Under the pieces are notes generated by a model. That model saw nothing but the letters and a program-made list of their open reading frames with translations, did not search any database and had not been told where the DNA came from. Made by a program: the position numbers and the translations under genes. Below are positions 1 through 49,742 of a stretch of 49,742 bases of DNA, piece after piece (the first letter of the stretch is position 1; each line of letters opens with the position of its first letter). Source of the stretch: a virus (taxonomy: Duplodnaviria > Heunggongvirae > Uroviricota > Caudoviricetes). Where the stretch lies: the IMG/VR virus record IMGVR_UViG_3300024348_000010; one strand, 5' to 3'.

Positions 1-1
1 G

Positions 2-1321
2 ACCATAAAGACCAATATCAAGAACGTCGGTTGTTGCGTTTCCGTTTGCAAGCTCGATCAGCGAATCTTGGACTGTCAGGTTGGTAGTATCGATTGTCGA
101 AAGCGTACCGAGAACAGTCAGATTTCCTGAAAGAGAAAGATCTGTAATCGAGAGTGCACTGTTAACATGTAAACCAGCAGAGTTGACTGTGAGTGTCGAT
201 CCAGTTGTAAGGCCAACCGCATCTGCAGTGACATTAATACCGTTAGCAGCACCAACATGAACACCTGTCGAGTTAGATACAAGACCAGCACCACCTACTA
301 CATTGATACCAGCCGCATCAACAGAAATACCATTCGCAGCTTTTGCAAAGACACCAGATGTATTCGATACAATACCATTGTTTGCTACAACAGCGATTGT
401 TGCCGCGCCACCTTCAGAAGAAGATGATCCAGAAATACCGTCGCCAGCTGTAATAGTCGCAACATAGTTGCCCGATGTACCCGAACCAAGAGCAACGTCG
501 CCTGTCAGTTGCGATGTAGCAATCGAAAGGTTGGCTGTATTAACATGCAGACCAGTAGCGTTGCTTACAAGAGTAGCACCGGCTTGAACGAATACGCCAG
601 TCGCATTGGATACAAGACCGCCATTTGTACCAGCAAGAACATTTACGCCATCTGCAGTAACCGAGATACCGTTAGCGCCGTCAACCGCAATCGCGTCTGC
701 AGTAACTGTAATACCGTTACCTGCACCAATGTCAAGAGTGACAGCACCTGATGTACCACCGCCTGTAAGACCAGAACCAGCAGTAACTGCTGTGATATCA
801 GCATCAGTTGGTGTTACCCAGTATACCGATGTTCCGTTCGATGCAAGAACTTGTCCTGCAGTACCAGTCGTACCATTCGCTGTAAGCGAGCTATTTGCAA
901 CAATGCCGCCGTTGAATGTGACTACGTTGGCAAAACTGTGTGTGTTTGTCCAAGCGTAGGTCGCAGCAGCATTGGTAGATACTGCACCGGCCGCTTGCCA
1001 GAAAACATTACCGCCAGCATCGGTTGCCAGCATATAGCCAGCACCAGGCGATGATGTACCGTTTGCAGTAATCGACTGAACGGTAAGGTTTGCAGTTTTC
1101 ACCGCATCGAGGTAACCAGTACCATTCGCAACGAGTGCTTGGTTGGCAGTCAATATGCCGGGATTAAACTTACCTGCAATGGTGATTGACGCACCATTCG
1201 AACCAATAAAGAGGTGATCTCCATTGGCTGTAAATGCTAATTCACCGTTAGCTAATACTGGTGCATCAGCTGTCGTTAACGACCTTTTAATTTGAATTAA
1301 GTTACCGGTATCTACGGCCAT
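2..1321 (-). CDS. Tail fibre-like virion protein, 5' part only (runs off the window start; not in the ORF track)
   Basis: ATG at 1321 preceded by AAAGGA. Open frame MAVDTGNLIQIKRSLTTADAPVLANGELAFTANGDHLFIG..., resembling the IQIKRS..P..LA.GELA..LFIG N-terminal motif of phage fibres. Continues with G/A/N/T/V-rich repeats and no stop to position 2. Confidence 0.8.
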   Translation of the reverse strand, partial: MAVDTGNLIQIKRSLTTADAPVLANGELAFTANGDHLFIGSNGASITIAGKFNPGILTANQALVANGTGYLDAVKTANLTVQSITANGTSSPGAGYMLATDAGGNVFWQAAGAVSTNAAATYAWTNTHSFANVVTFNGGIVANSSLTANGTTGTAGQVLASNGTSVYWVTPTDADITAVTAGSGLTGGGTSGAVTLDIGAGNGITVTADAIAVDGANGISVTADGVNVLAGTNGGLVSNATGVFVQAGATLVSNATGLHVNTANLSIATSQLTGDVALGSGTSGNYVATITAGDGISGSSSSEGGAATIAVVANNGIVSNTSGVFAKAANGISVDAAGINVVGGAGLVSNSTGVHVGAANGINVTADAVGLTTGSTLTVNSAGLHVNSALSITDLSLSGNLTVLGTLSTIDTTNLTVQDSLIELANGNATTDVLDIGLYG

Positions 1322-1339
1322 GTTTTTATTCCTTTTAGG

Positions 1340-1585
1340 TTAAAATGATCCGCCGTCGAGATCTACTGCTAGATCTGCGAATGACAGTTGTCTCACCTCA
1401 TATTTATCATTTTGAGAATTGTAGATTAATGTAGCGCCATTGGCGGCTTCAACGACGCTGACGTCGAGTATGTTTTCAATACTTCTTATTTCCTGAATTT
1501 GATTCTTCAGAGTAATAGGTCCAGTAGATGATAATCTGCCGTTGTTATTTGTAATTGTAGCGACTAAACGAGATGCACCTGCCAT
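1340..1585 (-). CDS. Small virion-associated protein
   Basis: 81 aa in a tightly packed fibre cluster. Ends in the DLDGGSF motif often seen at the C-termini of T4-like structural proteins. Confidence 0.6.
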   Translation of the reverse strand: MAGASRLVATITNNNGRLSSTGPITLKNQIQEIRSIENILDVSVVEAANGATLIYNSQNDKYEVRQLSFADLAVDLDGGSF

Positions 1586-1914
1586 TATCTTGTAACTCCT
1601 GGTGTAACTGTGACGATACCTTCAACAAGACGAGAAACTGTTCCGCTGCCATCAGTCAACTCACAGTCATATACGTATCTTCCGGCTGTAAGGCCATTTG
1701 TGGTATTTGCCGACATCGAAAGAGCAACGACACCAGTCACAGCAGTAATAGAAACTGTAAATGCGGTTTGAGCAGAAGAAGTATAGTGCTTACGCATCTG
1801 TGCTGCACCTGTAAATCCTGTCAGATTTACGATGTTACCATTTTCATCAGTCACATCAATAGACGTAGCAAATGAAGTGCCTTGATCTATTACTATATTT
1901 GCTTTCAGCGCCAT
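1585..1914 (-). CDS. Conserved virion structural protein (BppU N-terminal-like Ig fold)
   Basis: 109 aa with IDQGTSF...NLTGFTGAAQMRK...L.AGRYVYDCEL...RLVEG.VTVTPGVT, a pattern typical of a conserved T4-like phage structural protein. Its stop overlaps the next start. Confidence 0.7.
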   Translation of the reverse strand: MALKANIVIDQGTSFATSIDVTDENGNIVNLTGFTGAAQMRKHYTSSAQTAFTVSITAVTGVVALSMSANTTNGLTAGRYVYDCELTDGSGTVSRLVEGIVTVTPGVTR

Positions 1915-1930
1915 TTATTCTTCTACCGTG

Positions 1931-2374
1931 TTATGAAAAACTATCTGATGTTAAATCTATAAACCAATATTTAGTTGTTGCGCCATTAGATGCCGACACA
2001 TTAAATTGTTGATTATTATAACCGCCTGTATATGCTGCAAAAAATGTAATTGATGAACCGCTGCCTCCGCTTCCGAAGCTAGCATATCCATTAAATCCGT
2101 CTCCTCCGGTATAAGTCCAAACTACACTTGAAGAAGCACTAATAGTAACTGTCGCTTGAGTGCTATACTGATTATCAGAAAGATAGGTCGGTGATCCGCT
2201 TGTTCCGCCGTCAGGAGAAAAAGTGACCAACGGTATATCTTGATAAGGACGAATTCCTACATATTGCCACGAAGATCCATTCCACATTTTAACAGCGCCA
2301 AAATCTTGGCTCCCGACCCATGATGAGCCGTTCCAATATTTAACTGCTTGGGCGGTCGAAAAAGCTAGAGGCAC
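1931..2374 (-). CDS. Tail fibre-associated protein, possible adhesin tip
   Basis: 147 aa directly after the fibre and its chaperone. The N-terminus has two Trp motifs (VKYWNGSSW, VKMWNGSSW), followed by a G/S/T-rich beta domain. Confidence 0.55.
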   Translation of the reverse strand: MPLAFSTAQAVKYWNGSSWVGSQDFGAVKMWNGSSWQYVGIRPYQDIPLVTFSPDGGTSGSPTYLSDNQYSTQATVTISASSSVVWTYTGGDGFNGYASFGSGGSGSSITFFAAYTGGYNNQQFNVSASNGATTKYWFIDLTSDSFS

Positions 2375-2377
2375 TTA

Positions 2378-2749
2378 TTATGCTCCCGGCGCAGTTGGCC
2401 AAATGACATCTGCGGCATTTGTATAAGTCTGAGTAAGATCTCTTAATGCTTGACGATACGTAGCCCAAGCGGTTTTATCTCCAGGCCAATCTGCCATTTG
2501 AGTATAGTCAGATGAAGTCAAAAGATTATTTCTTCTCGACCTAATTTGTTCCCAAGTAATTACCACAACACGATCTTGCAAAACAAGATTGCCTTCAGAC
2601 AAAACCAATTCTTTATTTTGCATATTCATACCATGGAGAAACTGCTGGTGTTGCTCTGCGGTAATTTCAATAATATCTTGAGGCAATGACGGATACCCAA
2701 AATCAGTATCGTAAAAACCTTTTGTTGTTGGGCTGTAGTAAATTGTCAT
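2378..2749 (-). CDS. Tail fibre assembly chaperone (Tfa-like)
   Basis: MTIYYSPTTKGFYD...IEITAEQHQQFL...IRSRRNNLLTSSDYTQMADWP...WATYRQALRDL...WPTAP is the typical Tfa pattern. Immediately downstream of the fibre gene. Confidence 0.85.
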   Translation of the reverse strand: MTIYYSPTTKGFYDTDFGYPSLPQDIIEITAEQHQQFLHGMNMQNKELVLSEGNLVLQDRVVVITWEQIRSRRNNLLTSSDYTQMADWPGDKTAWATYRQALRDLTQTYTNAADVIWPTAPGA

Positions 2750-2753
2750 TTTA

Positions 2754-4463
2754 TTAATATCCCATTGCTAACCAGTAACCAGTGTGAGAAGTTTCATCTC
2801 CGTTAAACCAACTGAAACCAGTTGTTGATACACTATAAATGGTTGCGCCTTTAGAAGCCTGTCCAAATACACCCAGATCTCCTACTCCATTCATCACTGC
2901 TCGACCGACTGTAGTAAATGATGTTGGGAACGTTCCAGATCCTGTAGTATTCGGAGTAACAGTTACTGTTCCCCACTGAATAATTGCTCCGTTTGGCAAC
3001 TTAGTCCAGCCATTTGATGACAGACTTTGTGTATATCCCGTAGTTCCTGCCGTATCGATCCAGATATCACCAGCAGCAGAAGCAGTAGGTGTAGAACCTG
3101 TTACGAAAACTTGACCACCACTTGTAAATCCAGCTGTAACGTGTCTGAGAATAGGAGCTACGGCACCAGATGCACTTCCTTGTGCACCTTGTGGTCCTTG
3201 AGCACCCGTTGAACCTGCCGCGCCTTGAGCACCAGTTGCACCTTGTGCTCCGTTTATTCCAGTTGGTCCTTGCGAACCAGTTGCACCTTGAGCGCCTTGT
3301 AATCCTTGAGCACCTTGAGGACCAGCAACTGAAGATGCTGCACCTTGTGCACCTGTAAGACCTTGCGGACCAGTTGGTCCTTGTGGTCCTTGAGCTCCAG
3401 TAGCGCCTTGAGGACCGGCAACGGTTGAAGCAGCACCTTGTGCACCAGTTGTTCCTTGTGGTCCTTGTGGTCCTTGAATACCTTGTGCACCTTGTGGTCC
3501 CGTCGGTCCTTGAACCGAAGGTCCTTGTGGTCCTTGAGAACCAGTTGTTCCCTGTGGACCCTGGGAACCAGTTATTCCTTGCGCGCCTTGTGGACCAGGA
3601 ACTGTCGAAGCTGCGCCTTGAGCACCAGTTGGTCCTTGCGAACCAGTTGCACCTTGAGAGCCTTGAGCACCAGTTGCGCCTTGCGCACCTTGAGGTCCAG
3701 CAAGTTGCGTCCACACCAAGTTAGCTGTCGCTCCACTTGATGCAAGAACGAAACCTGTTGTTCCAGCAGATTGTGTAGGTAGAAGGTTATTGATCGATCC
3801 GCCTGTACCGCCTCGAGATGTAGGAAGTGTACCGACAGTAATAGCAGATGCATCAACAAATACGCCTGCTGCGTTCACAGTTAAACCAGCATTCGCTACG
3901 AAACTAATCGTCGGATTTCCAGAAACCCCGTCGCCGTTTGTTACGCTAATGCCGTTCGTAGAAGCAATCGATACCGTATTACCTGTTCCTGTACCAGTTC
4001 TGACTACGATACCATTCGCCGAGATATTATATACGGTGTTAGCATTGCTTGCTGTACCAGTATAAAGTGACGAGTTAACGCCTGCTCCACTTGGAAAGTT
4101 AACAGTATTCGTAACGGTGATATTGTTTGCAAAGACATCGAATCTTGCCGTGGTAGTACCGAGTGCGCCGCCGTTTGCATCTGGTCGTAGTGTTCCATAA
4201 GATGTCGTATTAAATACGAAAGCATTGAAACGGTTTGAAGTATTACCGAGTGGCTGCTGATCTGCAATCAGAAGAACCCCGCCTTGACCGATGGTAACGT
4301 TGGCGTATACAAGAGAACCATTTACTACAAGGTTACCAGATACAACAAACAAGTCGTTTTTAAAGTGCGCGTTGGCTTCTACGTCGACACGATCATAGAA
4401 GATCGCGTTGCCAGAAGCAACTAGACCGTTATCAACCTTAAATCTATTATTTGCGCCTGACAT
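2754..4463 (-). CDS. Collagen-like tail fibre protein with gp53-like C-terminal tip domain
   Basis: 569 aa with about 174 aa of Gly-X-Y repeats. C-terminal [15 protein letters not shown]...TFPTSF...GFSW...YWLAMGY motif typical of fibre tips. Confidence 0.85.
3177..3698 (-). repeat. Collagen-like Gly-X-Y coding repeat
   Basis: [15 protein letters not shown] triplets, interrupted three times by GAAS(T/S)V(P/A)GP and once by GPSVQGP. Confidence 0.95.
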
Positions 4464-4471
4464 ATATTACC

Positions 4472-6526
4472 TTACTTAATGAATTGAGCAACAACTTTTG
4501 CAGCAGTGCTAGATCTTGTTTGATTGACATATACTCTTACGTTTGCAGTAGCCACGTTAGCAGAGAAAGTACCAAGTAAGCTGACTCCGGAATTAGCTGC
4601 AACCGGCGAAGAAACTGTGCCGTATGTTGTAAGCTGCGCAGTCGAATTATCATGAGCAAGTAGTACTTCAGAGATCTGTGTATTACCGGCATTTTTCAAT
4701 TGAATTAAAAGTTTAGCTGTGCTATAGTCTGCCTTTGGATATTCGAAGACAAGAAGATCTGAACCAGTCGTAGCTCCAAGATTTCCGTTTGCAAAGATAT
4801 CAACTACGTGCTCAGTCTTGAAAGTCACGATATTTGCATGTGTAGCAGGACCAGTCACTGCGAGCGTATTCGCTAGAGTAGTTGCTCCTGTTACTCCAAG
4901 AGTACTCGAAAGCGTTGTAGCTCCAGTTACAGTGAGTGTATTCGAAAGATTTGTATTTCCTGTAACCGTCAGCGTATTTGCAAGAGCAACGTTCGAACTG
5001 ACTGTCGCAGCACCTACAACAACAAGATGGCTTGTCGGCGTAATGGTAAGATTCGCAGATGCAGTGATCGATCCATTACCAACTACTGTGTTAAACGTCG
5101 CGTTTCCGACAAGAACCGTAGTAGCATTTGCAAAGACATTCGCGCCGACTGCGACAACTGTTTGGTTGGCAGCGACAATACCAGCAAAGAATCCTGTCGG
5201 CGTAACGTTAGATGTCGACGTCGAATTGACAATGCTAACAATTCGAGTATTCGCTAAAACGGTATTACTACCTTCTGCGGTGAAGAATCGAAGCGATGTT
5301 AACTCAGAAGCGTTAAGCGTATTACCTACAAATACTCCGCTACTATTCGCTACAACGTTACCAATCGCACTTGTTCCAGTGATTTGAACTGTACCACCAT
5401 TTGTGGCATTTGCCGTCACATTGGCGCCGAGCGAAATCTGAATAGTATTGGCAGTAAAGATGCCAGTTTTGAATGCATTCGGTTCAATGTTTGCAGTGGC
5501 ACTCGAGTTAGCGATGCTAATGATTCGAGTATTTGCAAGAGTGGTATTCGAACCTTCAGACGCAAGGAAACGAACTGATGTGACTTGCGAAGAATTTAAA
5601 GTATTACCTACGTGTAGACCGCTGCTATTTGCGACAGTATTACCGACCGTGCCAGTTCCTGTTACTTGGATCGTACCACCGTTGGTAGCATTCGCAGTCA
5701 CATTAGCACCAAGTGAAACTTGAATGGTGTTGGCTGTAAAGATGCCTGTCTTGAAACTGATAGGATCAATATTTGCAGATGATGTTGTATTGGCAATGCT
5801 GATGATCTGATTGTTTGCGAGCACGGTATTGCTACCTTCTGCTGCAAAGAATCGAACGCTCGTCATCTGGCTATTCGTAACAGTGTTGCCTACATATAGA
5901 CCGCTGCTATTTGATACACTATTACCGACTGCACCTGATCCTGTGACTTGGATCGTACCACCATTTGTGGCATTGGCAGTAACGTTGGCACCTAATGTAA
6001 TCTGAATCGTGTTCGCTACAAACAATCCAGTGCTAAAGCTGATTGGATTCATCGTAGCAGTATTAGTGCTATTCGCGGCAACAACTGCGAATGCAGTTGC
6101 TGTTGTATTCGTGGTCGAGTTCGACTGAATCGTCAGCTTCGTCGTGTTAGCGACAAGATTTGCACCAGTCAAACCAGCATGTAGACCGTACTGCCACATG
6201 AATGTGTTCGAAGAACCGTTGGCAACTTCGAGACGAATCTCGGTCGAGTTAACATTGCTCAGAACAGTGTTCGTGCTGATCATCAGATTGGCAAACGAAC
6301 CGTTAACGTTTCCGCCCTTCATCCAGTTTGTTACGACGAGATTGTTAGCGCCAAATGTTCCGTATAGCTGAGCTGTTCTTGGAAACGCGGTGTTACCCGT
6401 GTTTGCATACGTACTGTTTGCAGTAATGATTTCTGTCGAGAGCGCGTTGAGAAGTTCATTGGTCTCGAGGAGCCAAATCTCAAACGAGTCGGTAATTACA
6501 TCAACATTAGCTACTGGTCTTGACAT
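4472..6526 (-). CDS. Fibre-like virion protein with 94-aa tandem repeats
   Basis: 684 aa. N-terminal DSFEIWLLETNEL motif and C-terminal YSTAKLLIQL...SEVLLAHD...LTTYGTV domain, both typical of T4-like fibre or connector proteins. Rich in A/N/T/S/V. Confidence 0.75.
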   Translation of the reverse strand: MSRPVANVDVITDSFEIWLLETNELLNALSTEIITANSTYANTGNTAFPRTAQLYGTFGANNLVVTNWMKGGNVNGSFANLMISTNTVLSNVNSTEIRLEVANGSSNTFMWQYGLHAGLTGANLVANTTKLTIQSNSTTNTTATAFAVVAANSTNTATMNPISFSTGLFVANTIQITLGANVTANATNGGTIQVTGSGAVGNSVSNSSGLYVGNTVTNSQMTSVRFFAAEGSNTVLANNQIISIANTTSSANIDPISFKTGIFTANTIQVSLGANVTANATNGGTIQVTGTGTVGNTVANSSGLHVGNTLNSSQVTSVRFLASEGSNTTLANTRIISIANSSATANIEPNAFKTGIFTANTIQISLGANVTANATNGGTVQITGTSAIGNVVANSSGVFVGNTLNASELTSLRFFTAEGSNTVLANTRIVSIVNSTSTSNVTPTGFFAGIVAANQTVVAVGANVFANATTVLVGNATFNTVVGNGSITASANLTITPTSHLVVVGAATVSSNVALANTLTVTGNTNLSNTLTVTGATTLSSTLGVTGATTLANTLAVTGPATHANIVTFKTEHVVDIFANGNLGATTGSDLLVFEYPKADYSTAKLLIQLKNAGNTQISEVLLAHDNSTAQLTTYGTVSSPVAANSGVSLLGTFSANVATANVRVYVNQTRSSTAAKVVAQFIK
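5201..6046 (-). repeat. Three 282-nt (94-aa) tandem coding repeats
   Basis: Homologous anchors (acttggatcgtaccacc and a variant) at 5382, 5664 and 5946, exactly 282 nt apart. The unit is PISF.TG.F.ANTIQ..LGANVTANATNGGT.Q...NSSGL.VGNT...TS.RF...EGSNT.LAN..I.SI.N. Confidence 0.92.
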
Positions 6527-6735
6527 TAATTTCTTCCATTCACTACTTGTAAGAGTAGAGTTTTAATTTCTTTGAGATCGTCTTCGACTGCACTTATTCT
6601 ATTTGACAGATCTTTGCTATTCTTCGCTTTCGATCTCTCTGCTACAAACTTTGCATAAGATGCATCGTCTGTATTTATGAAAGCTCCAGTAGAAGTATCT
6701 TTCATGAATCCATCAGTTTCAGTCTTGACTAACAT
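6526..6735 (-). CDS. Small conserved T4-like phage protein
   Basis: 69 aa with a KDTSTGAFINTD motif and a C-terminal coiled coil. Stop/start overlaps on both sides. Confidence 0.7.
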   Translation of the reverse strand: MLVKTETDGFMKDTSTGAFINTDDASYAKFVAERSKAKNSKDLSNRISAVEDDLKEIKTLLLQVVNGRN

Positions 6736-8849
6736 TATGCGGAAACTCCGATAACCTGAATAGCCTCTACCTTTGGAACAATATGAGATTGCTCTGCAAG
6801 AAGAACGATCTTGATTTGCATCGATGTATAGCGATCAAACTCAACGTATTCTGAGTTGACATATCTTACAGTGTTATCATTTTCAACGTTATTCCATGCG
6901 ACATTTCTGTACTTTAGTTTATCGATAACAATATCTGATCTTGTAACTCCGGCCGACACGAGACTTGAAGTTGTAATGTTTCGATATGTGCTGATCGCAG
7001 TAGTATTTGCTGCCGAGACTACGAACACTTCATGATTACCAAAGTCTTGATCTTTGATTCGAATCAAGTCGCCAGCAGTAACTGTCGCAGAATGATTGTT
7101 CGTTGTAGTAATGGTATTCGAACCGTAAGTAATTGCTCCAGTTCCTGGAAGAGCGACTTGAAGTTCAGGAGCAGTATCAAATCCATATGTAAATTCGTAC
7201 ATATCATTTGGATCTGTCGAGCTAAAGCGATCGATATTATCTTTCAGTACAAGCGGAGTCCATGCTTTACTTTGGAATGATTCTCTGTCTGCCGCGTTAT
7301 GCACTTTGGCATAGACTTTGATTTCTGTTCCGGCTGGGCGATATCCTGTCAGATATACTACGATATCTTCTGCATACTTGTCTTGAGCAAATCTAATAAC
7401 TTTTGAAAGATACTTTGATTTAGCAAGGCCGTTTGCACCAGTTTCTGTATCATAACTAGCAATGCTACTAAGTCCTACTGTTCTTGTTTCTGTGTAAACG
7501 TTGTTGATGTCGTTTTGATAGAAGTAGAAGTCAAGTTCGCGAGTCGTTGCATAAGGAACACTGAAGCGGTCGATTTCGGCACTGCTTACAGCAATATTCA
7601 GATTCGCGACAACTGATTTTCTTCTGTCTCCAAAAAGATTCGAGCTCTTTGAGGTATCAACTTCGACTGAGCGAGATAAGATATATCCTGTCGCCGACGT
7701 ATCATTCATTTGAAGAAGATTGATGTTTGTTGATGTAGAAGACAACTGATTCGCAGAGTTAGCAATCTTATAGTTAAGAGTAAATGTAGATCCAGAAGGA
7801 TTGCCGATTAAGAATGAAGGCTTAAAGTTATCAACAGGATAGCTATCGATAGAAGCGATATTTGCAGTTGCTCCTGATCTTTCTCCTATAATTCTACCGC
7901 CACTCACCGCAAATTTGTTTGTAGCATTTGCTGAAGAGTCTGCCAAAATCAACTTATACTTTGGATAATCTATGTTATAAGCTAAACCTACGGGTGGAAC
8001 TTTATAACCGATTCCAGAAGCAGAGAAAGCTGGCAAGCTTTCAATTGTCATATGCGTGGCATTCGTGATAGCATTGACAGATAGAATCTGTTTCGCTCCG
8101 CCGCTTTGAACTAAAATTTTAGCTCCGCCAAAAAGATTAGTAAATGTGGTTGCAATACCAACTACGTTTAAACTGTTCGTAGAAACTGTGACAGTGCCAC
8201 TGGCATTCGCGATGTCTTGGTAGATGTATTCTCCACCGATAAAAGCACCAGTGTTAGTATTGTCGATCGTAAAGAATTCATAATCTTTATTTACAAGACT
8301 GATTGTAATGTTATTGGCAGTGTATCTGGCCACCTTGACTTTAAACTTGAGATCTCTGTCGCTCAGTGAACGATGAGCAGAAGTGTTCGTAGGGACATAT
8401 AGCTTGCCGCCGTGTGTTCCTCTTGAACCTACAGACAACGTATTAGTAATCTGGCCGTCAGTTACAAGTCTGTCGCCGAGTACGTTTTGCCATACATCAA
8501 ATCCTGGATCATTAAATTTAAGAACTAATCCGTAATGTTTTCCAGTGGCCAAACGAACAGGATCTTTAAATCCGATTACTGTTGCCGCAGAAGCATCTTG
8601 AGAAGTATTAATCAAATCATACTGAATAAGAGTCATGGAGTTGCGAAGCTGACGAGTCTCAAAAGGAGAATCGTTTTCTACTTCGCAAATCCAAGCGTTT
8701 ACTGTAGGAGCCACTGCACCTGAAACGGTGGCTCCACGCACAGGCTTAGCTTTAAAGAATACGTCGATGGATGTGAGCATGACTTCAGGAGCGTTAGCCA
8801 CTGTTTGCGGATTCACGTAAAAGGTTTGAATATAGTTAAAGCCAGACAT
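6735..8849 (-). CDS. Virion structural protein resembling the C-terminal part of DUF4815/VrlC-like proteins
   Basis: 704 aa. Begins QTFYV...LTSIDVFFKAKP, includes DRDLKFKVKVARY and SKYLSKVI...EDIVVYLTGYRPAGTEIKVY, and ends FDRYTSMQIKIVL...VPKV. Own RBS (AGAGGA). Confidence 0.75.
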   Translation of the reverse strand: MSGFNYIQTFYVNPQTVANAPEVMLTSIDVFFKAKPVRGATVSGAVAPTVNAWICEVENDSPFETRQLRNSMTLIQYDLINTSQDASAATVIGFKDPVRLATGKHYGLVLKFNDPGFDVWQNVLGDRLVTDGQITNTLSVGSRGTHGGKLYVPTNTSAHRSLSDRDLKFKVKVARYTANNITISLVNKDYEFFTIDNTNTGAFIGGEYIYQDIANASGTVTVSTNSLNVVGIATTFTNLFGGAKILVQSGGAKQILSVNAITNATHMTIESLPAFSASGIGYKVPPVGLAYNIDYPKYKLILADSSANATNKFAVSGGRIIGERSGATANIASIDSYPVDNFKPSFLIGNPSGSTFTLNYKIANSANQLSSTSTNINLLQMNDTSATGYILSRSVEVDTSKSSNLFGDRRKSVVANLNIAVSSAEIDRFSVPYATTRELDFYFYQNDINNVYTETRTVGLSSIASYDTETGANGLAKSKYLSKVIRFAQDKYAEDIVVYLTGYRPAGTEIKVYAKVHNAADRESFQSKAWTPLVLKDNIDRFSSTDPNDMYEFTYGFDTAPELQVALPGTGAITYGSNTITTTNNHSATVTAGDLIRIKDQDFGNHEVFVVSAANTTAISTYRNITTSSLVSAGVTRSDIVIDKLKYRNVAWNNVENDNTVRYVNSEYVEFDRYTSMQIKIVLLAEQSHIVPKVEAIQVIGVSA

Positions 8850-8895
8850 GCATTTCCTCTTTTATTTTTATTATTTATCTACCACTCTGTTGATC

Positions 8896-11800
8896 TTATG
8901 GTATATTGAAATTTATCTGCGATTCAAAGTTTCGAAGATCGAGTCTAAGCACGTTGTAAGTACCACTTGGATCAATGAATGTATCAACTGCTGATTCAGT
9001 TGCATTACCTCCGCCACCACTCTGAGTGTTCGTTCTGGCATCAGCTTGTGCAACAGAAGTAGAAGTGGTTGAAGCAGTAACATTCAGATTATTAGTGTTT
9101 GTAGCAGGAAGATTAGAGTAGTAGGCAAGAGTAATTGCGCCTGCTGCTCTCGAAGTTCCATCAGTGTTTTCAATTACAAATCGTTTTTGTCCAGCAATAT
9201 TAGAGATGATGCGGTTTTGTGCCGTAACATCAGTTGCCGCTTCATCGAGACCAGCATCATAATAAAAATCGAATGTCATAATGCCGTTTTCGTCGCTTCG
9301 AAGACCAGTAGTATTCGTCGTTGACGTTCTTACTTGTGAACACTTCGAAGTTCTGTTTTCTCCATCAAACGTAAACGTATGATTTGTATTCGGCTTCAAG
9401 CCAGATACAGAAATTACAAACTTCTGAGAATCAGCGATGTATTGTTGATCAAATCCTCTGTCGAAGTCGAAATAATTAAACATCGAATTGGTAATTGTGA
9501 ATGAACTCGGGTTTATGTTATGTACAGCGCCCGTATATTCAAACGTATTTGGATTCGCTACCGTAATTGTCGAAGTTGTTACAGAATCTGTAGGATATTG
9601 TAGAAGATAACCATAAGTTCCTGTTCTACCTTGTCCACCAAATAGACCACCGCGTTTCTTACCCTTGTATATTCTCACTTTTGCATATTGGCCTGCAGCA
9701 GGATCATGCGTCCATGTGATCTTAAATTGATCTTCAAGGAAAGTACCAGAATCGATACCGGTTGGATATGACTTACGCTCTATGCTTCCAACATGCTCGA
9801 CTCCGCGACCATCATTCAGTTGATTTATTTGATAGAGTCTGGCAATATCAGCGCTAGTAATAGAAGCTGCTGATGCAGAAGTTTGTGTGGCTGTCCATGG
9901 ACCATTTTCTGAAGCTCCTTGATAGACAGTTGCCGAAATGGCATTGTCGCGAGAAACTACATAAAGTTCTGCTGGTCCAGAAAGACTGCTGAATCGATAA
10001 ACGAATTCTTCGAACACTGTACCAGAATCCGAAACGCTCGTGCTTCTTTCTCTTGCTACTGTTGATTCTATTCTTTGAGTAACAGTAGTAACAACCACAT
10101 TTCCAGTTGTATTTGCAGCAGTATTTGCAGCAGTATTTGCAACTGGAAGAGGGCCTGCAGTCGCGACGCTCTGTTCTCCAATCACAAACTCGTTATATGG
10201 AAGTGTCAGAATGCCATCTTCTTGTCCTGTGCCATCTGGCTTAAACTGAAGATTTAACTCTCTCAGATATGGACCAAGCTGGTCGTTTTTAATAGTAGCA
10301 TAAAATTCTGGGCTTCCGATGTCTGCATAAACATAGTCGGTGAAAGGATCTACGAAGAATCCAAACTTAAATCTATCAAGAGCCGCATCTAAACCACTCG
10401 GAATAAATCTTGATTTTGCCAAAGCTTCAGCAAGAGTAAACGATACGTAATATTCCAGATCTTTAATTCTTCTATCAAGGCTACCGATATCAGCCATCGT
10501 ATAACGACGTTGCTGAATGCGAGTTCTTTGAGAAGCGCTGATTGAAGGCTTAATAGTATAGGTGCTCTTTCTTTTTCCAGAAATGGCGCTCGTCACCTTT
10601 GTATCTGTGATAGCAATCATCTCAGCAGAAAGCACTTCTGGAAGAGAAGGATATGGCGGAATGTTGTATATTTGTAGAGTAAGCGAGCTATCTTGTGCCG
10701 GTGGAAGAACAGGAGAAATGCCTGGTTCGCCGTTTTTGATTTCAAAACCACCTATCGAATTGATAATAACTCGATCAACTCTTCCAAGATAAGAACTTAC
10801 ATTTGCAGACAATGTAGAGTTAGGCACAGGGAAAAATGCGCTAGCCGAAGAGAAGTAGTTTGTATTCGAAGGAAGCGTAGGATTGATAATCGACGCAGCG
10901 TTTGCACCAGCCGCAACTGAAGAAATATCAGTCACATAGTTAATTGTATTTGCAGCCGATGGACGAAGATCTACACAATCTCTTACGTCATAATAAATTC
11001 CAGTTTTTCCTTGAAATTCTGGAAGTTCCATCGTGTTAATGCTTGTATCGCTGACAAGCGAAGCAAGATTTGCACTGTCGTTAATGGTATAGGAAGAGAT
11101 CGTCTTGACACCTGATGCAGATTGAAACGCATCAAACTTTACAAGAAGAATATCATTCGCAGCAAGCGAATCGTATCTTGGCTTTCTGACAAGCTTCGAA
11201 ATATCAAGGAAATCTTCATTTTGTCCGCTGTCAATATAAAACTGATTCGTAACGTCTGTAACACCGAATGTATTCTCGGTGAAGTACATCGTATTGCCAG
11301 TAAACTTATGCGCAGAAGTACTGTTTGAAGTCAGTGTAAGATTTGCTCCACCGCGAGTAGCAGAGAGTGCGAATCCAGATGTATTTGCATATACGGCAAA
11401 GTATGTGGTAGCATTTGCAAGGCCGCCGAGTACTCCGACACCTGCAGCATTCGAATATAGAAGAGAATCACCATTCGCGAATGGGTTATTCGTGATAGTA
11501 ATAAACGCGTTAGCGGTTCCTGATCCTGTAATATCTGTGGCTACGTTAAACGTAATATCTTGAGCAGTCGCGTCTTTCTTGTATACTCCACGAAGGCGAT
11601 ATACGTCAGATACACCGAGCGGCCATGGTCCTTGAATACCTGCGCTGTTGTTATTTGCAATACGAATTCTTGCATAGTTGCCACGATTTGACGTCTTCGC
11701 CGCTGAGCTTACATTGTTTCTTTGCGCATTATAGACAACCGAAACAGGCATCGAAGCGGCGGCATTTGAAGTAGCATTCGCGACATTATTACCGAAGTAG

Positions 11801-14289
11801 ATCGTCATGACTTGACTGTTCGAACTATCAACGTTCGCCCACTTCGTAGCTTTGTTTGTCAGTGAGATCGGAATATTTTGTGGATAATAAAGAGTAATGC
11901 TACCACCAGAATATGTTTTTCCTGGAGCAGTGGCGAGAGTCATCAAGGTGCTGTTTGCAATTGATGCGATTTGGGCCACAGCCGTATTTCCAGCCGTAGA
12001 ATTTGCAAGAAGAACATAATCTCCAGGAGAAAATTGTGTAGTAAATAATGAACCAGTTCCTACAACATTAGCAGTCGTATTATTAGCAGTACTAATAGTG
12101 CCTGTTGCGGTTATCTGAGACTTGAAGTTACCATTAGGAATTACAATCAAATCGCGTTTCTCAGAAGTATTCAGCTCTTCTGTATACGGGAAATATTCAT
12201 TTGATGAAAGATTTAAAACAACATAACCGTCAGAATTAGAAGTTTCAGTTGTGTTAATGGTTCTGTATTGATATGTGATGTTAGAAACATTCGACGTAGC
12301 ATTCTTTAACTTGAAAAGAAGCGATGAGTCTGAAGTATCTCGAAGTACTGCTCCAAGAGTAGCATCAATTACTACGTCAGCAATTGCTTTATTGCCACTG
12401 CTATAGTAGATGCTTCTTACGTCCTTAGTATTTGAACCGCCGTTCATCTTAATGTCAAAGAGATACATTCTGTATACGGCATTCGCATTACCGACATCTC
12501 CGCTCTGATAAGCAAAAGTACGAAGTCTTGCAGTACCAATCTTCGTTCCTACCGGGGAAATTGTAGTCGATCCAGTACTAATATAATTTGCAGGAGATCC
12601 ATAAAGATCTACTTGACCACCAATGTCAAAGTTGAACGAACCGGCAAGTTCGTCGACTTCGAAGTAGTTACCGTAACCGAGACGAGTTTGCGAAGCAGGA
12701 TCATTTAGCTTCGTCGTACCCTTATTCATGTTTTGCTTATAGTTGTCGATAGTTTCAATACGAATACCATTGATATAAGCTTTACCCGGATCAATGTTCA
12801 TCTTCACAAGACTTGCAGTATCTGAGAACGTTCCAGAATCTTTCGTCAGTGTAAGGAACTGATCGATGACATAGTTGCCAGATTCTTCGTAAGTTCTTGC
12901 TGCGAGTTGACGGCCAATGACATTATAGACAGTGTCTTGATTTACACGATACGGACGACCGTCTGTGAACTCGATGATTGGAAGGAATTCTGAGTTTGCA
13001 TCGGCTTCGGCTTTTGTCAGTACGCTGATGACTGGTGTCAACTTCAGACGATCTGCGCCAGGAGCAGCAAAGTTGAAAGTACCGGTGGCATTGTCAAGAA
13101 GCGACTGATCTTGATTTGAGTTAACAATGCTTTCATTTGTATAGAAACCAACAGACTTATCAAAGCCAGTATTCGAATACTTGTTTACAACCTCGAACTG
13201 AGAAGCAACTCTCGAGAAGAAACCCTTCTGATAGATTGTGCCTTCGCCGATCGTAACACCATAACCAGTTCCGATAGGAACGGTTGTTGCGTTTGCCACT
13301 TGAATCGTAGCAAGGAATGTTTCTGCTGCGAGCTCAAGCTCGCCTAATTCGGTGGCAGTAAATGTAGAAGTGGTCGAGTTATTTGCGATGGTAACATGTG
13401 GCTCTACGTAGTAACCTGAACCTTGTCCAATGATCTGAACAGCTGTGACTTTACCTAGACTGTCTGTTGTAAGTGAACCAACTGCACCCGAACCAACAAT
13501 TGCAACTACGTTCGCAGATACACCAGATCCGAAATTACGAATCTGCTCGCCAGCTGCAAATCGGAACTTAATCGTATTTGCAGAAATAAGATCAGGATAT
13601 TCTGGTCTCACCTTCAAGATAAGAGCAGAGCTATTAGCAGTTGTATTCGCTTCGATAATCACGGCATTTGCAACGCCGTTCTGAATTACAGATCCGGCCA
13701 CAAAGCTTGCAGCAGCTGCAGCACCACCTGTACTATTTTGTACAGCAAGTGCCGACATCACTACAACCGTGTCGCTATTACTAAACTTCGAAGCGCCATC
13801 GTTTACTTTGATATTGAAGATAGGATAAGACTTATTGAAAACCGTAAGAGTTTCATCTGCTGCAAAAGAATCTGTTTCGAAATCTGTTCCTGAACTGATG
13901 TAGTTCACAAACAGCGTGTTCAAATCTGGTGAACGAGATTGCAGACCAGCGGTCGTCTTTACAATGTATGCTTCGACATTTGCGGCGTTCTTGACATATA
14001 GGTTGTTATAAAGAGTGACATCGACTTGTAGACCATCGGTCGTTAGATCGTTGATCTTGATATAAGGAACTTTATCATGCTTAGTAATCGTACAACCATC
14101 GATGATTGTGCCACGCTTAAATACGTTGTCACCAAACTTCTCAATTTGATTTTGCAAGATTGACTGGAGCTGGTTAAGCTCACGGGCTTGGACTGCGACA
14201 CCGGGCTGGAACAAGACTTTATAAAAGTCCTTCTTGACGTCGAAGTCATCAAAATAAGGAGATACGTTTAGGTTGGTTTCCAGAGCCAT
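8896..14289 (-). CDS. Large virion structural protein (DUF4815 / VrlC-like)
   Basis: 1797 aa. Starts ETNLNVSPYFDDFD..KDFYKVLFQPGVAVQARELNQLQSILQNQIEKFG and contains APGADRLK, RYTMADIGSLDRRIKDLEYY and RFKFGFFVDPF motifs. Confidence 0.88.
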   Translation of the reverse strand: MALETNLNVSPYFDDFDVKKDFYKVLFQPGVAVQARELNQLQSILQNQIEKFGDNVFKRGTIIDGCTITKHDKVPYIKINDLTTDGLQVDVTLYNNLYVKNAANVEAYIVKTTAGLQSRSPDLNTLFVNYISSGTDFETDSFAADETLTVFNKSYPIFNIKVNDGASKFSNSDTVVVMSALAVQNSTGGAAAAASFVAGSVIQNGVANAVIIEANTTANSSALILKVRPEYPDLISANTIKFRFAAGEQIRNFGSGVSANVVAIVGSGAVGSLTTDSLGKVTAVQIIGQGSGYYVEPHVTIANNSTTSTFTATELGELELAAETFLATIQVANATTVPIGTGYGVTIGEGTIYQKGFFSRVASQFEVVNKYSNTGFDKSVGFYTNESIVNSNQDQSLLDNATGTFNFAAPGADRLKLTPVISVLTKAEADANSEFLPIIEFTDGRPYRVNQDTVYNVIGRQLAARTYEESGNYVIDQFLTLTKDSGTFSDTASLVKMNIDPGKAYINGIRIETIDNYKQNMNKGTTKLNDPASQTRLGYGNYFEVDELAGSFNFDIGGQVDLYGSPANYISTGSTTISPVGTKIGTARLRTFAYQSGDVGNANAVYRMYLFDIKMNGGSNTKDVRSIYYSSGNKAIADVVIDATLGAVLRDTSDSSLLFKLKNATSNVSNITYQYRTINTTETSNSDGYVVLNLSSNEYFPYTEELNTSEKRDLIVIPNGNFKSQITATGTISTANNTTANVVGTGSLFTTQFSPGDYVLLANSTAGNTAVAQIASIANSTLMTLATAPGKTYSGGSITLYYPQNIPISLTNKATKWANVDSSNSQVMTIYFGNNVANATSNAAASMPVSVVYNAQRNNVSSAAKTSNRGNYARIRIANNNSAGIQGPWPLGVSDVYRLRGVYKKDATAQDITFNVATDITGSGTANAFITITNNPFANGDSLLYSNAAGVGVLGGLANATTYFAVYANTSGFALSATRGGANLTLTSNSTSAHKFTGNTMYFTENTFGVTDVTNQFYIDSGQNEDFLDISKLVRKPRYDSLAANDILLVKFDAFQSASGVKTISSYTINDSANLASLVSDTSINTMELPEFQGKTGIYYDVRDCVDLRPSAANTINYVTDISSVAAGANAASIINPTLPSNTNYFSSASAFFPVPNSTLSANVSSYLGRVDRVIINSIGGFEIKNGEPGISPVLPPAQDSSLTLQIYNIPPYPSLPEVLSAEMIAITDTKVTSAISGKRKSTYTIKPSISASQRTRIQQRRYTMADIGSLDRRIKDLEYYVSFTLAEALAKSRFIPSGLDAALDRFKFGFFVDPFTDYVYADIGSPEFYATIKNDQLGPYLRELNLQFKPDGTGQEDGILTLPYNEFVIGEQSVATAGPLPVANTAANTAANTTGNVVVTTVTQRIESTVARERSTSVSDSGTVFEEFVYRFSSLSGPAELYVVSRDNAISATVYQGASENGPWTATQTSASAASITSADIARLYQINQLNDGRGVEHVGSIERKSYPTGIDSGTFLEDQFKITWTHDPAAGQYAKVRIYKGKKRGGLFGGQGRTGTYGYLLQYPTDSVTTSTITVANPNTFEYTGAVHNINPSSFTITNSMFNYFDFDRGFDQQYIADSQKFVISVSGLKPNTNHTFTFDGENRTSKCSQVRTSTTNTTGLRSDENGIMTFDFYYDAGLDEAATDVTAQNRIISNIAGQKRFVIENTDGTSRAAGAITLAYYSNLPATNTNNLNVTASTTSTSVAQADARTNTQSGGGGNATESAVDTFIDPSGTYNVLRLDLRNFESQINFNIP

Positions 14290-14293
14290 TTAA

Positions 14294-16726
14294 TTAAAAC
14301 TCCAATACTATCTTTATAATTTCTGATTTGTTATCGTTACGAGCGATAGGATCAAGATTCTCTAAGTAAAGAACCTCGCCGCTACCGACTACAAAGTCTC
14401 CATTGTATTTATTCAATAATGGGGAAAGCTCTGCAGAAGATACTACTCCTGCGATATCTATGACTCCACGCGCATCAAGGTTAAAGATGCCTGATTTATT
14501 ACTAATCCACAATATATCAGAAGCGCCGTCGATCTCATCGAGATGGTGGACTCTGCCGCGCGGCTGCGCATATGAAATCAGACTTTCTTGCTTAATCTCT
14601 TCGTCTTCGAGGAACGGTACTCCGCCGGTGCTAAATGTGCCAATCAATCGAGTTAGCTGGCGAGAGTAGTTGAATGAACTCGCTACTCTGTCGTTGATTT
14701 CAATCGTTCCAGTAATAGATGCTGTCGTACCCGACACAGGAACTACGGTGTCTCCTGACATACCACCAACACCGATGATACGACTTCCAGAAGTAAATAC
14801 TCCTGCAACATTTGACAATTCAATTTGACTTGATCCAGAGAACGATACGATGCCGCTCGCTTCTACGACGATAGCTGACACTTCACAATCTTCTGCCGTA
14901 AACGAGCTGTTGGTATTTGCAGTCGTAATACGATAGTCTTGTGGAACGTTGGCTACTGTCGAGATATAGTTGTTCGAACCGTCTGTGACAAGAACATAGT
15001 CGCCAACTTCAAAGGCATCTTTGTAAGTAGGAGCATCTGGATTTCTAAGAGCTACAGTAATAACTCCGTTCGATCCTGATACACTTGCATCTCCGTTGAT
15101 CGTAACGAGAGGAGCTGAAGTATATCCAGAACCTGCGTTAGTAATTGTAACAGATGTAATAACTCCTGAACCGTTATTTGCGAATGTGCCTGCTGCACCT
15201 GTTCCATCAGTTCCAGAATTGTTAAAGACGAGTTGATTATTCGCAGTGCTATTGTATCCTGTTCCACCACTTACAATAGTAGCAGTAGTCGAAAGAAGGC
15301 CGAAGTCTGTCTTTTCAATCGTCGTGCTAGCTGCTGTAATTGAAACGTTGCCGTGCAGCTTTAACTTTCTATATTGATAGACTTTCTCACCAACAGAAAA
15401 ACCTGGTCCAATTACATTGTTGATATTCATATCGACCTTTGTAAAGGTCGGATTCTTAATTACTCCGACTTGTCGAAAATCATTTTCTGTTGAAATGATA
15501 CCGCTCTCGCTGTTATTAAACTTGGCGCTGATGCATATTCTTTTTGCAAAGAGTTCATTGTAAGGATCTGAGCCATGGCCATTCTTTGGAGAAATAATTG
15601 GACGCAATGATGCTGGTGCAAAGTACGTAGAGCTTGATACGACCGGTGGAAGCTGAATAAATGTTTCGTCGAAAATAGATGGAGGAATAGTAATAGGCTG
15701 TTCAGAAACATATGATTCAGCCTTTCGATAGTTTTCTCCTACCGCTAGCAATTCGACTCTATTCACGGAATTTGTAGATGCCGCATCGATATATACAATT
15801 CCTTCTGCGGGAGTCGATTCTTCGCCATCTCCCCAAACGAATGCATATGGATATACTTCATAAGTATCTCCAGCAGAAGGAGTATTAATAAACGAGGAAT
15901 CAAGAATAAATTTCTTCTGTGCAGAAGTGCCTTCATAGTTAACGATTCTTCGATACTCACCGATAGCAAGACCCGAAGTCATCTTCATGACACAACCTTG
16001 ATAGTAGTCATCGATCGATACTGCAGTTGCTGGTGCACCATAAAATGTAGGAATACCTTGTACGGTGATATCGGCTGTTAAGAGTGTGGCACTGGCAATA
16101 TAGTTGTCATAACCTGCACCAGGATCTTCTACCTTAATGACTTCAATCGTTCCTCGAGTAGCGCCATCAATGACCGAGGTGTTGGCAATGATAGGAACGT
16201 ATTGCGAAGTAGCAAACTTTTCATACTGAGATTTTGTGATGGTGTACATGTATTTCCATACATATCCGTCACCTGTTTCGACAGGATTGAGATCGGCGGC
16301 ACTACCTACACGAGAAGGTGCAACAGTCGAATTTACATTGATAGTATCAGTGCTTTTGTTGAACAAGCACTTCCAAACGTTGTACTCTGTATCGTCGTCG
16401 ACAGTGATAAAGAAGTTCTTGGTTTCAAGATCGCCGTCAAGATGATCATACATCGCATAGTGTGTGTTTGATTCCCACAGATTCTTTTTCGCCATATGAA
16501 CTACATCATCAGAAGAAATTCTCTTCGCGAAGATCATATTGTCATAGACGTTCGTGTCTGTATCACGAATGCTATTATTCGGAACAGGAATAATCGTGTC
16601 GCTGTTAGCATAAGGAATATGACGAGCGGCATACACAAAGTAATCATTGTTAGCAAAGCTATTCATGAAGTTTGCAGCTGCCGCTACATTAAAACTACTC
16701 GTAATGAGTTTTTGAGTTACTGCCAT
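14294..16726 (-). CDS. gp8: Baseplate wedge subunit gp8
   Basis: MIFAKRISSDDVVHMAKKNLWESNTHYAMYD...VWKCLFN...GDGYVWKYMYTI, and C-terminal GSGEVLYLENLDPIAR...EIIKIVLEF. Follows gp7. Confidence 0.9.
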   Translation of the reverse strand: MAVTQKLITSSFNVAAAANFMNSFANNDYFVYAARHIPYANSDTIIPVPNNSIRDTDTNVYDNMIFAKRISSDDVVHMAKKNLWESNTHYAMYDHLDGDLETKNFFITVDDDTEYNVWKCLFNKSTDTINVNSTVAPSRVGSAADLNPVETGDGYVWKYMYTITKSQYEKFATSQYVPIIANTSVIDGATRGTIEVIKVEDPGAGYDNYIASATLLTADITVQGIPTFYGAPATAVSIDDYYQGCVMKMTSGLAIGEYRRIVNYEGTSAQKKFILDSSFINTPSAGDTYEVYPYAFVWGDGEESTPAEGIVYIDAASTNSVNRVELLAVGENYRKAESYVSEQPITIPPSIFDETFIQLPPVVSSSTYFAPASLRPIISPKNGHGSDPYNELFAKRICISAKFNNSESGIISTENDFRQVGVIKNPTFTKVDMNINNVIGPGFSVGEKVYQYRKLKLHGNVSITAASTTIEKTDFGLLSTTATIVSGGTGYNSTANNQLVFNNSGTDGTGAAGTFANNGSGVITSVTITNAGSGYTSAPLVTINGDASVSGSNGVITVALRNPDAPTYKDAFEVGDYVLVTDGSNNYISTVANVPQDYRITTANTNSSFTAEDCEVSAIVVEASGIVSFSGSSQIELSNVAGVFTSGSRIIGVGGMSGDTVVPVSGTTASITGTIEINDRVASSFNYSRQLTRLIGTFSTGGVPFLEDEEIKQESLISYAQPRGRVHHLDEIDGASDILWISNKSGIFNLDARGVIDIAGVVSSAELSPLLNKYNGDFVVGSGEVLYLENLDPIARNDNKSEIIKIVLEF

Positions 16727-19700
16727 TTATTCCTCTATCGTCTTTGTCAAGAAGTGACCAGCGTTAATATCTCCGCTAGTGCTACCATTCGCTGTTATAT
16801 TTATAGGACTTCCATTCGCGGTTAACGATAGTTTCACCGTATTTGGAGTAGTATTTACAATATAATAATTTTGATTATTTGCAAGTTTTTCAATTCTTAG
16901 AATGTGCGTTTCTGCCGTTGAGTTAGAATAAATGCTAACCGCTTTACCGATAGAGTTCGCAAGCTTTATTGAAGTAGCGTTTGCGCTTCGAATGAAGTAT
17001 TCACTGCCTTCTGCAAGACCAACAGCAGTAGATCCACCATTCTTTGTATACTTAACAACATCACCTATTCTAAACAGATTGTTTGCTACGCTAATAGTAT
17101 TTGAAGTAATTGCATTTGTTACAAACGATAGAGACACGTTTGCTTGCACAGCCGTATTCGATGTGGTGTAAAGAACCAAGTCGCCATTTGCAAACGGATT
17201 AATAACCTTCGTCAATGTATGCAATGCCAGTGTGTTACTGATTGCAACAGTATTGAGATTCAGAGCATCTCCACCTCTTGTTTCAGAGATCTTGATGCCT
17301 GTCGTATTTGCGAACACTACGTAATAGTATTCGTTATTTGATAGGCTCGAAGAAGTTCCTACACCAAGTGTTTGTGCTTCTGACGTAGTATATTGTAAAT
17401 AATCATGTACATTTAGTGGGAATGTGGTATAATAAGGATTAGTCCCTAACGATATCAGATCAGTATCATTGTTGACATCCATTACCTTAAACTTGAAACT
17501 GACATCTTCGAAGTCGGTCTGAATAGTATCATTCACAGTCGAAACGTCGTCATTCGAGTTAAATTGGATTTCTTGCCCAGTAGAAATGCTTGTCAAAGCG
17601 AGTGCGGCATTCGATTCTTCTACGATCAATGCAGATCCAAAGAACTTCGTTCCAGCCATATGCATGACTTTCTTGAACATGTCAGAATATCTATCTACCG
17701 AGATTTTCGAAAGAATCTCATAAGAATACTCTTGGTAATAGTCTCCGTCGTGCACGTAGATATCGTCAGACAAGAACCCTTTCGAGCTTCTGTAATATCC
17801 GATTCCAAGGCCATGGCCGTCGAGAACCATCTTTGCGGTTCCAGATCTCAGATTATCTTCTGATACAAAGTCAACGATTTCTGCATTCGAATATGCAAAA
17901 CCTGAATCGATGACTTGAAGAGCAGTGACTTCACCGTTTGACGTCACAACGTTTGCTGTGATATCCGCATTCAATCCGATAGGATACAATTCTGTGATAT
18001 CTTCAGTCACACCTATTACGTCAGCTTCGGCGCCAGAAACTTCGCCGATCATCGGCTCATTTGGCAACCAAGTATTTTCGAATGTGATTCTCTTGGCAAG
18101 CATCTGCGAACTGTTACTTGATTTTACAATCGCTTTGGCAGTCGATACAATCTCGAAAAGACTTACGCTCGAAATAAGCGCGTTTGCGGTAGGTACTGTA
18201 TAAGAATATAGTAAAGCGTTATTTGTAATAGGTGCAGTGTTTCCAGTCACTCTGACATAATTGCGTACAACACTTTCATGAGTGTTGGAGAAGATTGAAG
18301 AAACAGTAGCATTAACTACACTTGCAGTAAGGAAGTGTCCAGTTTCTGATACACTAGTAGCTGTAATATCAACATTAGAACCAGTAGATGTGGTTGAAAG
18401 AGCAAGACCAGTACTATTTGCGTATCTTACAAAATATAAAGAATTGTTTGTGAGTCCAGTAACAGCGGTATTTCCAGCTGCAGTCGAATATGTAATTTGT
18501 TGTCCATTTGCAAAGATACTATTTGCCGATGTTATTGAAATAAAATCATTGCTATTTTGAACTTGTGTATTCGAGTTAAAAGTTGAAACTACATTTTGGA
18601 ATAGCTTATCTTTTGGCAGATATCCTGGAAGAGTTGCGATCGTATGTGATTCGCCACCTGTCGAGTTAGCAGTAATGTTGATTGCGGATCCACTGAGAGT
18701 AGAAGCTAATTTAAATCCTACGTTGTTCGCAGCAACAACATAGTAAACAGCATTCGCTGTCAAACCGCTGATAGCAGTATTGCCATTCGGAATTCTGTAC
18801 TGAACGATTTGACCATTAGCGAACTCGTTCGTATAGCTACGTAGCTGATGACCAATCAAGTCAGGATTGTAATTTCTGAGGAAGTGCCCATTACTTCCAG
18901 GATTTGCTGCTGTCAAATCTACGTTGGCTCCACCGGCTGTCAATGAAAGTGCTAAGCCAGTGCTATTTGCATAGCGAACATAGTAGAGAGCATTCGCTTC
19001 GAGACCATCAACTGCTGCAACACCATCTGTCACAACATATCTGACTTGACCGCCATTGGCAAATAAAGTATTCGCAGTCGCGATTTGAATAAAATCATTA
19101 CTGTTTTGTACGTTAGTATTTGAGTTAAACTCTGCGACATTCGAACTCTGTGTAATATTCACTTTGGCAAGTGTGTTTGCCGCTTGAGTTGTGAGAGTGA
19201 CGCCAGTCGAATTCGATGCCAAGACATAGTAGAAACTGTTGTTTGATAGGCCTGTCACCGCCGTATTCGCATTATCAGTAAAGTAACGAACAAGATCATT
19301 CGCTGCAAACTCATTACCAGTGATTGTAATAAAATCTGTATTCGAGTTGACTTCGTCCGTAGGATTAAACGACGATGTGATGTTACGATAGAAGATAAAT
19401 TCTGATGCGCTGTTGGCTTCGTACTGAGATTGCAAACTAAATGTCTTGGCATCATACGTGTTGCTGTATGCACCAGAAGAAACCTTCAGATCGTAGAACT
19501 TGAGATTTGCTTGAGATTGATTTACTATTTCTCCAGCAACAAAGTTTCTTGTTGCATTTTCAAACGTAATTACAAAGTCTTTACGATCGAAACCTGAAAT
19601 GTATGGCTGATGTGCAAGAACAAATGGATCGACGTTATAGTCTTCACCTGGATTGATCTGATTGAGTGATCCAATAATCCCGATCTCAAATCTACCAAAC

Positions 19701-22519
19701 GTCAGACATGCATACAGATTATCGAGTAAGTTGCCTTGTGGATTCTTTGGAAATCCGAATGCGTCTGAAGAGATAAACTCTGAAGCAAACACTTGATTCG
19801 CCTGTGCAATCGTCGATAATTCTGTCACCGCTGTAATTGCAGTATTCACAAGATTATTACCATAGACAATGATATTGCTATTTGATGGTGTAGAAGTCGT
19901 GTTTGTGAAACCAAAGTCGCGAATAGGATCTTTGATAAGAAGATTCGTTCCAGTCACATCATATAATGTTGCATGTGCAGTCTTGTATAAGAAGTGACCA
20001 GACTCGTTCGCTCGAGTTGCAGCAAATGCCGGAATATTGAACGATGTATTAGCAAAGCTTTCTCCGGGAAAACTCGTGCTATTGATATGAATATACTTGT
20101 TCGCAGGACTCGAAAGAATGAGTCCAGTGGTATTTGAGAATGCGACGTAATAAGGTTTACCGCTTTCGAGTCCACTGATTACTGTATTACCTGTTGCTAC
20201 TTCATAAGTAACTCGATCGCCTGCAATATAGTAAGTATTAGCATTTGTAATAGTAATAAACCCTGTCGTTGCATTTGCAGCAGTCGAAGGATTAAATGAA
20301 ACCTTGCGGATCTGTTGATATACTCTTTGACCTTCATCGAACCCAGTATTCGCTGTCACAGAGAGTTGAAGACGACTATAGTCGAGTGTATCTTGGCTGT
20401 TGGCAGCAATAAGATCCGTACCGATGAAGATGACTTCTGTTTCGCCGATCGTACCTACACCGAAACCAGCGCCTGTTCCAAAACTAATCGATGATATATT
20501 TGCGGTGGTATTTGAAAGCGGAGCAACGATCTTCGAAGGGAATGAACGAACATAGTCGCCACCGGTAATGTCGAGCGAATAAGATGTAATCTTAAAGTTA
20601 TCTGCGTTTGCAGCGGTGTATACCGTATCTGTTTCGTTCCAGTATCCTTTACGAGAAAGGAATGTTAACGTTCCGCTGTTTGATCCAGAAGCATAGTTAG
20701 CAGTGATTACAGTACCTTCAGCAACAATCGCATTCGCGCTATTGTAGATGTAGATGTTATTCGCAAAGGTAACGTTATTCGAAGAGCACTCATCAAACGC
20801 AATGACATGAACTTGCTTCTTGATGTCATATAAACCAGCATTCAGATTGACGTAACTGACGTTCGCAAAGATTTGATTGTTGGTTTGATTGATAAGCTTA
20901 TATGTTAAACCGTAGTTATGAGCATTTCCGACAGCATTTGCAGATGCATTTGCAGAAAGTATCAAAGAAGTTGAATTGGTTACACTGATTACGTTACCAA
21001 CCGCCACGTTGCCTGTGACATAAAGCGTAGAGTTGATGTAGTTGTTATTAAACGCAGTAGATGTTCCAGTGACTACATTGCTTGTAGTAGATGTAGTGAT
21101 TGTGCCTGTTCCAACTTTGTAATCCCAATCCGCCATGCGCTTACTGTTCTTGAAAGCGCCGCGAGCATTGGTAAGAGTAAGTTGAACTTCGCCTTCTAGC
21201 TGGATCACATTTGCCACTGTACCAGAAGCAGTAATATATCCTGCATTCTGTTGCTGTACGACATCACCTACACTGAATGTTGCTGAAGGTGAAGTAATAA
21301 TAACAGCATAATCTGTCGGTATGTTCATGAACTTACCAGACATTGACTTGTCTGTCAGTGTACTTGCTGTGAAGCTTGTTCCTGTGTTATTCGTTCCAGT
21401 ATAATAGATAGCAGATGGAACGAATACGCCTGAAGTGTGTGATACCGAGATAAAACCATTTGTATTCGAAGAAGGTGCAACTTCGAGTACTCTTCCTTGT
21501 GCAGCAAGCATGCCATTCGCAGCATAACGATATACAGTATTTCCTACAGAAACGTTTGATGTGGCCGCACTGTATCCGATATTGACTACAGGTTGAACAC
21601 CGCGTTCGAATAGACGATAGTAGTTTTCCGCCGTAAAATCTGCCGTCACTTCATTGAGGTTTAATACTTTCTCAGAGACGATCGATTCGGCATTAAGTGT
21701 GTATCCATATCCGCCGTCTATAAAAATGAAATCTACGAGGCCAGCTGCCGAATTCGTAGATTCTACTCGTGCTAAACCGCCGAGACCGCGATCGCTGTTC
21801 GTAAATCTTACGATGTCTCCGACAGTAAAGTCTCGACCACGAGTTTGAACTGTAACTCTTTTTACGGATCCTACGAGTTTCGATCTTTTGGTAATATCGA
21901 ATACGGGTTCATTATTGATATTTAGACCGATGACTTCGCCGTTACGAAATTCGCCCTGTCTTCCAGAAATATAAAGTAGGTTAACGAAGCCTTTACCAAC
22001 TCTTCTACGAATATACTTCTCAACGAAAGCTTTGGCGCCTGAAAGCTGGCCCACAACTTGCTTGCCGACATAGTCGATATTATAGATTGAGTATCCGATT
22101 TCAAGATATTCTGGTTTCTCGTACACACCATCTGAAAGACGAAAGATCTTTTCTGCAGGATATTGTACTTCAGCAGCCGTACCATATACAAGCTTAAAGA
22201 AAAGATCGATCGAACGTTCTGTACCCTTTGCGCGATACAGATCGAGTGAGTTCTTGACAAGAAGCTTTTTGTTCGTGGCAGTGTCGAACTGAATGTTCTT
22301 CAGATACTTTTCTTTGAAGTGAACGATGAAGTCGTCAGTAGTTTCGTCAATATCTCTGTAACTCGGTAGTCGACGAGTATGATACAAAGGATTATTAGTC
22401 GATTCTAGCCACTCATAATAAGCTCGAGTGAACGCAATGAAGTTCTCACCCTCTTCTTGGTAAAAAGAAGGGAATTGACTCTGAATTAACGGAGATATTC
22501 TTTTTTCTATATTCTTCAT
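16727..22519 (-). CDS. gp7: Baseplate wedge initiator gp7 with repeated accessory domains
   Basis: N-terminal ISPLIQSQFPSFYQEEG...AYYEWLE...DIDET...LYRAKGTERSIDLFFKLVYG and conserved HDGDYYQEYSYEI...MHMAGTKFFG. Follows gp6. Confidence 0.88.
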   Translation of the reverse strand: MKNIEKRISPLIQSQFPSFYQEEGENFIAFTRAYYEWLESTNNPLYHTRRLPSYRDIDETTDDFIVHFKEKYLKNIQFDTATNKKLLVKNSLDLYRAKGTERSIDLFFKLVYGTAAEVQYPAEKIFRLSDGVYEKPEYLEIGYSIYNIDYVGKQVVGQLSGAKAFVEKYIRRRVGKGFVNLLYISGRQGEFRNGEVIGLNINNEPVFDITKRSKLVGSVKRVTVQTRGRDFTVGDIVRFTNSDRGLGGLARVESTNSAAGLVDFIFIDGGYGYTLNAESIVSEKVLNLNEVTADFTAENYYRLFERGVQPVVNIGYSAATSNVSVGNTVYRYAANGMLAAQGRVLEVAPSSNTNGFISVSHTSGVFVPSAIYYTGTNNTGTSFTASTLTDKSMSGKFMNIPTDYAVIITSPSATFSVGDVVQQQNAGYITASGTVANVIQLEGEVQLTLTNARGAFKNSKRMADWDYKVGTGTITTSTTSNVVTGTSTAFNNNYINSTLYVTGNVAVGNVISVTNSTSLILSANASANAVGNAHNYGLTYKLINQTNNQIFANVSYVNLNAGLYDIKKQVHVIAFDECSSNNVTFANNIYIYNSANAIVAEGTVITANYASGSNSGTLTFLSRKGYWNETDTVYTAANADNFKITSYSLDITGGDYVRSFPSKIVAPLSNTTANISSISFGTGAGFGVGTIGETEVIFIGTDLIAANSQDTLDYSRLQLSVTANTGFDEGQRVYQQIRKVSFNPSTAANATTGFITITNANTYYIAGDRVTYEVATGNTVISGLESGKPYYVAFSNTTGLILSSPANKYIHINSTSFPGESFANTSFNIPAFAATRANESGHFLYKTAHATLYDVTGTNLLIKDPIRDFGFTNTTSTPSNSNIIVYGNNLVNTAITAVTELSTIAQANQVFASEFISSDAFGFPKNPQGNLLDNLYACLTFGRFEIGIIGSLNQINPGEDYNVDPFVLAHQPYISGFDRKDFVITFENATRNFVAGEIVNQSQANLKFYDLKVSSGAYSNTYDAKTFSLQSQYEANSASEFIFYRNITSSFNPTDEVNSNTDFITITGNEFAANDLVRYFTDNANTAVTGLSNNSFYYVLASNSTGVTLTTQAANTLAKVNITQSSNVAEFNSNTNVQNSNDFIQIATANTLFANGGQVRYVVTDGVAAVDGLEANALYYVRYANSTGLALSLTAGGANVDLTAANPGSNGHFLRNYNPDLIGHQLRSYTNEFANGQIVQYRIPNGNTAISGLTANAVYYVVAANNVGFKLASTLSGSAINITANSTGGESHTIATLPGYLPKDKLFQNVVSTFNSNTQVQNSNDFISITSANSIFANGQQITYSTAAGNTAVTGLTNNSLYFVRYANSTGLALSTTSTGSNVDITATSVSETGHFLTASVVNATVSSIFSNTHESVVRNYVRVTGNTAPITNNALLYSYTVPTANALISSVSLFEIVSTAKAIVKSSNSSQMLAKRITFENTWLPNEPMIGEVSGAEADVIGVTEDITELYPIGLNADITANVVTSNGEVTALQVIDSGFAYSNAEIVDFVSEDNLRSGTAKMVLDGHGLGIGYYRSSKGFLSDDIYVHDGDYYQEYSYEILSKISVDRYSDMFKKVMHMAGTKFFGSALIVEESNAALALTSISTGQEIQFNSNDDVSTVNDTIQTDFEDVSFKFKVMDVNNDTDLISLGTNPYYTTFPLNVHDYLQYTTSEAQTLGVGTSSSLSNNEYYYVVFANTTGIKISETRGGDALNLNTVAISNTLALHTLTKVINPFANGDLVLYTTSNTAVQANVSLSFVTNAITSNTISVANNLFRIGDVVKYTKNGGSTAVGLAEGSEYFIRSANATSIKLANSIGKAVSIYSNSTAETHILRIEKLANNQNYYIVNTTPNTVKLSLTANGSPINITANGSTSGDINAGHFLTKTIEE
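16798..16805 (-). promoter_or_regulatory. Possible T4-type late promoter TATAAATA inside the gp7 3' end
   Basis: Exact TATAAATA on the minus strand about 70 nt upstream of the gp8 start. It lies in coding sequence and may be chance. Confidence 0.4.
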
Positions 22520-24399
22520 TATTCTCTGATCTGTTCAATTGTGACGTCGACGTCATTTTCAAGAATATTGAGTATCACGTTCTGAGAAGAAGTGATGTCA
22601 AGAGTACGCGGCTTGGCATAGATTTTCAAAGAAGTGCCAGTGTAATTAGTAATATTAAAGTTGTTGATTCTGACGATACCAGTATCATAGTCAACAGTGC
22701 CGATATCAAGAATGGTTCTATGCTGTGTTCCAGAAGTATTGATGATACGCATAATACCATCACCGTTATCTTCAAGGCGACAATTTGGCAATCCGTTATA
22801 AGTGAATGTCGAAGAACTTACGACATGAATATCACCTATTAAGTGCTCTGCACCTTTACCTGGAACATCGTTCTTCAGCGGATTTTTAAAATCAATCGTT
22901 ACATTCTGACCAGATGATACTACACCTGAAGTCGCCAATGATACAAGCGAACCAGAAGTTGATGTAGGAGTAGAAGTCACCGTCGTACTCAAAACAGGTG
23001 TCAGATACTTGACGAGTTCAACCTGAGTTTCGTTACTAATGATACTATTTTCTGCAGCATCGACATCACGAATAAATCTTGAGTAGCGAAGAGTGCGACC
23101 AAAGTTATTGAGATTGACAGAAGCGTGTGTCAGAATAGAATCGATAACGTTCGTGCGAATATCTTCTGGATTCAAACCTGTCAGGTTGATATTGTATTTG
23201 ATATTTGTATTGACATACAGATATGTGTAATCAGGAGAAACAAAGAGCGGTTCGATAGCAACAGAAGATCTTGACCTCAAGAATTTCTTATATTCTGCTT
23301 CTTTAATCTTTGGAAGACCATCAACTTCATCGAGATCAATCGACAAGAAGATTCTGCCGTATTGAGGAGGATTAGCATCTTCTCCGCCATATGCAACGAC
23401 TGCGTTAATTTCAGGAAAGTTTGCTTTGAGTAAGTTCTCATAATCTTCTGAAGTCACTGCACGTTCTTGTGTAGTGAATGCACGAGGAGCATTATACTTA
23501 ATCGAGTTGAGATCTTCTGCAACAGCACCGTCTGTAGCAGCAGTAATAGTTTCAATAACTACATTCGATTCGTCATCGATACGGGCAGTATTAATAAACC
23601 TGAATGCTCCGTTAGGAAGTTCACCATTGCAAACACGATATTCGATAACTACTACCGAATTGTTTTTTGGTTTACGACCTACAACGCCGTCTCCAAAGAC
23701 AACTTCATATGCATCTCCAATTCCTGGCTGCAAGAAAAATACTTTTGAGTTAAGATCGTGGCCAAAAAGAGATGTTGCGCGAGTGTAAGTGTGAGTTGTT
23801 GTGCCGTTATCTTCAAAAACTGTAACTAATAAACTTTCAAGATCAACTCTTTTATTACTGATCTTGTATATTAGCGGACTATTATAGTTCACATTGTAAG
23901 TATCGCTAAGATAATTGCCTTCGTATACTCGAATCGCTTCGCTTTCATATACGAAGTTTGATCCCGACGGAGTTCTGTTCGTAATCACATAATTTTCAGT
24001 AGTACTAAAGTTATAAGTGAAGTCATCGACGCGTGAAGAAAACGATGTACCCTTTGGAATAACAATCGAGCGCTTTGATGCATCTGCAGAAGTGATGACG
24101 AGTTGAATCACAGCTGATGAAGATCGAAAGGATCTCGGAAGATAGTTTAATTCTTTGGCATGCGAAATTACGCTATCGCGCAACTTAGCAGAATCAAGAA
24201 ACATCTCGTTGCTGATCATGTTCAGGTAGAACGCGTTCTGATATGTGTTGTAAGACAACACGTCAAGAAGCACTGAAAGGTTGCTTCCGTCGAAGTCATA
24301 GTCCTTGAATCGATCTTGAGACCGTAAGAAGGTCTTGAGCGAATCTTTATAGGAATCGAAATCTAGCTGTGTAAGGACTATACTGGAATTTGCTGCCAT
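22519..24399 (-). CDS. gp6: Baseplate wedge subunit gp6
   Basis: LDFDSYKDSLKTFL...DYDFDGSNLSVLLDVLSYNTYQNAFYLNM...EMFLDSA.LRDSVISHAKELNYLPRS and APRAFTTQERAVTSEDY. Confidence 0.95.
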   Translation of the reverse strand: MAANSSIVLTQLDFDSYKDSLKTFLRSQDRFKDYDFDGSNLSVLLDVLSYNTYQNAFYLNMISNEMFLDSAKLRDSVISHAKELNYLPRSFRSSSAVIQLVITSADASKRSIVIPKGTSFSSRVDDFTYNFSTTENYVITNRTPSGSNFVYESEAIRVYEGNYLSDTYNVNYNSPLIYKISNKRVDLESLLVTVFEDNGTTTHTYTRATSLFGHDLNSKVFFLQPGIGDAYEVVFGDGVVGRKPKNNSVVVIEYRVCNGELPNGAFRFINTARIDDESNVVIETITAATDGAVAEDLNSIKYNAPRAFTTQERAVTSEDYENLLKANFPEINAVVAYGGEDANPPQYGRIFLSIDLDEVDGLPKIKEAEYKKFLRSRSSVAIEPLFVSPDYTYLYVNTNIKYNINLTGLNPEDIRTNVIDSILTHASVNLNNFGRTLRYSRFIRDVDAAENSIISNETQVELVKYLTPVLSTTVTSTPTSTSGSLVSLATSGVVSSGQNVTIDFKNPLKNDVPGKGAEHLIGDIHVVSSSTFTYNGLPNCRLEDNGDGIMRIINTSGTQHRTILDIGTVDYDTGIVRINNFNITNYTGTSLKIYAKPRTLDITSSQNVILNILENDVDVTIEQIRE

Positions 24400-24827
24400 T
24401 ATCTTACTCTATAAAGGGTGAGTTGAAGTGTCTGCGGATTAGCATTATTTATGATCTCGTAATAGACTGATATGTCGTAAGAATGGGCGAATTCATTCGA
24501 CACTACTAACACATCTACTACTCTCGCTCTTGGCTCATATTTACCGATAGACTCTTTGATAGCGTCTTTCATTAAGTCGGCTGTCATGACAGAAATATCT
24601 TCAAATAAGAATCTACGAAGTCCACCACCAAATTCTGGATTAAACAAACGTTCTTTTGTATTGGTCGATAAAATATTCCGCATCGATCTTCTGACAGCTT
24701 GCTCATCGGTATAGAGAGCAAGTCTCTTGTTCTGAGGATGAATATTAAAATTGTTATAGAAGTCAGTGAACACAGGATCACGCTGTGTTGTTTTCCTTGT
24801 TGTCAGTGCATCTATTCTGTCTGTCAT
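24399..24827 (-). CDS. gp25: Baseplate wedge subunit gp25
   Basis: 142 aa with AVRRSMRNILSTNTKERLFNPEFGGGL...LFE...YEPRARV. Upstream of gp6. Confidence 0.93.
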   Translation of the reverse strand: MTDRIDALTTRKTTQRDPVFTDFYNNFNIHPQNKRLALYTDEQAVRRSMRNILSTNTKERLFNPEFGGGLRRFLFEDISVMTADLMKDAIKESIGKYEPRARVVDVLVVSNEFAHSYDISVYYEIINNANPQTLQLTLYRVR

Positions 24828-24847
24828 ATTACCCTACTGCTTTATCT

Positions 24848-24855
24848 TATTTATA
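24848..24855 (-). promoter_or_regulatory. T4-type late promoter TATAAATA for gp25-gp6-gp7
   Basis: Exact motif in the intergenic gap, 20 nt upstream of the gp25 ATG. Confidence 0.85.
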
Positions 24856-24859
24856 ATGA

Positions 24860-25435
24860 TTATATGATGGTTTCTAATATCTCATAGTTTTCGATGTCGA
24901 CATTTGCAACATCGTCAGAGAGAAGCCCAACCTGGCCAGTAAAGGCAAAGTTTTGATAATCTTCGTTGCTACCAATCGCATCTAATCCTGGACCAGCCGA
25001 ACGAGTAAAATCATATCGTATCATTACAAATGTAGATTTATTCGTTTCAATGTAAGAAAGAAGTTTGTTGCTGCCATCATACACAAAATCAGTCAAAATC
25101 ATATCACAATCTTCGTACGAAACAACTGTTCCGACCTCAAACGTATCGTTGACTTCGTGTCTGAAAGGATACCAATCATCAACAACAACATCATGATCTG
25201 TTGCAAATACATAAACTGCACATAATAATAGATCATCGACGCAATTCTGTTCGCATCGTACGAAAGTCGGCATATACCAATCGTCAATTTCAACCGTGGT
25301 GACTCCAGGTTCTGGCACAGTAAATCGTATTGCGATTGGTGGGCTTAGATCCCCATAAGAAACTGTTGGAACTGTCGGTTCGCTAACATCTGAAAAGAAA
25401 TATCCATTTTCTGATACTGAATATTGATCTAACAT
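24860..25435 (-). CDS. Hypothetical acidic protein
   Basis: 191-aa ORF co-oriented within the baseplate cluster; no recognisable motif. Confidence 0.65.
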   Translation of the reverse strand: MLDQYSVSENGYFFSDVSEPTVPTVSYGDLSPPIAIRFTVPEPGVTTVEIDDWYMPTFVRCEQNCVDDLLLCAVYVFATDHDVVVDDWYPFRHEVNDTFEVGTVVSYEDCDMILTDFVYDGSNKLLSYIETNKSTFVMIRYDFTRSAGPGLDAIGSNEDYQNFAFTGQVGLLSDDVANVDIENYEILETII

Positions 25436-25451
25436 GTTAGCCTAATCCACC

Positions 25452-26783
25452 TCACACAGTTGCAGAAGCAGGCTGAGCCCACTTTGGCAGGTTGTCTGGA
25501 TTCGGTTCTAGTCCGTACTTCGTTCTACGTATCTCGATGCAATTCGGAATGAATTTTAAGATCGCATCTGGAATACCAAATATCGGTTTTAAAATGATAT
25601 TTAAAACCATACAGATCGATACTTTGCCACGACAGATGTCGATGATCAACTTAATCGCTTTAATAATCTTGTCGACGATTGGAAACTGCTGTAGAATCCA
25701 ACCAGGAGCTTTGAGTATGATATCATGTATCTTGGCAATGAAATCTGTCTGAAAGAACTTCTTAATCTTTTCCATGGCATCTTCGAACGCATCTTCAATT
25801 CGATGCCACAATTCTTCTTTCGAGTGAATCGTTTCTTTCTTCTTACGTTCTTCGTTATCGAAACCAATTAAATTACCTAAAGTTCCGAAGAGCGGGATCG
25901 GTAAGTTCAAGACAAAGTCTATCAGTTCTTGGAGTAACTTCTCTCCGAGATCTTCTGCCGCTTTGCCCGACAAGACGTCTTCTTTGGCCTTCTTAATACG
26001 TTTCTTAAAATCTTCATACTTCAGTTTTAATTGCGCTTTAATAGGCTTCGTAGGATCGATGAATACTCCAATCCTTTCAATGATTGGACCAATAATAGGA
26101 ATCTTAGTAAGCAACTTGATCATTGCATTGATGCAGGCGGCAATGAAATCGCTCAGTAGTTCTTTCATCCACGCCAAAGCTTTCTGCCAAAATTCTTCGG
26201 CTTCATGCTCAGGGCTTTTAATTCCAAGTGTTCCGTCGTATTTGCCATCACCAAAAAACTTTCGAACCGATTCAATGTCTTCGGCAATTGCAGCTTTGAT
26301 CTTGACTTTACCTTCTTTCGTAAACAAATCCTTGATTACTGGCTGATAACGAACAGGATTACCGGCTTCGTCTAATAGGGTGACAGCTGTGACGAATGGA
26401 ATTGGCGTTTGCAATACATCAGGAATACCAAGAATATCAACAATCTTGAGCAGGGCTTCGACGATCTTCTTCTGAAACCATACGTCGATCTCTTTTAGGA
26501 ACTCGCGGACCTTATACTTCATCTCTTGTTCTTTTGACTTGATCTTCTTAAAGACGTCAGTCATCAGAATGCCAGTAATATCATCGACTAGCTTTTCCAT
26601 GTCTCGAATAGCTTCAATGAGTTCTTTACCGCACTCGTCTTGAATAAACTTTGCTTGTAACTTCAGTTGGCTAATGATCTTTGCAATGCCTACGAAATAG
26701 TCTTCCATTTGACGGAAAGATATTTGCCCGTTAGGACCACATTCCAAGTTAGGAACTTCAGGAACATAGACTATCGGTCTCAT
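25452..26783 (-). CDS. Hypothetical helical protein downstream of gp5
   Basis: 443 aa, translationally coupled to gp5 (ATGA overlap). Amphipathic helices broken by repeated IP/FP motifs. Confidence 0.75.
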   Translation of the reverse strand: MRPIVYVPEVPNLECGPNGQISFRQMEDYFVGIAKIISQLKLQAKFIQDECGKELIEAIRDMEKLVDDITGILMTDVFKKIKSKEQEMKYKVREFLKEIDVWFQKKIVEALLKIVDILGIPDVLQTPIPFVTAVTLLDEAGNPVRYQPVIKDLFTKEGKVKIKAAIAEDIESVRKFFGDGKYDGTLGIKSPEHEAEEFWQKALAWMKELLSDFIAACINAMIKLLTKIPIIGPIIERIGVFIDPTKPIKAQLKLKYEDFKKRIKKAKEDVLSGKAAEDLGEKLLQELIDFVLNLPIPLFGTLGNLIGFDNEERKKKETIHSKEELWHRIEDAFEDAMEKIKKFFQTDFIAKIHDIILKAPGWILQQFPIVDKIIKAIKLIIDICRGKVSICMVLNIILKPIFGIPDAILKFIPNCIEIRRTKYGLEPNPDNLPKWAQPASATV

Positions 26784-27589
26784 GCATTGATTCCAACAAT
26801 TGCAGCTTTAATATCCACCGCGCCTGATTGTGATACAACTTGCACGCTGCCATTATTTGCATAGATTCCTACGTTGCCTTCATTTGCATAGATATCGACA
26901 TCTGACTGCGCAGTAATAGTAATCTTACCTTGATTACATGTGATCTCAATATTCTTATCTCCCTTCTCATCGCCGACATTAAAAATTGTCATGTTGCCTG
27001 AGGCTAATTGAATATGATCTTTTACTGACTTTGTCACGATGGTTCCATCTGGTAAAATCTCAAGATAAGATCCAGATTTATGATAAACCTGTACACGTTC
27101 TGATCCAGGAGTATCATCGAACTCTACTAAGTGACCGCTGCGAGTAGTCATGGTATTATTATAAGGATATCTCGCCTTATACTTCGATTCTGGTTCAACG
27201 TAGAAACCATCATCAGTTTTAATTCGATTCTGAGTTTTTTCTTCTGGTTCACCTTGACCACGAGCATATGAAGATACACTGTGATTGCCTTCAGCTGCAT
27301 AATTTAATACACCTATTACATATGATGCATTCTCGTCAGGGAATTTCATACACATCACGCGCGTGCCTTTAAGCAGTCCAGTCGGACTTAATCCTATACC
27401 TGCTGTCCCAGCACTTGTTGGAGGCATGATGATGCGAGCCGGTAATAAATCGTCTGATGAAACTTGGTTCGAGTGACCTAAAATTTCTCTTACTAATACT
27501 CTTCCGATTTGAGGTTCGTCAGCTCCAAGCCCGAGTTCTGATGTTGGATCTTCTGCTACTATGCCTTCAAAAAAATACGGTGCTTGCAT
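26780..27589 (-). CDS. gp5: Baseplate hub central spike gp5 (no lysozyme domain)
   Basis: OB-fold start (FFEGIVAED...GRVLVR), YPYNNTMTTRSGHLVEFDDTPGSERVQVYHKSGSYLEI, and beta-helix repeats at the C-terminus. Only 269 aa. Confidence 0.9.
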   Translation of the reverse strand: MQAPYFFEGIVAEDPTSELGLGADEPQIGRVLVREILGHSNQVSSDDLLPARIIMPPTSAGTAGIGLSPTGLLKGTRVMCMKFPDENASYVIGVLNYAAEGNHSVSSYARGQGEPEEKTQNRIKTDDGFYVEPESKYKARYPYNNTMTTRSGHLVEFDDTPGSERVQVYHKSGSYLEILPDGTIVTKSVKDHIQLASGNMTIFNVGDEKGDKNIEITCNQGKITITAQSDVDIYANEGNVGIYANNGSVQVVSQSGAVDIKAAIVGINA

Positions 27590-27603
27590 TTTATCATCCT
27601 CTA

Positions 27604-28872
27604 TTATTTGTGCACACGCGGAGTACCGCCAATGCCGTCTTTTACGATCTCAAGGCCTTGCATATATTCTGCTTTCTCATTAAAAGTTAAAACATGTCGG
27701 CACTTAGTTACCATGTAATTACCTGAAGTCATAGCACTATCTTCTCTTATTGGATTTTTATCACCTTGAGTACGAGCATTATATTCTGGAAGTTGACAGT
27801 GAATAACATCGCCGACGGTAATTGTGCTATCTCCATAAATAGTTATCTGCGCGATAGTCGTTAAGAAATGCGCCATGTAAATGGGAACGTGATTTTTCTT
27901 TTCGGCTCTTTCTGCATTTTCTGTGGTCGGATCACGATCTATTTTTACTAATAAACTTGCATTTTCTTCTAACTGATTTTGTCTTTTTAGAGTAGAAGAT
28001 ATAGACTTTTCATTTAAAGTTTCAAACTCTAATTTTTTTGGATCTACACTATACGTAGTAATTTCACCAGTAACTGTGTTTCTTTCTTGTACAACAACTT
28101 TTGCGATGCCTTGGTTGCCGTTTTGAATAGATTTAAATGCTAAGATGTTTCTCCATTTTGCACCTTCAAAATCAAGGTTTGTTAATGTAGATTGCATGAA
28201 ACATTTGTCACCAATATTCTCTTTGCCTTCTCTAATCATCATCTCCATACTCTTGAAGACGAATCCATACTTATTCTCAAAGAAATAAAACGCATGACCT
28301 TTAAATTCTTGAGACATAGCATATTCGACGCGAATCTCATCGATACATTGCAACGGTGTTTTAAGAGTAAGATTAAATGCATGCAGCCCACGAGTCTTTT
28401 CTGCGAACAAGTTTTTATTCGAACCAAGAACGTTAAGATACGCTTTCACCATTTTTTCACACTCTATCTTCTTTTTCGAAAGAGGTGCGTCACGTAAATT
28501 ACGAGATTTCCATACTTCATATGTCGTACAACTGAGTTTATATGCTACGCCTTTATCATCTGTTGTAGGAACAACCGGATCGTCATTTTGAACATAAAAT
28601 TCATAACGAATAGCAGACTTTGAATTAGATTCGTTGGTCGTAAACTCGATAATGATTTTTTTATTTTTAAAAAGAAAATTATCAAACATTCCTTTTGAAT
28701 CATAGAACTCAAAATCTGCTCGCACGGTCGGGCTCAAAACAGATTCGTAGATGTTTGCTTTTACGCAAACAGGAGTCAATTGAAGAGCTTTGCCACAGTC
28801 TGCTGTTTTAGCTGTAGCATCGATCATTATAAATTCGTTGAGTTTAAATTGTCCGTCTCTAATCGAGTTCAT
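27604..28872 (-). CDS. Baseplate hub protein (gp27-like)
   Basis: 422 aa between gp53 and gp5. Has NIYESVLSP, FYFFENKYGFVFKSME, and C-terminal ITIYGDSTITVGDVI...SGNYMVTKCRH. Confidence 0.75.
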   Translation of the reverse strand: MNSIRDGQFKLNEFIMIDATAKTADCGKALQLTPVCVKANIYESVLSPTVRADFEFYDSKGMFDNFLFKNKKIIIEFTTNESNSKSAIRYEFYVQNDDPVVPTTDDKGVAYKLSCTTYEVWKSRNLRDAPLSKKKIECEKMVKAYLNVLGSNKNLFAEKTRGLHAFNLTLKTPLQCIDEIRVEYAMSQEFKGHAFYFFENKYGFVFKSMEMMIREGKENIGDKCFMQSTLTNLDFEGAKWRNILAFKSIQNGNQGIAKVVVQERNTVTGEITTYSVDPKKLEFETLNEKSISSTLKRQNQLEENASLLVKIDRDPTTENAERAEKKNHVPIYMAHFLTTIAQITIYGDSTITVGDVIHCQLPEYNARTQGDKNPIREDSAMTSGNYMVTKCRHVLTFNEKAEYMQGLEIVKDGIGGTPRVHK

Positions 28873-28873
28873 A

Positions 28874-29716
28874 TTATGTACTTAGCTGTTGAATGAATTG
28901 TTTTTCTGTTTCCGCAAGATAAGAAGACTTGAGAAGCGTGACATTTTTCTTCATCTCGTTAACTTCTTGTTCCTCTTCATATGCATTTACTGCATACCAA
29001 TATGAAGCTTCTGCATCGGAGATATTTTGCTTTAGAAGTGTTACTGTACTAATGCCCTCAGTAGTATTCGCTACAAAGGTTCCTGATACATGTTTTACTG
29101 TCAAAGTCTTGTTTTCTGTATCGATGAAATCAACAGTGGCATATGCTCCTGTACTAGTCTGTGATACTCTATCTCCAATAACAAATGATGAAGGAGATAC
29201 AGTGAGAGAAAGAAGAACGATCTTATTAGTAGATACTACCCAATCTTCTTTGATTCTTTCATATCCAAGTATTGCACCAATATTAGTTAATTTAGGTTTC
29301 CAATACTTTCTTAAGTTTAATGTTTCGTCTGCCTGTAAAGCTTCAAATTGTGCAACAGTAATAAGTCTTTCGTCAGTGTGCCAACCATTTCTATAGAACT
29401 TAATAATAACTCTGGCGTTTGCTGTCGACCCGTACTTATTATCGATATATTTTTTAAAATCTTCTGTCGATTTATAATAATCATAATAAGGATCGACGAT
29501 ATTATTCGTAAGATATATCATCCAATCAAACTGCGAAGAGCCGTAATAATTATAAGACAATAGATCTGGTCGTTCGAACCCTTCTTCAAGAGTAAACTGG
29601 AAGTTAGAGTAGATCTCTTTTTTAGATTGTTCAGTAAAGTCAACACGTGCCAAGATATTTTTGACAATCTTGCCATCGTAATCGACTACCGGAAATCTAT
29701 CAAAATATCTCGCCAT
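28874..29716 (-). CDS. gp53: Baseplate wedge subunit gp53
   Basis: YFDRFPVVDY...KNILARV...ERPDLLSYNYYGSSQFDWMIYLTNNIVDPYYD (LysM-like gp53 motif). Confidence 0.92.
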   Translation of the reverse strand: MARYFDRFPVVDYDGKIVKNILARVDFTEQSKKEIYSNFQFTLEEGFERPDLLSYNYYGSSQFDWMIYLTNNIVDPYYDYYKSTEDFKKYIDNKYGSTANARVIIKFYRNGWHTDERLITVAQFEALQADETLNLRKYWKPKLTNIGAILGYERIKEDWVVSTNKIVLLSLTVSPSSFVIGDRVSQTSTGAYATVDFIDTENKTLTVKHVSGTFVANTTEGISTVTLLKQNISDAEASYWYAVNAYEEEQEVNEMKKNVTLLKSSYLAETEKQFIQQLST

Positions 29717-29718
29717 CT

Positions 29719-30999
29719 TTATGTTCCTGTCTTCGCCGGAGTTTCGGCTTTAGTTGAAGGTTGTATTCCTTTTATAACCGAATCTGAGAACTCTTTTGCT
29801 CCAGCTCTTAGATCTAAACCTGAACCTTTTTCAAGACCATCGATTAACTTGTCCCACATTGGTTGTATATTGTCTCCGCCTTTACGACCATAGCGATCTG
29901 CTGTTTGCATTTCTGTTTCAAGCATCGAAATTGAAACTTCGATAAATGATGGATGATGTGTTCCTTCAAAAAATGAAGGCAAGCCCTGTGGAGAATAGTT
30001 GATCTCTACCGACTGAATAAGGCACGGAGAAAACATGATCATTTCTTTATTTTTTCCAATGATCATTTCTGGTTGACATAGGAACGGATAAGCTAGAACT
30101 TGAGTTCCAAGACTACTGAATGCTGGAAGAGAGAAAGCCTTCATGGCCTTCAGAATATCCATAAGTTGTTGGCTCTCGCTCGGATTTCTCGGCGCGAAAG
30201 TCCATTCAAATCGATGTTGACGAAGCGGAACACCACTAAACAGTGCTTGAACGTGAGGATTCGGAACTGCTCCAGTAACCTGACCAATAGTGCTACCGAT
30301 ATCTCCTGTTGCCTGAACAGCTTTACTATAGATCAGTGCGATTGCAGCTTCTTTTGCAACTTGTGCTTTATTTGCACCTGGAACGAGCGCTTTCTGTATG
30401 GCATCCGCCACGCCTCCGGCCATGCCCGTCGATTCTTGATCGATTGAGATCTCGAAACTTTCTCTGATTCCTTTTGGGAGAGGAAGAGCAAAAGCTTGAA
30501 CGAATTTCAAAGTACCTTTGGTTTCTGGCGCAGGGCGTTGATACTGCTTAAACTTAAACGCCATATAGTAACGATCACTGATATGATTAGGAAACTGTAA
30601 AGTAGGCAGACCGTCTATACTAACTTTATTTGAAGCACGCTGAATAGCATCGACATATGTTTCCGCGGCAGCAGACGCTCCAATAATATTACCAGTATTA
30701 GGATTAAAATTATTACGAATATCAGCACATGAAGCACGCTTCATCTCGCTGGTAAATGTCTGAAAATACTTGTCTTCGAGGCCAGAAGTCAAAGCATCGC
30801 CGAAACGAGCAGAGAGTTCAGCAGCAATCGAATCTGAAAGACCAATCTTTTTCAGAGCCTTAGCAAAGAGATCCTCGACTGCGTTCTCGAGTTTATCTTC
30901 GATTTTATTCGTAATCTTTTTTGCGAGTCTGTTTGCAAGTCCGCCAACATCTCTCTTAAAACCGTCTAGGTTTACTAGTTTGTTATCTCTCGAGGCCAT
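29719..30999 (-). CDS. gp48: Baseplate tail tube cap gp48
   Basis: LQFP...YMAFKFKQY...ALPLP...PNPHVQALFSGVPLRQHRFEWTFAPRNPSES...F..YP...CLIQSVEINYSP. Start moved from the track's TTG at 31026 to ATG 30999, because 31026 leaves no room after the late promoter. Confidence 0.88.
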   Translation of the reverse strand: MASRDNKLVNLDGFKRDVGGLANRLAKKITNKIEDKLENAVEDLFAKALKKIGLSDSIAAELSARFGDALTSGLEDKYFQTFTSEMKRASCADIRNNFNPNTGNIIGASAAAETYVDAIQRASNKVSIDGLPTLQFPNHISDRYYMAFKFKQYQRPAPETKGTLKFVQAFALPLPKGIRESFEISIDQESTGMAGGVADAIQKALVPGANKAQVAKEAAIALIYSKAVQATGDIGSTIGQVTGAVPNPHVQALFSGVPLRQHRFEWTFAPRNPSESQQLMDILKAMKAFSLPAFSSLGTQVLAYPFLCQPEMIIGKNKEMIMFSPCLIQSVEINYSPQGLPSFFEGTHHPSFIEVSISMLETEMQTADRYGRKGGDNIQPMWDKLIDGLEKGSGLDLRAGAKEFSDSVIKGIQPSTKAETPAKTGT

Positions 31000-31029
31000 G
31001 TTTTCTCTCAGGTTATAAGTCTTCAATCT

Positions 31030-31041
31030 TATTTATAAATA
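31030..31041. promoter_or_regulatory. Overlapping divergent late promoters (TATTTATAAATA)
   Basis: TATAAATA on minus (31030-31037) and on plus (31034-31041), in the gap between divergent gp48 and gp4. Confidence 0.9.
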
Positions 31042-31046
31042 GATTC

Positions 31047-31487
31047 ATGGCTTATCAGGGAAAGTTTCGACCAAAGAATACAAAGAAGTATCTTGGGGAT
31101 TCGAACAATATCGTATATCGTAGTCAATGGGAATTAAAGTTCATGATGTACTTAGATTCGCATCCTAACGTCGTGCAATGGGGGAGTGAAGAACTCGTCA
31201 TTCCGTATCGCTCACCTATCGACAATCGAGTACATCGATACTTTCCAGACTTCATTGTCAAGAAGAAAACACCAGAAGGCAAGATCGATACTGTAGTGGT
31301 TGAAATAAAACCTCATGCGCAGACGCGGCCTCCAGTGGTGATAAATAAGCCTAATAAGCGTTATATTAATGAAGTCATGACATGGGGTGTCAACGAAGCC
31401 AAGTGGAGAGCAGCTGCAATATACTGCAACGACCGCGCTTGGAAGTTCGAGATACTCACCGAAAAAGAACTAGGAATTAAGTTTTAA
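31047..31487 (+). CDS. gp4: Head completion nuclease gp4
   Basis: MAYQGKFRPKNTKKYLGD..NIVYRSQWELKFM..LD...WGSEE..IPY...HRYFPDF...VEIKP...VNEAKW. Confidence 0.93.
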   Translation: MAYQGKFRPKNTKKYLGDSNNIVYRSQWELKFMMYLDSHPNVVQWGSEELVIPYRSPIDNRVHRYFPDFIVKKKTPEGKIDTVVVEIKPHAQTRPPVVINKPNKRYINEVMTWGVNEAKWRAAAIYCNDRAWKFEILTEKELGIKF

Positions 31488-32086
31488 TGGCAATTGTATT
31501 TGATACTATCATCACACAAGGTGTTCGTTCAGGACAGATTCCTGCGCGCACGAACTCTGCGCGTGAGTGGTTCAGAGATACTGCCGGTAAAATGAATCGT
31601 ATCAATGAGCGTGAGATGATGAAGGGCGACGTAAGTCGTATGACTACTCAGCCTCTGCTCGGCTCGATGTACATGTTCTACTATGATCCGAAACATAAAG
31701 AAGAGCTTCCATACTACGATAGATTTCCTCTGATCTTTCCATATAAGAAAGTCAAAGGCGGATTTATGGGACTCAACTTACACTACTTGCCGTTGCAACT
31801 CAGAGCGAAGTTGATGGACGGTCTATATGACTTTGCAAACAATACTCGTTACGACGAGTCCACAAAGCTTAAACTCAGCTACGAACTCATGACACAGGCC
31901 GCAAAGCTAAGATGGTATGCTCCATGCATTAAACACTACTTGACTTCACACGTGCAATCAAAATTTATGTACGTTTATCCATCGGAATGGGATATCGCGC
32001 TCTTCTTACCAACAGAACGTTTCGTCAAAGCAAGAAAGAATCAAGTTTGGATGGACACGAAAAGAATGCTAGGAGTTACTAAGTAA
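31487..32086 (+). CDS. gp2: DNA end protector gp2
   Basis: GSMYMFYYDPKHKEELPYYDRFPLIF...GLNLHYLP...R..L...CIKHYL. Confidence 0.93.
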   Translation: MAIVFDTIITQGVRSGQIPARTNSAREWFRDTAGKMNRINEREMMKGDVSRMTTQPLLGSMYMFYYDPKHKEELPYYDRFPLIFPYKKVKGGFMGLNLHYLPLQLRAKLMDGLYDFANNTRYDESTKLKLSYELMTQAAKLRWYAPCIKHYLTSHVQSKFMYVYPSEWDIALFLPTERFVKARKNQVWMDTKRMLGVTK

Positions 32087-33591
32087 TGTCAACCAACGCA
32101 GAGATTCAGAAAAGACTTCGAGCTTCGGAAGCTGCTGATGCTGCTAAAGCCGCAGCTGCTAGGAAGGCAGCTATCGAGAAGAAAGCAGCTGAAGATCGTG
32201 CACGTAAAGCTGAAGCCGATAGACAACGAAAAAAATATGGTAAAGCTGCCAATGAAGCTTTTGAAGTGTGGCAACAATCCCCGGCAGGTATAGCTACTCT
32301 AAAATCACAACGCGCTGCGGATAAAACACGCGGACTTGCTGGAACTGTCCGTGGAGAAAATCAAGAGCGAGCTGAAACTGATGCACAAATTGAGCGCAAT
32401 CGAAAAGCATTTGTTAATGCTCGTATCGCGCGCGACGTTAGAAATGAAGGAAAACCAACAGGAACCAACACTTCAGGATCAAACCGCGGGTCGGTTCCAA
32501 CAAATGGATCTGGAAAACAGGGCACAGGATCTGGAAAACAAGGCACGTCGACTGCTGCTGAACCTGACTTCTTAAAGAATCCTACCGCATTTAAAGATAA
32601 AGATAGAGCTGCAACAGATTTCGATAAAAATAATCCATTCGAAGGGCAAAATACTACAGAAGATCGAACATTCAGCAACAATCGATTTTCTGCTGGTAGA
32701 TTTGATATCAACAGTTTTAGATCGAAAGTAGTTGGCTATGATGGTGTATTAAGCACTCACAGTTTCTTAGTAGTATTCTCTCCAATGGACTGGGTTCCAT
32801 TGAAAGCTATTCGTAATGAGATTTTTCCTGATTTGACGATGAGATGTGACAATGCTATTCTTCCTACGATCAACTTACTACAAGAACAGAACGTCAGAAG
32901 ATATGGCTTTGGTCCTGTAGAAAACGTTGCTTATGGCGTCAATGTAGGCGACTTTACTCTCCAGTTTATTGTCGACAAACAAGCATCTATCATCGATTTC
33001 TTCGAATCGTGGATGAATCTTATCGTGAATCGTGATTCTTTTGGCGGTGCGAATATGAACAACGTAGTCGGAGATAATAAAAGACCTTACGAAGTCGCTT
33101 ATAAGGACACTTATGCTTGTCCTTCTGTAAACGTTTTTGTATACGATCGTGCTCAAAATACAGTATTAGAATATAACATCTATGACGTATTCCCGACTGG
33201 TATTCAAAGTATGAATCTTTCATGGAGTGAAGAGAATTCATTGATGAAGTTAAACGTAACGTTCTCATTTACTGATGTTCGAATTCGATCAAAGGAAAGC
33301 AACTTTGACAATGATTCTTTCATTCCAGTTTCTGAAATGCTAAATTATGAGCCAATTGCGATATCAAATTTTGGAGATCTGCCACTTTCAGAAACAAATA
33401 TAGCTTCTATTTTAGATTCTCTTCCTTCTGATCAGTCGTTGCAACCTTTGATCATAGGAGGAGGAAATAAACCGCCGAGCACGTTAGGCGCGCCGCCTGA
33501 CACAGCACCTACGAATACTAATTCTACATCCACAGTTCGAGCACCTACAGACCGCTTACCAAGCGGCGTGCCTTTTACTATTCCAGCTTAA
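32086..33591 (+). CDS. gp54: Tail tube initiator gp54-like protein with N-terminal extension
   Basis: C-terminal half has MRCDNAILPTINL...RRYGFGPVENVAYG...FTLQFIVD...FFESWMNLI...YDVFPTGIQSMNLSW...KLNVTFSF. The first ~200 aa are low complexity. Confidence 0.75.
   Translation: MSTNAEIQKRLRASEAADAAKAAAARKAAIEKKAAEDRARKAEADRQRKKYGKAANEAFEVWQQSPAGIATLKSQRAADKTRGLAGTVRGENQERAETDAQIERNRKAFVNARIARDVRNEGKPTGTNTSGSNRGSVPTNGSGKQGTGSGKQGTSTAAEPDFLKNPTAFKDKDRAATDFDKNNPFEGQNTTEDRTFSNNRFSAGRFDINSFRSKVVGYDGVLSTHSFLVVFSPMDWVPLKAIRNEIFPDLTMRCDNAILPTINLLQEQNVRRYGFGPVENVAYGVNVGDFTLQFIVDKQASIIDFFESWMNLIVNRDSFGGANMNNVVGDNKRPYEVAYKDTYACPSVNVFVYDRAQNTVLEYNIYDVFPTGIQSMNLSWSEENSLMKLNVTFSFTDVRIRSKESNFDNDSFIPVSEMLNYEPIAISNFGDLPLSETNIASILDSLPSDQSLQPLIIGGGNKPPSTLGAPPDTAPTNTNSTSTVRAPTDRLPSGVPFTIPA
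32506..32547 (+). repeat. 21-nt tandem duplication (GSGKQGT x2)
   Basis: GGATCTGGAAAACAGGGCACA followed by GGATCTGGAAAACAAGGCACG. Confidence 0.9.
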
Positions 33592-33619
33592 TAGATAATT
33601 TATAATCCAGGAGAATATA

Positions 33620-34330
33620 ATGCCTTTACCAAAAATTGATCAACCCCTATTTGACGTGATCGTCCCATCAAACGGAAAGAAGATAATGTTTCGTCCCTTC
33701 CTCGTTAAGGAAGAGAAGATATTGTTGATCTCTCAGCAAGGTGGAGAAGATACTGAAGTGATTCGTGCCATCAAGCAAATCTTGAATTTATGTGTTCAAG
33801 ACGAAGACTTTGATGTCGATGATCTTACTACATTCGATCTTGAATACTTGTTTTTGAAACTAAGAGCGCGCTCGGTCAACAACGTAGTTAAACTATCATA
33901 TCGTGATAACGAAGATGGCAAGATCTATAACTTTGAATTGGATCTTGATACTATTGAAGTTGAGATGCCAACAGATATCGATGCTACTATTGATGTAGCC
34001 GATGGAATTTCCATGATCATGAAGTATCCAAGTGCTAGCATCACTGATAAGCTTCAGCAGTTTGAAAATGAAATTGATCTCATGACATTCTTTATCGTCA
34101 ACTGCATCGATACTATCTTGACTCCAGAAGAAATCTTTCCAGCATCTGACTATTCGAGCGCAGAGCTAGAAGAATTCATCGATCAATTACCAGTTACTTC
34201 ATTCGAAAAGATTCGTGAGTTCTTTGAAAAGATGCCTAAGCTGTATCATAAGATCGAGTATACGAACGAAGAGGGTAACGATAGGAGTATCGAGTTAAAT
34301 AATCTCAAAGATTTTTTTATGTGGCGCTAA
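33620..34330 (+). CDS. gp26: Baseplate hub assembly chaperone gp26
   Basis: MPLPKIDQP.F...PS.GK.I.FRPFLVKEEKILL...FDLEYLFLKLRARSV...FFEKMPKL...LKDFF. Confidence 0.92.
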   Translation: MPLPKIDQPLFDVIVPSNGKKIMFRPFLVKEEKILLISQQGGEDTEVIRAIKQILNLCVQDEDFDVDDLTTFDLEYLFLKLRARSVNNVVKLSYRDNEDGKIYNFELDLDTIEVEMPTDIDATIDVADGISMIMKYPSASITDKLQQFENEIDLMTFFIVNCIDTILTPEEIFPASDYSSAELEEFIDQLPVTSFEKIREFFEKMPKLYHKIEYTNEEGNDRSIELNNLKDFFMWR

Positions 34331-34500
34331 GTCATACTTCGTTAACTAATTACTATAGTATGATTTTTGCATTAGCACAACATCATAAGTATTCGATCAC
34401 AGAGGTCGAGAATTTGATACCGTACGAAAGAGACATATATGTGGATATGTTGATGGGTTACCTTGAAGATCAGAAACGAGAGATAGAGAGTAGAAAATAA
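34321..34500 (+). CDS. gp51: Baseplate hub assembly protein gp51 (not in the ORF track; may be expressed only as a frameshift fusion to gp26)
   Basis: Frame reads (V)ALSHTSLTNYYSMIFALAQHHKYSITEVENLIPYERDIYVDMLMGYLEDQKREIESRK*, matching the LxNYY..FAL.QHHKYS..E.ENLIP.ER.IY motif of T4-like gp51. Its stop overlaps the next ATG. Confidence 0.88.
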   Translation: MALSHTSLTNYYSMIFALAQHHKYSITEVENLIPYERDIYVDMLMGYLEDQKREIESRK

Positions 34501-36791
34501 TGCTTCCTGCAATTGGACGAGCAGTATTCTTAGGAGGTGGCCTATTCGGCAACGCGCTGGGTGGTGCTATTAAAGGAATCGGTTCTGCAGTCGGAGGAAT
34601 AGCACAAGGAGCAGGATCTGCAATCGGTGGTATCGCTCAAGGCATTGGTTCTGCGGTCGGCGGAGCAGTAACTCCAGCACCAAAAGTGATTGTCAATAAT
34701 GTTGGTATAGCAGGCGAAGCAGGAAAGAAGAAGATAACAGGATCTGGAACTCTTCCTGCTCCAAAGAAATCTGCTCGACCAACTGTCAATGCCAATATGC
34801 CTACAGAAAAGTTGTTGGTCGTAGCAGTTAACTATCTCTCGTCTATCGATAAGACTCTTCAAGATCAACTCAAATTCGAGAGCCAAGCTTTTAATCAACA
34901 AGTTCAAGCAGAACGTGAGTCTTCGATTGAAAACAAGAAGACAGGCGTTTTCACCAAACTTTCAGATAAATTTGGCGGGCTTCTAAAAACTGGTGAAGAT
35001 AGCACGATGAAGAGTCGTGCAGGTGATATTACGAAGGTGATTCTTGGCGCCACTGGACTGGCAGCACTTGGTGCATTAGGTTTGGCTGGAATGGGAGACA
35101 CCGAACTTGCTCGATTAAAAACAAGTTGGAGTGCATTCACCGAAAAGTATGCTTGGTTAACTGATTTTGCTTCGGCTATCACCGGTGTTGGAGGCGCTGC
35201 CGGATATCTTATAGGCGGATGGCGCGGAGCAGTTATTGGCGTTGTAGTCGACTGGATGGCGAAGAGATTAACTGGCTCTAGCATAGGCGATACTTTACTT
35301 AGTTCTCTTGGCATTGGAGGAGGAACTCCTACTGATGCTACTGCTGCTACTGCAAGAGAACCAAATACCGGTTTCGACTATGCCATGGGTGGAATAGTTG
35401 CTGGTTATGGTGCTATGCGCGGGGTTAAGACATACAAAGATGTCACTGGCAGAATGTCAAAGATGGCTTCTACCCGGGCGGCACCAAGTCTTGCGTCATC
35501 TGGTGGAAGATTAGGATTTAAAGATCCTGTTACTGGTAAAGTTGCAAATAAGGCAGCATCTTCAGCTGGTGGAGGTTGGTTATCTGGCCCAAAAGGAAGA
35601 AAATTCGTAGCTTTCCTATCTAAACGCTTCGGTAAAACATATATTGTCAAGAAAGTAATGCCTTTGCTTGCAAGAGTATTTGCTGGACTCGCTGTTACCG
35701 CAACTGGAGTTGGCGCAATTCCAGGATTGCTATGGACTCTTTTAAATGTAGGACTAGCGCTTTATACGGTGTATGATTTACTTGATGCATGGTGGGATTT
35801 CCAAGATGAAGAAGCGGCTAGTAAAGATGCAGATGCAGCAAACTCTGCAAAACCATCGAGCGATGCTTCTCCTGCCACATCAAATATTGGTTCAGGCAAT
35901 ATTGCTGGTGCTCCTGTAGCTTCTGCCGAACAAATGCAAAATCTTCCTACAATTCCAGCAGATATAGAAAAGATCCTTGCTACTATCAGAACACGAGAGT
36001 CTGGAGGCAACTATGGTATTCCACATCCTATTGGAATGCCGGGTCAAACTGCATCTGGTGCTTATGCATTTACAAACGGCTCTTGGCGAGGTTTAACTAA
36101 AAAGTATGGAATAGGAACAGAATATAGTAGTGCTTATCTCGCTCCTCCTCCTATTCAAGATGCTGTTGCCGCAAAATATGTCGAAGAGATATTACAGAAA
36201 GCGGGAGGCGATGTTTCGAAGGTTCCTCTTGCCTGGTATACCGGTAATATACAAGGAAAAATATCTGCAAAGGCATTGGCAGTAAATAACGGTCTGACTC
36301 CACAAGAATATCAAGCAAAATGGATGTCCGATTACACTGGTGGAAAATATGCTGCTTCATCTTATGATTCACAAGGCGCCAGTAGTTCAGGATTGGCTGC
36401 AGGCGCCATGGATCTTGGTAAAGGTTTGATAGAATCTGTAGGTAGTATTATTAGTGCTGGACTCGGTCCGATGTCAGGTCGAAGTACATCAGCATCTCTA
36501 AGCTCAATGTCTTCTACTTCGACACCAAGACCTCCATCTAGTTTGCCTGCAACACCAATATCTGCAGATACAACGAAAGTTTCAGAAATTGCGCAAGCTT
36601 CTGCAAAAATTCAATCGGCTATCGATATGGGTAATCCTAAATCCAATCCGGCTGATCAAATGCCAACGAATTCTGTTCAAGCCTCGCTAAGAAACGCATC
36701 GAGCGATAGCAAACTCGAAAGTATTGATCCTAACTATCCTGGCGGTTCTGACGACTATGTGAAATCACAACTATATAGAATGGCAGCATAA
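34500..36791 (+). CDS. Tape-measure/gp29-like protein with lysozyme-like transglycosylase domain
   Basis: 763 aa after gp26/gp51. Gly/Ala-rich hydrophobic segments, plus ILATIRTRESGGNY...ASGAYAFTNGSW...QDAVA..Y (about 35960-36340). Confidence 0.78.
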   Translation: MLPAIGRAVFLGGGLFGNALGGAIKGIGSAVGGIAQGAGSAIGGIAQGIGSAVGGAVTPAPKVIVNNVGIAGEAGKKKITGSGTLPAPKKSARPTVNANMPTEKLLVVAVNYLSSIDKTLQDQLKFESQAFNQQVQAERESSIENKKTGVFTKLSDKFGGLLKTGEDSTMKSRAGDITKVILGATGLAALGALGLAGMGDTELARLKTSWSAFTEKYAWLTDFASAITGVGGAAGYLIGGWRGAVIGVVVDWMAKRLTGSSIGDTLLSSLGIGGGTPTDATAATAREPNTGFDYAMGGIVAGYGAMRGVKTYKDVTGRMSKMASTRAAPSLASSGGRLGFKDPVTGKVANKAASSAGGGWLSGPKGRKFVAFLSKRFGKTYIVKKVMPLLARVFAGLAVTATGVGAIPGLLWTLLNVGLALYTVYDLLDAWWDFQDEEAASKDADAANSAKPSSDASPATSNIGSGNIAGAPVASAEQMQNLPTIPADIEKILATIRTRESGGNYGIPHPIGMPGQTASGAYAFTNGSWRGLTKKYGIGTEYSSAYLAPPPIQDAVAAKYVEEILQKAGGDVSKVPLAWYTGNIQGKISAKALAVNNGLTPQEYQAKWMSDYTGGKYAASSYDSQGASSSGLAAGAMDLGKGLIESVGSIISAGLGPMSGRSTSASLSSMSSTSTPRPPSSLPATPISADTTKVSEIAQASAKIQSAIDMGNPKSNPADQMPTNSVQASLRNASSDSKLESIDPNYPGGSDDYVKSQLYRMAA

Positions 36792-38854
36792 TGGCAGAGC
36801 CAGTCACGATAGGCGGACAGACTTTCATTAAAACGCCAGAAGGTTGGTTAGATAAGAAAACTAAGGTGCGCGCACCTGAATCACTGTTTACTTTACTCAA
36901 CTCTTTAACTTCTGAATCGACAACCGAATATAAAAAACTTAGAGTCAGAATCGACTCGAGTAAACCTCCTGTTTCGTTGGCAGGAGAAGAATATGTTTTT
37001 GATCTTAATCAAGGAAAATGGATCAATAAGAAGACTCGCGATGCTGTTAACGATTCTCTTCAAAAAGTTATCAACGGTGTTTTAGAAAAACTAGAAGCTG
37101 AAAAGGCTTCGGCTGCTCCTGCTATTACCGCTGCAATGGGTACTATCGGACAAGCCGCAAAATCGAATGTCAAAAAACCAGACGGCGCGAAGATGCCGGT
37201 CAATATTAAGATCAATTCTCCTATCGTAACGATGATAGAAAAGTTGGCTACAATTGATGGTTATCTGAAGCAGAAACTTGATAATCAAAAAAAGATAGCT
37301 GCTAGAAATATATCGATGGCCAAAGAAATGGCTATCGAAGCAACTCCTTCTGATGCATCTCCAGCACAAGAAGTAAAGACCGAAGACGCCAGTAAAGATA
37401 ATACTGCGGCAATGGCTACCGCTTTACTTGTAGGCGGTCTAATAGCGGCGCAGTTCGAACCAGTCCAAGAAGCATTTAAATCTCTTGTCGATGGCGTAAA
37501 AGGAGTTTGGAATTTTGTAAGTGGTGTCGCTGGAACTATTGCTGATGGGCTCGATGCTTTTACAGGCAGCTCTTCGACTAGCTCTACTAAGCCTTCAGCC
37601 GCATCTCTTCCAACTGGACCTGGATCGTCAAATCTTCAACCTTCTGATCCGAACACTGTAGAAGCTCCAGCTCAAGTCGCGCCAAGCGAACCGAATAAAG
37701 CAGATGCTACGCCTGTTGTTAATACACAATCAACGCCAAATCAAGCTACACCATCACAACCGAGTTCTGGCTCTGCTCGTTTAGGAAGAACGGTTATTGG
37801 AGCTGCAGTAGGAGGAGCAATAGCAGGTCCAGTTGGTGCTGCTATTGGCGGAGCAGTTGGATTTTTATCTGCACCTGCTGATGAAGGCGCGCCAAATTAT
37901 TCTCCTACTTCTTCATCACCTTCGAGCAGCCAACCATCTTCTGGAAATAATGCAACGGGAGCTCCCGTTGCAACGGGAGTAGAAAGAGTTGGAGCTCCGT
38001 CTGGCGGACCGATGGGAGATTTTGCTGCTAACTTTAAAGATCCTGTTCCAAACGGTAAGTGGTCAGGTCCAGGTTTAGGGCAATCTAGAGCAGGCGGAAC
38101 ACGCCGCCACCAAGGTATGGATATCTTCGCTCCGATGGGAGCTCCCATTTACGCAACAGCCGACGGTGAAGTTGTATACAGTGAAAGAAGAAGTGGAGAT
38201 GGCGGAAGTGCAGGTTTTGGTATGGCTGTACAGCTAAAACATGCCGACGGATATACAACAAAGTACGCACACTTAAGTAAACTAAAGGGATATAGCAAAG
38301 GCGATCGAGTTAATGCTGGCGATGTTATCGGCTATGTAGGTGATACAGGAAATGCTAAAGGCACCCCTCCTCACTTACACTTTGAAATTTGGAAAGGTCG
38401 CCAGATGCAAGAGCCGGCAAACTTTTTGTCGGGAGCAAATAGAACTGGATATGGCGCCGACGATGGAAGTGGAACTGGAGACAATCTTATGGGAATGGCT
38501 CAAAACGCCACTTCTCAATTGTGGAATCTAGGAGCTGGAGCAATTGAAGCTCTTGGATCTGTAATTAGTGCTGGTCTTGGACCGATGGCAAGTCGTAGCA
38601 TCACTGAATCATTGATGCAAACTGCTCCTAACACTGCAGGTGAAATAGCTATAGCAGCAGTAAGCAAGAATGCAAAAATGGCAGAAGTAAATACTCCTGC
38701 CATCGAGACTGGTCCAATGATTAAAGATCCACCGAATATTAGTAAGAGTGGCAGTACAGACTTTATTCAAAATGCTCCGACTGCTTCTGATATGTCATCT
38801 ATCGATTATTATCTTACGCGCATGGGGCTTGGATTACAACAAAGTAAGGTATAA
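36791..38854 (+). CDS. Second tape-measure-like protein with M23 peptidase domain
   Basis: 687 aa. HQGMDIFAPMGAPIYATADG...YAHLS...GDVIGYVGDTG...HLHFEI gives the HxxxD and HxH zinc motifs (about 38030-38440). Confidence 0.82.
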   Translation: MAEPVTIGGQTFIKTPEGWLDKKTKVRAPESLFTLLNSLTSESTTEYKKLRVRIDSSKPPVSLAGEEYVFDLNQGKWINKKTRDAVNDSLQKVINGVLEKLEAEKASAAPAITAAMGTIGQAAKSNVKKPDGAKMPVNIKINSPIVTMIEKLATIDGYLKQKLDNQKKIAARNISMAKEMAIEATPSDASPAQEVKTEDASKDNTAAMATALLVGGLIAAQFEPVQEAFKSLVDGVKGVWNFVSGVAGTIADGLDAFTGSSSTSSTKPSAASLPTGPGSSNLQPSDPNTVEAPAQVAPSEPNKADATPVVNTQSTPNQATPSQPSSGSARLGRTVIGAAVGGAIAGPVGAAIGGAVGFLSAPADEGAPNYSPTSSSPSSSQPSSGNNATGAPVATGVERVGAPSGGPMGDFAANFKDPVPNGKWSGPGLGQSRAGGTRRHQGMDIFAPMGAPIYATADGEVVYSERRSGDGGSAGFGMAVQLKHADGYTTKYAHLSKLKGYSKGDRVNAGDVIGYVGDTGNAKGTPPHLHFEIWKGRQMQEPANFLSGANRTGYGADDGSGTGDNLMGMAQNATSQLWNLGAGAIEALGSVISAGLGPMASRSITESLMQTAPNTAGEIAIAAVSKNAKMAEVNTPAIETGPMIKDPPNISKSGSTDFIQNAPTASDMSSIDYYLTRMGLGLQQSKV

Positions 38855-38877
38855 TGCTCTTGGTGGTATGAGAGCCT

Positions 38878-38908
38878 AAAAAGAAAGGGGACCTTTCGGC
38901 CCCCTTTC
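38878..38908 (-). terminator. Rho-independent terminator after gp32
   Basis: Minus strand GAAAGGGGGCC-GAAA-GGTCCCCTTTC-TTTTT: 11-bp stem with one G-U pair, GAAA tetraloop and U tract, between convergent genes. Confidence 0.88.
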
Positions 38909-38916
38909 CCACCTTA

Positions 38917-39813
38917 TCAATCTTCTTCGGCAAGTCGTTTGAAGAAATCGAGATCATCGTCGTCTTCATCGACCGTAGAAGCTGCAGCAGGTGCAGCAGC
39001 CGCCTTGAAGGTAGGCGCAGGAGCTCTATACTCCTCTTCATCACGATCAACTCCGCGAATCTTGGCAGGTTCCGCAGAAAGAGCCAAGACAGTGTTCAGA
39101 CGAGTCTTGAGATCCTCATAAGACTTGAATTGCTTTTTATCTACGAGTTCCGCAAGCGAATACTCTTGAGTGTAGACACGTTCAAGCTCACTGTCATCAT
39201 CGAACAGTGGTGCGGGAGAGTCGAATTCTGACTTATCGTAATTAGGCCAACCTTCGACCTTACGAATTTTGAGCTTGAAATTAGCACCGTTCCAAAGATC
39301 GAAAGGATTTACTGGCTTCTCGTCCTCAAAACCTGGGTTCATGAGGTCGTTAAGCTTATCGAAGATCTTCTTTCCGTACTTGTACAGGAAGACCTTACCT
39401 TCGTTCGCAGGATTGCCTGGATCCTTCACAACATAGATGTTGCTGTGGTATGCCAAGCGGCGCTTCTGCTTGCGTGCGATCTCCTTATCAGAGTCAAGAC
39501 CAGTGTTCCAAAGAACGCTGTTGTATTCTGACACGGGATCGTCTTTACCGAGAGTCGTCAACGACTTCTCGATATACCAAAGACCTGTTGGTCCTTGGAA
39601 TCCATGGTCCCAGATGCGAGTGAAAGGAATGTCTTCGTTGACTGGCGCAGGAAGGAAACGAATCACGGCGTATCCGTTACCAGCCTTATCGACGGTAGGC
39701 TTCCAATATTTGCCCTCATCGGGATCTGAATATGTGGTATTTTGTTTAGCAAGTTCTTTAGTGAGCCTCTCAAAAGAAGAGCTGGAAGAACGCTTGAGGT
39801 CTGCAAATGACAT
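38917..39813 (-). CDS. gp32: Single-stranded DNA-binding protein gp32
   Basis: YWKPTVDKAGNGYAVIRFLPAP...WYIEKSLTTLG..DPVSE...GKVFLYKYGKKIFDK...GANFKLKIRKV...NYDKSEF, with an acidic tail. Confidence 0.97.
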   Translation of the reverse strand: MSFADLKRSSSSSFERLTKELAKQNTTYSDPDEGKYWKPTVDKAGNGYAVIRFLPAPVNEDIPFTRIWDHGFQGPTGLWYIEKSLTTLGKDDPVSEYNSVLWNTGLDSDKEIARKQKRRLAYHSNIYVVKDPGNPANEGKVFLYKYGKKIFDKLNDLMNPGFEDEKPVNPFDLWNGANFKLKIRKVEGWPNYDKSEFDSPAPLFDDDSELERVYTQEYSLAELVDKKQFKSYEDLKTRLNTVLALSAEPAKIRGVDRDEEEYRAPAPTFKAAAAPAAASTVDEDDDDLDFFKRLAEED

Positions 39814-39852
39814 AGTTATCTCCTATATGTCGGTGTGTTTCGAAGTATTTAG

Positions 39853-39870
39853 ATTGCAGCGAACTGCAAT
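39853..39870 (-). promoter_or_regulatory. UUCG-loop hairpin in the gp32 leader
   Basis: ATTGCAG-TTCG-CTGCAAT, a perfect 7-bp stem about 40 nt upstream of the gp32 ATG. Confidence 0.6.
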
Positions 39871-39878
39871 TGTATTTA

Positions 39879-40454
39879 TCATGAAGTAAAAGCATCCTTG
39901 ACAATTTTTCTACATTTAAATGCATCATAATGAAAAAAGGGCTTATACTTCAGCAGCTTCTTGTGGATGCTGGGCCATAGGACACCATCCTCAATCTTCT
40001 TGTTCCAATGACCGAAGAACCCGAAGATATCATTGAGGATAATCACCGTCTCGATAGAAATCTCTCGACGAAGATATTGTTTCAGTAAGAAGGGATGTTG
40101 CCCATTCTTTACAATAACACAATCATTGAAATTTGTACATAGTTTTTTTACGTCTTCTTCGAAGATATAAGAAAGAGACTGCTGTCTCTTCAACCATTCA
40201 TTGTACACTTTCTCTGAGTCATCATCAAACAGATCGCCTATCCATTTCAAATCGCCATCTACAAAGTTGGCAACCAGATATTTGAGCGGATCTTTATGTT
40301 TCGACAACTTATAGAACTGATACTTGTCCTTACGTACATCAAAGCTCGAAGGCTTTGCACCTATCTTACCGTTGTATTTGATGTAGTCATAGCTGTCTGT
40401 TGTGAAGTGGTTTTTAAGGGCGAGGAAAGTGGTGTAGCTCTCGAATGGAGTCAT
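39879..40454 (-). CDS. gp59: Helicase loader gp59
   Basis: FESYTTFLALKNHF...YDYIKYNGK...F..RKDKY.F.KL...LVANF...ISIETVIIL. Confidence 0.92.
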   Translation of the reverse strand: MTPFESYTTFLALKNHFTTDSYDYIKYNGKIGAKPSSFDVRKDKYQFYKLSKHKDPLKYLVANFVDGDLKWIGDLFDDDSEKVYNEWLKRQQSLSYIFEEDVKKLCTNFNDCVIVKNGQHPFLLKQYLRREISIETVIILNDIFGFFGHWNKKIEDGVLWPSIHKKLLKYKPFFHYDAFKCRKIVKDAFTS

Positions 40455-40705
40455 ACTGGTAGCTTAGCCCTCTTTGGCAAGAAGTTAAGATCTTCTGCTT
40501 CGTCTTGTAGACGAGCCTTGATACGAATGTTACTGCGAATGATACTCGCGGCAGCCTCGATCTCGATGTTATTCTTTTCACAATAGTGGACGACGGCATC
40601 CATATAATCTAAATCATAATTAATAACCAATCGTTCAATTTCTTTAATGAACTTTTCAGAAGTCAATGCTTTCGTTGAAATGACGTCGTCCACCATAATA
40701 ATCAT
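40451..40705 (-). CDS. gp33: Late transcription coactivator gp33
   Basis: FIKEIERLV...DYMDAVVHYCEKNNIEIE.AA..I...IKARLQDEAEDLNFLPK..KLPV. Confidence 0.92.
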   Translation of the reverse strand: MIIMVDDVISTKALTSEKFIKEIERLVINYDLDYMDAVVHYCEKNNIEIEAAASIIRSNIRIKARLQDEAEDLNFLPKRAKLPV

Positions 40706-41280
40706 CCTCTATAAAAAATGTGTGCACCAATCTTAGTCGTACGAGCAAACACTCTACCCCATGACGGACTTACGTAGTCAGCGTGGTAAAACTTTGCTCC
40801 CTTTGTTACGTCACCGTAATTTCCGAGATACACATGTTCGGCGATTTCCCTTGCTTTTGCAAAGGCTACACCATCACGAATTCTTTTTCCACCCTCACAC
40901 TTCCATGAAAATTGGCATACGCGCGCAGTTCTCTGATTGATAACTCCACATGGCGTGCTTGGGAAACGATCGTCTTTTGCGCGGTTCAAAACAACATTGT
41001 TTACCGCAATCCTACCTTTATAAGGTTCATGGCCAGCTTCGAAGTATGTATTCTCGGCCATGCATTGGATTTGTTTTTTGTCGTAGTTGCTCAGATAGAC
41101 TGGCTTCTTTACGACCTTTTCTTTTTCGATTACCTGAATAACTGGGACCTTTACGATCTTGACTTCAGGTTCTTTGTTTGGTGTAGCCAAAGCCACACCT
41201 GTTACTGCAATGATACCTATGACAAAGCCTTCGGCCCAGCGTAGATACGGGAAATCTTTTCTAGTTTCGAAAAGTTTCAT
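40702..41280 (-). CDS. Cell wall hydrolase, SleB/Hydrolase_2 family, with N-terminal hydrophobic anchor
   Basis: CMAENTYFEA..EP..G.IAV..VVLNR...FP.T.CGVI.Q...CQFSW...GAKFYHADYVSPSW...IGAHIFY. N-terminal WAEGFVIGIIAVTGVALA. RBS AGAGG. Confidence 0.92.
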   Translation of the reverse strand: MKLFETRKDFPYLRWAEGFVIGIIAVTGVALATPNKEPEVKIVKVPVIQVIEKEKVVKKPVYLSNYDKKQIQCMAENTYFEAGHEPYKGRIAVNNVVLNRAKDDRFPSTPCGVINQRTARVCQFSWKCEGGKRIRDGVAFAKAREIAEHVYLGNYGDVTKGAKFYHADYVSPSWGRVFARTTKIGAHIFYRG

Positions 41281-41284
41281 GTTC

Positions 41285-41530
41285 TTCCTCTTAGTCTCAA
41301 TGACTTTGGCAAACAGAGACTACTTTACAGGCATCCCAGCCATATAGTTTTCTGCCGCTATAAGAAGATACACAAGAGAATAACGAAGTATCTTCCATCC
41401 ATTTCCCTCTTACTGGAAATGCAAAATCATTAGTGTTTTCGTCGGTGGCATCCGAATGATGCCGCTTTCTAGCCATCTAAGACTTGAAGTTTTGCAAGAG
41501 TCAATGGAGGATTCTAACCTCCGTCGTGAT
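41285..41530 (-). ncRNA. Candidate structured RNA or long 5' leader
   Basis: No credible ORF. At least five hairpins lie between a late promoter and the SleB gene. Confidence 0.4.
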
Positions 41531-41534
41531 ATTT

Positions 41535-41542
41535 TATTTATA
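41535..41542 (-). promoter_or_regulatory. T4-type late promoter TATAAATA
   Basis: Exact motif between the tmRNA 3' hairpins and the structured region. Confidence 0.8.
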
Positions 41543-41597
41543 CTACCGCCAGCAGTTTTTCTGGCGACTCGTAGCACCAGTCATTCAACTGGTAGTA

Positions 41598-41911
41598 AGT
41601 GGCCCGTTCTGTTCCAAGGTGGAGCCATACCCGTGTAGATCATGCCGCTAGGCGGATATCTGCAAAGCTATCGTTATCGTTAGCATTTATGTTTAGTGGC
41701 ACTTTGCCAAGCAATCAGTCTCAAACCGCCCTATTACACGAAAATCGAATTCCATAGTCACCCCCATCATGGACACACGTTGCGCAACTCAGTCAATCTG
41801 TCGTGACATTACATCCTGTGCAATGTGGTTGAAAGACTGTGTGTCCATGGTGGAGGTGCGGGGAGTCGAACCCCGGTCTTTCCGCCTTTATTGTTGATTG
41901 TCAACAACTGA
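41598..41911 (-). ncRNA. ssrA: Circularly permuted two-piece tmRNA (alphaproteobacterial type); outer ends approximate
   Basis: The acceptor piece ends GACCGGGGTTCGACTCCCCGCACCTCCACCA (CCA end at 41848). After an 82-nt spacer, the coding piece starts GGGGGTG at 41765. GGGGGUG pairs with CACCUCC, giving G3-U70 and discriminator A. Tag frame ANDNDSFADIRLAA*, then an AACAGA-containing pseudoknot-like element. Confidence 0.95.
41640..41684 (-). other. tmRNA tag reading frame (A)ANDNDSFADIRLAA*
   Basis: Resume codon GCT preceded by ATAAAT. Sequence GCT AAC GAT AAC GAT AGC TTT GCA GAT ATC CGC CTA GCG GCA TGA. Confidence 0.95.
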
Positions 41912-41916
41912 TATTC

Positions 41917-41947
41917 TATTTATACCCCAACGGGCTTTAATTGTACA
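41917..41947 (-). promoter_or_regulatory. Composite tmRNA promoter: TGTACA-N17-TATAAA overlapping late TATAAATA
   Basis: TGTACA at 41947-41942, 17-nt spacer, TATAAATA at 41924-41917. The upstream TAAGCATGTACA matches the TAAACATGTACA of three early promoters. Confidence 0.75.
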
Positions 41948-41950
41948 TGC

Positions 41951-42388
41951 TTAATTGCACCAAGATTGCTTTGCATCACCAAAATATGCACGTGCAAAAC
42001 CATTCTTGATGAGAAGGTCTCGAAGGCTCATGCCATCAAGGAGAATATCTCCAAGAACACGTCCACCGAACTTATCCCAATCGTACAGAACAACCTGATG
42101 CTTCTTTGTAGATTTGATTACCAAATTGGTGAATTCACTAGATTGTTCGCCACGCTTCTTCTCGCTCTCACACTTGGCACGAAAGCTCTTTTCAGGTGTA
42201 TCGACACCAAAGATTCGAACACCAAGTTCAGGCTTTAGAGGAGCTGGCAGATACGGTGCGGTAATGACGATCGTATCACCATCAATCGCACGAACAATGG
42301 TAGTGTCATATGTCACACCTGTAGGTGTCTTCTGTGCAATAGCTGGAGTTGCCAGCAACACGAGTGCTAGCGCAATAAAATTTTTCAT
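41951..42388 (-). CDS. Thermonuclease (SNase) family protein with signal peptide-like N-terminus
   Basis: RAIDGDTI...VRIFGVDTPE...DKFGGRVLGDI...LIKNGFARAY, and a hydrophobic N-terminus MKNFIALALVLLATPAIA. Confidence 0.88.
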   Translation of the reverse strand: MKNFIALALVLLATPAIAQKTPTGVTYDTTIVRAIDGDTIVITAPYLPAPLKPELGVRIFGVDTPEKSFRAKCESEKKRGEQSSEFTNLVIKSTKKHQVVLYDWDKFGGRVLGDILLDGMSLRDLLIKNGFARAYFGDAKQSWCN

Positions 42389-42398
42389 GTATTATTCC

Positions 42399-42749
42399 TT
42401 AGTTACAACGGGTTTCCCAATAAACGTAGCGTTCGCCACGATACCATTCGGTGATTTGTTCACGAACGCAATAGCGTCTATCATATCTATAATCTGGTGG
42501 ATAGTAGCGATTATCGTCGCGCGGCTCATAATCTCTTTCTCGCTCACGATCCCTCTCGCGATCGCGATTACCTGAGCTGAGAGCACCAACTACAACACCA
42601 CCGATGATAGCGCCGCAAAGCCAGCCACAGCCAGCTTTACGACGCTCTTGCTGGACATGGTCGCGATTTCGATCTCGACGATGATCAGCAAAGGCAGGAG
42701 TAGAGATTAGCATACTACCGACAACTAAAGATGCAATTAATTTTTTCAT
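42399..42749 (-). CDS. Hypothetical exported protein with glycine-zipper segment
   Basis: Signal peptide (...STPAFA), GAIIGGVVVGAL segment and an R/D-rich region. Confidence 0.7.
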   Translation of the reverse strand: MKKLIASLVVGSMLISTPAFADHRRDRNRDHVQQERRKAGCGWLCGAIIGGVVVGALSSGNRDRERDRERERDYEPRDDNRYYPPDYRYDRRYCVREQITEWYRGERYVYWETRCN

Positions 42750-42934
42750 ATGTAGTCCTCGTCAATATCTGCAAACATCACTCGTTTTCTTGGATCGCCA
42801 GCGGCAATGCATCGAGTGAGTGTCAGCGCTTCTTTGTAATTCTTCGTGTGGAACATCACCGGGAAAACGATCTCATCGTCATCCTCGGTTTCGAAAGACA
42901 TTCCTACAAAGTAAGTACCATTTTCTTCTACCAT
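42746..42934 (-). CDS. Hypothetical protein
   Basis: 62 aa, overlaps the next start. Confidence 0.6.
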   Translation of the reverse strand: MVEENGTYFVGMSFETEDDDEIVFPVMFHTKNYKEALTLTRCIAAGDPRKRVMFADIDEDYI

Positions 42935-42938
42935 TCAC

Positions 42939-43178
42939 TTATTTATTATCGGTAGATTTTTCCTTCTTGAGCTTCTCACGCTTGCGATCACCGAGCCAGA
43001 AGAGACCGACGAATGGACCACCAATAACTACGGCAGTGAGTACAAGCGGCCACAATAGCGAACCAAGAAAACATACCCACAACAGACCGGCTGGATCACC
43101 ACCATCTAGATCAAACCGCCCGATACAATATGTACTGACTGCAAAGAGTACAATAGCAACAATTAACCATAACCACAT
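42939..43178 (-). CDS. Small membrane protein
   Basis: The ATG at 43178 (MWLWLIVAIVLF...) is preferred over the track's upstream start. Two to three hydrophobic segments and an LLWPL motif. Confidence 0.65.
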   Translation of the reverse strand: MWLWLIVAIVLFAVSTYCIGRFDLDGGDPAGLLWVCFLGSLLWPLVLTAVVIGGPFVGLFWLGDRKREKLKKEKSTDNK

Positions 43179-43179
43179 A

Positions 43180-43422
43180 TTAAGCTTCCTTCCTACCAAA
43201 CTTCTGACCAATTTTGAAGATGCCGATCAAAGGCAAAGATATCGGCCAAGTAAGTGCGACAGCAAATGTTCTCAAAGCATAACCGACAACTCTATCTTCA
43301 CACACCTGCTGACCTGTTTCACCATAGTGCTTAGGATCACGATAAAACAAAGTCTTATAATTCATGCCTGCATAGAACGTCCGTCCTAAAAGCAATGCAA
43401 TAAAACCATATAACCAAAACAT
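43180..43422 (-). CDS. Small membrane protein
   Basis: 80 aa with two hydrophobic segments and an LTWPI motif. Confidence 0.65.
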   Translation of the reverse strand: MFWLYGFIALLLGRTFYAGMNYKTLFYRDPKHYGETGQQVCEDRVVGYALRTFAVALTWPISLPLIGIFKIGQKFGRKEA

Positions 43423-43425
43423 AAC

Positions 43426-43767
43426 TTAACTCCTTATTCTTACATAACTAATTGAATCATAACCAGGATAACCATCTGCCCACTGATTACGAGCTTGTTC
43501 CTTGAAACCGATAGATTCTGCATTCTGCTTAAAGTATTGCTTAGCTGCAATCTGCACACCATATTCGGTTTCAGCCTGAATCTCAAAGCTATCTGAGTTC
43601 CAAACCTTTTTGAATGTAACCTTATACGTCTTGAGCTTCTTGAGCTTCTTGATCTTATCCTTTGTAGAACCGGGCTGACTGTTGAGGATCTGATTGAACT
43701 TACTCTCGCTTAGAGAAGCAAGAGGTCCCCAGGATTCTGGGGACCGACTCTTAACCTCAAACATCAT
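43426..43767 (-). CDS. Hypothetical protein
   Basis: The ATG at 43767 overlaps the DUF932 TGA (ATGA), giving 113 aa. Confidence 0.6.
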   Translation of the reverse strand: MMFEVKSRSPESWGPLASLSESKFNQILNSQPGSTKDKIKKLKKLKTYKVTFKKVWNSDSFEIQAETEYGVQIAAKQYFKQNAESIGFKEQARNQWADGYPGYDSISYVRIRS

Positions 43768-44711
43768 GCTGCGTCTGCAAATTCGATGGCAGTTTCCAAT
43801 GCCTTCGTCTTGAGGTTCTTGTTCGAACCGTACCAAGCAGAAGTCATACGATTATCTGCATTGCGACCAATCATGTGATCAGTCATGAAGGTAACCGCGT
43901 TGAAAGCCTGCCACCAACTACCTTCGCCAAACTCGGCACCAGGCTGTTGGTCCATGATTTCGAGAGCGATACCAGCATTCTTGCTGAGGTCCTTCTTCGA
44001 ACCGGTGACAGGGAATACACGCTGGAAATACTCGACGATGTTTTCGTCAGTGTAACGCTTCGAACCAAGATAAGCAGCCATTTCTTTGTATTTGGCAAGC
44101 TTTTCCTTGGCAACACCGAGTGTTTCCTTGACAACGTCACCGTCAAACTCACGACGATGGCTGACCTTGACGATCTTGCTCGACTGACTGTTCAGCGAGA
44201 GAGTCAGAGTGTTGTTGCAAACAACGCGAACTGGAGTGAAGCGAACATCGATCGACCAACCATACTTATGCGGATTGGTGAAGAGCAGATAGGAATCGAC
44301 CTGATCGCCCTTGAACAATTCGAAGGAATCCTTCACCTTTGCCAAGGCCCAAACAAGCTGACCGTCGCGAAGCGAACCAGCGGTGTGCATTTCCATCTCA
44401 CCAGCTGCAACGAAATCATTGAAGAATTCGAAGGCTGATTCGTTCTGATTAGGAACCCAATCGTTAGTGATTACGTCGAGGATCTTGTTGTCGACGTCAC
44501 GAACCAGAGCGGAGTGACCGATGTCGACTTGCTTGCCACCGATTTCGGCGAAAGCAGGAACTGGATTGACCTTCCAGTCGAGGTTTGCTGCCTTCAGCAT
44601 CTGATTCGGAGTAAGGTCGTTCGAGACCTTCGTGCCGAGGTGATGCCATGGTGTTTCGCCTGCATAAGCCATCGAAGCCTTGCCGTCGAGAAATTCAATC
44701 ATATGAGCCAT
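43764..44711 (-). CDS. DUF932 family protein
   Basis: MAHMIE...MAYAGETPWHHLG...A.LDW.V...QNESAFEFF...TAGSLRDG..VWALA...LLFTN.H...TPVRVVCNNTL. Start at ATG 44711 with RBS AAGGA. Confidence 0.9.
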   Translation of the reverse strand: MAHMIEFLDGKASMAYAGETPWHHLGTKVSNDLTPNQMLKAANLDWKVNPVPAFAEIGGKQVDIGHSALVRDVDNKILDVITNDWVPNQNESAFEFFNDFVAAGEMEMHTAGSLRDGQLVWALAKVKDSFELFKGDQVDSYLLFTNPHKYGWSIDVRFTPVRVVCNNTLTLSLNSQSSKIVKVSHRREFDGDVVKETLGVAKEKLAKYKEMAAYLGSKRYTDENIVEYFQRVFPVTGSKKDLSKNAGIALEIMDQQPGAEFGEGSWWQAFNAVTFMTDHMIGRNADNRMTSAWYGSNKNLKTKALETAIEFADAA

Positions 44712-44743
44712 AATATAGTTTCCTTTTTCAATTTGGTATAACC

Positions 44744-44772
44744 ATTCTACCATAGAATGGCCTATTTGTACA
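44744..44772 (-). promoter_or_regulatory. Early sigma70-type promoter
   Basis: TAAACA-TGTACA-N17-TAGAAT upstream of DUF932. Confidence 0.75.
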
Positions 44773-44780
44773 TGTTTAAT

Positions 44781-44924
44781 TTACGCTGGAGTAATGATCC
44801 AAAAACCTGCGAACAGGATTGGAGCCATAATGAGAAAAGCGAGGCTAGCGAGCATCTCGTTGCGAAACTCTGCAGGAGTCATAGTAGCCTTCATATCGCT
44901 GATAACTTGAATAATCTTGTTCAT
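44781..44924 (-). CDS. Small membrane protein (47 aa, not in the ORF track)
   Basis: MNKIIQVISDMKATMTPAEFRNEMLASLAFLIMAPILFAGFWIITPA*, with RBS AAGGA behind an early promoter. Confidence 0.7.
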   Translation of the reverse strand: MNKIIQVISDMKATMTPAEFRNEMLASLAFLIMAPILFAGFWIITPA

Positions 44925-44951
44925 GTTTGCTTCCTTCTTCATTATAGGTCC

Positions 44952-44980
44952 ACCTTACCAAAGTTTTGATAAAATGTACA
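44952..44980 (-). promoter_or_regulatory. Early sigma70-type promoter
   Basis: TAAACA-TGTACA-N17-TAAGGT-GGACCTATAATGAAGAAGGA. Confidence 0.75.
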
Positions 44981-44983
44981 TGT

Positions 44984-45154
44984 TTATTTTTCGATAAAAT
45001 CACAAACTAGCTGAAAAAAATCATCGGGCTTTTCATCCTCGAGGACCATCAGATAGTCACGAACATCTTCTGTGATGCCATGCTTGGAGAAGTATTCGGC
45101 GATTGCTCGCTGAACGGTGTCGCGACCGAAGTAACCGATAACAGGACTAGTCAT
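44984..45154 (-). CDS. Small hypothetical protein (56 aa, not in the ORF track)
   Basis: MTSPVIGYFGRDTVQRAIAEYFSKHGITEDVRDYLMVLEDEKPDDFFQLVCDFIEK*, with ATGA overlap to the upstream gene. Confidence 0.65.
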   Translation of the reverse strand: MTSPVIGYFGRDTVQRAIAEYFSKHGITEDVRDYLMVLEDEKPDDFFQLVCDFIEK

Positions 45155-45354
45155 ACAACCTCCATCTGATCGACCATAATCTCAATGATGCGTTCGAAGT
45201 CATCATCTGGATGCAAACGATAGTCTGCAGAGATATCGTAGTACATCTCAGTGCAGGTGTTCATGGTTTCAACACCATGAGTTCCACCGAGGGCTTCATA
45301 GATGAAATCGAAAGGATCATCTTGAGCGAGAATGTATTCAAATAAGCGAGTCAT
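45151..45354 (-). CDS. Small acidic hypothetical protein
   Basis: 67 aa with RBS AAGGA behind an early promoter. Confidence 0.7.
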   Translation of the reverse strand: MTRLFEYILAQDDPFDFIYEALGGTHGVETMNTCTEMYYDISADYRLHPDDDFERIIEIMVDQMEVV

Positions 45355-45383
45355 AATATTTTTTCCTTCTTGATTATAGGTCC

Positions 45384-45412
45384 ACCTTACATTGTTTTCG
45401 AAATATTGTACA
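45384..45412 (-). promoter_or_regulatory. Early sigma70-type promoter
   Basis: TAAACA-TGTACA-N17-TAAGGT-GGACCTATAATCAAGAAGGA, near-identical to the copy at 44952-44980. Confidence 0.75.
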
Positions 45413-45452
45413 TGTTTATTGTCAAAAAAAATGCGACCGAAGCCGCATTTTC

Positions 45453-46142
45453 TTATCCGTACATTTGATGGTAAGATCGAACCAGATCGGTCGCTTTCTC
45501 AAGGTAGTTTTGAGGTCGTTCCCTAAACACCTGTGCCTCGAGAGAATCATCGACACCGATGATGATCACGATGTCCTTCACTAAGATGCCTGTCATCTCC
45601 CATAGCATGTATGCATAGAGACTGGTCTGTAGAAAGTATCCTTCGATCCATTCCTTACGTTTGAGTTTCGCAGACGTCTTGTAATCGATGATCGACAGAC
45701 GACCGTCGTAGTCTGCTATGAGGTCGCATGAACCTGCTAGCTTGAGATGATCAGAGAACAGAGTGCATTCTGTGGCTCTGATCATGTCGACCTTGTCGTC
45801 AAGGATCATCTTGATCTGGCGGAACATCATCATGTTATGAGGCATCGACGTATCGATGTCATGACCTAACACGTAGTTCTCACACATCGTATGGATGTTC
45901 GTTCCGCGAGTGGCAGCCCGAGATGAAACTCGAGCTGCTTCGTCCTCGCCGACTCTTTTCTTCCAAGCTTCAAGAGCAGATTTATCAGTCATCTTACCGA
46001 GGACGGCGGTGACAGACGGATATCTCTTCCCTTCTGGCGTCTCATAGAGACGTGTTGGACCATCTATCCTTTGCAGCTCCGCAAAGTCTAGCAAATCGTA
46101 TTCGAAACCTTTACGGTTGAAGTCCGAGTTTTTGACGAGCAA
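45453..46142 (-). CDS. Cas4-like / PD-(D/E)XK exonuclease
   Basis: YPSVTAVL...W..RVG...RGT.IH..CE...LAGSCDLI...SIIDYKTS...Y.LQ...YA. TTG start 8 nt after AAGGA. Confidence 0.85.
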   Translation of the reverse strand: MLVKNSDFNRKGFEYDLLDFAELQRIDGPTRLYETPEGKRYPSVTAVLGKMTDKSALEAWKKRVGEDEAARVSSRAATRGTNIHTMCENYVLGHDIDTSMPHNMMMFRQIKMILDDKVDMIRATECTLFSDHLKLAGSCDLIADYDGRLSIIDYKTSAKLKRKEWIEGYFLQTSLYAYMLWEMTGILVKDIVIIIGVDDSLEAQVFRERPQNYLEKATDLVRSYHQMYG

Positions 46143-46863
46143 TTATATATTCCTTCACTAATTTCGATCGAACGATATCCTGTTCGAGAAAGTCAACATG
46201 TACAAAATCATTCAACTTACCGATGACTCGCATGAAGTCTTTCAGTCCGCTGCGTTCTTGGTCCTTCGTAAGATCTGACTGACGAAAGTCGCCGCAGAAC
46301 AATACTCTACAACCCTTGCCAATACGAGTGATCACCGAGTCCAGTTCGTGGAACGTCATGTTATTGACTTCGTCCACGATAACAAAACAGTTGTTCATGG
46401 TAATACCACGAACGAACGACGTTGAGATAAACTCGACTGCGTTCTTCTGCTTGAGGATCTCGTATGCATCGGACCGATCAAACAGTTCGGTGCAGATGGC
46501 ATAGTAAGGTGCCTCATAGACCTTCATCTTTTCCTTCTGGTTTCCAGGAAGAAAACCCATATCTCGTGTTGGTACTACCGATCTTACAATATAAATCTTA
46601 TTTTGTACACCGGTATTTTCCATCATCGATTCGATGGCCTTATACAGAGCAATAAACGTTTTACCTGTACCAGCCATGCCGTGCAACATCAAATGTTTTC
46701 CATCATCAAAAGCATCAAACGCAATGCGCTGGTTTTCTGTGAGTGGATTTATATTTTTTAAATTGAAATTTTGAGTTTTAAATGTCAGCCCTTCTTGTGT
46801 GTCACCATTTTGTCTGGCGATTCTTTTTTCTCTCTTAGTTAAACGAGGTTGGCTATGTTGCAC
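46111..46863 (-). CDS. phoH: PhoH-like ATPase
   Basis: PLTENQ...GMAGTGKTF (Walker A)...RSVVPTRDMGFLPG...STSFVRG.T....VIVDE.NN...ITRIG..C...FCGD..QSDL...DIVRS.LVKEY. Confidence 0.95.
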   Translation of the reverse strand: MQHSQPRLTKREKRIARQNGDTQEGLTFKTQNFNLKNINPLTENQRIAFDAFDDGKHLMLHGMAGTGKTFIALYKAIESMMENTGVQNKIYIVRSVVPTRDMGFLPGNQKEKMKVYEAPYYAICTELFDRSDAYEILKQKNAVEFISTSFVRGITMNNCFVIVDEVNNMTFHELDSVITRIGKGCRVLFCGDFRQSDLTKDQERSGLKDFMRVIGKLNDFVHVDFLEQDIVRSKLVKEYIIARQKLGLQP

Positions 46864-46872
46864 TAGTTGTCC

Positions 46873-47172
46873 TTATTTTTTATTGCGAGCCTTATTCACT
46901 GCCTCTCTGATCTTTGTACTTTTAATATCTTTGTCACCGTGCTGTTGACCGAGTGGGGAGTGTGGGTTAGCATTACCGATTCTATTGAGTAGATCGTTAA
47001 AGCCAGAGTCATTCTTATGAGTCACTCCTGCTATTCCTGATATCACATGAGGTGCACCTATAATCTCTTCGATGTCTGGATTGGCCTCGAGAAAATCGAT
47101 TTTCTGTTGATAGTTAAAGAATTCCTCGAAAACTTCTCCGGTTTCTTTGAGTCTAAATTCGTATATAGGCAT
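46873..47172 (-). CDS. Conserved T4-like phage protein (FmdB-like N-terminus lacking Cys)
   Basis: MPIYEFRLKETGEVFE...GFNDLLNRI...P.S. Confidence 0.65.
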   Translation of the reverse strand: MPIYEFRLKETGEVFEEFFNYQQKIDFLEANPDIEEIIGAPHVISGIAGVTHKNDSGFNDLLNRIGNANPHSPLGQQHGDKDIKSTKIREAVNKARNKK

Positions 47173-47339
47173 TAATAATCTTCATCTTCTATCAGATCTA
47201 AAAGGGTGCTTTTTGCTTTAGAACGAAGAGCAGATCGAAGCCGCTTCTCACTCAAATGCTGACGATGATCGTGTGATGTATTTTTCGAGTCGTCATATTC
47301 TTCATTGTATTTTCTAAAACGCTTAACCGTGTTGCTCAT
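47172..47339 (-). CDS. Small hypothetical protein (55 aa, not in the ORF track)
   Basis: MSNTVKRFRKYNEEYDDSKNTSHDHRQHLSEKRLRSALRSKAKSTLLDLIEDEDY*. It fills the gap and has a TAATG overlap with the next gene. Confidence 0.65.
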   Translation of the reverse strand: MSNTVKRFRKYNEEYDDSKNTSHDHRQHLSEKRLRSALRSKAKSTLLDLIEDEDY

Positions 47340-47751
47340 TTGGAATTAACCCTGGAAAAGCTTCGTTAATTGTTGCGATGTTGAGTCCTTCGACTTTCTT
47401 ATCCTTGACTGCAATCAAAAGATTTGCATCCTTCGGATGAAGAGATTCGAGAAGACCGATGAAAAGCATTTCGCGCTGAACTTGTTTAATGTCAGGACGA
47501 TTGCCGCTGAGGTAAAGAGGAAGTGTACGTGCCTCTTGATAGAGTCTTCCTTCGCTGTCGAGCACTTCGCTCGGCTTATAAGGAGGAGCTCCTTCTGGTA
47601 GCCACCATCCTACGTTAGGATGGAATGCCAATTCAAGGATATACCGAAGTGTTTCATTATCATACTGACGAAGGAGAGAAACCTTTGTCTGTACATCCTT
47701 GGCTTCCTTGACAAGATCAAGGATCTCTGAGATCGCTAATGTTCTTTGCAT
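47323..47751 (-). CDS. Conserved T4-like phage protein (DUF6433-like)
   Basis: ISEIL..V.....K..LL...D...L..IL...F.P.V...LPEG.PPY...E.LFI.LLE.LHP.DA.LLIAVKDK. Confidence 0.75.
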   Translation of the reverse strand: MQRTLAISEILDLVKEAKDVQTKVSLLRQYDNETLRYILELAFHPNVGWWLPEGAPPYKPSEVLDSEGRLYQEARTLPLYLSGNRPDIKQVQREMLFIGLLESLHPKDANLLIAVKDKKVEGLNIATINEAFPGLIPNEQHG

Positions 47752-47752
47752 A

Positions 47753-48604
47753 TTAAAACTCGTTAATGCTTTCTAATAGGAGTTTGAGACGACGTTCGAT
47801 AAAGTAGTTGAAGAGTTTATCTCTTCCTTTACCAGCTTGCTGCTCGTACTGTACGAGCACTTCCTTCTTAATATCAGGAGGAATGAAGTTGAGATCAACG
47901 AGTTGCTGATTACGAAGATAACCGCGCAGCATCTTCTCGTCACAGAATTCCTTTGGATCTGAGTTGAGCCATTGATCTAATTTTTTCTGACTAATAGGTT
48001 TCTGTCTGGCACCGACAACGAACGTGTCATCTGCTGACAAGAAGTTAGGAACACCGTCGCCAGTATCACCGCGAATGATATGTTCTTTGATGAACTTATC
48101 GACGTCGTTCGTCTTACGCCACTTCTTCTGTACAGGATCAAACTGCTGTACGTTCATGTAAGCTTGAAGCTGCACAAAGTCTTTGTCACCAGAAAGAATC
48201 AAGATCTTCTCGTTGGTATTGCCATAGGTTTGTGCAAGAGTGCCGATGATGTCATCAGCTTCGGCGCCATCGACACGAATGACTCGATAAGGAAAGTAAT
48301 CCTTGAGTTCATCGCGGACTTTATTGAGAGTCTCGAATACGGCAGTCCAGTTGATCTCGGACTTCTCACGATTCTTACGACGATTGGCTTTGTAATAGGG
48401 AAATACTTGACGGCGCCAGTTATTACCAGCATCGCATGCGATAATCATCTCGCCGAATTCGTCCTTAAACTTGACATTATAAGCGCGAACAGAGTTTAGC
48501 ACCATGTGTCGTAAAAGATCTTCTTCGATATCTGCATTCGTGTGGTTTCCAAGTTGTATCATTAGATTGGAAATCATAACCTGCGAAAGGTCCATAATAA
48601 TCAT
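47753..48604 (-). CDS. rnh: T4-type RNase H (5'-3' flap exonuclease)
   Basis: IIMDLSQV...LRHMVLNS.R.Y...IACD..NWRR..FPYYKANR...AEADDIIG...ILSGDKDFVQL...GDTGDGVPN. Confidence 0.95.
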   Translation of the reverse strand: MIIMDLSQVMISNLMIQLGNHTNADIEEDLLRHMVLNSVRAYNVKFKDEFGEMIIACDAGNNWRRQVFPYYKANRRKNREKSEINWTAVFETLNKVRDELKDYFPYRVIRVDGAEADDIIGTLAQTYGNTNEKILILSGDKDFVQLQAYMNVQQFDPVQKKWRKTNDVDKFIKEHIIRGDTGDGVPNFLSADDTFVVGARQKPISQKKLDQWLNSDPKEFCDEKMLRGYLRNQQLVDLNFIPPDIKKEVLVQYEQQAGKGRDKLFNYFIERRLKLLLESINEF

Positions 48605-48613
48605 TTCAATTTC

Positions 48614-48964
48614 TCACTCTTCATCTGGTAAAGTATACGTATATTCAATTGTACTGTCTTCATTATATCTAAATTCGAATATGTTGTCAGACATATTATG
48701 AAATGGATGCTCGAGATTATACTGTCTGTGCAACAATGCCTTGATGCCTTCCATGACTAAGGCTACATCTTTGATGTATTTATCGTCATTAATATCTACG
48801 CCGTAGGCTCCGAACATATTAATTATGTCAGGAATCATGTCATTCATGACTCCAGCCACGTGTTCTTTACGAGTCTGAGTAACCTTATCATGAATTTCAT
48901 CTAAGTTCTGAGGCGGCGCCTCGTCGCGCTTGACACCTGGAAATAAGATTACGTTGTCCGTCAT
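48614..48964 (-). CDS. Hypothetical protein
   Basis: 116 aa, co-oriented, with an NVILFP motif near the N-terminus. Confidence 0.7.
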   Translation of the reverse strand: MTDNVILFPGVKRDEAPPQNLDEIHDKVTQTRKEHVAGVMNDMIPDIINMFGAYGVDINDDKYIKDVALVMEGIKALLHRQYNLEHPFHNMSDNIFEFRYNEDSTIEYTYTLPDEE

Positions 48965-49740
48965 TTAATAACCCTTAGTAGAATGGTGTCTTGATTGATT
49001 CGGCCATTCGGCTTCGACTCTACGGTCTTGATCTCGTCCATGAACTTGCGCAGGCTAACTTTACCTGCACCAAGCAACGCTTGAATAGAAACGTCTGGCT
49101 TACGCAAGCTTTTGCTTGTAGAAGTCTCGACGTCATAACCGATCAAGGTAGTGCCTTTGACTTGGATTCCAGCTGGACCACTCGAATCATATCGAGCCAA
49201 CTTCTTGTATTTGGTGTTGTAAGCCCATAGCTGTGTACATCCTACGACCTCTGCTGGATGGACAGAGACAATCTTGAGTGAAGGCTCTTCCTTCTGGTAT
49301 TTAAGGTTCTTGACCAGATCGACAGCAGACTTTGCTTTCTTTTCACGTGGCTTACGAACCTTGACAGCCTTCTTGTTATTTACATAACGATCGATGTCAC
49401 CGAAGAAACTCTGCCAAAAGTTAATCCAAAACTTTAGACGCTTGCCGAAAGCTTCTTGAACTTGCTCGTCATTCGACATAATCTCTGTATATTGAGGACG
49501 ATAATAGTCAGCTACGATGCCGAGAATCTGTGCGTTCAGCTCGTTCGCTTGACAGAAGGTGTACATCGAGAACTCTTTGCCATCGATGACATTATCGAGT
49601 TCTTCTTCGAGACTCGTGATGATGTAGTTGGCCTTCTCACGAATGCGAGCTTGAATATCGACGACAGACTTTGGTGTGTCTTCGACTTCTTCGACAATCT
49701 GAGTAGCTGCCGCAAGGAGATTCTTTACACTATCATTGAA
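48961..49740 (-). CDS. Conserved T4-like phage protein, 3' part (open to the window end)
   Basis: The frame of the 201-aa track ORF stays open to the window end. C-terminal LKYQKE...SVHP....G...LW.YNTKY.KL..Y...GIQVKGTTL.GYD...SKSLRKP. Confidence 0.75.
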   Translation of the reverse strand, partial: FNDSVKNLLAAATQIVEEVEDTPKSVVDIQARIREKANYIITSLEEELDNVIDGKEFSMYTFCQANELNAQILGIVADYYRPQYTEIMSNDEQVQEAFGKRLKFWINFWQSFFGDIDRYVNNKKAVKVRKPREKKAKSAVDLVKNLKYQKEEPSLKIVSVHPAEVVGCTQLWAYNTKYKKLARYDSSGPAGIQVKGTTLIGYDVETSTSKSLRKPDVSIQALLGAGKVSLRKFMDEIKTVESKPNGRINQDTILLRVIK

Positions 49741-49742
49741 GT

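Follow-up and report, generated by a model that had tools for sequence, protein, structure and literature searches.

A circularly permuted two-piece tmRNA gene of mosaic structure in a T4-like phage genome

Genomic context of the tmRNA gene

The stretch of DNA analyzed here (the window) comprises 49,742 nt of viral DNA from IMG/VR record IMGVR_UViG_3300024348_000010. Comparison with PHROGs and Pfam showed that it belongs to a T4-like myovirus, since it encodes a gp6-like baseplate wedge protein (phrog_219, E 1.7e-158), gp25 and gp53, together with further proteins of T4 type (a gp5 OB domain, tail tube, tail fibres, gp32, gp59, gp33, RNase H and PhoH). T4-like phages are strictly lytic, and no integrase was found among the window ORFs tested. 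The nearest cultured phages by gp6 were Caulobacter phage Cr30 (37%), Sinorhizobium phage phiM12 (35%) and Pelagibacter phage HTVC008M (33%).

The only RNA gene that ARAGORN called in the 49.7-kb window is that of a permuted tmRNA, at 41549–41943 on the minus strand, with the tag ANDNDSFADIRLAA*. The genes preceding it are all on the minus strand and encode RNase H, PhoH, a PD-(D/E)XK exonuclease, a DUF932 protein and an SNase-like nuclease. Downstream lie a 59-codon ORF and the genes for a Hydrolase_2 cell-wall hydrolase, gp33 (a coactivator of late transcription), gp59 and gp32. The covariance model RF04321 (tmRNA_permuted, gathering score 47 bits) matched positions 41640–41909 of the same strand over its full length (model positions 1–213 of 213) with 90.3 bits and an E-value of 3.7e-16. 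A preliminary description made from the letters of the DNA had proposed a phage-encoded, circularly permuted two-piece tmRNA with a degradation tag at 41598–41911. Both programs bore this out, with an intact tag and an alpha-type gene form, and the proposed coordinates agree with the transcript body to within one base.

The covariance model that had been suggested, RF01849 (alpha_tmRNA), gave a mixed outcome. In a permissive scan it was the top family of its clan, matching 41598–41951 on the minus strand, but its 48.1 bits lie 2 bits below the gathering score of 50 bits. The low score results from the long spacer of the window gene and from a tRNA-like domain that is not alpha-typical. A relative with the window-type tRNA-like domain (L346; same T-arm, same tag) and a 28-nt spacer scored 60.4 bits with this model, and sister phages with an alpha-type tRNA-like domain scored 77–108 bits, above the threshold. 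The window gene is a genuine phage ssrA of the alpha-type, circularly permuted form.

Parts of the gene

The boundaries of the acceptor piece were taken from the RF04321 alignment and pair counts, and those of the coding piece from the Rfam alignments and pair counts; conservation among relatives stops at GGGCCA, near position 41600. The tag reading frame is that given by ARAGORN. The features are as follows, in the direction of transcription.

41942–41947 (-): -35-like hexamer TGTACA, 17 nt upstream of the -10 element
41917–41924 (-): -10 element TATAAATA, 6 nt before CAGUUG
41848–41912 (-): acceptor piece, ~65 nt
41912–41906 (-): P2-distal strand AUCAGUU of the acceptor piece, pairing with GACUGAU
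41908–41890 (-): 5' hairpin of the acceptor piece, in which G-U wobble changes preserve pairing
41885–41879 (-): P2a strand GCGGAAA of the acceptor piece, pairing with UUUUCGU
41875–41859 (-): T-arm CGGGG-UUCGACU-CCCCG of the acceptor piece
41858–41852 (-): acceptor 3' strand CACCUCC
41851 (-): discriminator A
41850–41848 (-): encoded CCA, end of the acceptor piece
41766–41847 (-): intervening spacer, 82 nt, predicted to be excised; no ORF; unalignable between near-identical relatives
41847–41839 with 41778–41770 (-): spacer closing stem, UGGACACAC with GUGUGUCCA
41769–41766 (-): leader UGAU ahead of G1, end of the spacer
41598–41765 (-): coding piece, ~168 nt
41765–41759 (-): acceptor 5' strand GGGGGUG of the coding piece, seven pairs with CACCUCC including G3-U70
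within the coding piece (-): D-loop analogue UGGAAUUCGAU
41744–41738 (-): P2a strand UUUUCGU of the coding piece
41720–41714 (-): P2-distal strand GACUGAU of the coding piece
41709–41697 (-): pre-resume hairpin of the coding piece
41640–41684 (-): tag reading frame, ANDNDSFADIRLAA
41684–41682 (-): resume codon GCU in the context AUAAAU-GCU, opening 14 codons and a stop
41642–41640 (-): stop codon UGA, end of the tag frame
41600–41633 (-): H-type pseudoknot with loop AACAGAAC, matching the 3' end of the alpha_tmRNA consensus
41632–41629 with 41620–41617 (-): pseudoknot stem S1, GGGU with ACCU
41627–41622 with 41605–41600 (-): pseudoknot stem S2, UGGCUC with GGGCCA
41613–41607 (-): AACAGAA element in the pseudoknot loop
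41547–41593 (-): two trailing hairpins, ACCAGU/ACUGGU and CGCCAG/CUGGCG, no U-tract

The structural hallmarks named in the preliminary description could all be placed on this map. The T-arm and CCA (41875–41848) lie upstream of GGGGGUG, i.e. the acceptor end comes first, and the acceptor stem has its seven pairs, the alanine determinant G3-U70 and the discriminator A. The two inter-piece pairings, GCGGAAA/UUUUCGU and AUCAGUU/GACUGAU, were both located, as was the resume context with its GCU codon. The tag has the expected ANDN start and LAA end, and its variants in relatives begin with (A)ANDN and finish with LAA. The AACAGA motif that had been described as a pseudoknot-like 3' element turned out to belong to AACAGAA, the loop of the H-type pseudoknot at 41633–41600. 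A four-pair P2b helix taken from the RF04321 alignment was dropped, as only two of its four pairs are standard ones in the window sequence and the local 5' hairpin fits better. The trailing hairpins show compensatory changes in relatives (CCAGCUG..CAGCUGG and CACCAG..CUGGUG) and are possibly a 3' trailer or a processing or stability structure. They probably lie outside the mature RNA, because one relative (L280) does not have them.

Conservation and selection among relatives

We collected 80 viral loci via the adjacent hydrolase gene, whose products are 71–100% identical to that of the window. Retention was counted in the 66 loci with at least 1 kb of upstream sequence, and sequence elements were counted in 58 parsed genes. 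The tmRNA gene was present at the same site in 65 of the 66 loci. The remaining one, L306, has no tmRNA at this site, and the gene must therefore be dispensable at least sometimes. Relatives of the hydrolase occurred on 151 viral contigs, and 2,317 proteins matched it at E ≤ 1e-10. The near-universal retention of the tmRNA gene in a lineage so abundant in metagenomes thus argues for strong selection in nature.

The mature parts of the RNA are 95–100% identical to those of the nearest relatives, while the spacer cannot be aligned. The 58 parsed genes contained 34 distinct spacers of 5–471 nt, and each of the 33 spacers above 20 nt has a closing stem of 6–13 bp that starts 0–1 nt past the CCA and stops 4–5 nt (mostly UGAU) ahead of the first G of the coding piece. 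At least 15 versions of the stem sequence were found, all of them paired. The pattern is what would be expected of an excised segment that is maintained for its structure only.

Paired changes were observed in other parts of the gene as well. In the T-arm, double changes convert C-G to G-C and G-C to A-U, and acceptor pair 6 switches from U-A to C-G, while G3-U70 is invariant in all 58 lineage sequences and ACCA is encoded. The pseudoknot occurs in 13 distinct versions with nine S2 and seven S1 sequences, all complementary, around an invariant AACAGAA loop; further paired variants of the pseudoknot were found across unrelated phage tmRNAs. The tag frame of the relatives is preserved through a synonymous change of CUA to UUA and through indels of 3n nucleotides, giving tags of different length (ANDNVAFALAA, ANDNNAYEGLALAA and AANDN...) that all end in LAA. 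These data demonstrated purifying selection on each element of the gene.

The promoter is conserved along with the RNA. At the -35 position, TGTACA was present in 38 of the 58 lineage members and TTGACA or TTGACT in 19; the -10 element, at a fixed distance, was TATAAATA in 32 and TATATATA in 25. TATAAATA is the T4-type late-promoter motif. It occurs six times in the window (2.4 expected), in every case between genes and in the orientation of the genes, and a second copy at 41542–41535 opens the next unit. Only the copy at the tmRNA gene is accompanied by a -35-like hexamer; the other five sites are without one. A scan with a promoter consensus made no call at 41917–41924. A pure T4 late promoter was considered and dropped in view of the conserved -35 hexamer (TTGACA/TGTACA) 17 nt upstream and of the TATATATA element in about half of the relatives. 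The conserved unit looks like a host-sigma-70-type promoter whose -10 element doubles as the late motif. With a start about 7 nt downstream of TATAAATA, the first nucleotide of the transcript would be the first base of the acceptor piece that is paired. Methylophilales phage Melnitz has the arrangement TTGACA-17-TATAAATA, and its ssrA promoter has been described as early (PMC9004378).

Mosaic structure of the gene

The tRNA-like domain of the window gene, with the canonical T-loop UUCGACU and the D-loop analogue UGGAAUUCGAU, is of the generic bacterial type and matches neither loop of the Rfam alpha consensus (T-loop GGCgGUA, D-loop analogue AGGAUCGAC). The relatives L280 and L283 have the T-loop GGCAGUA together with AGGAUCGAC, as do Melnitz and many sister phages, and the GGCAGUA loop is found in sister phages that share the flanks and the tag of the window. 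We compared the window gene with that of L280, whose hydrolase is 93% identical. The two are 100% identical through the promoter and first bases and 97–100% identical over the part that runs from the resume context through the pseudoknot, whereas the halves of the tRNA-like domain are only 73–74% and the spacers 57% identical. The inter-piece helix is compensated between them, GCGGAAA/UUUUCGU in the window corresponding to GUU(U)GGAG/CUUCGAC in L280.

Each of the two T-loop types was found in the lineage together with each of the two main tag types (31, 6, 3 and 5 genes for the four combinations). Since all four exist, recombination inside the gene is required. Pseudoknots, pre-resume hairpins and spacers are likewise reassorted across the lineage. 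The gene is a mosaic of units that recombine independently of one another: the tRNA-like domain as a whole, the spacer, the tag and the pseudoknot. The tRNA-like domain would move as one cassette because the permuted order puts its two halves next to each other around the spacer, and we favour the view that one recombination patch transfers the whole domain with its internal pairings. The lineage maintains at least two such co-adapted cassettes, one combining UUCGACU with GCGGAAA/UUUUCGU and the other GGCAGUA with GUUCYGAG/CUGGRAC.

The spacers of some relatives carry genes. A homing endonuclease (phrog_655, E 1.8e-11) is encoded inside the 471-nt spacer of L284 and L322, a phrog_655 homing-endonuclease gene lies just downstream of the tmRNA in L278, and the spacer of L126 and L045 contains a cysteine-rich micro-ORF with a Shine-Dalgarno site. 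Co-conversion of flanking sequences during endonuclease homing is well known in T4-like phages, and by analogy it could be sufficient to drive the exchange of domains. A more specific proposal is that spacer-associated homing endonucleases drive cassette exchange by co-conversion of the flanks and that selection maintains the exchange, each version suiting the SmpB, AlaRS or RNase P of a different host or evading a host or rival-phage factor aimed at the tRNA-like domain. We regard this proposal as speculative and, as a whole, rather doubtful.

Comparison with known tmRNAs

Buchholz et al. (2022) reported that Melnitz, a T4-like phage of OM43, and pelagimyophages including HTVC008M carry a two-piece tmRNA, and counted with ARAGORN 53 two-piece tmRNAs, 50 of them aquatic, in 18,146 phage genomes (PMC9004378). 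A tmRNA database of 2025 contains 79 phage sequences (PMC11915505), and knowledge of one-piece tmRNAs in phages goes back to the Bxz1 group of mycobacteriophages (PMC4131195). The phage two-piece tmRNA was therefore already described in 2022, and the window gene is a further example. The search for permuted ssrA genes in phages that the preliminary description had advised returned RF04321 matches in Melnitz (113.4 bits), Pelagibacter phage Mosig (93.6 bits), HTVC008M (90.6 bits) and Ruegeria phage RpAliso (129.5 bits). This model had no match in Cr30, phiM12 or C48C1. When IMG/VR was scanned for the pattern of the T-arm and acceptor region, about 45 further permuted tmRNAs were found on viral contigs.

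The window gene resembles those of Melnitz, HTVC008M and Mosig in being a permuted gene that matches RF04321 in a phage of T4-like type, with a stem-closed spacer, an AACAGAA pseudoknot loop, a promoter of the form TTGACA/TGTACA-17-TATAAATA and no SmpB gene. A curli module, carried elsewhere in the genome of the window, is a further likeness to Melnitz and HTVC008M. The window differs from this group in its distinct tag and in the cell-wall hydrolase and small ORF that separate its ssrA from gp33. The T-loops differ as well (UUCGACU in the window, GGCAGUA in Melnitz, UGCAAUA in HTVC008M), and the structural proteins of the cultured T4-like relatives are only 33–37% identical to those of the window. 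In Melnitz a glutamine riboswitch lies just downstream of ssrA (PMC9004378). No glnA-type match was detected within 40900–42600 of the window at E up to 1, and a riboswitch-associated ssrA of the Melnitz kind was dropped as a reading.

The genes around the tmRNA of HTVC008M are arranged in the order PhoH, hypothetical, exonuclease, hypothetical, tmRNA, two hypotheticals and gp33, so that PhoH and the exonuclease lie upstream and gp33 downstream, as in the window. This common neighbourhood indicates that the gene is probably old in this phage group and was not captured recently; a recent capture from a bacterium was dropped, as neither synteny nor conservation supports it.

With the alphaproteobacterial two-piece tmRNAs (RF01849) the window gene shares the order of parts, the 5' hairpin, the two inter-piece helices, the ANDN start of the tag, the resume context and the terminal AACAGAA pseudoknot. 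It differs from them in its location on a virus, in missing two P2 sub-helices of RF01849 and in a T-loop and D-loop analogue of the generic bacterial type instead of the alpha consensus. The mycobacteriophages of the Bxz1 group, Bacillus phage G and mycobacteriophage DS6A are likewise large lytic phages with their own ssrA and no SmpB, but they infect unrelated hosts and have either an unpermuted one-piece gene or, in DS6A, an RNA that consists of the tRNA-like domain only and has no tag frame (PMC4131195).

Proposed function and alternatives

The preliminary description had found no smpB in the window, and we obtained the same result, with no match among the window ORFs tested. The SmpB family PF01668 likewise had no match in the viral record closest to the window or in the complete genomes of two tmRNA-carrying phages, RpAliso and HTVC008M. 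As no phage SmpB was found, the function of the RNA would depend on the SmpB of the host.

A two-piece tmRNA of Caulobacter was reportedly described by Keiler, Shapiro and Williams in 2000. From that system we infer the transcription start, processing, charging, SmpB use and tagging of the window RNA as well as its benefit to the phage, and by this analogy the gene probably encodes a functional rescue RNA that uses the RNase P, AlaRS, SmpB, EF-Tu and ClpXP-type proteases of the host. A single precursor would be transcribed from the promoter at 41947–41917, starting near 41912. In this precursor GGGGGUG (41765–41759) would pair with CACCUCC (41858–41852), and the hairpin of the 82-nt spacer would stack on the acceptor stem. 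Cleavage by host RNase P before G41765 and trimming by host 3' processing to the encoded CCA at 41848 would yield an acceptor piece of ~65 nt and a coding piece of ~168 nt, which the acceptor stem and two more helices would hold together. The RNA would be charged with alanine by the host alanyl-tRNA synthetase via G3-U70 and the discriminator A, and delivered by host SmpB and EF-Tu to ribosomes stalled on broken mRNAs. Translation would resume at GCU 41684, append ANDNDSFADIRLAA and stop at UGA, and the tagged protein would pass to host ClpXP-type proteases. The phage would benefit in that ribosomes and amino acids stay available while the host chromosome and ssrA transcription are shut down and mRNAs are cut. 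Rescue after the decay of host mRNA and the countering of defence RNases are both possible roles.

Three other explanations were weighed against a rescue function. The RNA could be a decoy or inhibitor that binds host SmpB or ribosomes and blocks or redirects host trans-translation, comparable to DS6A. Phage tmRNAs consisting of the tRNA-like domain only do exist, and a similar molecule inhibits tmRNA (PMC4131195; PMC11915505); moreover, a phage without its own SmpB must compete for that of the host. However, the window gene retains a full mRNA-like domain with resume codon, 14-codon frame, stop and LAA end. The synonymous and in-frame variation among relatives indicates that the frame is read, and the pseudoknot is preserved by compensatory change. 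We consider a decoy improbable. It is still less probable that the gene is a neutral passenger, i.e. a host ssrA captured not long ago, or what is left of an integration site, that is of no use to the phage. tmRNA genes are common integration sites, and fragments of them occur in prophages (PMC9004378); the locus without the gene, L306, would also fit this explanation. The window gene, however, is complete and no fragment, and it lies in a T4-like phage with no integrase among the window ORFs tested. Of 66 relatives 65 have kept it, the distant HTVC008M has it in the same place, and it shows many compensatory changes and a conserved promoter. Finally, the notion that the spacer serves as a safe slot where small genes and homing endonucleases can land or be expressed, rescue being secondary, draws on the spacers of 5–471 nt in relatives and on the ORFs in some of them (the homing endonuclease of L284/L322, the micro-ORF of L126/L045), but it appears very improbable given that the 82-nt spacer of the window has no ORF, that relatives with a 5-nt spacer keep the whole tmRNA intact and that the mature parts are the most conserved.

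Host of the phage

According to the preliminary description the permuted form would identify the host class, but it is not a reliable guide to it. Melnitz carries an alpha-type tmRNA, yet its host is a gammaproteobacterial OM43 methylotroph (PMC9004378), and the tRNA-like domain of the window is not alpha-typical. Alphaproteobacteria are the putative host class, judging from the alpha-type architecture and from the hosts that the nearest phages infect, but the case of Melnitz counts against this assignment. A 31-mer from the T-arm and acceptor, used as a host marker, matched one-piece tmRNAs of Actinomarina, Acidobacteriota, Thermoanaerobacterium and others, and it is uninformative on the host because its matches span many unrelated phyla. 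An assignment of the class of one bacterial genome (G002) to the Alphaproteobacteria was rejected, since BLAST of 401 genomes gave one-piece tmRNAs with the tag AKPKLALAA (genomes of ~1 Mb, 33% GC); this search is silent on alphaproteobacterial hosts.

Natural variants and annotation

What the present analysis adds to known work is modest: the modular exchange of the tRNA-like domain, a catalogue of natural variants and a conserved promoter. The catalogue covers two types of tRNA-like domain, several different tags, spacer lengths from 5 to 471 nt and a single natural loss of the gene, and it could be used directly in experiments that ask which features of a host the tRNA-like domain has to match. 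The expectation that standard annotation would miss genes of this kind was confirmed by the GenBank records of RpAliso and HTVC008M, both of which carry a permuted tmRNA and are still without a tmRNA feature. ORF callers put false genes over the tmRNA.

Variation at the tmRNA locus

Among the lineage members with sufficient upstream sequence, only one viral contig, L306 (IMG/VR 3300020049_001793), was found to lack the tmRNA. The homology between this contig and the window started exactly at the second TATAAATA, the copy of the promoter motif at window position 41542 that begins the next unit after the tmRNA. L306 is a natural variant that arose by deletion or replacement of the tmRNA. A second change was observed directly downstream of the tmRNA in a 93%-identical relative (L280), which has, in place of the two hairpins that trail the window tmRNA, a gene of 173 codons (L280:2170-2691) resembling a 2OG-Fe(II) oxygenase (phrog_61, E 4e-08).

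Other relatives carried genes inside or beside the tmRNA. The following homing-endonuclease genes matched phrog_655, with E-values of 1.8e-11 and 2.7e-15, and gave weak HNH and NUMOD3 signals.

Homing-endonuclease genes at the tmRNA of relatives
L284:333-758, and also in L322: inside a 471-nt tmRNA spacer
L278:1443-1892, minus strand: directly downstream of the tmRNA

The spacer of the permuted tmRNA in two further IMG/VR contigs, L126 and L045, was 133-134 nt long and contained a Shine-Dalgarno sequence and an ATG followed by approximately 41 codons. This reading frame is cysteine-rich, with the pattern CxC ... CCGxC, and had no match in Pfam.

Other sequences in the window

Features beside the tmRNA and in the replication region
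41951-42388, minus strand: SNase-like nuclease gene, immediately upstream of the tmRNA
41506-41522, minus strand: T-arm-like hairpin GGAGG-UUAGAAU-CCUCC, right after the second TATAAATA (41542-41535)
44767-44772, 44975-44980 and 45407-45412, minus-strand sense: intergenic block AAACATGTACA ... GGTAAGGTGGACCTATAAT

The N-terminus of the nuclease is hydrophobic and resembles a signal peptide (MKNFIALALVLLATPAIAQ), which suggests that the protein is exported. The intergenic block is repeated ahead of several replication-region genes, and its CATGTACA part occupies the -35 position of the tmRNA promoter (41942-41947). This block is probably what marks early or middle promoters in the phage.

On the other side of the tmRNA, the T-arm-like hairpin forms the start of a stretch of about 250 nt ahead of the hydrolase gene. 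Relatives also carry this hairpin, one instance being GGAGGUUGAAAUCCUCC in the contig L060. Neither ARAGORN nor Rfam made a call at its position in the window. The same stretch contains a 59-codon reading frame (41297-41476), for which the family search gave no match.

tmRNAs in other records

Two public phage records gave strong matches to the permuted tmRNA and were without any annotated RNA feature there.

Permuted tmRNAs in phage records
OR257569.1 2895-3116: Ruegeria phage RpAliso, 129.5 bits
KC465899.1 145161-145370: Pelagibacter phage HTVC008M, 90.6 bits

The HTVC008M record has a hypothetical CDS at 144891-145181, which extends into the beginning of the tmRNA.

The bacterial tmRNA of L141/G002, a record titled Boseongicola sp. 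MAG, is one-piece and encodes the tag AKQPMALAA. Since the best-matching class-mates of G002 in the genome collection searched mostly had a genome size near 1 Mb, a GC content near 33% and the tag AKPKLALAA, the Boseongicola name is at odds with the class under which G002 is filed.
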